Both the position numbers and the translations under genes were made by a program. A model generated the notes under the pieces. The model saw only the letters and a program-made list of their open reading frames with translations, had not been told where the DNA came from and did no database searches. A DNA stretch of 64,000 nucleotides from the human T2T-CHM13v2.0 reference genome, Homo sapiens. Where the stretch lies: assembly GCF_009914755.1 (NCBI RefSeq), contig NC_060929.1; one strand, written 5' to 3'. Positions 1 through 64,000 of this stretch are shown piece after piece. Every line of letters starts with the position of its first letter. Positions within the stretch are counted from its first letter, which is position 1.

Positions 1-992
1 TTAATAAACTATTAACTTACAGCTTTGCCAAATGTGATAGTCTCACAGCTTTCCCAAATGTGATAGTCTCAAAGCCCAGATAAATGGTATTAATAAGTTA
101 TAAAGATAAACATTCCATGATCATCTAGTTGCATGTAATAGCTATTAGTATCATACAGCATAGATGAAATAGTATATTTTTATTTGAGTAACAATATCTA
201 ACAGATATTAGAAAAAGTTTAATTAATTACATCATAAACTTCTCATAGAAATAAAAAAATGATTACCTTGTGTGAGAGCTTCATCACAAAGGTAAGTGAA
301 TGAGGTCAGAGCTATTAGCTGTTTGCAGAATAAATAATAAGAAGAGTAGTTTAATACATAAGTCCAGTTAATATTGAATATTATCAGTCTTTTGAGATTT
401 TATGAACGGATGGTAAATTTTCACTTTACTTGTTACCTAATTCTCTAAGAAATCTCATGTAAAGAATCAATGTTGATGTAATTATGTTAGTCCTCAGTAT
501 TAATAATATATTCTTATTCAAATAATTAAATGTTAGTGTATAGTTAGTGACCTTTATATTGCACAGGATTGGTTTAAGAAAAATCAATATCGTGAAAGTT
601 TTATGTATCTGACTTCAAACTAGCATCTCTTTGCCCACTTAGATAATATGATATTTTCATAATATCATTTTGCAGATAAAATCTGACTTGCTAAGAATAA
701 TTGCATCAATTAGTCCCCTTTTCACCTTTCTGGAAGGGCCATTGCTTCACCTGCTTTTTCAATTATCTGATAGCTCTTTGTAATGCATGAAAAGCAATTG
801 AAGCTGATCAATGCCAGAACTAATCATATACAAGACCATGAATAGAGAAGATTGTTAAAGAGGAAAAATCTATTGAATCATTTTAGAAAATATGAAAAAG
901 GCTCAATTACATACCTAATTTTATTCCCATGTCTATTTCTTTCAAGTGGTTCAATAGATGCATGGAGTACTGCAGATTTTGAGGGTTTCTTT

Positions 993-1308
993 GCTTTCTT
1001 TCTTTTTTTTTTTTTTTTTCTGAGACAGAGTCTCACTCTGCTGCCCAGGCTGGAGTGCAGTGGCACCATCTCGGCTCCCTGCATCCTCTGCCTCCCAGGT
1101 TCAAGCGATTCTCCTGCCTCAGCCTCCTGAGTAGCTGGATTACAGGCGCATGACACCATGCCCAGTTAATTTTTTTTTGTTTGCTTTTTTAGTAGAGATG
1201 GGGTTTCACCATGTTGGTTAGGATGATCTCGAACTCCTGTCCTTGTCATCCACCCGCCTCAGCCTCCCAAAGTGCTGGGATTACAGGTGTGAGCCACCGC
1301 GCCTGGCC
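993..1308 (-). mobile_element. Alu SINE (AluSc/Sg-like), full length
   Basis: Poly-T, then TGAGACAGAGTCTCACTCTG...CCACCGCGCCTGGCC. Direct repeat GGTTTCTTT at 984-992 and 1310-1318 (TSD). Confidence 0.97.
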
Positions 1309-1839
1309 AGGTTTCTTTAAATGACCATCATCCACTCATCTACTTATATATCTTTTCAAACTTGTACTTTTCATTCAAGAAAGATGATGTGCTAACATTG
1401 ATGCTTCATAACTAGACGATTAACATTTCAATATTTTAAAATTGAGACATTCTCTGATATTCTTTTCATTTCAGTTATTCAGTGTAATAGACATGTTTCC
1501 AGAGAATGAAGATTGATGAAGTATTCATAACTTTCAGAACTTTTCAAATTCTATCTATGCTTTGTACATTCCCTTAACAGTTGAAGAAGTGTTAAGCAAT
1601 TAGCTAACACTTCTTGAATTTTGAAAAAAATATTCAAGGTCCATGCTCATGTCAGTGTATCATAAATACCAACAATTAGCAGAATCATGGATTTTTTGGC
1701 CAATATCTTATAATTACAGTTGTTCTACATCAAATTATCTACTTAGCTAATATATTCAGATTATTCTTTAAATATAGAAGAATTTCATTTTTATATTGTT
1801 AGTCTATGAATTTATCTTCATACCTCCATATCCCTCTGA

Positions 1840-1955
1840 ATGATCACAATTAAAAACTTTTGCTATAAAATGATAGCATTAAGAAAATGAAATGAGCAGT
1901 CACAGACTAGAAACAGATGCAAACTTACTGATAAAAGTCTTATATCCAGAATATA
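1840..1955 (+). mobile_element. Old L1 (L1M-type) ORF2 3' fragment
   Basis: AAGAAAATGAAATGAGCAGTCACAGACTAG...GATAAAAGTCTTATATCCAGAATATAT resembles the end of L1 ORF2. Confidence 0.65.
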
Positions 1956-2216
1956 TGGTAATGTGATTTGAATATTTGTCCCTTCCAAATCTCATCTTGA
2001 AATGTGATCCTCAATGTTGGAGGTGGGGCCTGGTAGAAGGTATTTCATTCATGGTGTCAGATACCTCATGAATTGATTACTGCCCTCTTCATGGTAATGA
2101 GTAATTACTCACTGAGTTCACACAATATCTGTTCGTTTAAAATGTCTGGCTCCTCCTCCTTCCTCTCCTTCCTCTCCTTCTTCCTCCTCCTCCTCACCCT
2201 TCTCCTCCTCCTCCGC

Positions 2217-2250
<34 letters not shown>

Positions 2251-2487
2251 TTCCTCTTCTTCTTCTTCTTTTCTCTCTCTCTCTCTCCATGTGATATGCC
2301 TGTTCTTGCTTCACTTTATGCCATGAGTAAAAGCTCCCTGAGTCCTCAATAGAAGCAGAGCAGATGCTGGTGCCATGCTTCCTATACAGCCTACAGAACT
2401 GTGAGCCAATTAAACCACTTCCTTATACATTACCCAGCCTCAGATACTTCTTTATAGTGTCCAGTAATACAAAAATGGCCTCACACA
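1956..2487 (+). mobile_element. MaLR LTR, MSTB-like
   Basis: TTTGTCCCTTCCAAATCTCATCTTGAAATGTGATCCTCAATGTTGGAGGTGGGGCC...GAACTGTGAGCCAATTAAACC...AAATGGCCTCACACA. Confidence 0.9.
2150..2288. repeat. (TCC)n/(TTC)n/(CT)n polypyrimidine microsatellite inside the LTR
   Basis: Direct reading: about 140 bp almost purely C/T on the + strand. Confidence 0.95.
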
Positions 2488-2580
2488 GAAAATTGGTATT
2501 GAGGAGTGTGGCGTTGCTATAAAGATATCTAAAAAATGTAGAAGCAGCTTTAGAACTGAGTAATGGGCAGAGGTTGGATG
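2488..2580 (+). mobile_element. MST internal region, 5' stub (truncated)
   Basis: GAAAATTGGTATTGAGGAGTGTGGCGTTGCTATAAAGATA...GAACTGAGTAATGGGCAGAGGTTGG is the typical MST-int start and directly follows the LTR. Confidence 0.85.
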
Positions 2581-2599
2581 AGCTCCTCATGCTATATTA

Positions 2600-3085
2600 C
2601 TGATGTTAATTTCTGCAACAAAATACTACTAAATGCAATGACATGAACACACCTCAAAAACATAATGCTAAGTGAAAGAAATTAAATTCAAAAGACTGCA
2701 TATTATATGATTATAAATCTATTACATTTATTGAATAGGCAAAACCATACAGATAGAAAGCACATCAGTAGTTCACTGGGACCAAGAATGTGGGCAGGAT
2801 AGGCTGAAGATGAGCATGAGGGGCATTGTTTGCATAAAAGAAATGCTTCTGGTTGCTCATACCTATAATCCCAGCTACTTGTCAGGCTGACAGGGAGAAT
2901 CACTTGAGGCTAGGAATTTGAGACTAGCCTGGGCAACATAGTAAGACCCTGTATCTAAAAAAAAAAAGCACTAAAATTGGATTACAGTGTTGATTGTGCA
3001 ACTGTATAAATTTACTAAACTGTATAAGTTTAATAAAATATAAAATGGGTAAATTTTGTAGCACATAAATTATACCTGATTAAAA
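2600..3085 (+). mobile_element. Old L1 (L1ME-like) 3' end, interrupted by an Alu monomer
   Basis: ACCTCAAAAACATAATGCTAAGTGAAAGAA...CAACTGTATAAATTTACTAAA...AAATTATACC. Confidence 0.75.
2850..2967 (+). mobile_element. Alu monomer (FLAM-like)
   Basis: GCTCATACCTATAATCCCAGC...AGCCTGGGCAACATAGTAAGACCCTGTATCT followed by an A tail. Confidence 0.85.
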
Positions 3086-3280
3086 CTTATTTCTTTTAAA
3101 GTCCTATTGATATAACAACTATTAATATAATTAAACACAACACTTTTCTGAAAAAATCTAAGATTGAAGAGAATTCTGATCTAAATTTCAATAATATTTT
3201 AGTTAGAAAAGCAAATGAGAGCCAGTGTGTGTAATGATTAAATACATAAATTCTATAGCCTGCTTGCCTGATTTCAGATA

Positions 3281-3420
3281 AAGGTTGATCATCCTAAAAC
3301 CAAAAATCCAAAATCATAAATGCTTTAAAATCTGAAACTTTTTCTGTGCCAGCATGATGCCACAAGTGGAAAATTCCAACACCTGACCTCATATGAGGTG
3401 TCACAGTTAAAATGCAGTCA
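3281..3420 (+). mobile_element. Tigger4/MER46-family DNA transposon, left end only
   Basis: TA followed by AAGGTTGATCATCC...AAATCTGAAACTTTTT...GCCACAAGTGGAAAATTCCAACACCTGACCTCAT. Confidence 0.8.
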
Positions 3421-6400
3421 AATTCATTCCAAGTATATTTTCTAACCACATGGAATGGAACTAGAAATCAGTAACAGGAAGAAAATGGGAAAATACACAA
3501 ATCCATGGAAACTAAAAAACAATCTCTTGAAGAACCACTGAATCACTGTGGAAATCAAAAAAGAATTTAGAGTATCTTAAGAGAAACAAAAATAAAAACA
3601 GCAACCCAAATCTATGGAAAGCAGCAAAAGCAGTAATCAGAGAGAAGTTTATAGCAATAAGAGGCTATATTTAAAAGAGAGATTCCAATTAAGCAAACTA
3701 AACTTGATTTAACTTTAAGGAACTAGAAAAAGAACAAACTAAGTCCAAAGTGAATAGAAGAGATAATGACCATCAGAGCAAAAATAGATCAAATAGAGAA
3801 AAAAGTTTTTTAAAAAAGCACAGAAAAAAAATACAACTGGGTGTGTTTTTTTAAGATAAACAAAATAAACAAATACTTACCCAGATTAAATTTTAAAACA
3901 AGGAAGATGACACTCAAATACATAAAATAAAAAACGTATTACAGTGGAAATCTCAGAAATAAAAAGTAATAAGGGACTATTATGAACAATTATATGCCAA
4001 AAAGTTTGATAACATAGAATAAATGGATAAAATTCTAAAATCATACAAACTATCAAAACTGAATCAGGGAGAAATAGAAAGCCTGAATAGAAAAATAACA
4101 AATTAGGAGGTTGAATAAGCATTCATTCAAAATATCCTGAAAACAACAAAAAGCCTGGGACCTAACAGCCTCACAGCAAACATTCAAAAAATGAATATCA
4201 AGTCTCCTTAACTCTCCTAAAAAGTAAAATAAGAGGTAATACAAACACATTTTATGAGGCCAACTTCACCCTGATATCAAAGTCAGTCAAGACACCACAA
4301 GAAAAGAAACTATAGGCTAATATTTGTGAGAAATATTGTTGCAAATATTTCATGTAAAATTGATAACATTCAAAGGATTATACATCATGATCAAGTAAGA
4401 TGCAAGGATGCAAATCAATCAACATGATACAACACATTAATGAAATGAAAGAAAAGCCACATGGTCACCTTAATTGATGCAGGAAAAGTATTGGACAAAT
4501 TTCAACACCCATTTGTGAATTAAAATATCAACAAAATAAGTATAAAAGAATCTTATTTCAACACAAAGGCTACGTATGAAAAGCCCATAGTTAACATTAT
4601 AATCAATGGGAGAGAACTGAAAGCTTTCCCTGGAAGATTGGTACAATGCAAGGATGCCCACTCTCACCACTTCCTTTCACCATAGTATTAGAAATCCTAG
4701 CCCAAACAATTATGAAAGCGAAAGAAATAAAAAGCATTCAAATCAGAAAGTAAGATGTAAAAATGTCTCTGTTTGATGATAACATGATCATATATATAAA
4801 GAAAACCATAAAGACTCCAAAAATAAAACAAAAGAAAAACCTGTTAGAATTTAAAAATGAATTTAGTAAACTCACAAGATACAAAATCAACACACAAAAA
4901 TTAGTGGTGATTCTATACACAAACAACAAACTTTCCCAAAATCAAATTAAGAAAATAACTCTGTTCACAGTAGTAACAGAAGTAATGAAATACCTAGGAA
5001 TAAGCTTAACCAAAAAGGTGAAAGACTTGTACACTGAAAAATATAAAACATTGATATAAAGGAAATTAAAGAAAACACAAATAAATCAAAAGACATCCCA
5101 TGTTCAGGCACTGCAAGAAATAAGATTGTTAAAATGTCCATACTGCCCAAAGTAATCAACAAATTTAGTTCAATCCCTATCAAAACCCACATGGTATTCT
5201 TCTGAGAAATAAAAACAAAAAAAAAAGCTAAAATTCATATGGAATCATAAAAGACTTCAAATAGCAAAAGTAACCTTGAGCAAGAACAACAAAGCTGAAG
5301 GCATCATACTTTCTGATTTCAAGCTGTATTACCAAACTATAGCAATAAAAGTGTTTTAGCATTTAGACCAATGTTTTGACACTTAGACTGATGTAATAAA
5401 ATAGAAAGCCCAGAAATAAACTCAAGCACATACAGCCAAATAATGTTTTATAACAGTGCCAAGAACACAAGTAAGAAAGGAGAGTCTATTCAATAAATTG
5501 TGTTAGAAAAACAGGATATCTACATGCAGAAAAATGAAACTAGATCCTTACACCATATACAAAAATCAACTCAAAATGGATTAAAAACCTAAACATAAGA
5601 CCAGAAAAGGTAAAACTACTAGAAGAAATCATAGATGCAAAGCTCCATGACATTGGTCTGGCAATGATTTTTTGGATATGACCCCAAAGCACAGGCAACA
5701 GAAGCAAAAATGGACAAATAAGATTATATCAAACTATAAAGCTTCTGCACAGCAAACATCCAACAAAGTGAAGAGAAATGGGAGAATATATGTGCAAACC
5801 GTACATCTAGTAAAAGTTACTATCCAAAATATTTAAAGAACTCAAACAACTCATTAGGAAGAAAACATACCCCAATTTAAAAATGGACAAAAAACCTTAA
5901 TAGACATTTCTCAAAAGAAGACACAAAATGGTCAAAAATTATAGGAAAAAATGCTCAACCTCACTAATCATGAGGGAAATGAAAATTAAAGTAACATGAG
6001 ATACCACCTCACACCTGTTAGAATGTCTATCAAAAAGCTGATAGATGACACATGCTGTCAAGGATGTGGAGAAAAGGGAAAACTCTTATATTATGTTGGT
6101 GGGAATGTAAATTATTGTAGTCATTACGAAAATTAGTATGGAGGTTCCTCAGAAAATGAAAAATAGAATTACCGTATAAACCAGCAATCCCACTACTAGG
6201 TATGTATCCAAGGGAATTGAAATCAATATGTCAAAGAGCTATCTGCACTCACATGTTCACTGCAGCATCATCATGATAACCAAGATATGGAATCAACCTG
6301 TGTTCATCAACAGATGAGTAGATAAAGAAAATGTGGTACATGTACAAAATGAAATACTGTTCAGCCTTAAAACAGAAATAAATTATTTTATTTGCAACAA

Positions 6401-6850
6401 CAAGGATGAACCTGTAGGACACCATGTTACATGAAATAAGCCAGGAGCAGAAAGATAAACACCACGTGATCTTACGTATGTGGAATCTAAAAAAGTTGAA
6501 CTCAGAAAAGTGGAGAGTAGAATGGCAGTTATCAGGGTCTAGGGTAAAGGTGGAGCGGGCAGGGTTGGGAAGGTGTTTATCAAAGGATACAAGATATCAG
6601 TTAGAGAGCAGAAGTAAGTTCAAGAGATCTATTGTACAACATGGTTACTATAGTCAATAACTAAGTACTGTATTCTTGAAAATTGCTAAGAGCAGATTTT
6701 AAGTGTTCTCATTACAATAAATGACAAATGTGTGATGTAAAACATATGTTAATTAGCTCAATTGAGCCATTTCATAATGTCTACAGATTTCAATACATAA
6801 TGTTGTACATGATAAATATATACATTTTATTTGTCAATTAAAATATTTTA
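3421..6850 (+). mobile_element. L1MA-type LINE-1, 5'-truncated (ORF2 remnant plus 3' UTR)
   Basis: ORF2-like peptide SLFDDNMIIY...KINTQK (4763-5059, degenerate RT FADD region). L1MA 3' UTR AAGTTCAAGAGATCTATTGTACAACATGG...TTTATTTGTCAATTAAAA. Confidence 0.95.
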
Positions 6851-8132
6851 AAAAGTAAATTATATTTTGTTACACATGCATATAAACATATAAAAGCGCA
6901 GATTGGCAATATCATTATGGTTATCTCTAGATGTTAATTTTTTCCCTCACTTTAAAAAATTTTTTTCCACAAATATGTTGTACCTGCTTAAATATAAATT
7001 AAATTAAAACTGGCAATATTAGTATTTTAAATATATTATGCCAAACACTGAAAATATAACAAACATTCATCCTGATCTTTTGTCAAAAATAAATCTAATA
7101 AAAAAAATAAGCTGCACCCCTCACATTTGGTGTTATAAATCAAAAAATCATAATGGCAGATACTTTTCTTTCTTTTCCATTGTCTCTTTTGCTTTGCAAA
7201 GACTGAAGGTTTAGTATTCTCTCTAAAAATCAATACATAAACTCTTTTCTTCCATTATTTACACATGGTAATTCTTCAACAAATTAACAGTTTCCAAGTA
7301 ATTTCTGCTGCTTAAAAATTGCAGTTGAGTTTAAATGTGTTTTGAGAAATATGTGTTCTATTTATTAAAGAAGAAAATATAATAAATCTGTGCTTGAAAC
7401 TTTTATGCATTTCTGAAACACTTGTAAATATTATTTCTTCTTTTCCTTTTTAGTGTCAGAAACTGTATTTTTTAAAGGATGCATTATTCACATTACCATT
7501 CATTCCTCAAATCCACTCGGTCAACCAGAGGAAAAATACATTAAACAAATTATTATTTTCACTGTGGGGGAAGGAGATGTTCTTTAGTTCCAATAACTCT
7601 GGCTAAATCAAAAATGGCAAAGTATGTTTCTCAGTTTTCATGATGGAGAACTATGGGGTCGAAAACTAAATTTTGGCTGGCAGTATATCCTCTTTCCCGT
7701 CACATTTGTAACCAACAGGACTATAGTTACTCACTATGAGTCTGAACTTTATAGCATTTTTCTTATTTCCTATATATGGTACATGCATTTTACAGTCTGT
7801 CTCATTCTATACACTACGAACTTAAAGTAGAAATTTCAATCTCAAAAGTTGAATTGTTCATTACCTTAAGCTTTTATTCAGGATATTTTTAGAATATTTA
7901 ATTTTCTTACTAATTACAAGATTGGTATTACTATAAATCTCACTCCCTACACATAAAAAAGGCAAAGAAAGCCTGTCTCATTATCTGTGTGTGTTTTTTT
8001 TCAAACTATAACATTGGTTAATAAAGATAAAAATTTGAGGCTGTCTCAAAAATAATTAATATTTGCTTCTATGCAAAAGCAGCAAGAATTGTCTTTATTT
8101 CATCTTCCCAAAGGCAGTTTGTGCACATGTGT

Positions 8133-8762
8133 GTACAGAAAAACAAACAAACAAACAACATCAAAAAAAAACCTGATCTAGAGAAAGGTTTGGCTTTTGT
8201 CCTCGTCTCCTGGAACTCATCTCTAGGCCTTTGGAATGCTCCACCTGTTAGAGTGTTTTGCTTTACCTGAAAGCCTTGGGCCACAGCAAGAGTCTAACAA
8301 TGTGACTTATAGTGGAACTTTGGCCCATATTGTATCTGCTCTACCTCCAGAGGGTCTGGAGGCTAAAGGTCAGCCACAGAGTCAGTCAACTATATCTGTG
8401 TAATTGAGCCTCAATAGGCCTCTGTGCACCAAGGCTTGGATAAGCTTCTTTGGCTGCAAGTACTTCATGCATATTGTCACACTTTACTATCAGGAATGTT
8501 AGGATTGTCCCTGACCCCACTGGAAAAAGACAACTAAAAGCAAAACTTTCATAGACACTGTTCCATGCATCTCTATCCTTGGTTGATTTTAATCTGTATG
8601 TTTCCACTGTGATAAACTGTAACCATGAATAAAATAGCCTTCACTGAGTTCTATTAGTCCTTCTTGTGAATTATTGCAACTAAAGGTGGTCTCAGGAATC
8701 GTTAAACTTGCAGGTAGTATCAGAAGTGAGAGTGATCTTCTGGACTGCTCACTAACTTTACA
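8133..8762 (+). mobile_element. Solo LTR, MER21/MER77-like
   Basis: GGAGGCTAAAGGTCAGCCA, TAAACTGTAACCATGAATA and AACTTGCAGGTAGTATCAGAAGTGAGAGTGATCTT motifs. TG...CA ends. Confidence 0.75.
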
Positions 8763-9344
8763 GTGTAATAAGATGAAGATTGTGTACACATCATCCAATG
8801 AAATAATAGTGTGATTTATTTTAATCTACAAAGAAAGAACTAATTTATCAATTCTGGAAATTTTTATCTCTGCGGTTTTGTTTTTTGTGCTATATAGGCA
8901 CACTTGAAATCATATGATATGGTAAATACCTTCTAAATACATATGATCCTTCCTGTTGAGGAATGAATAGTAAACAGTTTTCTAAAAATGATGTTTTAGA
9001 ATGCTTAGACAAAGAATTAGGTATGTGGGTAATTAATACATAATATCAGAGAAATTTTAAAAAGAAAATGAAATGACACAAATCTATATCAATACCTCTA
9101 TCTATAATAAAACTTATAATTAATTACAATAACAATATTGTCGTCTTTAAATTTTGGATTTTGAAATTGTCAATAGCAAAAGAAAAAAATGTTATGTTTA
9201 AGATTGTGTTTACATGAACAAACAGTGGCTGAAAATGTATTAAGTGGACAATAGCATATTTTCCTGTAAAAATGTGACATTTGGCTTTACTTATATACTC
9301 ATATTACCACATGTACACATATTATTTAAAATTTGCAATTATCA

Positions 9345-9950
9345 AATATTTTATCCAATATCTGTGTGTGTAATACTTGCTATCTCCCAGGCCCAAAGCT
9401 AGTTGTGGAAGGTACAGTTTGGAACAGGACAACTATTCTTGATCTAAGACCTTTATTCCAATGCAGACTAGTAAATTGAACGTTACAATGCAGCATGAAA
9501 ATTTAACAGTAGGATTATGTAGAATGGGCACCATAGGAATGCATTGGAAGAACTTAAAATCCAATCTGGAATCCAGTTAGAGAAGTCTTCTGAGAGGATA
9601 TTCCATTTAAGAGTAGAATGGATTGAGGGTACAGAGGGAGGCAGAGAGAGGAGCTGTTACCATGAGTCTGTGGGTAAGTCATAAACCAGCATTATGGAAA
9701 CCGCAGTTATTGAGGCTACAAGTAGTGTGAGAAGGTGAGTAAGCTGAGATAAAGGTGACATGATTAGCAGAGGCAAAATTTAGGAAGGGTTTGGTTTTGC
9801 TTTTTATCCTTGAGGCAAAGGCAATAATTATATGTTTAATTAAGAACTCTCAGCTTCCATAGAAAGAGTGAATTTCGGGCTTGAAAAATTAAAAGGGAGT
9901 TAAAGAAGCTGCTATATTTATTAATCCAGGTAAGAGAGAAAAGACTATTT
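9345..9950 (-). mobile_element. L2 LINE 3' fragment (ancient)
   Basis: Degenerate L2 3'-end motifs (TACTTGCTATCTCCCAGGC...TTACAATGCAGCATGA...TTTTATCCTTGAGGCAA...AATCCAGGTAAGAG). Confidence 0.6.
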
Positions 9951-10539
9951 AGGCTTTGATTACTTACAATTTTATTTTGACATATGTTATTATTTTAATT
10001 TATATAACCTCTTGGGATCTATTGTGATTAGAAAATATTCATTTTTTTCTTTCAAATTTTAGAGTCTAAAAAGTCTAAAAGAGTTCTACACATCAAATCA
10101 TTTCACTCTTTTTATTAAGTCTAACCAAATCTTCCACCACAATAATAAGATTAGGTGCCCAAACTTAAATTCTGATTAGTAGGGCCCTCATGTTCCTCTC
10201 TAAATTCTGAAAAATAGCATGGTTCCCCTGATTTATTCCAATGTCAGAATCTTCCAGAAAATGTGTTACTAGGTAGATTCCACACTGCTAATATATATTT
10301 TTCCTTTTGACATCTTACCTTAAAAATTTTATAAGTATTTTTCCTAAAATTTTATTTTGAAAATTAAAAAGAAAAACTTTCTTTTTTCTTTGCTACCCAC
10401 TTATCCATCAGTTTTAAAATTTATCTGAGCACATTCTCTTCTTCTAAAATTTTATTAAAAGCCTCCCTCGCAAAACCAAAATACCTTTTTTCCAAAAATG
10501 TGTTTTTCTCATTTTCATAAAATAAATGTCATAGCATAG

Positions 10540-10853
<314 letters not shown>

Positions 10854-12309
10854 CTTAAAAGCTTTTAATTTGCTAGTCATTTATTCCTCATGTCATTAAT
10901 TTATAAAATAGCATTATTACTCATTATTTGCAGGCTATGAGCTAAATACAGTAGAAATTAGAAAAGTATTACTGTAGAGTGGTTTAAAATTAGAAAGTTC
11001 TATATAACATAACACAGACATATATGTAGTATAGATGTAAATGATGCATATGTAATACCTACACAAAGAGTGACCAAACTATGGTAAATCATGAGGTTCA
11101 AATTGGTGGTAAATTCAGAGAAATTCAGAAAACAGCAAGTCTGCTTTTAACCAAAATAATAGTGGAGAAGGTCAGATTTGATATTTCTGGAAAAAATAAC
11201 ATTTTAATTTTTAGGGTAATTTGCAGATTTACTTGGAGCATTGGGCTTTTACTCCAAAAAAACTTCAGTTCCTGAGAAGAAAAAAATGTGCCTTTACACA
11301 TCAAAATAACACACATAAAACTCTTCCCAATCCTAAATCCATTCAACCAAGTTAATGGAGAATGTATCCTCACACAATGACTGTAAGCATCTTGCTATTT
11401 GTGCCTTTAGCACTCTTTTTTAGTCACAACCTGTTTACTTCTTGGTGAAGAATTAATTGCTTGGGTCCCAAAGAAGAGTATATACATGCCTTTAAAAAAA
11501 AAAAAAAAAGGCAGTGATAATTCCACGGTCCATGAAACAACTCCCAATCAAGTTGCTTTTTGCATTGCTCCTGCAAAACATAACTTCGGTAGGTTTTGTT
11601 TTAACTCAGATATAACCACAGCTGTGTTTCCTTCTTCTTGCCCTTACTTGTGCCTTAGTAATTATTCCACCGGGTACCCTGGTCCTTCTCTTGATCATCC
11701 CTATGAATTCCCAGAATCTTTCAGGCACTCTGCATTGAAACCTCCAAATTAACATTTTCTTTCTAATGCATCACTCTCCTAATATTCAATCTGTCTCAAA
11801 GTCTTGAAGAGTCTTTCACTGTAGTATGTGTCTCAATGTCACCATCATCCACTCCCTATTACTTCTGTAATTAAGACAAGTTTTCCTAAATTTAATCACT
11901 ATTTAATCTTTTTGTCATTCACAGGACATAACAATGTCTTGTATATATGAGATATTGCATAAATATTTTTAAATTTAAATGTTCAAAAGTATTTGTAAAT
12001 TTACTCTACAAACACAGTTTTGTGTTTTTAACCTCAAATATCCTTATCCTATACCTTAGATAAAATGACATATAGTTTAAAAAGACAAAAAATTTGGAGT
12101 GAGAATAGACATAATCTTGATCCAGTACCTTGGAAGTGGCCATCTCTATTTCCTCACTTGGTAAGAAAGTGAGAAAGACGAGAGAAGGAGAAAGAGAAGC
12201 AAAGAGAATGGGGAGAAGGAAGGGAGAGAGAAAGAAAGAAATCATAAATCATAGTATTATAAAAAATGACAAAGATTGCAAATTATCTACTCAAATTTCT
12301 TTTTTCTTT

Positions 12310-12783
12310 CATAACAGGATGTTAGGTAATGTTCCCAGCTGAATAAAATGACATTTCATTTCTCAGCCTGCCTTGCAGTTACTTATGGCCATGTGGCCAA
12401 TTTCTGCTTAACATTTTTGTGTGAAAGAAATGTTTGTGTGGAAATCCTGGGAAGTACACTAAAGGGATAAGACTCATCTCAGCTTCTACTGAGATTTTTC
12501 CCTACCTGGCTCCCTCCCCTCCTACTGCCCAGAAGGAGCATGAACATGTGTCAGGCTGGAGCTCAACAGCCCTCTAGACAGTGAGGTAACATACAGCATG
12601 AAAGCCTGAAAGCTGCACACACCATGCAGAAAAAAAGATAAAACGAGATTTGGTCCCAATAACTTTGCAGAGCCACCATGCCAGACCTTACTACTTAATC
12701 ATTAATTTTTTGATGTAAAGAGTTAATTACTTATGTATTTAACACATTATTTTACTTATTATCTCATTTATTTACTTATGTAC
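12310..12783 (+). mobile_element. Old MLT1-family LTR, interrupted near its 3' end by the MSTD provirus
   Basis: ACATTTC...CAGCCTGCCTTGCAGTTACTTATGGCCATGTGGCCAATTTCTG and GGCTGGAGCTCAACAGCC motifs. Confidence 0.6.
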
Positions 12784-13156
12784 TGCTATAGTTTGAGTGT
12801 GTCCCCCAAATTTCATGTGTTGAAAATTTAATCCCCAAATTTATGTTTTGATAGTATTTGGAGGTGGTGCCTTTGAGAGGTAATTAGGATTAGATAAGGT
12901 CATCAGGTGAGGCCTTCATGATGAGACTAGTGGCTCTATAACAAGAGGAAGAGAGATTTGAGTTGACATGCTCTTGCCTTCCTGTCATGTGATGCCCTCT
13001 GCCATGTTATGACACAAGAAAAAAGACCCTCACCAGATGTAGCCCCTTAACCTTGGATTTCCCAGCCTCCAGAGCTGTAAAGAACTAAGCTTTTTTTCTT
13101 TATAAATTGCCCAGTCTTAGATATTCTGTTATAGCAACAGAAAACCAACCAAGATA
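12784..13156 (+). mobile_element. MSTD-like 5' LTR
   Basis: TGCTATAGTTTGAGTGTGTCCCCCAAATTTCATGTGTTG...TATTCTGTTATAGCAACAGAAAACCAACCAAGATA. Homologous to 15221-15580. Confidence 0.92.
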
Positions 13157-15220
13157 GAAAATTGAGAGTGAAAAGTTGGGCTATTGCTAATAACAAATAC
13201 CTAAAAAATGTAAGAGTGTCTTTGGAGCTGGATAATGAGTAGAGGCTAGATGAATATGGAGGAGCAGGCTATAAAATGCCTATGTTGCCCTGAATGGAGT
13301 GTTAACAGTGATTCTCATGAGGGCTTGGAAGAAGAGAAGACTAAGGAAAGTCTGGAACTTATTAAAGATTATTTAAGTGACTGTGACCATAATACTGGTA
13401 GAAATATGGACAGTGAAGACCATTCTGGTATGATCTCAGATGGAACTGAGGAACAAAGTATTGAAACCTGGACTGAAGACCATCCTTATTATAAAGACAA
13501 AAAACTTGACTTGATTGTGTCATGCCTGAGAGCTTTATGGAATCCAAAACTTAAGAACAATAAATTTGGATATATGACAGAAGAAATATCTAAGCAGCAA
13601 AGCAATCAGGCTGCCACATGGCTTCTTTTAGCTGCTTACATTAAGCTGTTAGAGGCAAAAGAATAACTTTTACCTTGTAGACAGAATTTATAATCAAAAA
13701 GGAAGCAAAGCAGAAAGATTGAAAAACTCTTAGTCTGGCCATGTAAAGAGTGAAAAGCATGCTTGGGAGAGAAAACCAAGTGTGTGGCCCAGCAACCTTT
13801 CGCTAAAGAGATTAGTATTGTTAGAAGGGGTCAGCAAGACAATTAAAAAAGGACCTCAAAGGCATTTTAGAGATTTTTGAAACTGCCTCTCCCATCATAG
13901 GCCCAGAGGGCCAGAAGTACAGAATGACGTCAGGGGATGGAGGATGGGCCCAAGGTGCCCTTCAGGGAATTGAAGCTCAGGACTGCCTCTAGGCTTTTCT
14001 CCTTGCATCCCAGCACAATGCTCTTTGGCTTCCACAGCCATGGTTCATGTGGGCTCATGTGTGGCTTAGGCCACAGCTTCAGAAGATGCAATTGACAAAT
14101 CTTGGCAGCAGCCACATGATAAGTCTGCAGGCACATGCAATGCAAGACTTGTGGAGTCACAGCTTCCTCCACCTGGATTTCAAACTATGTTGCAAACAGC
14201 AGAGACTGGCCTTGTTACAGAGGCAGAGCCACCACAGAGAACCTTTACTAGGTCTATGCCAAGTGGAAATGTGGGGATGAAGTGAGAGCTGCCACGAGGA
14301 GCTCCCACAAGGGCAATGCCTAGTGAAGTTCCCAGGATAAGGCCATCCACAAGACCCTATAACTGTAGAGCTACCAGCATGCAATACCAGTCTGGGGGAA
14401 CTGAAGGCACAACACTTCAACATGAGAGAATTGCTGAACCCAGCAAAGCCATAAGGGTGGGGCTGCCTGAAGCCTTGGTGGCCCAAACATCCCAGTGTGT
14501 CTAGGATGTGGCAGGAGTGAAAAAAATATATTTTGAAGGTTTTAGACTTAATATTGTTTTCCCTGTTGGATTTTGGACTTACTTGGGACCAGGTACCTCT
14601 TATTTCTTGACTCTTTCCCTTTTCTGAATGGAAACATTTATCCTATGTTTGTCCAACCGTGGTATTTTGGAAGTATAGGCATACCTTATTTTATTGTGCT
14701 TTGCTTTATCATGCTTTGCAGTTATTGTGTTGTTTATACACTGAAGGTTTGTAGCAACTTTGCTTCGAGCAAGTCTATCTCCACAATTTCTCCAACAGCA
14801 TATGCTCACTTCATGTCTCTGTGTTAGCATTTTTTAGCAATCAAGTATTTTTTAAATTAAGCTATTTACCTTTTTTAGATATAATGCTATTACACACTTA
14901 ACTATAGTGTAAACATAGCTTTATATGCACCAAGAAATGAAAAATATGTGTGGCTTCCACTGTTGCAATATTTGCTTTATTGTGGTGATCTGAAACTGAA
15001 CCTGCATTATCTCTGAGATATGCCTATAAAGACCTTGTTTAATTTTACAGGCCCATAATTGGAGGGAATGGAACTCAAGATGAATTGAGCCTTAAATCTT
15101 AAATAAGACTTTGGACTTTTGAGTTGGTTCTGGAAGGAGTTAAAACGTTGTGGCTTTGTGGATGAAGTGAATGCCTTTTTCATGTGAGAAGGACTTGGAT
15201 TTTGGGAACCAGGGCTGTAA
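13157..15220 (+). mobile_element. MST-type MaLR internal region
   Basis: Starts GAAAATTG and lies between two homologous LTRs. Contains residual ORF 13250-13666 (...EEISKQQS...WLLLAAY), typical of the MaLR internal ORF. Confidence 0.9.
14676..15026 (+). mobile_element. Internally deleted Tigger1 (both TIRs, TA TSD)
   Basis: TA|TAGGCATACCTTATTTTATTGTGC...ATTATCTCTGAGATATGCCTA|TA. Tigger1 left and right ends are joined near 14825. Confidence 0.92.
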
Positions 15221-15580
15221 TGCTATAATCTAAATGTGTCTCTCAAGTTCCATGTGTTGAAAACTTAACTCCCAAATTTATGTAATGATGGTATTTAGAG
15301 GTGGGGCCTTTGGGAGCTAATTAGGATCAAATAAGGTCATCAAGGAGGTGCCTTCATGATGGGACTGGTGGCTTTATAAGAAGAAGAAAGACCTGAGCGA
15401 CAGGCACTTACCTTCTTGTCATGTGATGCTCTCTTCCATGTTATGACATACCCAAAAGGCCCTCCCAGGCCCCTCAAACTTGGACTTCTCAGTTTACAAA
15501 ACTGTAAGAAATATTTCTTTTCTTTATAAATTACCCAGTTTCAGGTATTCTGTTATTGCAAGGGTAAACAGACTAAGACA
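15221..15580 (+). mobile_element. MSTD-like 3' LTR
   Basis: TGCTATAATCTAAATGTGTC...GACTAAGACA. Flanks ATGTAC / ATGAAC resemble a TSD. Confidence 0.92.
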
Positions 15581-15928
15581 ATGAACAACCCAAATCCTAG
15601 CATAAATGTTTATCCATCTCACTATCCAATATATTATTAAAGTATATCAGCAATAAGCACACTTATAACATATATAATTATCATTATTATTAAATTAATA
15701 AATGTTATCCCTCAGAAGTCCAAAAATACTCAAATAGGATATAACATTGGTAATGAAAAATTTTGACATTACATTATTTAGTCACAGACGTGAATCAAAA
15801 TAGGTCATTTATTAAAATAAAAAGTGAATATTGTGTAACTCATTTACATTTTTTACATAATAAAATTAAGGGCTTAATTTCTAGTTATCCTTTGATCGAG
15901 TTTATGATGTTTCTCTGTATTCCTTAGG

Positions 15929-16335
15929 CATCTTAGTCTCTTTTCTACTGCCATAACAGAATACCACAGACTGGGTAATTTATAAACAATAGAAATTTAT
16001 TTGGCTCATAGTTCTGGAGGTTGAGAAGTTCAAGAGCATAGCACTGGCATCTGGCAAGTTTCATCTTATGTTGGAACAGGAGAAGGTATAAGGGCATCAC
16101 ACAGGGAAGCAGCACATGCATGAGACCAAGAGAGGATGGAAACCAAACTTATCCTTTTATCAGGAGCTCACTTCTGTGATAATAGCCCACTCCTGTAATA
16201 ACAGCATTAATTCATTCATGAAGGCAGAGCCCTTATGACCTAATCCCCTATTTAAAGTCTCGTCTTGTAATACTACTACAATGGCAATTAAATTTGCACA
16301 TGAGGTTTGGAGAGAACATTCAAACCATAATAGCA
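15929..16335 (-). mobile_element. MSTC-like solo LTR
   Basis: TCTTAGTC...ATAACAGAATACCACAGACTGGGTAATTTATAAAC...CAATGGCAATTAAATTT...CATTCAAACCATAATAGCA. Confidence 0.88.
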
Positions 16336-17572
16336 TCTGAGACTTTAGAAAGTATGAAAAATTGCAAAACTCTTGGCCCACCTTAAGTATGTTTTCACCT
16401 GAGTGTACTGCTTAAGAGCAATGTAAATATGTACTTTTACCAACATTTTGATATATCCAAATGCATTATTCTTGTACTTTTGAACCTTGGCTACTCAATG
16501 GACCTGAGAATCAAATACATTTCCTTTTGAGTGAGCAGATCATGATTTCACAGTCCTCAGTATATTTAAACTATAGAAGATCAGATTGTTGTTACTGGAA
16601 ACTGAAGTTTCAACTAAAAAAAAAAAAACTGCAATGGTTAATTTTTAAACTTTCATCCTCAGTTCTATTAACCATCCTAGGGGGACAAGAGTCTTTTTCA
16701 GTGAACAAATAAAAAATTAGTTTTCTATTCAGTGATTATTTAAGTCTAGGGTACAATAGCCCTGTTCACATCATGGGTATGAAAAAATATCAAAATTTGG
16801 TTTAAACAAATATTATCCAAGCTGTAAAGTAAAATAAGATGTAGAATCAGATTTTATTTTCTCCAACACTTATCAAGAGTTTTCATATGCTTTTTTAAAA
16901 GCTATTATCTCACAACCTCTATAATGTATTTCTTAGTTTCTTTTCATGCGAAGGCAAGCTGTAGTGTGAACATTTATAATCATCTTTAAACCTATGGCAT
17001 GCCTAATTTAATTTCACTAATACATATGTTCATATTATCAAAGATACATTTATTTTAAATTCTGTTTACTACATATTTCTTTAGAAGAGCATTACAAATG
17101 CATGCCAATGAAATATGTGAACATATTTTTAAAATTTTATTTCTGAAATTATATTTTTGAGACCAAGCTTTTTAATTTATGAAAAAATTTTAACCTCTCA
17201 AATTTTTAAATTTTCTTCACTCACTATACTTCTCTCTTATTGCATTTATTATAACCATTATATAACTTATTATTTATATTATTACTAAAAATAGAACCTG
17301 TTACTCCTTTAAGAATATAACATAATTAATTTGTTGCTTAAGTAATTATTGAATTATATGTTAAATCCTTGTGAAACTATAAGCTTTATTATAGCAGTCT
17401 CAATATGTATATACTTATTAACATTTGACCTCCATGAGCTTAGCACTTAGCATGGAACCTGGTACCAATAAGGGCTCAATTATTTTTTTCTGAATAAAAA
17501 ATGAATAATTTTATGACATTTTACATCAAACTGTGGAATTAAAGTTATTTACTGTACACTATATATGCACTT

Positions 17573-17592
17573 GTGTGTGTGTGTGTGTGTGT
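17573..17592. repeat. (TG)n microsatellite
   Basis: Direct reading. Confidence 0.9.
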
Positions 17593-20228
17593 ATAAGAAT
17601 TGTAGATAATATGCTCAAAAGTCCTTTTGTCCTCAATGACATAAAAAATCTCCAAGGGCTTTTGCAGATTGGGGTGTTGGTGGTAGATGATAGGTAGGAG
17701 GCTTCATGCTCTATGGATTCTCTCTCTTATAGAAATTCCTACATTTGACCCACAATTTGATTATCCCCATAAAACCTAGAAACTTGGTATAAACAGCTGG
17801 CTTTCTCATGAATAGTGGACATTTTTTGTTTTCAGGCCCATGACACTATCTCAGCCTACTTGTACTTTTCATAGATAAGGTAAATATATACCACACATTA
17901 TTTGAGATTGTAGTGTAACACCATTATCTTACCAATATTCAGTTATATATAAAAAATTGCAATAATTTTACAGTTATATAGAAACAGTATTGAATAATTT
18001 GTTATTCTAAAGTTGCCTTTAATATTTTCTTTGTGTCGATACTAATGGTACATTCTTGAAATCTCATGCATAAGAAAAATAAAATATACAACTTCCTCAT
18101 AAATGTGTAGAAACAGTAATGCTCTTCTACAATACTATTACAATAACCCTGGTCAAAAATAACATTGTACTTTCAAGTTTGTCAGAATCTTCAACTCATT
18201 ATTGTTCTTGTTTTAGAATTTACACAAGAAATCTATCTTTAGATACTACCGGTTAACTTAAACAAATTTATTCTTAAATCAATGAGAACTATTTCAAGAC
18301 TTGGTCAGTAAGTGTTTTGTATATTCCTCTTCTTATATACACCATCCAGAAACAAAAATGGAAGCAAAAGCTAAATTTATTGTTTGAGATTGTCACTAGA
18401 ACATATTTATAGAAAAACAATACTACCATGAAATATACATTGCCTAGTTTATATATTAACTATTGAATTATTTCAAAATTAAATGTTTTGAATAAGAAAA
18501 TTGTCATTTATTCCAAATAAATATGATAAAAGAAATATTGAACTCTCTTAGTTTTTAATGTAACAACCTTTGGATAACCTATCTTGTTCAATTTTACTAT
18601 ATTATAAATTTAAAAATCATTCTACCTTCAATTCTCTATCTTATTAATGATAATCAATTAAATTCACAATATTAGTTATTTTTATATATGACTTAAAATA
18701 TTTTGACATTAAAATAACCCAATAGAAAAAAAGCTAGTTTATTTAATGTTTTCAAAGAAATTTTTATCATTTCAAACTACCTAATTGTCAATCTATTTGA
18801 AGTTAAGTAATGGTACAAATTTAGCCTTGCTATTTAATACTTTAACAATATAATGATTTTGCACACTATTCCAGGAATATAGGTTTAAATTATTCATAAA
18901 GGATAGTTTAATTCTAAAATGAATGGATAACTACACCTTATTTAACTGATGCTTGCATCTAATTATTTTGATATAGTTTCTTATTGGAAATGACTTTGGT
19001 TAACAGTAAATCGATTTTTCTCTCTATCATATGACAGACTATTTATCCTCCCTAACAAATACTTTTTTCAAGAAAAATAACTTATTTATAGTGACAAGAA
19101 GACATTTTCTATTTTATATGTAAAACTTTATCCCGCTGCATTTTACAATTTTAACACAGAGTAAAAAAGTTTGGTGAACCAGAATAGTGATGGGTCACCC
19201 TTAAAGGTATAGAATCATTATTATGTTAAATTTACTAAGTTTTTAAAAAGTTTTAATATTTAAAGACCCCAGAGATCAAGCAAAATGTATATAAAAGCTT
19301 TCTTTTGGTGCAGATCATTTTCATTACCTCTTCAAGTTAGTTATTATTGGTTTATAGAATGCTATTAATGCTTATATATTTATTGTTTTTATTTACTAAA
19401 TTCTTAAATATGTAATATGTTTTTATTGGCTATTTGGAATAATACAATTATTGTTACATTTTATATTTTATTCAGATATCTGTATTTTTTTGTGTTTCAT
19501 GCCTCACTTTTTTATTCATCAATTAGTTTGTTTTCAAAATAGAGAGAGAGAAAGCATGGATGATGTGCCAACCATTGCCCCAGTTTCTGGGAAGGAAGGA
19601 GTAGAAAAAATAACCACAGTCCTTGGTTCTTATGAAACCTTAAATCTAACAGGAAAAGTGGACATCTTACAAATTTAATTAATTCCAACTGACATAGTAT
19701 TATGAATACAAGTTTGTATAGAAGCATATGCTAGAGGACCAAGACATATGAAATTCTTATTACACAATTTACTTATAAGGCAAATAACTATAATAAGGGA
19801 AACACGGTAATAAAACAAGATATAGTTTTAAAAACTGCAGCTATTTCTGCTGAAGAAATTTTAATAATGTGAGAAACGAAGGACTTTAAAATAAAGGAGA
19901 CTTAGATAGCTCTCAATAGAAAATTATGTTCTCTCTGCCAAATGCCAAGGACATATCTAAAGTTTCTTGCATTGTAGCAGTAGAGGGAACAATTATACCC
20001 ATATAGTAATGGCAAGTTTTAACATAACTAAATATGAGCCATTATGTAGCATTTACACTACACTGATTTTTCATAATTTATGCAATGACAAATGGCAAGT
20101 AAAAAGGCTATTGTTGCTTAAATATAATTCTTGATGACTTTACACTTCTAAGTTTCAACTTTGATGGAGATCGAAAAATTTTTGTAACTCCCATATCAGC
20201 CATATCATAAAGAACTAGTGGTTTCAAT

Positions 20229-23200
20229 CAAAACATGACAGACTAGACGCAGCCAGGTGGAACAACTCCCAACGAAGGACCGAGACCACTGGCATGCTCC
20301 TAACAGATCTTCAGAGGGAAGGCACCGAGAGTGGATGGAGGGAAGACACAGAAACTGGGCTGAAGGGAGAAAGCTAGGAACCCTGCATGGGGCTACCACA
20401 CGCCAGGACTCATTCCTGGCCCACAACGGCAGGGGCAATGAGTGTGTTTAACTGACAATGAGCAATCTGCTCTCGCCATGGGCCTCTGGAACCCCAGCAA
20501 AAGGAGACCTCTCAATCACTGTGGACACTCTAGTTGCCAGGGGGCTGCTGAAAGAAATGGTAGGAGCAGCAAGCCAGGTGATGTAGAGCCCACAGGGTTT
20601 GGTGTGGGAGCATCCGTAGTGGAACAAAGATAGGGTCGGCCATCCATCTAGGCTCAACTTGCTCCCATAAGAGACTTTAGCCCTATGACAACTGTTGGAT
20701 CTCAACTTTGCCCTATGCCAACTGTTGGATCTCAATTTTGCAGGGTGGTCTTCCCCATCAGATGAGGCCGGTCCGACTTGAGCTCCCCTTGGTCTGCTGG
20801 CCTCTCCCAAGGCCCCAGCATACCCATGCCTGCTTGCTGGGCAATCTCAGGTTCCCTGGAGGCCTGCACTACACCAACTGCACTGACAGACCGTGCCTGA
20901 CTGGCAGAGAGTTTCAGCAAGGTAGCCCCTGTAGCCATGCACCAGCCCACACATTCCCTCCCTACACTGCAGCTTCCCCTGGGCCCACAGCAACTCCCCA
21001 CATCACTTTGCTGGCACATGTATGCAAGAGTGGGTTTTGATTTCCTTGCCCCACCAGTGTGCGGGAGTGCAGTCCGCCTCCCTTCCCACCGCCAAACTCT
21101 ATGGCAGACAGAGGCTTGGCTGTCACAGAGCCAGCCAGCCCCACACCTAACACCACCTGACCTTGGGCTAACAGTGCTCAGAGAACAGCAGATCCTTCCC
21201 CACGCAGAACGATCACTCCCTCTTGCAGGGCACAGAGAAGGCACTCAGACCTATGCCCACCAGCCCACCTCCGAGCCAACACCACTTTCAGTGCTACAAC
21301 ACACAGTCGCCAGCAGGGGCCCCCTGCACCCCAACTGGGTAGCCTCCACCACTATGGTGAACACCCTCAGGGAGCCAGGCACCCCAGCACCCACTAGAAC
21401 TCTGCTGTAGTTTCTTCTACTGCTGCTGTTGGCATGTACAAAGGAAGACAAATCCCATTGTCCCCACACTTCAAAATGCTTTGGCTGACACCACCCATCA
21501 GAATGGAGTGACTAGCAGTCTGGGAGCACCTCAGCTCTCCCAGCAAAGAGGATTTCTAACCTCAGTGAGCCAGACAACAAACTCAGGGCCCAATACAAGT
21601 CCCCGAGAGCTAAAGCATGCAGTCCGGGATTTGGGAACTGAGCATTGGCCTCCTAAAATCTTCCAGAAACAAAGCTAAGTTAGCTGAATCCACCCTATAC
21701 CACAATCAAAGCCTCAAGGTCATCAAATAGGATAAAAAAAAAATCCAAAGGTCAGCAGCCTCAAAGATTGAAGGTAGATAACCCCAAATGATGAGAAAGA
21801 ATCAGTGCAAGAAACCCGAAAACTCACAAAGCTAGAGTGCTTTCTTTCCTCCAACTACTCCAGGAAGAGTTCTGAACCAGGCTGAGATGGGCTGAAACAA
21901 CAAAAATAGAATTCAGAATATGGATAGGAACAAAGATCATTGAGCTACAGGAGTACCTTGAATCCCAATACAAGGAAGCTAAAAGTAATGGTAAAACAAT
22001 GCAGGAGCTCACCGACAAAATAGCCAGGAGAGAAAAGAATGTAAGCCCGATAGGGCTGAAAAACACACTATAAGAATTTCATAATCACAAGTATTAATAG
22101 CAGAATAGACCCAGTGGAAGAAAGAATCTCGGAGCTTGAAGACTGACTTTCTGAAATAAGACAGACAAGAAGAGAGGAAAAAAGAATGAAAAGGAACAAA
22201 CAAAACCTCTGATAAATATGAGATTATCCCAAATCTATAACATCATTGGTGTCCCTTAAAGAGATGGGAAGAAAGAAAGCAACTTGGAAAACATACTTTA
22301 GGATGTCATCTATAAGAACTTCCCGAGCCTAGTTAGAGAGGCCAACATTTTCACAAGAAGATCATCCCTAAGACACATAATCATCAGATTCACCTAGATC
22401 GAAATGAAACAATTTTAAAGGCAGCTAGAAAGAAAGATCAGGTCACCTACAAAGGTAAGCCCATCAGGATAACAGCAAACTTCTCAGCAAGTCAATAACT
22501 GTGATTCATCACATAAAAAGAACTGAAGAAAAAACTACATGATTATCTCAATAGATGCAGAAAAGGCTTTCTATAAAATTCAATACTCCATATTAAAAAC
22601 TCTCAGTAAACTAGGTATTGAAGGAACACACCTCATAATAAGAGCCATCTATGAGAGACCCACAGCCAACATCATACTAAATGGGCAAAAGTTGAAAGCA
22701 TTCCCCTTGAAAACCAGCACAATACAAGGATGCCCTCTCTCACCACTCCTATTCAACATAGTATTGGAAGTTCTGGCCATGGCAATCAGGCAAGAGAAAG
22801 AAATAAAGGGCTTCCAAAAAAGAGAGGAGGTCAAACTACCCGTTTGCAGACAGCATCATACTATATATAGAAAACCCCTTAGTCTGAGCCCAAAAGTTCT
22901 TTCAGCTGATAAACAATGTCAGCAAAGTCTCAGGATACAAAATCAATGTGCAAAAATCACTAACATTCCCATACACCAACAACAATCAAGCCAAGAACCA
23001 AATCAAGAACACAATCTCGTTCATAATTGCCACAAAAAGAATAAAAAACCTAGGAATACATCTAAGCAAGGAGGTGAAAGATCTCTACAAAGAGAACTAC
23101 AAAACATTGCTCAAAGAAATCAGAAATGAGACAAACAAATGGAAAACCATTCCATACTCATTCATAGGAAGAATACATATGGTTTAAATGGTCATACTGC

Positions 23201-24196
23201 CCAAAGCAATTTATAAATTCAATGCTAATCCTGTTAAACTGACATTGACATTCTTCACAGAACTAGAAAAAACTATGTTAAAATTCACATGGATCCAAAA
23301 AAGAGCCCGAATAGCCAAGGCAATGCTAAGCAACAGGACAAAAAAAGGCATCACACTACCCAAATTTATACTATACTACAGGGCTACAGTAACCAAAGCA
23401 GCATGTTATGGGTACAAAAAGAGACACATAGACCAATGGAACAGAATAGAGAACCCAGAAATCAGGCCACACACCTGGTTATCCATATGCAGAAGATTGA
23501 AACTGGAGCCCTTTCTCCTACCATATACAGATATTGACTCAAGATAGATTAAAGACTTTAACATAAAACCCAAAACTATAAAAACTCTGGAAGACAACCC
23601 AGGCAATATCACTCAGGACATAGGAATGGGCAAAGATTTCATGACGAAGACACCAAAAGCAATTGCAACACAAGCAAAAATTGACAAATGGGATGTAACT
23701 AAGCTAAAGAGCTTCTGCACAGCAAAATAATCTATCAACAGAATGAACAGAATCTACAGAATAAGAGAAAAATTGTGTGAACTATGATTCTGATAATGAT
23801 CTAATATCCAGCATCCATAAGGAATATAAACAAATTTACATGAAAAAAAAACCAAACGTGGCAAAAGATATGAACAGACACCTTTCAAAAGAAGACATAC
23901 ATGTGGTCAACAATCATATAAAAGAAGTTCAACATCGCTGATGATTAGGGAAATGCAAATCAAAATCATAATGAGATACCATCTCACACCAGTCAGAATG
24001 GCTATTATTAAAAAGTCAAAACATAAAAAATGCTGGCAAGTTTGCAGAGAGAAAGGAACACTGATACATTGTTCGTAAGAGTGCAAATTAGTTCAGCCAT
24101 CATGGAAGACAGTGTGGTGATTGCTCAAACATCTAAAAACAGAAATACCATCTGACCCAGCAATCTCATTACTGCGTATATACACAAAGGAATACA
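20229..24196 (+). mobile_element. Old primate L1 (L1PA13-16/L1P4-like): 5' UTR, partial ORF1 fused to mid-ORF2, no 3' UTR
   Basis: GC-rich 5' UTR (~20230-21700) and ORF1 remnant from ~21790. Jump to ORF2 at ~22489. RT peptides [11 protein letters not shown]...[18 protein letters not shown] and [11 protein letters not shown]. Confidence 0.93.
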
Positions 24197-24414
24197 TTTT
24201 CTGTTTATGTGAGGAATCACATTTATTGATATGCTGGGTGGTCTGCTGTTAGTCTGATGGGCTTCCCTTTGTAGGTGACCTGACCTTTCTCTCTAGCTGC
24301 CTTTAACATTCTTTCTTTTCTACCTAGGAGAATCTGATGATTATGCATCTTGGGGATCATCTTCTTGTGAAGTATCTTACTAGGGTTCTCTACATTTCCT
24401 GAATGTGAATGTTG
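24197..24414 (-). mobile_element. Inverted L1 fragment (ORF1 end plus the ORF1/ORF2 deletion junction)
   Basis: Minus-strand ORF contains MLKAAREKGQVTYKGKPIRLTAD (L1 ORF1p), followed by ORF2 sequence ATCAATAAATGTGATTCCTCACATAAACAG. Confidence 0.9.
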
Positions 24415-24989
24415 AATTATATACAAATAGGGGTGCCTGTTCTGCTGACAAACATTATCCAATAGCTTAGTCCAAGCTACCCTAGCCTTGTTTATTTGAT
24501 AATATGTTCCACTTATTGGACAAGAGCATATGATCAAAAATTAGCCAATTACAGGTCACAGTACCCTCAACCATTTGGCCTCAGTAACTACTTTCTAAAT
24601 GTCCCCAAATCCTGTCACTTCTGAGGCTACTTCTCCTGATATTGAATGCTGATATTTTGTTAGGTTTTATATTTGTAATTTTTATTTGTTTAATTAATTA
24701 GAGTAACGTTTTCATCACTTACAAATGAATCATAAGTAATACAGTGGTATATGATATAGAAAGTTAGTTTAGCATTATCTGAATCTTTCAAACAATATTA
24801 AATAAAAATAATGAAAATAGTAGCAAAATGATGATGTATATTCGTGAATTTAATACCTTCTTCTCCCACTCATTTAAATAATTAATAACAAAGCTATCAA
24901 ACAATAATCAGAAATAGAAACATAAAGATTTTATCTATTCAAATTGTTGATTAATAATATAATGCTCCTGAATATGTTTAAACACATTT

Positions 24990-26400
<1,411 letters not shown>

Positions 26401-26402
26401 TA

Positions 26403-26995
26403 TTGTTGTACAACTAAAGAAACCACAGATTGCTATCCAGGAAACTTCAAACCAAAAATGACTATAATAAATAATAATGCATTGTATATTTCAAAACTGC
26501 TAAAAGAATAGATTTCACATATTTTCATCATCAAAAATAGTAAGAATATGAGGCAATGGATTTGTTAATTAGCCTAACTTAATCACTGTATATTATAAAC
26601 ATATATCAAAACTTCACATTGTATCCCACAAATATATATGCTTATTATTTGTCAGTTACAAAGAAAACAAAAAACCTAAAGTCGTAAGAAGGTTACAGGC
26701 TCACCATTACAGAATGGCTTGTAAAGTGAATGTGAGAAAGTTGATTAACACTTTCAGTGACTGGTTACTACAGTGAAGTTTTCCCGATTGCAGTGGATTG
26801 GTTAGAAGTTATTATATTACTTGTGGAAGATGATTCAAGTTTTGTTTATGATTTTCAGAAGCATTTACAAGAAAGAATCTAAGTTTCCTTTATATGAAAA
26901 AAACCAAGCATGATTAAATTTTGCTTTTGTGGCCTAACTGGTTTTGTCTGCTCAGGGAACCCCTTGGCCTGATCTCTTTTCTATTTCATTTAACA
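26403..26995 (-). mobile_element. MER67-like ERV1 LTR, interrupted by an L1MA 3' end
   Basis: Reverse complement starts TGTTAAATGAAATAG...CCCTGAGCAGACAAAACCAGTTAGGCC. Confidence 0.65.
26455..26675 (+). mobile_element. L1MA 3' end (short, 5'-truncated)
   Basis: ATTGTATATTTCAAAACTGCTAAAAGAATAG...GTTAATTAGCC...TTATTTGTCAGTT followed by an A-rich tail. Confidence 0.85.
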
Positions 26996-27059
26996 CACTT
27001 AAAGAATAGATTGTATATAGCAGAGGGGAGAAGAAAATCTTTAATCAATGCAAAATATT

Positions 27060-27730
27060 TCAAAGTTACAGAAAAAGAAACAAAATGCAGATACTTAAAA
27101 GCACACAAATAGATGGCAAAAAGAAAAAAACATAATCAGAAAATGTACAAGTGTTAAAGCCTTCTGTTAAGGGACATATGATTGGATATAAAAAATACAC
27201 ATATAGATAATTTTCAAAATCCTAACAATAACAATTGCTGATGAGGTTGCAGAACACCATGAATTCTTCATTTATTGTGGTAGGAATGCAAAATAGTACA
27301 GACAATCTGGAAGATAGTTGGAAATTTCTTACAAAGCTAAACATAGTTTATCATAAGATTCAGTAATTATGTTTCTACATCTTTACCTAAATGATTTAAA
27401 TGTCTGTGTCCCTACAAAAACCAGGATACACATTCATTCATAATCATAATAAATTGGAAGGAATTAAGATAGCCTTTCACTGGATGGATAAACAAACTAG
27501 TACATTTATACAGTTTGATACTATTAAATAATAAAAAAGAATAAAATAATAATAAAAAATAAAATAAAAAATAATAAAAAAACCATCAAGTCATGTTAAG
27601 ACATGGATAAATGATAGATCATATTACTGCCTGAAAAAAGCCAATCTAATTATATATATAATATATATATAATTTAAATATAATTTATATAAAATATATA
27701 TATTTATATTGTATGAATCCTTTAACATAT
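27060..27730 (+). mobile_element. L1MC/MD-type 3' fragment
   Basis: TTGCTGATGAGGTTGCAG...GTAGGAATGCAAAATAGTACAG...AAAAAAGCCAATCT. Confidence 0.7.
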
Positions 27731-27862
<132 letters not shown>

Positions 27863-28576
27863 TTAAGTAATTCAGTACGTTTTGTAGGATTCCTGAAGGC
27901 TGAAGCAATGTTATCTATCTTTGCTTCTCCTTTACCACTCCTTGCATCTCTGTTTTGTCATCAATATCATGTTGCTGTATGATCAGTTGACACAAAGCAT
28001 TTAAAGGAAGAGACACATATGTGATTAGAGTCCCTATACTCAATGAATTATAGTTAAATTATTAAAGTTGCAAAAGACTGCAAACAGGAATCTGCCGCTA
28101 CTTTGCACCAAGATCCTAAACATGTTACTGATTTCCTTAAACTGAATTTTTTCATTTGTTAATTGGAAGTAACAAAGACATTTAATTCTTTCCCAAGGCT
28201 CTAAAGTTATAATTAAATAATAAACCAAAAATAAATAAAGGATAGATGTGAAAATGCTTCAAACACAATTAATAATAAAGCACTTGTTTACTGTGATGTA
28301 AGCTCGACAGCCAGCCATAGTTGCCACTTTTGCACTCGTCTTTGAGGCTCCCTGGAGTTTTAGCAAGTACAGGCTGTGTCCTTCTTGATGGAGCATTCTT
28401 CACACTGCAGGGTCCTTGCCAGGTCCATTTTACAACTTTGGTTTTAAATATATGGCAGAAATTTTCACATACTATTTTAGACAATCGGTTATAGAATATT
28501 TTGCTCACAAATAATTCCTGATATATTTCTTATATAAGATTAACTATGACATTATAATCATATCCCATGCTTCAGC

Positions 28577-28730
28577 TATATGTATAAAAGCATATGTATA
28601 TGTATATTTGTATATAAGCGTGTGTATCTACATGTTTGTGTATGTGTATATAGATAAATGTGTATCTATCATCTCTGTGTGTGTGTATATATATATATAC
28701 ACACATATATGTATATATGTATATATACAT
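28577..28730. repeat. (TA)/(TG)/(CA) low-complexity repeat
   Basis: Direct reading. Confidence 0.85.
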
Positions 28731-29054
28731 GCAAAGATTGATATATTGCTGAAAACACTAATACTGCAGTAGAGCATAAACATTGAATTTAACTTTTTTT
28801 TCTTTTTCATGAATGATTAATACTAATTCAGACATTTTGTTTTACCTAAGAAACTTGGCAACATTTGCCAGGTATTATTAACTGGCAAGTGGTATAATTA
28901 TGAAACTGAGAGCTGGAAGAAGCTTTAAAATCATCAAGTAAAAATTACTAAATTCTCAAATGAGCTAAATTGTGAGCAACAATTTCAAAAGGTTTTTATT
29001 CCATTTATTTTCTGAGTCAAATGCTAAAATAGGAATTTTATGCAATGACTTTCT

Positions 29055-29200
29055 AAAGTAATTATTATCAACTCCAATTACAATTAAGGAATGTGAGGCT
29101 GAGAGAGCTCTATCATGTTCAAGTTTGCCCAGGTATTAAATGGCAGAGCCACGTTGAATACACATCTGTGTGACTGAAAAGTTTGTATGTTCCCTGATAA
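29055..29200 (-). mobile_element. MIR SINE
   Basis: GTGAGGCTGAGAGAG...TTGCCCAGGTATTAAATGGCAGAGCC...GTGTGACT. Confidence 0.6.
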
Positions 29201-29841
29201 GCCATGTTACATAGAGAAATTACCAAATGATTCATGCTAGACCATGATACCAGTGAGACACAGAGCTGAGTCTAGAGCTCAGTGCCATTTCTATATACAC
29301 TATGTAATTGGTAGCACCCAAATATGCTAATAATGGTAGTTAATTCCTAAAAATTTTTATTTTAATAGCTCTAACCAGCTACAAAGATATGTGGTCAATA
29401 ACAAAATGGTTGTTTGTGAGCAACAGAAATTATGTATTGTGTTACAGGTTTTTGTAACTAAGTTGAAAACTTCAGAGATAACTAAAAATATTACTTTCAA
29501 TTGCAGTTCACATGCTATTCTGTTCACATTTTATATTTATGCATGGGTACATTTGACATTTTAAAAATAATTATTTAACTCAAAGTAGTCATAAAAAGTT
29601 TTCAATTGTTTTCTAAATTAAGAAATAATAAATATATAAATGTGAATGAACTTAATGTTCAAAAAATAAATTTTGTATAAATATTCAGAGTACTTGGAAA
29701 ACAAAAAGATTGTTGTAGTACATTTAAATATAAACATATTCATTTTAAAGTTTACTTGCTTTGCCACAAGTTTTGTAAGGAGTGCTATTCACATACAAGT
29801 ATTGTAAAGAGCTATTTGGGATGGATAAAGTGTTACTTTTT

Positions 29842-30135
29842 GGCTGAGCGCGATGGCTCATGCCTGTAATCCCAGCACTTTGGGAGGCCAAGGTAGGTGG
29901 ATTACGAGGTCAGGAGATCAAGATCATCCTGGCTAAGATGGTGAAACCCCGTCTCTACTAAAAATACAAAAACAAAATTAGCCAGGCAGGCACCTGTAGG
30001 CCCACCTACTCAGGAGGCTGAGGCGGGAGAATGGCGTGAACCCAGGAGGCAGAGCTTGTAGTGAACCAAGATCGCGCCACTGCACTCCAGCCTGGGCGAC
30101 AGAGGGAGACACCGTCTCAAAAGAAAAAAAAAAAA
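29842..30135 (+). mobile_element. AluY
   Basis: Y diagnostics (GGAGATCAAGATCATCCTGGCTAA, GAATGGCGTGAACC, GAGCTTG). 15-bp TSD AAAGTGTTACTTTTT at 29827-29841 and 30136-30150. Confidence 0.97.
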
Positions 30136-30239
30136 AAAGTGTTACTTTTTAACATTTCAATTACAAAAACTTGTTTTATATTTTATTAAAACAATATGGT
30201 ATTATTCTAAAATAACATATTTCTCTTCTTGTTTTTCAG

Positions 30240-30256
30240 CAATGGCTTCTTTAAAG
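30240..30256 (+). other. Candidate 17-nt microexon
   Basis: TTTCTCTTCTTGTTTTTCAG|CAATGGCTTCTTTAAAG|GTAAGA, with a CTAA/TAAC branch-like motif about 25-35 nt upstream. Confidence 0.45.
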
Positions 30257-31316
30257 GTAAGAACTTATACCAATAAATCTAGATTAGTTTCATGTTTCTG
30301 GCCCCACAAATGTCATAGACAGATTTAACCTCTCTGTTGTGTCTAAATGGATCCAAAATACGCAGGTTTTAAATAAATGTTATCAATCCAAATTGTTGCT
30401 AGGCAATCTCAAAGGTCCACATATTTGGAAACATTCAAAATGTGAAAGGAAAAATTGTAACATGCTATGAAAAGGAAAGTAGAAGAACCAAAGCACCTAT
30501 GGTATGGATTTCATATATTTATTATCATTCATTAGAGTGAAGGTTTCTCAAACCCTTCTTCGGAAGTAACATCATCTCATAGGAAAAACAAGCACTCAGG
30601 TATTGGAAATTAAGGAGACAAAAAAGTTAAAATCATAATTACCACCTACTTCTGAAAATGAAGGCACCAAATGTAGCCCTGCTATCCAAAAAGAAAATGC
30701 ACTGTTCCTCCTTAAGAATGAACCCACACCACACAGGAGTCTAACACTTTATCGACAAAAGCCTTCAAGGAGTCAACCCCAGTGGGTCACAGTGACATAC
30801 AAAGCAGCAGAGTGCAGAAGCCTTCTTTGGTTCTGTGCACTAGACTGCAAACTGAGAACAGAGTCCACCGATCTAACATGAGGAAGCATGCACGGATCAG
30901 CTATACTTTTGCCCTACAGGTAGTAAATATAAACCCCCAACAGAACTGTATTTGTGCTGTTCTCATTTTTTCGTTTTTTTTTTTTAAATTACTTCCATAG
31001 TCCAATAATCAGTGATTTATGAAGACAGTTCATTACCCAGTTGAAAGAGAAAAGATGACTTTTCACTTCATGTAGTTAAGGGGAAAACATAAAAGAAACA
31101 AAAGACTAAAACTCCATGAAGTGAAAATAACAAGATACCATTACATACATACCAATAATTACTACATACCTACTAGAATGGCAAAAATCTAGAACACTGA
31201 CAACACCAAATGCTTATGAGGATGTGGAGCAATAGGAACTCTCATTTATTTCTAGTTGCAATGCAAAATTATACAGCCCTTTGAACATAGTTTGCCAGTT
31301 TTCTATGAAACTAAAC

Positions 31317-31861
<545 letters not shown>

Positions 31862-34184
31862 TAATTGCCCAAAATTGGAAGCAACCAGGATGTCCTTCAG
31901 TAGGTGAATGGATAAACTGTGGTGCATCTAGACAATGGAATATTATTCAGGGTTAAAAAGAAATGCGCTATCAAGCCATGAGGAGATATGGAGGAACTTT
32001 AAATGAATGTTACTATGCAAAAGAAGCCAATCTGAAGAGGGTATACACTGCATAATTCCAACTATAGGACATTCTTCAAAAGGCCAATCTATGAAGACAG
32101 TAAAAAGATCCATGGTTGTTAAGGAATGGACAAGGAAGGAATGAACAGGCAGAGCACAGAGGATTCTTAGAGCAGTGAAACTACCCTATATGATACTGTA
32201 GCAATAGATACAGGTCATCATATATTTGTCTAAACCCATAGAGTATACAACACTAAGACTGAGCCCTAATGTAAACTATGGACTCTGGATGTTAATGATG
32301 TGTCAATGGAGATTCATCAATTGTAATAAATGTATCTCTCTGGTGGAAATGTTGATAATAAGGGAGGCTATGCACGTGTCAGGACAGAGTAAACCGGAAA
32401 TTTCTGTAACTTCTGATCAATTTTGCTGTGAACCTAAACTGCTCTAAAAATAACATTTATTTTAAAAACTATGAAATAAGCTTATTTTCTGATCCCAAAG
32501 CAGGATCTCACAATAACTGTTTCAATATAAGGCCTATATTTGGAAACCATTACAAACTTCTAAAAATTGTCACATTTGATAATATTTTAAATTAATCACA
32601 TATATTGAGGAAAATTACATGAAGAGATCTCCAAAATCATGGGCTTTTGTTTATTTGTTCTGTGACTTATTTTTGGAATTTCTTTTATGATGGCTTCTCT
32701 TCAGGATAAAATTGAGGAAGCTAATTCATATCCCTTGGGGTGAAGAATTTCAGATAATTCCTCGTGAGTGATGTTATCTTCCCAACTCTTTTACCCTTTT
32801 CATTCAATCTGAAGAGATATTGAATATTATTAAGATTATTATTTCAAAAGGACTTTAAGACAATTATTACATCTCCATCTTCAAAAGACAAGGTCCATTT
32901 CATTCTCCATTTGAAGGACACCAGCTCTTCACAAAATGATTCTCTGTACCTTGAATGTTGAATGAGGCGCTTTTCTCTTCTGCCTTCTTCACATACTATC
33001 CAGTAAAAAACACAGTGCTGCCACGAGAACTTTGCAAAGAAGGCCAATCATTACACAGACGAAGGCTGAAACTTTAACTCACAATATTATAACTTTTATT
33101 TTTTTTTCAGTTACCTTCCTTTCTAAAAATAAAATATGAGTGTCTACTTCAGGAGACTCTGGATCAAGCCCAATTAGCTTTCTATTATTTAAAAACACTA
33201 TTGACCTTTAAAATCCTCTCTTTGCAAATATTCAAACCAGGGAGTACAGCACTTATTAAACAGCATTTTCCAGTTTGTTTCAATTATTTTTTTTTTCTGC
33301 TAGATTTTTAACTCGTTGAGAATAGAGAACCCAAGGCTGGTATATACCCACACACACCCACCTCCCCAATGCCAACATAAATCCTGGTACATTGTGGCTA
33401 ATCATTTATGTTTAATTGCATTGATTTTATACTTAATTCAGATGGTCAGATGTAGATCAGCTTGTTAAAACAGATATATGATAATGTTGTATCTGAATTT
33501 ATAGAGCGTTAATCATGCCAACATTGAGACTGTTCAAGTATTTTTTTAAAAAGTTTACGTGTTTAGTCATTTCTGATATTCCTGTCAATTTAGCACATCT
33601 CTTTTGAATCAGAAAATACTTTGGTTCAACTTCCTCTGATTTGTTTATGCTGTTAGGGAACCCATGGGTAATTCTATAGCAACTCAGCCTGTATTCTGCT
33701 GTCCCCTATATAGAATTTTTCTCATCCCCTCCACTTTCTGATTAAATTTCCTTTCCTTAAACTATCCTTGCTTCTTTTCTTTGCTGCCTCCAAAATTAGG
33801 TATAGGACAAAACTAGAGGGAAAAAAGGGGCTTATTTTCCCCAAAACTTCTATAAAATATTTTAGTATATATGTAAGGTCATCAGGTCAATTAATTTAAC
33901 AAACATTTATTGTCTGTTCTGTGCCAAAGTTGTGTGCTAGGTGGTGTGAATTAAGAAAGTTTTGCTCTTTAAAAGGAGTCCTAATGTAATGGACTCTATT
34001 GTACATATCTAACTATTCTTTTTCACAGGAAACTCTCTAATTATTTTCCTCTCTGTATTATTTTCTGTGGTTGTTTTGCGGTTATCTGAAAATTCCAAAT
34101 TTAATTTAATTAATTAATGATCAGACTTACTAGGCTTGTTATATTCCTTTCTAGTCTACATATTAACCCATTCCACCATTACAT

Positions 34185-34400
34185 AATAATAATAATAGTA
34201 ATAATGTTTATTGAGTGTGTATTAGGCTGCAGCATTAAACACTTCATATACAATATTCCATTTAGAGTTGTTAATAAGAACCATAATCCCAAATTTTACA
34301 AAAGCTAGGTGACTTGGAAAAATTTACACAGCTGGTAACACAGCTAGGTGAAGAATTCCAAACAGCTATTTCTGACTCTGGACACTTTATCCTAACACAA
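34185..34400 (-). mobile_element. MIR SINE
   Basis: AATAATAG...TTTATTGAGTG...CCCAAATTTTACA...ACACAGCTAG...TCTGACTCTGGA. Confidence 0.55.
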
Positions 34401-37400
34401 TAAACACTCATCTTACTAAATTAAAACAACATGCAACTTGGTACATTTTCTTCTCACCCATTAAAAAAAATTAAACTATTTTTGAAAATGACTTTTATTT
34501 CTCTCCTTTGCTTCCCACTTTCTTATGGATAAGTCCATTTAAAGAATAATGAATCAACCGGAACTGAGCAAAACAAAAAGGCCAGAAACATGAGGGGGAA
34601 AGAATCTCAAGTGCCAACTGTTTTGCTGTCATTGTTGTTTTTAAGTGAGGAGTTCAGTAGGCTTTTCACATATACATTTTAAAGCCCTAGTTACCCTTGT
34701 GAGAGTAAGACCCGATGCCCTCTATCCAAGACCCTGTCAAAAATGTCTTTGATAGGCATGAGACTATGCCAGAATGCTTTAGTTTCTCTTTAAAATAGAC
34801 AAAATTTGTATGCACCTCACAAGATAAATTGAGCAATTCATCATTTTCTGTTGAATTCTTAAAGAAAGTTGGGTGAAAAGTGATAAGTAAATGAATAATA
34901 ATAGAAAAATGAGGCAGTGCTGTGCATGATTGGATAGCTTATTCAATCAAACACTTTATGAGATAATGAAATTTCTCATTATCAAAAGTCTGAATTCATT
35001 GGATAGTCTTATTCATTGTATAAGTCTCTATTGAGTATGTATAAATCTATGTTGAGTATAGCATAATTTATACCGTTATATATATATAATACACACATTG
35101 ACTATAGCATACTTTATACCATTATATATATATACACATATAGACATATATGTGTGTGCCTACATATCCATATACTTATATATACACATATACATAGTTT
35201 TAGAATGCTCTCTAGTTTCACATGTTCTGTAAGTTAAAATTTTATTAATAACTTTCTTCCTCATGTAAACAGTGTTTCATCAAAATTTTTGGAAAGTCAA
35301 CATTTTCTAAAACTTTTTAGGTATAAAATATAATTATGAAAGTTTTGACCAAAATAAAAATAAAAAGCCAGTAGGCAACAAATTGGACCATAATTTTCAC
35401 TGTATTAGATAAGTCAAAACTGTTCAGGACAAAGAAATATAACAGACTCAGAACACTTTGAATATTAACAAAACTTTTTCTTGAACACAATATCTATTGA
35501 AATCATATTAAGGAAAGAGAAAATACCACAACATTTAAAAGTGTCAATAATGGTTTAATATAGAGCATGAATGCAAAGGGAATAGACAGCCTGTGCAAAC
35601 ATAAGCTTATCATTTTCTTCATATATCAAACAATACACATTCTGTAGAATAAGTACTTGGTTGATACATACAGGTTAAACATGTGCATAACTACACAATC
35701 AAGAAAATCTTACCACTTCTGTCAATACACTCTATGCGAAGCGGCAATAAGATCACACTTAACAATCTCCAGAAGAAAATGAGAGAGAATGAAACACCAA
35801 AAGCAATAGGTCAGGAAAGAAGCAGAGTTGTGAGTGGGAGAGGAGGCCATTATGAGTATCAGTAAGTATAACAAAATACATCTGAAATCTATAAGCTGCT
35901 CAACACATATATTTGGAATCACAGAAATGAAACTAATTATTTCCCGGGCATTTCAAATACCAAAAAGTATTCTCAAAGCTCCATTTCTCCCCTTTGCCTT
36001 GGTACAAAGTGTCTTTTCTATCCATGTCTTCCTGTAGAAGGTTTCAAGTTTGATTTTTTATATGTATATCAACAGAAGCCTTAAATATTAACTTCAGACC
36101 TCAATTATTACTAAATCATAATCAGAGTTTAATGGAATAACCCTTATGAAAAAATAAGGCTTATTCTGCATCGATTATTTCAAAGAAATAAACATGGTAA
36201 AGGGAGGCATAGTGTCACCAACTTTGTAAGTGGTGAAAATACACAGACATCTAAGCTGAACAATTAAAGGAAATCCAACAGAGTATTAAAGTTAATAGGG
36301 AAGAATCAATAGGAAATGGTGATATGATAGGAATTGAAGTTGACACTTCTAAATCAGATAGATAAAGTGGATATTTTGTTCAGTCGATATACCAGCACGG
36401 CTTTGTGTCAGAATTACATGTTGGTTAGATATTTTAATGAATCAAATACTGGTTGAGCTGAAGGCCAGTCATCAACCTGGCATAATATTTAAGGTCCTCA
36501 CAGTATGTTACAACATTGGTAATATTTATACAAATAGAGAAATAATCTAAGAACAGTTTATCTTGATTATATTGTCACCAGTAAGAAAGAGTTGATTGAT
36601 GATCAGTCACTACAAAGAAACAAATAGGAGGAAAATGTAGTAGGCTAAGCTGCTAAAAAAGAGTACAAAGAAATATTTTTAAGTATTCAAGTGAAAAAAA
36701 TCAAACAATTTTAAAAAATAAACTTCAGTCATAAGAACTGTGTAAAACTAAAACATTATGCAATTATAATCAACTCTATTGATTATGTGATTATCCATTT
36801 TGCAGATACCAGAACCAAGACTTCCTAGCTGGACTAAGCAATTGATTAAACTCGCTACCTGCCGCCTTCTGCTCTTGCCACCCTCCATACCCAAAGAAGA
36901 AAGAAAGGAAACAAACCTTGTGGACTATCCACAGGATAACACAAGAAGGTAGTGCTCAACCACTGCTTCAAAAATCATTTCTTAACCTACATGAATATTG
37001 CATAATTTAAACATCTCCATGCATGCAAATCGGTTTTGCTAGATGATAAGCATCCTGAGAAGTTGAGCATCTGCAATTAGCAGCTGTTATCTTTAAATGA
37101 TTTTACTGAGGTGAAATTCACAACACATAAAACAATCCATTTCAAAGTGAATATTTTTGTCATTTAATATATTCACAATGATATACAATCACCATCTCTA
37201 TCTCATTCCAGAATATTTCCATCACTCCAAAGTAAAGACTCTTACCCATTTAAGCATCTTCTCCCTATTCCTCCCTCTCTCAAGCTACTGGAAATCACCA
37301 ATCCGTATTCTGTCTCTTTGAATTTACCTATTCTGGATATTTCCTATAAATAGGGTCATACAATATGTGACCTTTTGCATCTGGCTTCTTTCACTTGGCA

Positions 37401-38960
37401 CAATGTCTTGGAGGTTCATCCATGTTATTCCATATATCAGTAATTTATTCAATTTTATGACTGAATAATATCCCATTGTATGTATATACCACAATTTGTT
37501 TATCCATTCATTAGTTGAGAAAAATTTGGGTTGTTTTCACCTGTTGGCCATTTTGAATAGTGCTGCTATAAAATATGTGACCATGTACCTTTCTGAGTAT
37601 CTGTTTTTAATTCTTTTGGGTACATATCTAGGAGTGGAATTGAAGGGTCATGTGGGATTTCTGTTTTTAACTTTTTGAGAAACCATTGAATTGTTTTTCA
37701 TAGCAACTGAATAATTTTACATTCCCACCAGCATTATACAACGGCTTTAATTTTTTCACATCCTTGCCAACACTGTGTGCATGTGTGTGTGTCTGTGTGT
37801 TTACAACCTAATGTGTATGAAGTCATCCCTCACTGTGGTTTTGCTATGCATTTCCCTAATGACTACTGATATGAGCATCTTTTTAAGTGTTTGATAGTCA
37901 TTTGTATAGTTTCTGCGGTGAAATTTCTATTCAAGTCTTTTACCCTCTTTTTAATTAGGTGGTTTGTCTTTTGTTGAACTGTGTTCTTTATATAGTATGA
38001 ATATTAGACTTTTATCAGAGATATGATTCACAAATATTTTCTCCTCCATTCTAGATTGTCATTTTACTTCTTTGATAACATTTTTGGTACATACAAGCTT
38101 TTAATTTTGATGAAATCCAATTTATCCATATTTATGTTATTGATATCATAACTAAGAATTCGTTGCCAAATCCAGGGTTATGAAGATTTACCCCATGATT
38201 TCTTCCAAAAGTGTTAATATTCATGCTTATATTTATGTTTTCAGTCCATTTGGGGTTAATTTTTATATATGGCATAAGGTAGAGATTCAACTTATTTTGC
38301 ATTTGAAAATCCAGTTGAAATTACATATGAGCTTGAGAATTGGCATTTCCATTTCTGCAAAAAGAAAAAAAGACTATTGGCATCATAATAAGGATAGCAT
38401 TCTGCATTGAAACTGTAAATCACTTTGGGTAGTATTCATATCTCAACATTACTTTTACCCTTCTATGAACACAGACGTCTTTCCTTTTGTTTGTCTTATT
38501 TAATTTCTTTCACCAATAGCTTTCAATATATTAGCTAATTTAATTTCTAGTTATTCTTATTCTTTGGAATGTTACTATAAATGAAATTGTTTTTGTAATT
38601 TTATTTTTAGATTACTTGTTCCTGCTATATAGAAACAAAACTGATGTTTTCTGTGTTGCTTTTGTAATCTCTAACTTTGCCAAATTTGATTATTTGCTCC
38701 AGAATCTTGTGTGCGGGTATGCACACTCACAAACGTGTGCCTATTCTTCAAGATTTTCTATATATATGATCATACCTGCAAACAAACAATTTTACTTCTT
38801 CCTAATTTGGATACATTTTATTTCTTTTTCTTGCCTAGTTGTTCTGGTTAGAACTTACAGTACAATGTTGAATAGCCATGGTCAGGATGGGCATCCTTAT
38901 CTTGTTCCTGATACAGTCTTTCACTATCGAGAATAATGTTAGCTATAGGCTTTTCATAAA

Positions 38961-39397
38961 TGTCTGTGTTTAAGCTTTTATAGGAACAAATATAACAGCT
39001 TGCAAATAAAAAGATGCCTGTGTTCAAGCTTGAAAACTCTCTAACAGTTTAAGCTGTTACAACAAATTACCATAGACTGGAAGGCTTATAAACAACAAAA
39101 ATTTATTTCTCACACTTCTGAGGGCTGGGAAGTCCAAGATAAAGGTGCTAGCAGATTTGGTGTCTGGTGAGCTGTTTCCTGATTCAAGGATAGCCATCTT
39201 CTCCCTATGTTCTCACGTGGTTGAAAGGGCAAGGGAACTCTCCTCCAGGGTCTCTTATAATAAAGACACTGATGTCCTTCATGAGGGATCTGTCGTCATG
39301 ACCTAATTAATCTCTACCAAAATCCCACCTCCTAATCACATTGGGAATTAGAATTTCAATATATAAATTTTGGGGGACAAGTATTCAGCCAATAGCA
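38961..39397 (-). mobile_element. MLT1A/A0 solo LTR
   Basis: TACCATAGACTGG...TTATAAACAAC...GCTGGGAAGTCCAAGATAAAGGTG...TTTTGGGGGACAAGTATTCAGCCAATAGCA. Confidence 0.88.
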
Positions 39398-39431
39398 ACG
39401 TCTTTCATCATGTTATGGAAGTTCCTTCTAT

Positions 39432-39759
39432 TTCTTTTTCTTTTCTTTTCTTTTAAGACAGGGTCTCAGTCTGTCACCCAGACTGGAGTACAGTGGTGCA
39501 ATTATAGCTCATTGTTACCTCGAACTCCTGGCCTCTGGCCTCAAGTGATCCTCCCACTTCAGCTTCCTGAGTAGCTAGGACTACAGGTGTATGTCCCTAT
39601 GACTGGTATGTGTGTATATATATATATATATGATATATATAGTATATACAGGGTCTTGCTATGTTTCCCAGGCTAGTCTTGAGCTGCTGACCTGAAGCAA
39701 TCCTCCTGCTCAGTCTTTCTAAGTACTGAGATTATAGTCATGAGCCACTGCATCCAACC
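39432..39759 (-). mobile_element. AluJ with (TA)n replacing the linker
   Basis: AGACAGGGTCTCAGTCTGTCACCCAG...TCAAGTGATCCTCCCAC...TGAGCCACTGCATCCAACC. Confidence 0.9.
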
Positions 39760-40433
39760 ACCTAATTTTTCATGAGCTTTTTTCTTTATCATAATAGGAT
39801 GTTGGACTTTGTCAAATTATTTTAGAAGATGTTATTTTTGAGAAATTATATATTTTTTAAAAAAACATTGACTAAGAAAAACTATCTGAAAAGCTATAAT
39901 GATAATCTAGTTCTTGTAACTTAAAAAAATGTATGTGTAGAGAATTGCATGGCAATCATGAGCCAGTAAGCTCAAACTCTGAGAAGATAATAGAATAAAT
40001 CATCTAATAATCAATTTGTAATTATCTAGCAGAATATAAGTTAGTAGATAGCAAATTATATGAATTTAGGAAGTACAAATAAAATCTGAACAAATTTAAT
40101 TTTTTCTATGAGACAGGAAAAAGTTATATAAAGAGGCTAGATTAGTTAATATTAGATAATCTTGTGTTTGAGTAATGCTGTTTTTTTTTTTAGTTCATAG
40201 AATTGCCATTTATAAGCCAGAACCAAATAGCATTAGTTTAGAAGAGATTTCTACTGAAGGCAATATCAAATTTTAAGTGTCATTGGTACATAAGAGAAAC
40301 TCAGCATGTTTGTACATATTAAAGGAGATGTAAATAATTTCCATTTTGGGTAGTTACAAATAAAGCTGATGTAAACATTTCTGTACAAATTTTTATATGA
40401 TGATGTTTTTCTTTCTCTTGAGTAAATATCTGA

Positions 40434-40963
40434 TGTATTGGTTTTCCTTTGCCACTACAGCAAATTACAACAAATTTGTGGTGTTAAACAACACCTATTT
40501 ATTATCTCATTATTTTATAAGTGCAAATTTTACGCACGGAGTCTCTCAACTGACTTGTCTGCTTAGAATCTCAGAAGGTTGAAATCAAGGTGTCAGCAGA
40601 ACTGCACTGCTCACAAGACTATGGAATATTTGTTGTCAAACACATTCAGGATGTTGGCAGAAATCAGTCCACTCTCCCTCTTTTCATGCAGTCCCCTCCA
40701 TTTTCAAACTAGCAAGGTTCATTGAGTCCTCATGCTTTGAGTCTACCTAATTTTCTCTTCCTTCAGCCACAATAAAGCTCCACATGTAACAGATCATATG
40801 ATTATATTGCTCTCCTGAATAGTTTAGAATTATCTCCCTATTTTAAATAAATTGATTAGTAAAACTTAGTTAGATCTGCAAGGTCCAATTTACCACATAA
40901 AGTAACATTCCAGAGTGTAATACCAGAAGATAAAGTTTATGGGGGCCAAAATTCTGTCTACAT
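40434..40963 (-). mobile_element. MLT1D/E-like solo LTR within an old L1 fragment
   Basis: TGTATTGGTTTTCC...GGTTGAAATCAAGGTGTCAGC...GGGGGCCAAAATTCTGTCTAC. Confidence 0.75.
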
Positions 40964-41039
40964 GACTTGGGCCATGATAATTGCATGTGTAACTTACTGA
41001 AAAACAAAAACAAAAAACAGAGAACACTGGATAGCTGTT

Positions 41040-55886: not shown

Positions 55887-56053
55887 TGGGGCCTGTTGTG
55901 AGGTGGGGGGAGGGGGGAGGTATTGCATTAGGAGATATACCTAATGTAAATGACGAGTCAATTGGTGCAGCACACCAATATGGCACATGTATACATATGT
56001 AACAAACCTGCACATTGTGCACATGTACCCTAGAACTTGAAGTATAAAAAAAA
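55887..56053 (+). mobile_element. L1PA (PA4-6-like) 3' end, about 165 bp
   Basis: GGGGCCTGTTGTG...GGAGATATACCTAATGTAAATGACGAG...GTACCCTAGAACTTGAAGTAT followed by an A tail. Confidence 0.95.
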
Positions 56054-56084
56054 TTGTATGTGAAAAAAAGAAATTAACATATAA

Positions 56085-57408
56085 AACTTAATAGCATTTC
56101 TATAAACCAATAACATTTGGCTCTTATCTGAGAGCCATATCAAGAATGAAATCCTTTTACAATGGTCACCAAAAAATAAAATACCTAGGAATACATCTAA
56201 TCAACGAGGTGAAAGATCTCTATTAGGAGAACTATAAAAGTTGCTGAAAGAAATCATAGATGACACAAACAAATGGAAAGACATTCCATGCTCATGGACT
56301 GGAAGAATCAATATCATTAAAATGTCCATACTTCCCAAAGCAATCTACATTTTCAACGTGATTTCTACCAAACTACCAACGTTATTCTAAAATTCATATG
56401 GAACCAAAAATGAGGCTGAATAGCCAAAACAATCCTAAGAAAAAAGAACAAAGTTGGATACATCATATTACCCAACTTTGAACTATGCTATAAGGCTATA
56501 GTAACCAAAACAGCATGGTACTGTTACAAAAATAGACACATAAACCAAGGGAACAGAATACAGAACCCTGAAATAAAGCCACACATCTACAGTCGTCTGA
56601 TTCTTGACAAAGTCAACAAAAGTAAGCAAGGGGGAAAGGTCCTCCTATTCAATAAACGGTGCTGGAAAAATTGGCTAGCCATGTGCAAAAGATTAAAACT
56701 GGACCTCTGCCTTTCACCATATACACAAATTAACCCAAGATGGATTAAAGACTTAAATGTAAGACCTCTAATTGTAAAAATCCTAGAAGAAAAGCTAGGA
56801 AACACCCTTTTAGACATCAGCCTTGACAAAGAGTTTATGGCCATATCCTCAAAAGCAATTGCAACAAAAACAAAAATTGACAATTGGACCGAATTAAAGA
56901 GCTTCTGCAGGGCAAAAGAAAACTAACAACAGAGTGAACAGACAACCTACAAAATGGGAGAAAATATTCACAAACTATGCCTCTGAAAACGGACTAATAT
57001 CTAGAATCTATAAGGAACTTAAATCAACAAGCAAAAAGCAAATAACCCCATTAAAAAGTGGGCAAAGGACATGAACAGACACTTCTCAAAGGAATGCATA
57101 CAAGTAGCCAACAAACATGAAAACAAAAATGCTCAACATCACTAATCATCAGGGAAATGCAAATCAAAACCACAATAAAATACTAACTCATACCAGTCAG
57201 AATGGCTATTGTTAGAAAGCCAAAAAATAGCAGAAGTTGATGAGGCTGCGGAATAAAGGCAATGCTTATACACTGTATGAATGTAAACTACTTCTGCCAC
57301 TGTGGAAAACAGTTGGGAGATTTCTCAAAGAACTAAAAATAGAGCTACCATTCAACCCAGCAATCCCATTATTGGGTATATACCAAAAGGAAAATAAATT
57401 GTATGACC

Positions 57409-57423
<15 letters not shown>
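56085..57423 (+). mobile_element. L1PB-like ORF2 3' fragment
   Basis: Peptides [26 protein letters not shown] and [20 protein letters not shown]. Ends in an A run and (TA)n with no 3' UTR. Confidence 0.9.
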
Positions 57424-57445
<22 letters not shown>

Positions 57446-57561
57446 GTCACATGCTCCATTCTTATCCAGTAAAAATGATCTTAAGGGTATATAGTCATCC
57501 TCCAATTTACATGTTTCATTTAAATCATACTTCTTAAAATTAGATTTGAATTACACCTAAT

Positions 57562-57593
<32 letters not shown>

Positions 57594-57597
57594 ACAC
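57562..57597. repeat. (CA)n microsatellite
   Basis: Direct reading. Confidence 0.9.
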
Positions 57598-57609
57598 TAG
57601 ACATTTGTC

Positions 57610-58790
57610 TTGACACTGTGAAATCTAGGGGTTGAGGGCCAAGAGCTCTTTCAGTCCTCCAATGTTGTTAAGGTGCTTGCCTTATTCAGAGAAACAGAGC
57701 TGTCAGAGTAGCGGACTGGAAATTCTGGCAAGAGGTGATCTCGTAGTCTTAAATCCAAGGATAGTCTGGAGGCAGAATTCCATCCTCTTTGAGAGACTTC
57801 AACCTTTTTTCTTAAGGCCTTTAACTGATTGGATTAAGCTCATTCACATTATTGAGGATAATCTGCTTTACAGAAAGTCAACTGATTAAAATGTTAATCA
57901 TATAAAAAAACCTTCTTATTCCAGTCTATCATTGTTGGACATTTGGCTTGGTTCCAAGTCTTTGCTATTGTGAATAGTGCCGCAATAAACATACATGTGC
58001 ATGTGTCTTTATAGCAGCATGATTTATAATCCTTTGGGTAAACACCCAGTAATGGAATTGCTGGGTCAAATGGTATTTCTATTTCAAGATCCCTGAGGAA
58101 TCGCCACACTGACTTCCACAATGGTTGAACTAGTTTACAGTACCACCAACAATGTAAAAGTTTTCCTATTTCTCCACATCCTCCAGCACCTGTTGTTTCC
58201 TGACTGATCGCCATTCTAACTGGTGTGAGATGATCACCATTCTAACTGGTGTGAGATGGTATCTCACTGTGGTTTTGATTTGCATTTCTCTGATGGCCAG
58301 TGATGATGAGCATTTTTTCATGTGATGTGACACATATACACCATGGAATACTATGCAGCCATAAAAATGATGAGTTCATGTCCTTTGCAGGGACATGGAT
58401 GAAGGTGGAAACCATCATTCTCAGCAAACTATCGCAAGGACAACAAACCAAACACCTCATGTTCTCACTCATAGGTGGGATTGAACAATGAGAACACATG
58501 GACACAGGAAGGGGAACATCACACATCAGGGCCTGTTGTGGGGTGGGGGGAGGGGGGAGGGATAGCATTAGGAGATATACCTAATGTTAAATGAGGAGTT
58601 GATGGGTGCAGCACACCAGCATGGCACATGTATACATATGTAAGTAACTTGCACATTGTGCACATGTACCCTAAAACTTAAAGTATAATAATAATAATAA
58701 AAACAATTTCACAGCAACATCTAGGCTGATCTTAGACCAAGCAACTGGGCATGAAGCCTAGCCATGCTGACACATAAAATTAACCTCTGA
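57610..58790 (-). mobile_element. MLT2 (MLT2D-like) LTR split by an L1PA insertion
   Basis: TCTGGAGGCAGAATTCC...AACTGATTGGAT...GAGGATAATCTGCTTTAC [L1] TTCACAGCAACATCTAGGCTG...TGACACATAAAATTAACC. Confidence 0.85.
57913..58705 (+). mobile_element. L1PA3/4-like element with a 5' inversion (57913-58324 minus, 58325-58705 plus)
   Basis: The minus arm encodes the ORF2 C-terminus (LVQPLWKSVWRFLRDLE). The plus arm continues ATGTGACACATATACACC through the 3' UTR and a (TAA)n tail. Confidence 0.95.
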
Positions 58791-59219
58791 GTGCTACAAC
58801 TTCTCAGTGGAAATGCAGTTAACTTTCTCTGTGTCTATGCCTTTCTTCAAAAGTTACCAGAATGACTCCACCTTGTTGAGTCTTTTATCATTTTTTCAAC
58901 ATCCCCAGCTTTCTATTTCCCCCTTTGTGCCACTTCTTTTTCTGCATGGTACAAGTGTAGAGTTTTCATAATAAAGCCCTATGTATAACAACTGAGGCAA
59001 CAGGTAACTCTCTTCTGAATATTCTCTTGGCTTCCTTCAAGCAAGGGTACATAAGGCTTTATGTATAAGCAAACTAGGTTATGCTGGGCTAAAAAGAGCT
59101 CCAAATCCTGGCCCAAACAACAACAGAGATTAATATACTTTCAACTCCACTTCTGTTGGTGAACAACCACAGCTCTTTTCCTTATTAATTTCATTCCAGA
59201 ACTCAGGCTCTCCCTAAAG

Positions 59220-59552
59220 CAGCAGTCCGCAATATTTTTGGCACCAGGGACCAGGTTTGTGGAAGACATTTTTTCCATGGACTGGGGTAGAGGGTGGGTG
59301 TTGGTTTCAGGGTGAAACTGTTCCACCTCAGATCATTTGTCATTAGATTCTCATAAGGAGCATGCAGCCCAGATCCCTGGCATGCAAAGCAGTTCACAAC
59401 AGGGTTCACGCTCCTATGAGAATCGAATGTCACATTTGATCTAACAGGAGGCAGAGCTCAGGCAGTAAAGCTCACTCACCCATTGCTGACCTCCTGCTAT
59501 GCAGCCTAGTTCCTAACAGGCTACTGACCATTACCTGTTCATGGTCTGGGAG
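59220..59552 (+). mobile_element. MER1B (hAT/Charlie) DNA transposon within an old MLT1-like LTR
   Basis: TTTTTGGCACCAGGGACCAGGTTTGTGGAAGACA...GAAACTGTTCCACCTCAGATCAT...CATTAGATTCTCATAAGGAG...GTTCCTAACAGGC. Confidence 0.9.
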
Positions 59553-60699
59553 CATTACAGTTCTTGAGGTAGAGGGAAAAGAGAGATTTTAAATCATATA
59601 TGATCTCTGCCCTAAAATGACATATGTCACTTCTGTCCACATCTCTTTTGCTGGAAAAATTCTGAGTTAACCAGTGAGTCTTTATAATATTCTATTTGTT
59701 TCTGGTAAATTATATGTATTTAAAGCCAAAGATCTTGTCTAGATAAAATCTTTAAGGCTAAAGACTCCATTCTTCTACTAGTCTTTGTATACTGTTCTTC
59801 CCCTGGCCCTTAGCTTAATGACCACTGCCTTAAAGCAATTTTAAAAATAGGTCTTTTTGTTGTGGGCTCCTGCTCTTGTTTAGTGGAAAACACTTAAAGA
59901 AAAGTATTCTGGGAAATCTTGCCACTCCATTATGCCCTGATAAAATTGCAGCTTCAAAACCACCATAATAACCATTATAATTTATAGTCTTTTTCAACAC
60001 TAGAAACTGCAAATTGTGGAACTCTCAGTTAATTTTGACTGTGGGTCACAAATTCAGAGTGACTCTTAGGAAAGAATGTTTTTCCCCATTTCTGGCTCAA
60101 ATTTGTCTTGCAAGCCTCCTCAGAAAAGAACAAGAAGTATCCAATATTCTATTTTTTTCTTCCATTTCCCTAACTTTTACAACGTCAATCATTACCTTGG
60201 TCTTCAACCCAAGCAGAACAATTTGACCAGTTGTTTCATTGATGTATATCAAGAGTCAGTAAGTTTCCACTCCGTGGTGGTTAGAACTCTTCTTCTAGCC
60301 CCATCTCAACTGCATTCCACAATATTGGTTTTGATATTCATTAAACTACTCTTTCATGAGCCAAATCTTCTTTCAAGTAGGGATTGTGTTCATCTGTATA
60401 TATAAAACAGAAACTTAACTATCTAAAAAATTTTCCACAACTAGCATCTTCTATGTCTATATAATTAGGTGGAACTAGGAGTCACAAGACTACTCCTAGT
60501 TACAGAAGTTGCTAGAAAATCTGGTTTTAAGCTGAGCTCATTGCCCTTCTGAACACAAAGTTTTCTATTAACACGAGAGAATTAACACTGTGTAGGTAAC
60601 CAGAAATCCTGCCATAGTGACCACATGCCTTTGCCAAGAACATTTAAATGAATATAAATCTACACAATGATAATATGGTTTTAGCATCACAACTATACA

Positions 60700-60900
60700 T
60701 GATAATAACAACAGTTTCCATAAACAGAGTTACTTCTTTCTGAACATTACCCCAATTATCTTATTGAATTCTTACAGAAAATTTGCAAGCACATCTTTAT
60801 ATTAATTTGACTGATGGCAAAAGTGAGGGTCGTTTAGCTGGTAAAAGGCAGAGCCAGGGATCTAATCCATTCTAAAACCACAGTCAATTTTATCCACTAT
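60700..60900 (-). mobile_element. MIR SINE fragment
   Basis: TCTTATTGAATTCTTACA...TAGCTGGTAAAAGGCAGAGCCAGGGATCTAATCC. Confidence 0.5.
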
Positions 60901-61905
60901 ACATGTGCTGTCTAAATCTTATAACTGGAAAGAGAAAAGCTTACAAGCAACTATATTGAAAATAACAGGACCTATTAAAGCAAATAATCTCCACAGAACT
61001 CATTTAATAAGTAAATCAAAACTATACAACATCAGCACTTCAAATATTTGTCAGTGAATTCAAGCAGAAAAAATGCTTTTGATTCAGCCTTAGCCAAGAA
61101 TTCACTTGAGACATCTGAAGGAAAGACTTAAGGAACAAGTTAACTGTCGATTTATTTGGATTCTTTATGGTTTATTCCCACATTAAGAAAGAAAATCAGG
61201 TAATATTTCTGGAGTATATTATTTTAGCTCCTTGTAGAAAGGCTGTCTCATTTGTAACCCAAAACCATCACTAAATGCAATTTAATGTTGTAAAAAGTCT
61301 ATATGATAGATATTTGTTTCATTAATATAAAAGAAAGATATGAAGAAAGATAGAGCTCATTTTGTTACTTATTACCGATTTTATAAGAATCATATGATAA
61401 ATATGTAAAATATGGTTCCATAGACAGAAAATATTTAAAGACAATTTTTAGCCCTATATAACAGGAAATGCTGAATTGAAATGCCCTATTGCTATAACTA
61501 ATTACATGGATAAAAGATGGCACTGTTGCCAACTTCTAATGTGTTGATCTGTTTTAGTATGTTAACTTTCTTCTTTTATAATATGAGTCACTGTTAATTC
61601 TTTTTGAAATTAACCTATGTAACTTACACAGGAAAAGTAACATATATGACAGATTGTTAGACAAATTTACTTATATTCAGAACAGTCTTAAGAATATAAT
61701 CTGTTTGAGAAGTATGCTTTACCATTACAGAGTGAGCTTTATTTTTAAAAAGGATAGTTTGAGAATTTCTCTAAGAACTATTTCTTTTGAATAAATCCAG
61801 GTCCTGTTTTCAGAATGAAATTCCTTTACTATATGATTCTAAAAATGTACATTCTTAAAAATTTAAAACTAAGAAGAGTAAAAGGACAAATTATCTTCTA
61901 GAGAG

Positions 61906-62012
61906 CACCCTATGATTCAATTATGTCCCACCGGGTCCTTCCCTCATCATGTGGGAATTATGAAGCTAGTATTCAAGATGAAATTTGGGTGGGACACAGG
62001 CAAACCCTATCA
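61906..62012 (-). mobile_element. THE1 LTR, first ~105 bp (inverted)
   Basis: Reverse complement TGATAGGGTTTGCCTGTGTCCCACCCAAATTTCATCTTGAA...AATTGAATCATAGGGTG. Confidence 0.9.
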
Positions 62013-62668
62013 ATAATTAAAAACAAAAATCACATGATCATCTCAATGAATGCAGAAAGAGCATTTGACAAAAATCCAGCATCCCTTTATGATTAAAACC
62101 CTCAGCAAAATCATAGAAAGAATGTACCTTAATGTAATAAAAGCATAGAAAGGATGTACTTTACTGTAATAAAAGCCATCTATGACAAACTCACAGCCAA
62201 CATAATACTGAATGGGGAAAAGTTGAAAGAAATCCCCCTGAGAACTGAACAATACAAGGCTCACCACTTCTATTCAATGTAGTACTGGAAGTCCTAGCCA
62301 GAGCAATCAGAAAAGAGAATGAAATAAAGCATATCCAAATCAGTAAACGGGAAGTCAAATTGTCTCTGTTTGCTGATGATATGATCATATACCTAGAAAA
62401 CCCTAAAGACTCCTCCAAAAAGCTCTTAGAACTGATAAATGATTTCAGCAGAGTTTTAGGATAAAAAACTAGTGCACACAAATCAGTAGCTCTGCTAGAC
62501 ACCAACAGTGACTAAGCTGAGAATCACATCAATAACTCAACCCCTCTTATAATAGCTGCAAAAACATAAAACAAAATACTTAGGAATATACCTAACCAAG
62601 GAGGTGACAGACCTCTAGAAGGAAAACTACAAAACACTGCTGAAAGAAATCACAGACAACACAAACAA
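62013..62668 (+). mobile_element. L1PB-like ORF2 (RT) fragment
   Basis: AAAAATCACATGATCATCTCAA...TGTTTGCTGATGATATGATCATATACCTAGAAAACCC (FADDM motif). Confidence 0.92.
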
Positions 62669-62860
62669 TCATAAGGGTGGGTCTTTCCCATGCTATTCTT
62701 GTGATAGTGAATAAGTCTCATGAGATCTGATGGTTTTTTAAAAATCAGTTTCCCTGAACAAGTTCTCATTTTCTCTCGTCTGCTACCATGTGAGATGGGC
62801 CTTTCACCTTCCACCATTATTGTGAGGCCTCCCCAGCCACATGGAGCTGTGAGTCCATTA
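62667..62860 (+). mobile_element. THE1 LTR, remaining part (3'-truncated)
   Basis: AATCATAAGGGTGGGTCTTTCCCATGCT...GAATAAGTCTCATGAGATCTGATGG...GCCTCCCCAGCCAC...GAGTCCATTA. Confidence 0.9.
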
Positions 62861-63685
62861 CTGTAGTTCCTTCACCAAAAAGCACTACCTTTGACACTAC
62901 TGTGTCAAGAAGTCACAGACTGTATCTGTTTGCTACTGGAAAGTCAGACTATCACATGCTAATCCATTCTATTATATTCACAATTAATACCAACCACCAT
63001 GGTCAAAAATTTTATCCAGCAAATGTTTTTGCTTGTTAATACAGCTGGAAAGAAATAGTCATAACACATTTCAAAAATTGTGCATTCTTATTCATTCCAA
63101 TCCAAAGAAATTGCTATTGGAGTTTTCTCAGATGTTTGATACATCATTGAAAACTAATTATAATGTTTACAATTAAATATTGATAGAAAGTATCATTAAA
63201 ATAGTCAAACTCCATTACAAATTGAAACACTGCTCAGTTTCATGACTGATTAAAATATCTTCTCAGAAGATAGTCTCAGAAAAGTATCCAGGAACCACTT
63301 TTCTGGTAAATAATTTTGATGTTACAGTATTTCAGATGTTCTGTCCATTTAACACATTTATATTCATAATAAATAAATACAAAATAATCAAGAGATTTGC
63401 ATTTTTTGAAGTTACAAATGGTAGCTTTAAAAAATTTATTGGAATCTAATTGATTTTCTAAAATAAGTTATTCTAGTTTAGTTTACGGTAAATCATAGAC
63501 ATTTAATAAGTTATGTAAATGTAATATCTAGTGGCTTTGTAGGTATGTGTTTATACATATTTCTTTGTGAAGAACTTTTTATTTTACTTTCTAGTGTTTT
63601 GATATAATACTAAATATATCTGCGTGTCTTCTTGGTTTTATATTGAAGTTATGTTTTCTTAAAGCTCTTCCTCTTAGCTACATCT

Positions 63686-63878
63686 TTATTTGATTTGGCT
63701 TCATTTGATTTGATTATTTATTTTTTGGAGACAGGGGCTTACTCTTGTCACAGGCTGGAGTGCAGTGGTGTGATCAGGGCTGACTGCAGCCTCAACTTCC
63801 CGGGCTCAAGCGATTGTCCCACCTCAGCCCCTCCCAAGTAACTGGGACTACAGATGTGCACCACCATGCTGGCTGATT
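63686..63878 (-). mobile_element. AluJ right arm/FRAM with a (TTTGA)n-like tail
   Basis: GAGACAGGGGCTTACTC...CTGCAGCCTCAACTTCCCGGGCTCAAGCGAT...CACCATGCTGGCT. Confidence 0.88.
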
Positions 63879-64000
63879 AGCTGTATCTTTATATTTGACT
63901 TAATCTTCATTTAAGACATTCAGATTTTCACCATAAACCCTATAAAAAGAAGAATTTCTTCTCTATTGAGTGTCTCTTTTTCCTTAGAATCTGAGAGTTT

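What the first reader, a model, noticed from the sequence alone, without database searches (positions are those of the whole stretch)
22340..24414. Same ~2 kb ORF1-to-ORF2 deletion junction in two diverged, inverted L1 copies
Seen: the + copy reads ...AACAGCAAACTTCTCAGCA|AGTCAATAACTGTGATTCATCACATAAA (~22489). The minus copy reads ...AACAGCAGACCACCCAGCA|TATCAATAAATGTGATTCCTCACATAAAC (~24232). Both jump from the ORF1 RLTAD region to ORF2 just upstream of [11 protein letters not shown], at a GCA microhomology with no GT-AG ends. The copies differ at many positions, and the minus copy keeps ~35 bp that are missing from the + copy at ~22349. Known: this deletion removes the ORF1 C-terminus and the ORF2 endonuclease. 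Inference: the junction predates both copies. Either an internally deleted, non-autonomous L1 lineage was mobilised in trans despite L1 cis-preference, or an old fold-back/template-switch duplication occurred here and also removed the 3' UTR (the + copy ends exactly where the inverted piece starts).
Basis: partly seen in the sequence, partly recalled or inferred. Interest (0 to 1): 0.75.

Follow-up and report, generated by a model that had tools for sequence, protein, structure and literature searches.

The report
Old L1 with private fold-back duplication
One old, dead L1 retrotransposon lost 2 kb from its middle and ends in a 216-base inverted copy of its own deletion junction; the junction turned up nowhere else in the genome, so this is a one-off local rearrangement, likely made by a DNA end folding back on itself, and not a new mobile-element family.

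Summary
A near-full-length old L1PA element (20232-24196, +) lacks about 2.05 kb between ORF1 and the RT region and about 0.5 kb of its 3' end. In place of the tail is a 216-bp inverted copy (24199-24414) of its own junction region, 1,676 bp from the template. Genome-wide searches found the junction only at these two sites; the unjoined ORF1 control gave 7,999 hits. The two copies also share a private substitution and a rare 4-bp deletion, so one was copied from the other. They differ as much as unrelated copies do, so the copy is about as old as the insertion. Splicing and twin priming are excluded by junction ends and orientation. Best explanation: fold-back or template-switch copying at a DNA end, at or soon after integration, a known kind of event. 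Three weak clues (possible decayed target-site duplication, a cluster of small deletions, coinciding breakpoints) leave open that L1 integration itself made it. A side lead elsewhere: about 40 dispersed L1 copies share an ORF1 frameshift.

The parts
20232..21787 (+). L1 5' UTR of an older L1PA subfamily; the G-rich first ~10 nt seen in most relatives are absent
   Evidence: 70-74% identical over nearly its whole length to the top genomic relatives; 13.1% from the relatives' majority; 5' ends compared
21788..22489 (+). ORF1, broken, cut after the RITANFSA motif; six deletions of 12, 5, 4, 8, 36 and 4 bp
22343..22350 (+). Site of the 36-bp deletion (after 22349); its left edge lies 7 nt from the point where the inverted copy ends
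22487..22490 (+). ORF1-to-ORF2 deletion junction, about 2.05 kb lost, 3-nt overlap, out of frame
22490..24196 (+). ORF2 remnant from inside the RT domain to near the C-terminus; an 84-bp deletion after about 23474 with a 2-nt overlap
   Evidence: RVT_1 E 4e-10, profile 70-145; deletion 82-85 bp against 13 relatives
24197..24198 (.). Fold-back junction: two T bases between the sense ORF2 end and the inverted arm; overlap not resolvable; about 0.5 kb of ORF2 end, 3' UTR and poly(A) missing
   Evidence: junction pattern has 1 match in the genome
24199..24414 (-). 216-bp inverted copy of the junction region: 183 nt of ORF1 (with the 36 bp) and 33 nt of ORF2
20207..20222 (+). Left member of a possible decayed target-site duplication (not established)
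   Evidence: 12 of 16 match to 24419-24434; null 0.007-0.12 by scoring
24419..24434 (+). Right member of the possible target-site duplication, 4 nt after the inverted arm

Best explanation
This is a single old L1 insertion whose 2-kb deletion junction was copied locally into a 216-bp inverted arm that stands where the L1 tail should be, likely because a DNA end near the end of ORF2 folded back or switched template onto the element's own DNA at or soon after integration. Shown: the structure (5' part, junction, ORF2 remnant, inverted junction copy, flank), its uniqueness in this genome, the common origin of the two arms and their age relative to the insertion. Inferred: a break or stalled strand at about 24196; about 1.7 kb of the opposite strand removed or unpaired; the free end joined to or primed at 22522; 216 nt copied or peeled off; end-joining to the right flank with loss of about 0.5 kb. 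The 2-kb deletion, one substitution and the 4-bp deletion were already in the template. The 36-bp loss came in the same episode or later; if the same, the two arms are the two strands of one duplex laid end to end through a hairpin. The product encodes nothing and has no likely function.
For: Junction only at the two window sites: 2 matches each for two patterns with up to 3 mismatches, and 2 of 40 scored DNA candidates span it, against 7,999 for the unjoined control. Shared derived states: a T at 22395/24326 where 17 of 17 relatives have A, and a 4-bp deletion; of 27 genomic loci with the 4-bp-short form only these two carry the T. In 173 columns: 1 shared, 15 +-private, 8 --private, 1 both different, so the copy was made after an estimated 8% of the element's residence (95% interval 0.2-34%). 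Geometry matches published fold-backs: spacer 1,676 bp against 766-70,466 bp in PMC3907307; fold-back copy then end-joining to the other end in PMC11724301.
Against: No clear inverted microhomology at the fold-back junction: an imperfect match lies about 5 nt beyond the break in relatives but the sequence that would have to be kept is not there. A simple fold-back from the right does not explain the six small deletions in the + copy's ORF1 (0-3 in 16 relatives; Poisson 0.0014, post hoc), nor a target-site duplication right after the arm if that is real. The arm is longer and further from its template than the yeast fold-backs (most 5-34 bp) or the insertions sought in PMC8421209 (template within 100 bp). 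0 of 20 relatives show a self-copied inverted arm, so the event is uncommon. Genome searches cover one assembly only.
Confidence: 0.6

Rival explanations
1. The whole structure was made by L1's own integration reaction: reverse transcriptase skipped 84 bp, 2 kb and several short stretches, and part of the first cDNA strand ended up joined in series behind the second strand, giving a tail-less, tail-to-tail insert between target-site duplications.
For: Early timing (likelihood of 1 shared change 0.12-0.37 if made at insertion against 0.07 if the date is uniform). Possible target-site duplication at the expected places. Cluster of small deletions on the side synthesised after the 2-kb jump. Outer end of the arm 7 nt from the 36-bp deletion edge (chance about 1.5-7%, post hoc). 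PMC11702581 reports template switches, fold-backs and tail-to-tail inserts from L1 activity in cells (passages).
Against: No poly(A). With log-odds scoring the duplication match is reached by 8-11% of random positions (64 and 91 of 800), and 4 of its 5 mismatches are transversions; four relatives keep much cleaner duplications (12-14 of 14). The arm keeps the 36 bp, so one synthesis pass cannot have made everything. At least 6 of 20 relatives have deletions over 500 bp, so the big deletion needs no special cause.
Confidence: 0.25
2. Stepwise, unrelated events after insertion: a deletion, then an inversion with staggered breaks or a replication template switch, then a flip between the arms and separate small deletions.
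For: Staggered-break inversion followed by a flip would give the same order of segments (inference). Large deletions are common in this family.
Against: Needs several rare events inside the first third of the element's residence and leaves the coinciding breakpoints to chance.
Confidence: 0.1
3. A non-autonomous, internally deleted L1 lineage was mobilised in trans and two of its copies landed side by side.
For: Two copies 14% apart carry the same junction. Old copies can be missed: single-copy detection about 0.68 at 9.5% divergence without indels; 6 of 7 scorable relatives would have been caught if they had the junction, 13 of 20 could not be scored.
Against: No carrier outside the window; the one hit of a gapped exact pattern is an ORF2 piece with no ORF1 upstream. 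The - piece is 216 bp, has no tail or duplication of its own and abuts the + copy.
Confidence: 0.03
4. Twin priming or a spliced L1 RNA made the structure.
For: Twin priming gives inverted L1 pieces (PMC2912911 passage); spliced L1 RNAs do retrotranspose (PMC5860796 passages).
Against: Twin priming inverts the 5' part and keeps the poly(A) end; here the 3' ends meet and the tail is gone. The deleted stretch starts GA and ends CA in most relatives, and no shift within the overlap gives GT-AG, GC-AG or AT-AC on either strand.
Confidence: 0.02

Closest known systems
Local fold-back inverted insertions at double-strand breaks (yeast; PMC11724301, abstract and Results part 1 of 3 read)
   Same: A broken end copies its own neighbourhood in reverse, then is end-joined to the other side.
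   Different: There most are 5-34 bp (up to over 150) with a 41-nt loop and a 10-bp imperfect inverted match; here 216 bp, a 1,676-nt spacer, no clear match, and 0.5 kb lost.
Human inverted duplications with a single-copy spacer (PMC3907307, passages read)
   Same: Deletion next to an inverted duplication, separated by a kb-sized spacer; some junctions have short insertions instead of microhomology.
   Different: Those are large terminal rearrangements through a dicentric chromosome; this one is 216 bp, interstitial and fixed or at least carried in the reference.
MMBIR-type templated insertions in the human germline (PMC8421209, passages read)
   Same: Inverted copy of a nearby template, found as germline variants, can be complex.
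   Different: That survey looked for templates within 100 bp; here the template is 1.7 kb away and the event is tens of millions of years old (age from recall of L1PA chronology).
L1-induced fold-backs and template switches (PMC11702581, passages read)
   Same: L1 integration intermediates can self-anneal, switch template and give tail-to-tail inserts.
   Different: Those carry poly(A) or endonuclease-site marks and mostly give large copy-number changes; I saw no case there of this exact layout in the passages shown.
Twin-primed (5'-inverted) L1 (PMC2912911, passage read)
   Same: An L1 with an inverted piece of itself.
   Different: Opposite geometry; poly(A) end is kept in twin priming and lost here.
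SpIREs and HAL1 (PMC5860796, PMC5753468, passages read)
   Same: Internally shortened L1 forms.
   Different: These recur at many loci (116 for one SpIRE) or form families; SpIREs use splice sites. This junction is private and has no splice ends.

Membership tests
Non-autonomous L1 family (HAL1-like) | Same lesion at many dispersed loci with different flanks | tested here: not met
   2 matches, both in the window; 2 of 40 scored candidates; control 7,999
Non-autonomous L1 family (HAL1-like) | Each copy has its own 3' tail and target-site duplication | tested here: not met
   Neither piece has a tail; the - piece is a 216-bp internal fragment
Non-autonomous L1 family (HAL1-like) | Junction present in a curated Dfam/Repbase consensus | not testable with these tools
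   No repeat library is held; with two carriers in the genome a consensus is unlikely to hold it (inference)
SpIRE (spliced L1 retrocopy) | Splice donor and acceptor at the ends of the missing stretch | tested here: not met
   Ends read from 13 relatives: mostly GA...CA; no canonical pair at any shift within the overlap
Twin-primed L1 | Inverted 5' piece head-to-head with a sense 3' piece that keeps poly(A) | tested here: not met
   Arms are tail-to-tail and the 3' end is missing
Fold-back / templated inverted duplication | Inverted copy of a local template, separated by a single-copy spacer | tested here: met
Fold-back / templated inverted duplication | Inverted microhomology (or a short insertion) at the turn | tested here: inconclusive
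   Two extra T bases, or a short deletion and a blunt join; an imperfect match lies about 5 nt past the break
Product of L1 integration (TPRT) | Target-site duplication around the whole structure | tested here: inconclusive
   12 of 16; null 10 of 1500, 180 of 1500, 91 of 800, 64 of 800 by scoring
Product of L1 integration (TPRT) | Poly(A) tail | tested here: not met
L1PA16 or L1PA17 subfamily | Match to published subfamily-selective ORF2 primers (PMC12432230 Table 1) | tested here: not met
   Relatives differ from the L1PA16 forward primer at 4-6 of 20 places at the homologous site; the window copy differs from the L1PA17 primers at 3 and 7. L1PA13-15 is my inference from about 9-10% divergence and recall

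The most novel reading that the evidence does not exclude
The locus is a fossil of one aberrant L1 integration in which both strands of the new cDNA duplex were laid end to end through a hairpin: a tail-less, tail-to-tail L1 between target-site duplications, with the inverted arm being first-strand cDNA released next to a 36-nt loop that the second strand skipped. It would be a germline record of an integration outcome outside the standard full-length, truncated and twin-primed classes.
Probability: 0.2. Interest if true: 0.45.

Novelty: new member of a known kind. Interest (0 to 1): 0.2.

Why it matters
As a private fold-back duplication in a dead L1 it matters little: one more old complex rearrangement, 11 kb from the nearest predicted lncRNA exon, with no coding potential. 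If primate orthologs showed that integration itself made it, it would be a rare natural example bearing on how L1 second-strand synthesis is resolved, which is still open (PMC11702581, discussion passage).

Tried and rejected
Family: rejected. Segmental duplication of the locus: the left flank has 1 match, itself, and the right flank only itself plus 4 short repeat-like hits. Missing 3' end relocated nearby: no match of five relatives to 24420-28600 other than Alu; L1 3' pieces at 56-58 kb and 4-6 kb were not tied to this element. The flanks gave no older repeat spanning the site, so loss of flank DNA could not be measured. Shared 4-bp deletion inherited from a source lineage: a sister lineage does carry it, but the window element lacks that lineage's diagnostic bases. 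Inverted L1 pieces in L003, L016, L022 as parallels: they are 74-82% identical to their own sense copies, no closer than to other relatives, so they are separate insertions. Local hairpin at the fold-back junction: z -0.98. In-frame ORF1-ORF2 fusion: no. A tree of carriers was not built: there are only two. Khan et al. 2006 was not held, so ages are from recall. Seven literature searches listed nothing on this locus or on the frameshifted lineage; they were by mechanism terms, not coordinates, and supplements were not read.

Full report
Observation. The window holds an L1 from about 20232 to 24196 on the + strand, followed by an inverted L1 piece at 24199-24414. The repeat finder gives ungapped arms 22350-22522 and 24199-24371, 173 nt, 86% complementary, 1,676 nt apart. 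Both arms pass from ORF1 straight into ORF2 at a 3-nt GCA overlap.

Reference set. A genome search with the 5' UTR scored 40 of 1,695 candidates; I fetched the top 20 with about 8.5 kb each. Against them the deletion is 1,989-2,105 bp in the 8 relatives undisturbed at that place. In relative L020 the missing stretch holds the ORF1 C-terminal domain (PF17490, E 3e-32), endonuclease residues (PF14529, E 0.035, below cut-off) and the start of RVT_1; the window's RVT_1 match begins at profile position 70. The join is out of frame. The + copy also lacks 84 bp after about 23474 (13 relatives) and about 0.5 kb of 3' end (measured on one relative, L003). It is 9-11% from the relatives' majority in the ORFs and 13% in the UTR, like the relatives themselves. 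Published L1PA16 and L1PA17 primers do not fit; L1PA13-15, roughly 50-70 million years, is my inference and recall.

Is it a family? A 35-nt and a 30-nt junction pattern, each with up to 3 mismatches, gave 2 matches, both in the window. The same ORF1 half with its normal continuation gave 7,999. A DNA search with 141 nt across the junction scored 40 of 1,497 candidates: 2 span the junction, 38 match only the ORF2 side. A gapped exact pattern, too strict to hit even the window copies, gave 1 locus on chromosome 7, an ORF2 piece with no ORF1 upstream. Sensitivity per copy is about 0.68 without indels; 6 of 7 scorable relatives would have been caught, 13 of 20 were unscorable. A family of more than about four copies is therefore very unlikely. 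The flanks are single-copy, and the second junction is unique too.

Are the arms one copied from the other? Besides the junction they share a T where 17 of 17 relatives have A and a 4-bp deletion. Of 27 loci with the 4-bp-short form only these two have the T; within their own lineage the short form is about 1 in 44 exact matches. So they come from one molecule. Yet 24 of 173 columns differ: 15 private to +, 8 private to -, 1 both (three columns near an A-run are alignment-dependent; 15 against 8 is not significant, P 0.21). The arms are 86.4% identical over the ORF1 part, no more than the - arm is to its best relatives, 86.9 and 86.8%. The copy was made after an estimated 8% of the element's residence, interval 0.2-34%.

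How common is this? At least 6 of 20 relatives have internal deletions over 500 bp (read from the maps), so the deletion is ordinary. None of the 20 has a self-copied inverted arm; three inverted pieces proved to be separate L1s.

Mechanism. Call the segments A (to 22349), B (36 bp), C (22350-22522), D (to 24196), E (lost tail), F (flank). The locus reads A C D, then C and B inverted, then F. Twin priming gives the opposite geometry and keeps poly(A). Splicing fails on the ends of the missing stretch. A free end after D that turns back onto C, copies or peels off C and B, and is joined to F explains the order; this is the fold-back described in yeast and, at larger scale with spacers of 766-70,466 bp, in humans. 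The turn itself is ambiguous: two T bases, with an imperfect inverted match about 5 nt further on in relatives. These steps are inferred.

Clues to a single early episode, each weak. First, the arm's outer end lies 7 nt from the left edge of the 36-bp deletion (chance about 1.5-7% on a rough uniform model, post hoc); a hairpin joining both strands of one duplex would predict this. Second, the + copy's ORF1 part has 6 deletions of 4 bp or more against 0-3 in 16 relatives (Poisson 0.0014, one of four regions looked at; one of the six is a recurrent hot spot), while its other regions have 0, 1 and 1. Third, 20207-20222 and 24419-24434 match at 12 of 16, at the places a target-site duplication would occupy; random positions reach the score in 10 of 1500 or 180 of 1500 trials with simple scores and 64-91 of 800 with log-odds scores, and 4 of 5 mismatches in the 19-nt version are transversions. 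Together they keep an integration-time origin alive (0.25) but do not show it. L1 activity in cells does yield template switches and fold-backs.

Literature seen: passages of PMC11702581, PMC3907307, PMC5860796, PMC12432230, PMC5753468, PMC1914374, PMC2912911 and PMC8421209; abstract and the first third of Results of PMC11724301; search listings only for the rest. No supplements were read; locus lists in them could include this site.

Side lead. Testing the 4-bp deletion exposed a sister lineage elsewhere: 42 loci match the short form with up to 3 mismatches. 22 of 25 non-window short-form loci carry one linked variant against 10 of 53 long-form exact matches (Fisher 6e-9). Five fetched carriers share further diagnostic bases, are 77-82% identical to each other, and read into a stop right after the site; two checked share a 5' UTR unlike the window's; 1 of 4 long-form loci checked belongs to the same lineage with an open frame. 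This looks like many insertions from a source with a broken ORF1. Flanks, tails and Dfam status were not checked.

Verdict. Real, private, locally copied, old. A new instance of a known kind of rearrangement. Interest 0.2.

Noticed in passing
G000:C14:33731489, C2:84363830, C8:60764456, C18:8693904, C7:11630995 (L024-L028) and about 35 more loci: A sister L1 sub-lineage with its own 5' UTR whose dispersed copies share a 4-bp ORF1 deletion that gives an immediate stop, plus linked diagnostic bases (Fisher 6e-9). It may be a lineage mobilised in trans from a source with a broken ORF1; not checked against Dfam.
   Followed up: partly
window 20677-20736: A 30-bp tandem duplication in the 5' UTR, 90% identical, absent from most relatives.
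   Followed up: no
L003 (G000:C11:124531500-124540000), oriented positions 4595-6080: An inverted 1.1-kb ORF2 piece followed by a short sense 3' end and A-rich tail inside the older L1: looks like a twin-primed younger L1 inserted into it.
   Followed up: partly
L012 (G000:C3:26828900-26837500), about 3660-3710: The L1 match stops early in ORF2, yet an L1-like A-rich end and a perfect 14-bp target-site duplication follow at once: a deletion of nearly 3 kb that spared the very end.
   Followed up: no
L003, L008, L015, L017, L019, L022: At least 6 of 20 near-full-length relatives carry internal deletions over 500 bp, each at its own place.
   Followed up: partly
window about 25150-25660: A faint older L1-like stretch in the right flank, with 4 short genomic matches; its identity as an L1M ORF1 remnant is from recall.
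   Followed up: no
window 57913-58703: L1 pieces in opposite orientations meet near 58325, 91-97% identical to a young L1 piece in L021: probably a twin-primed younger L1.
   Followed up: no
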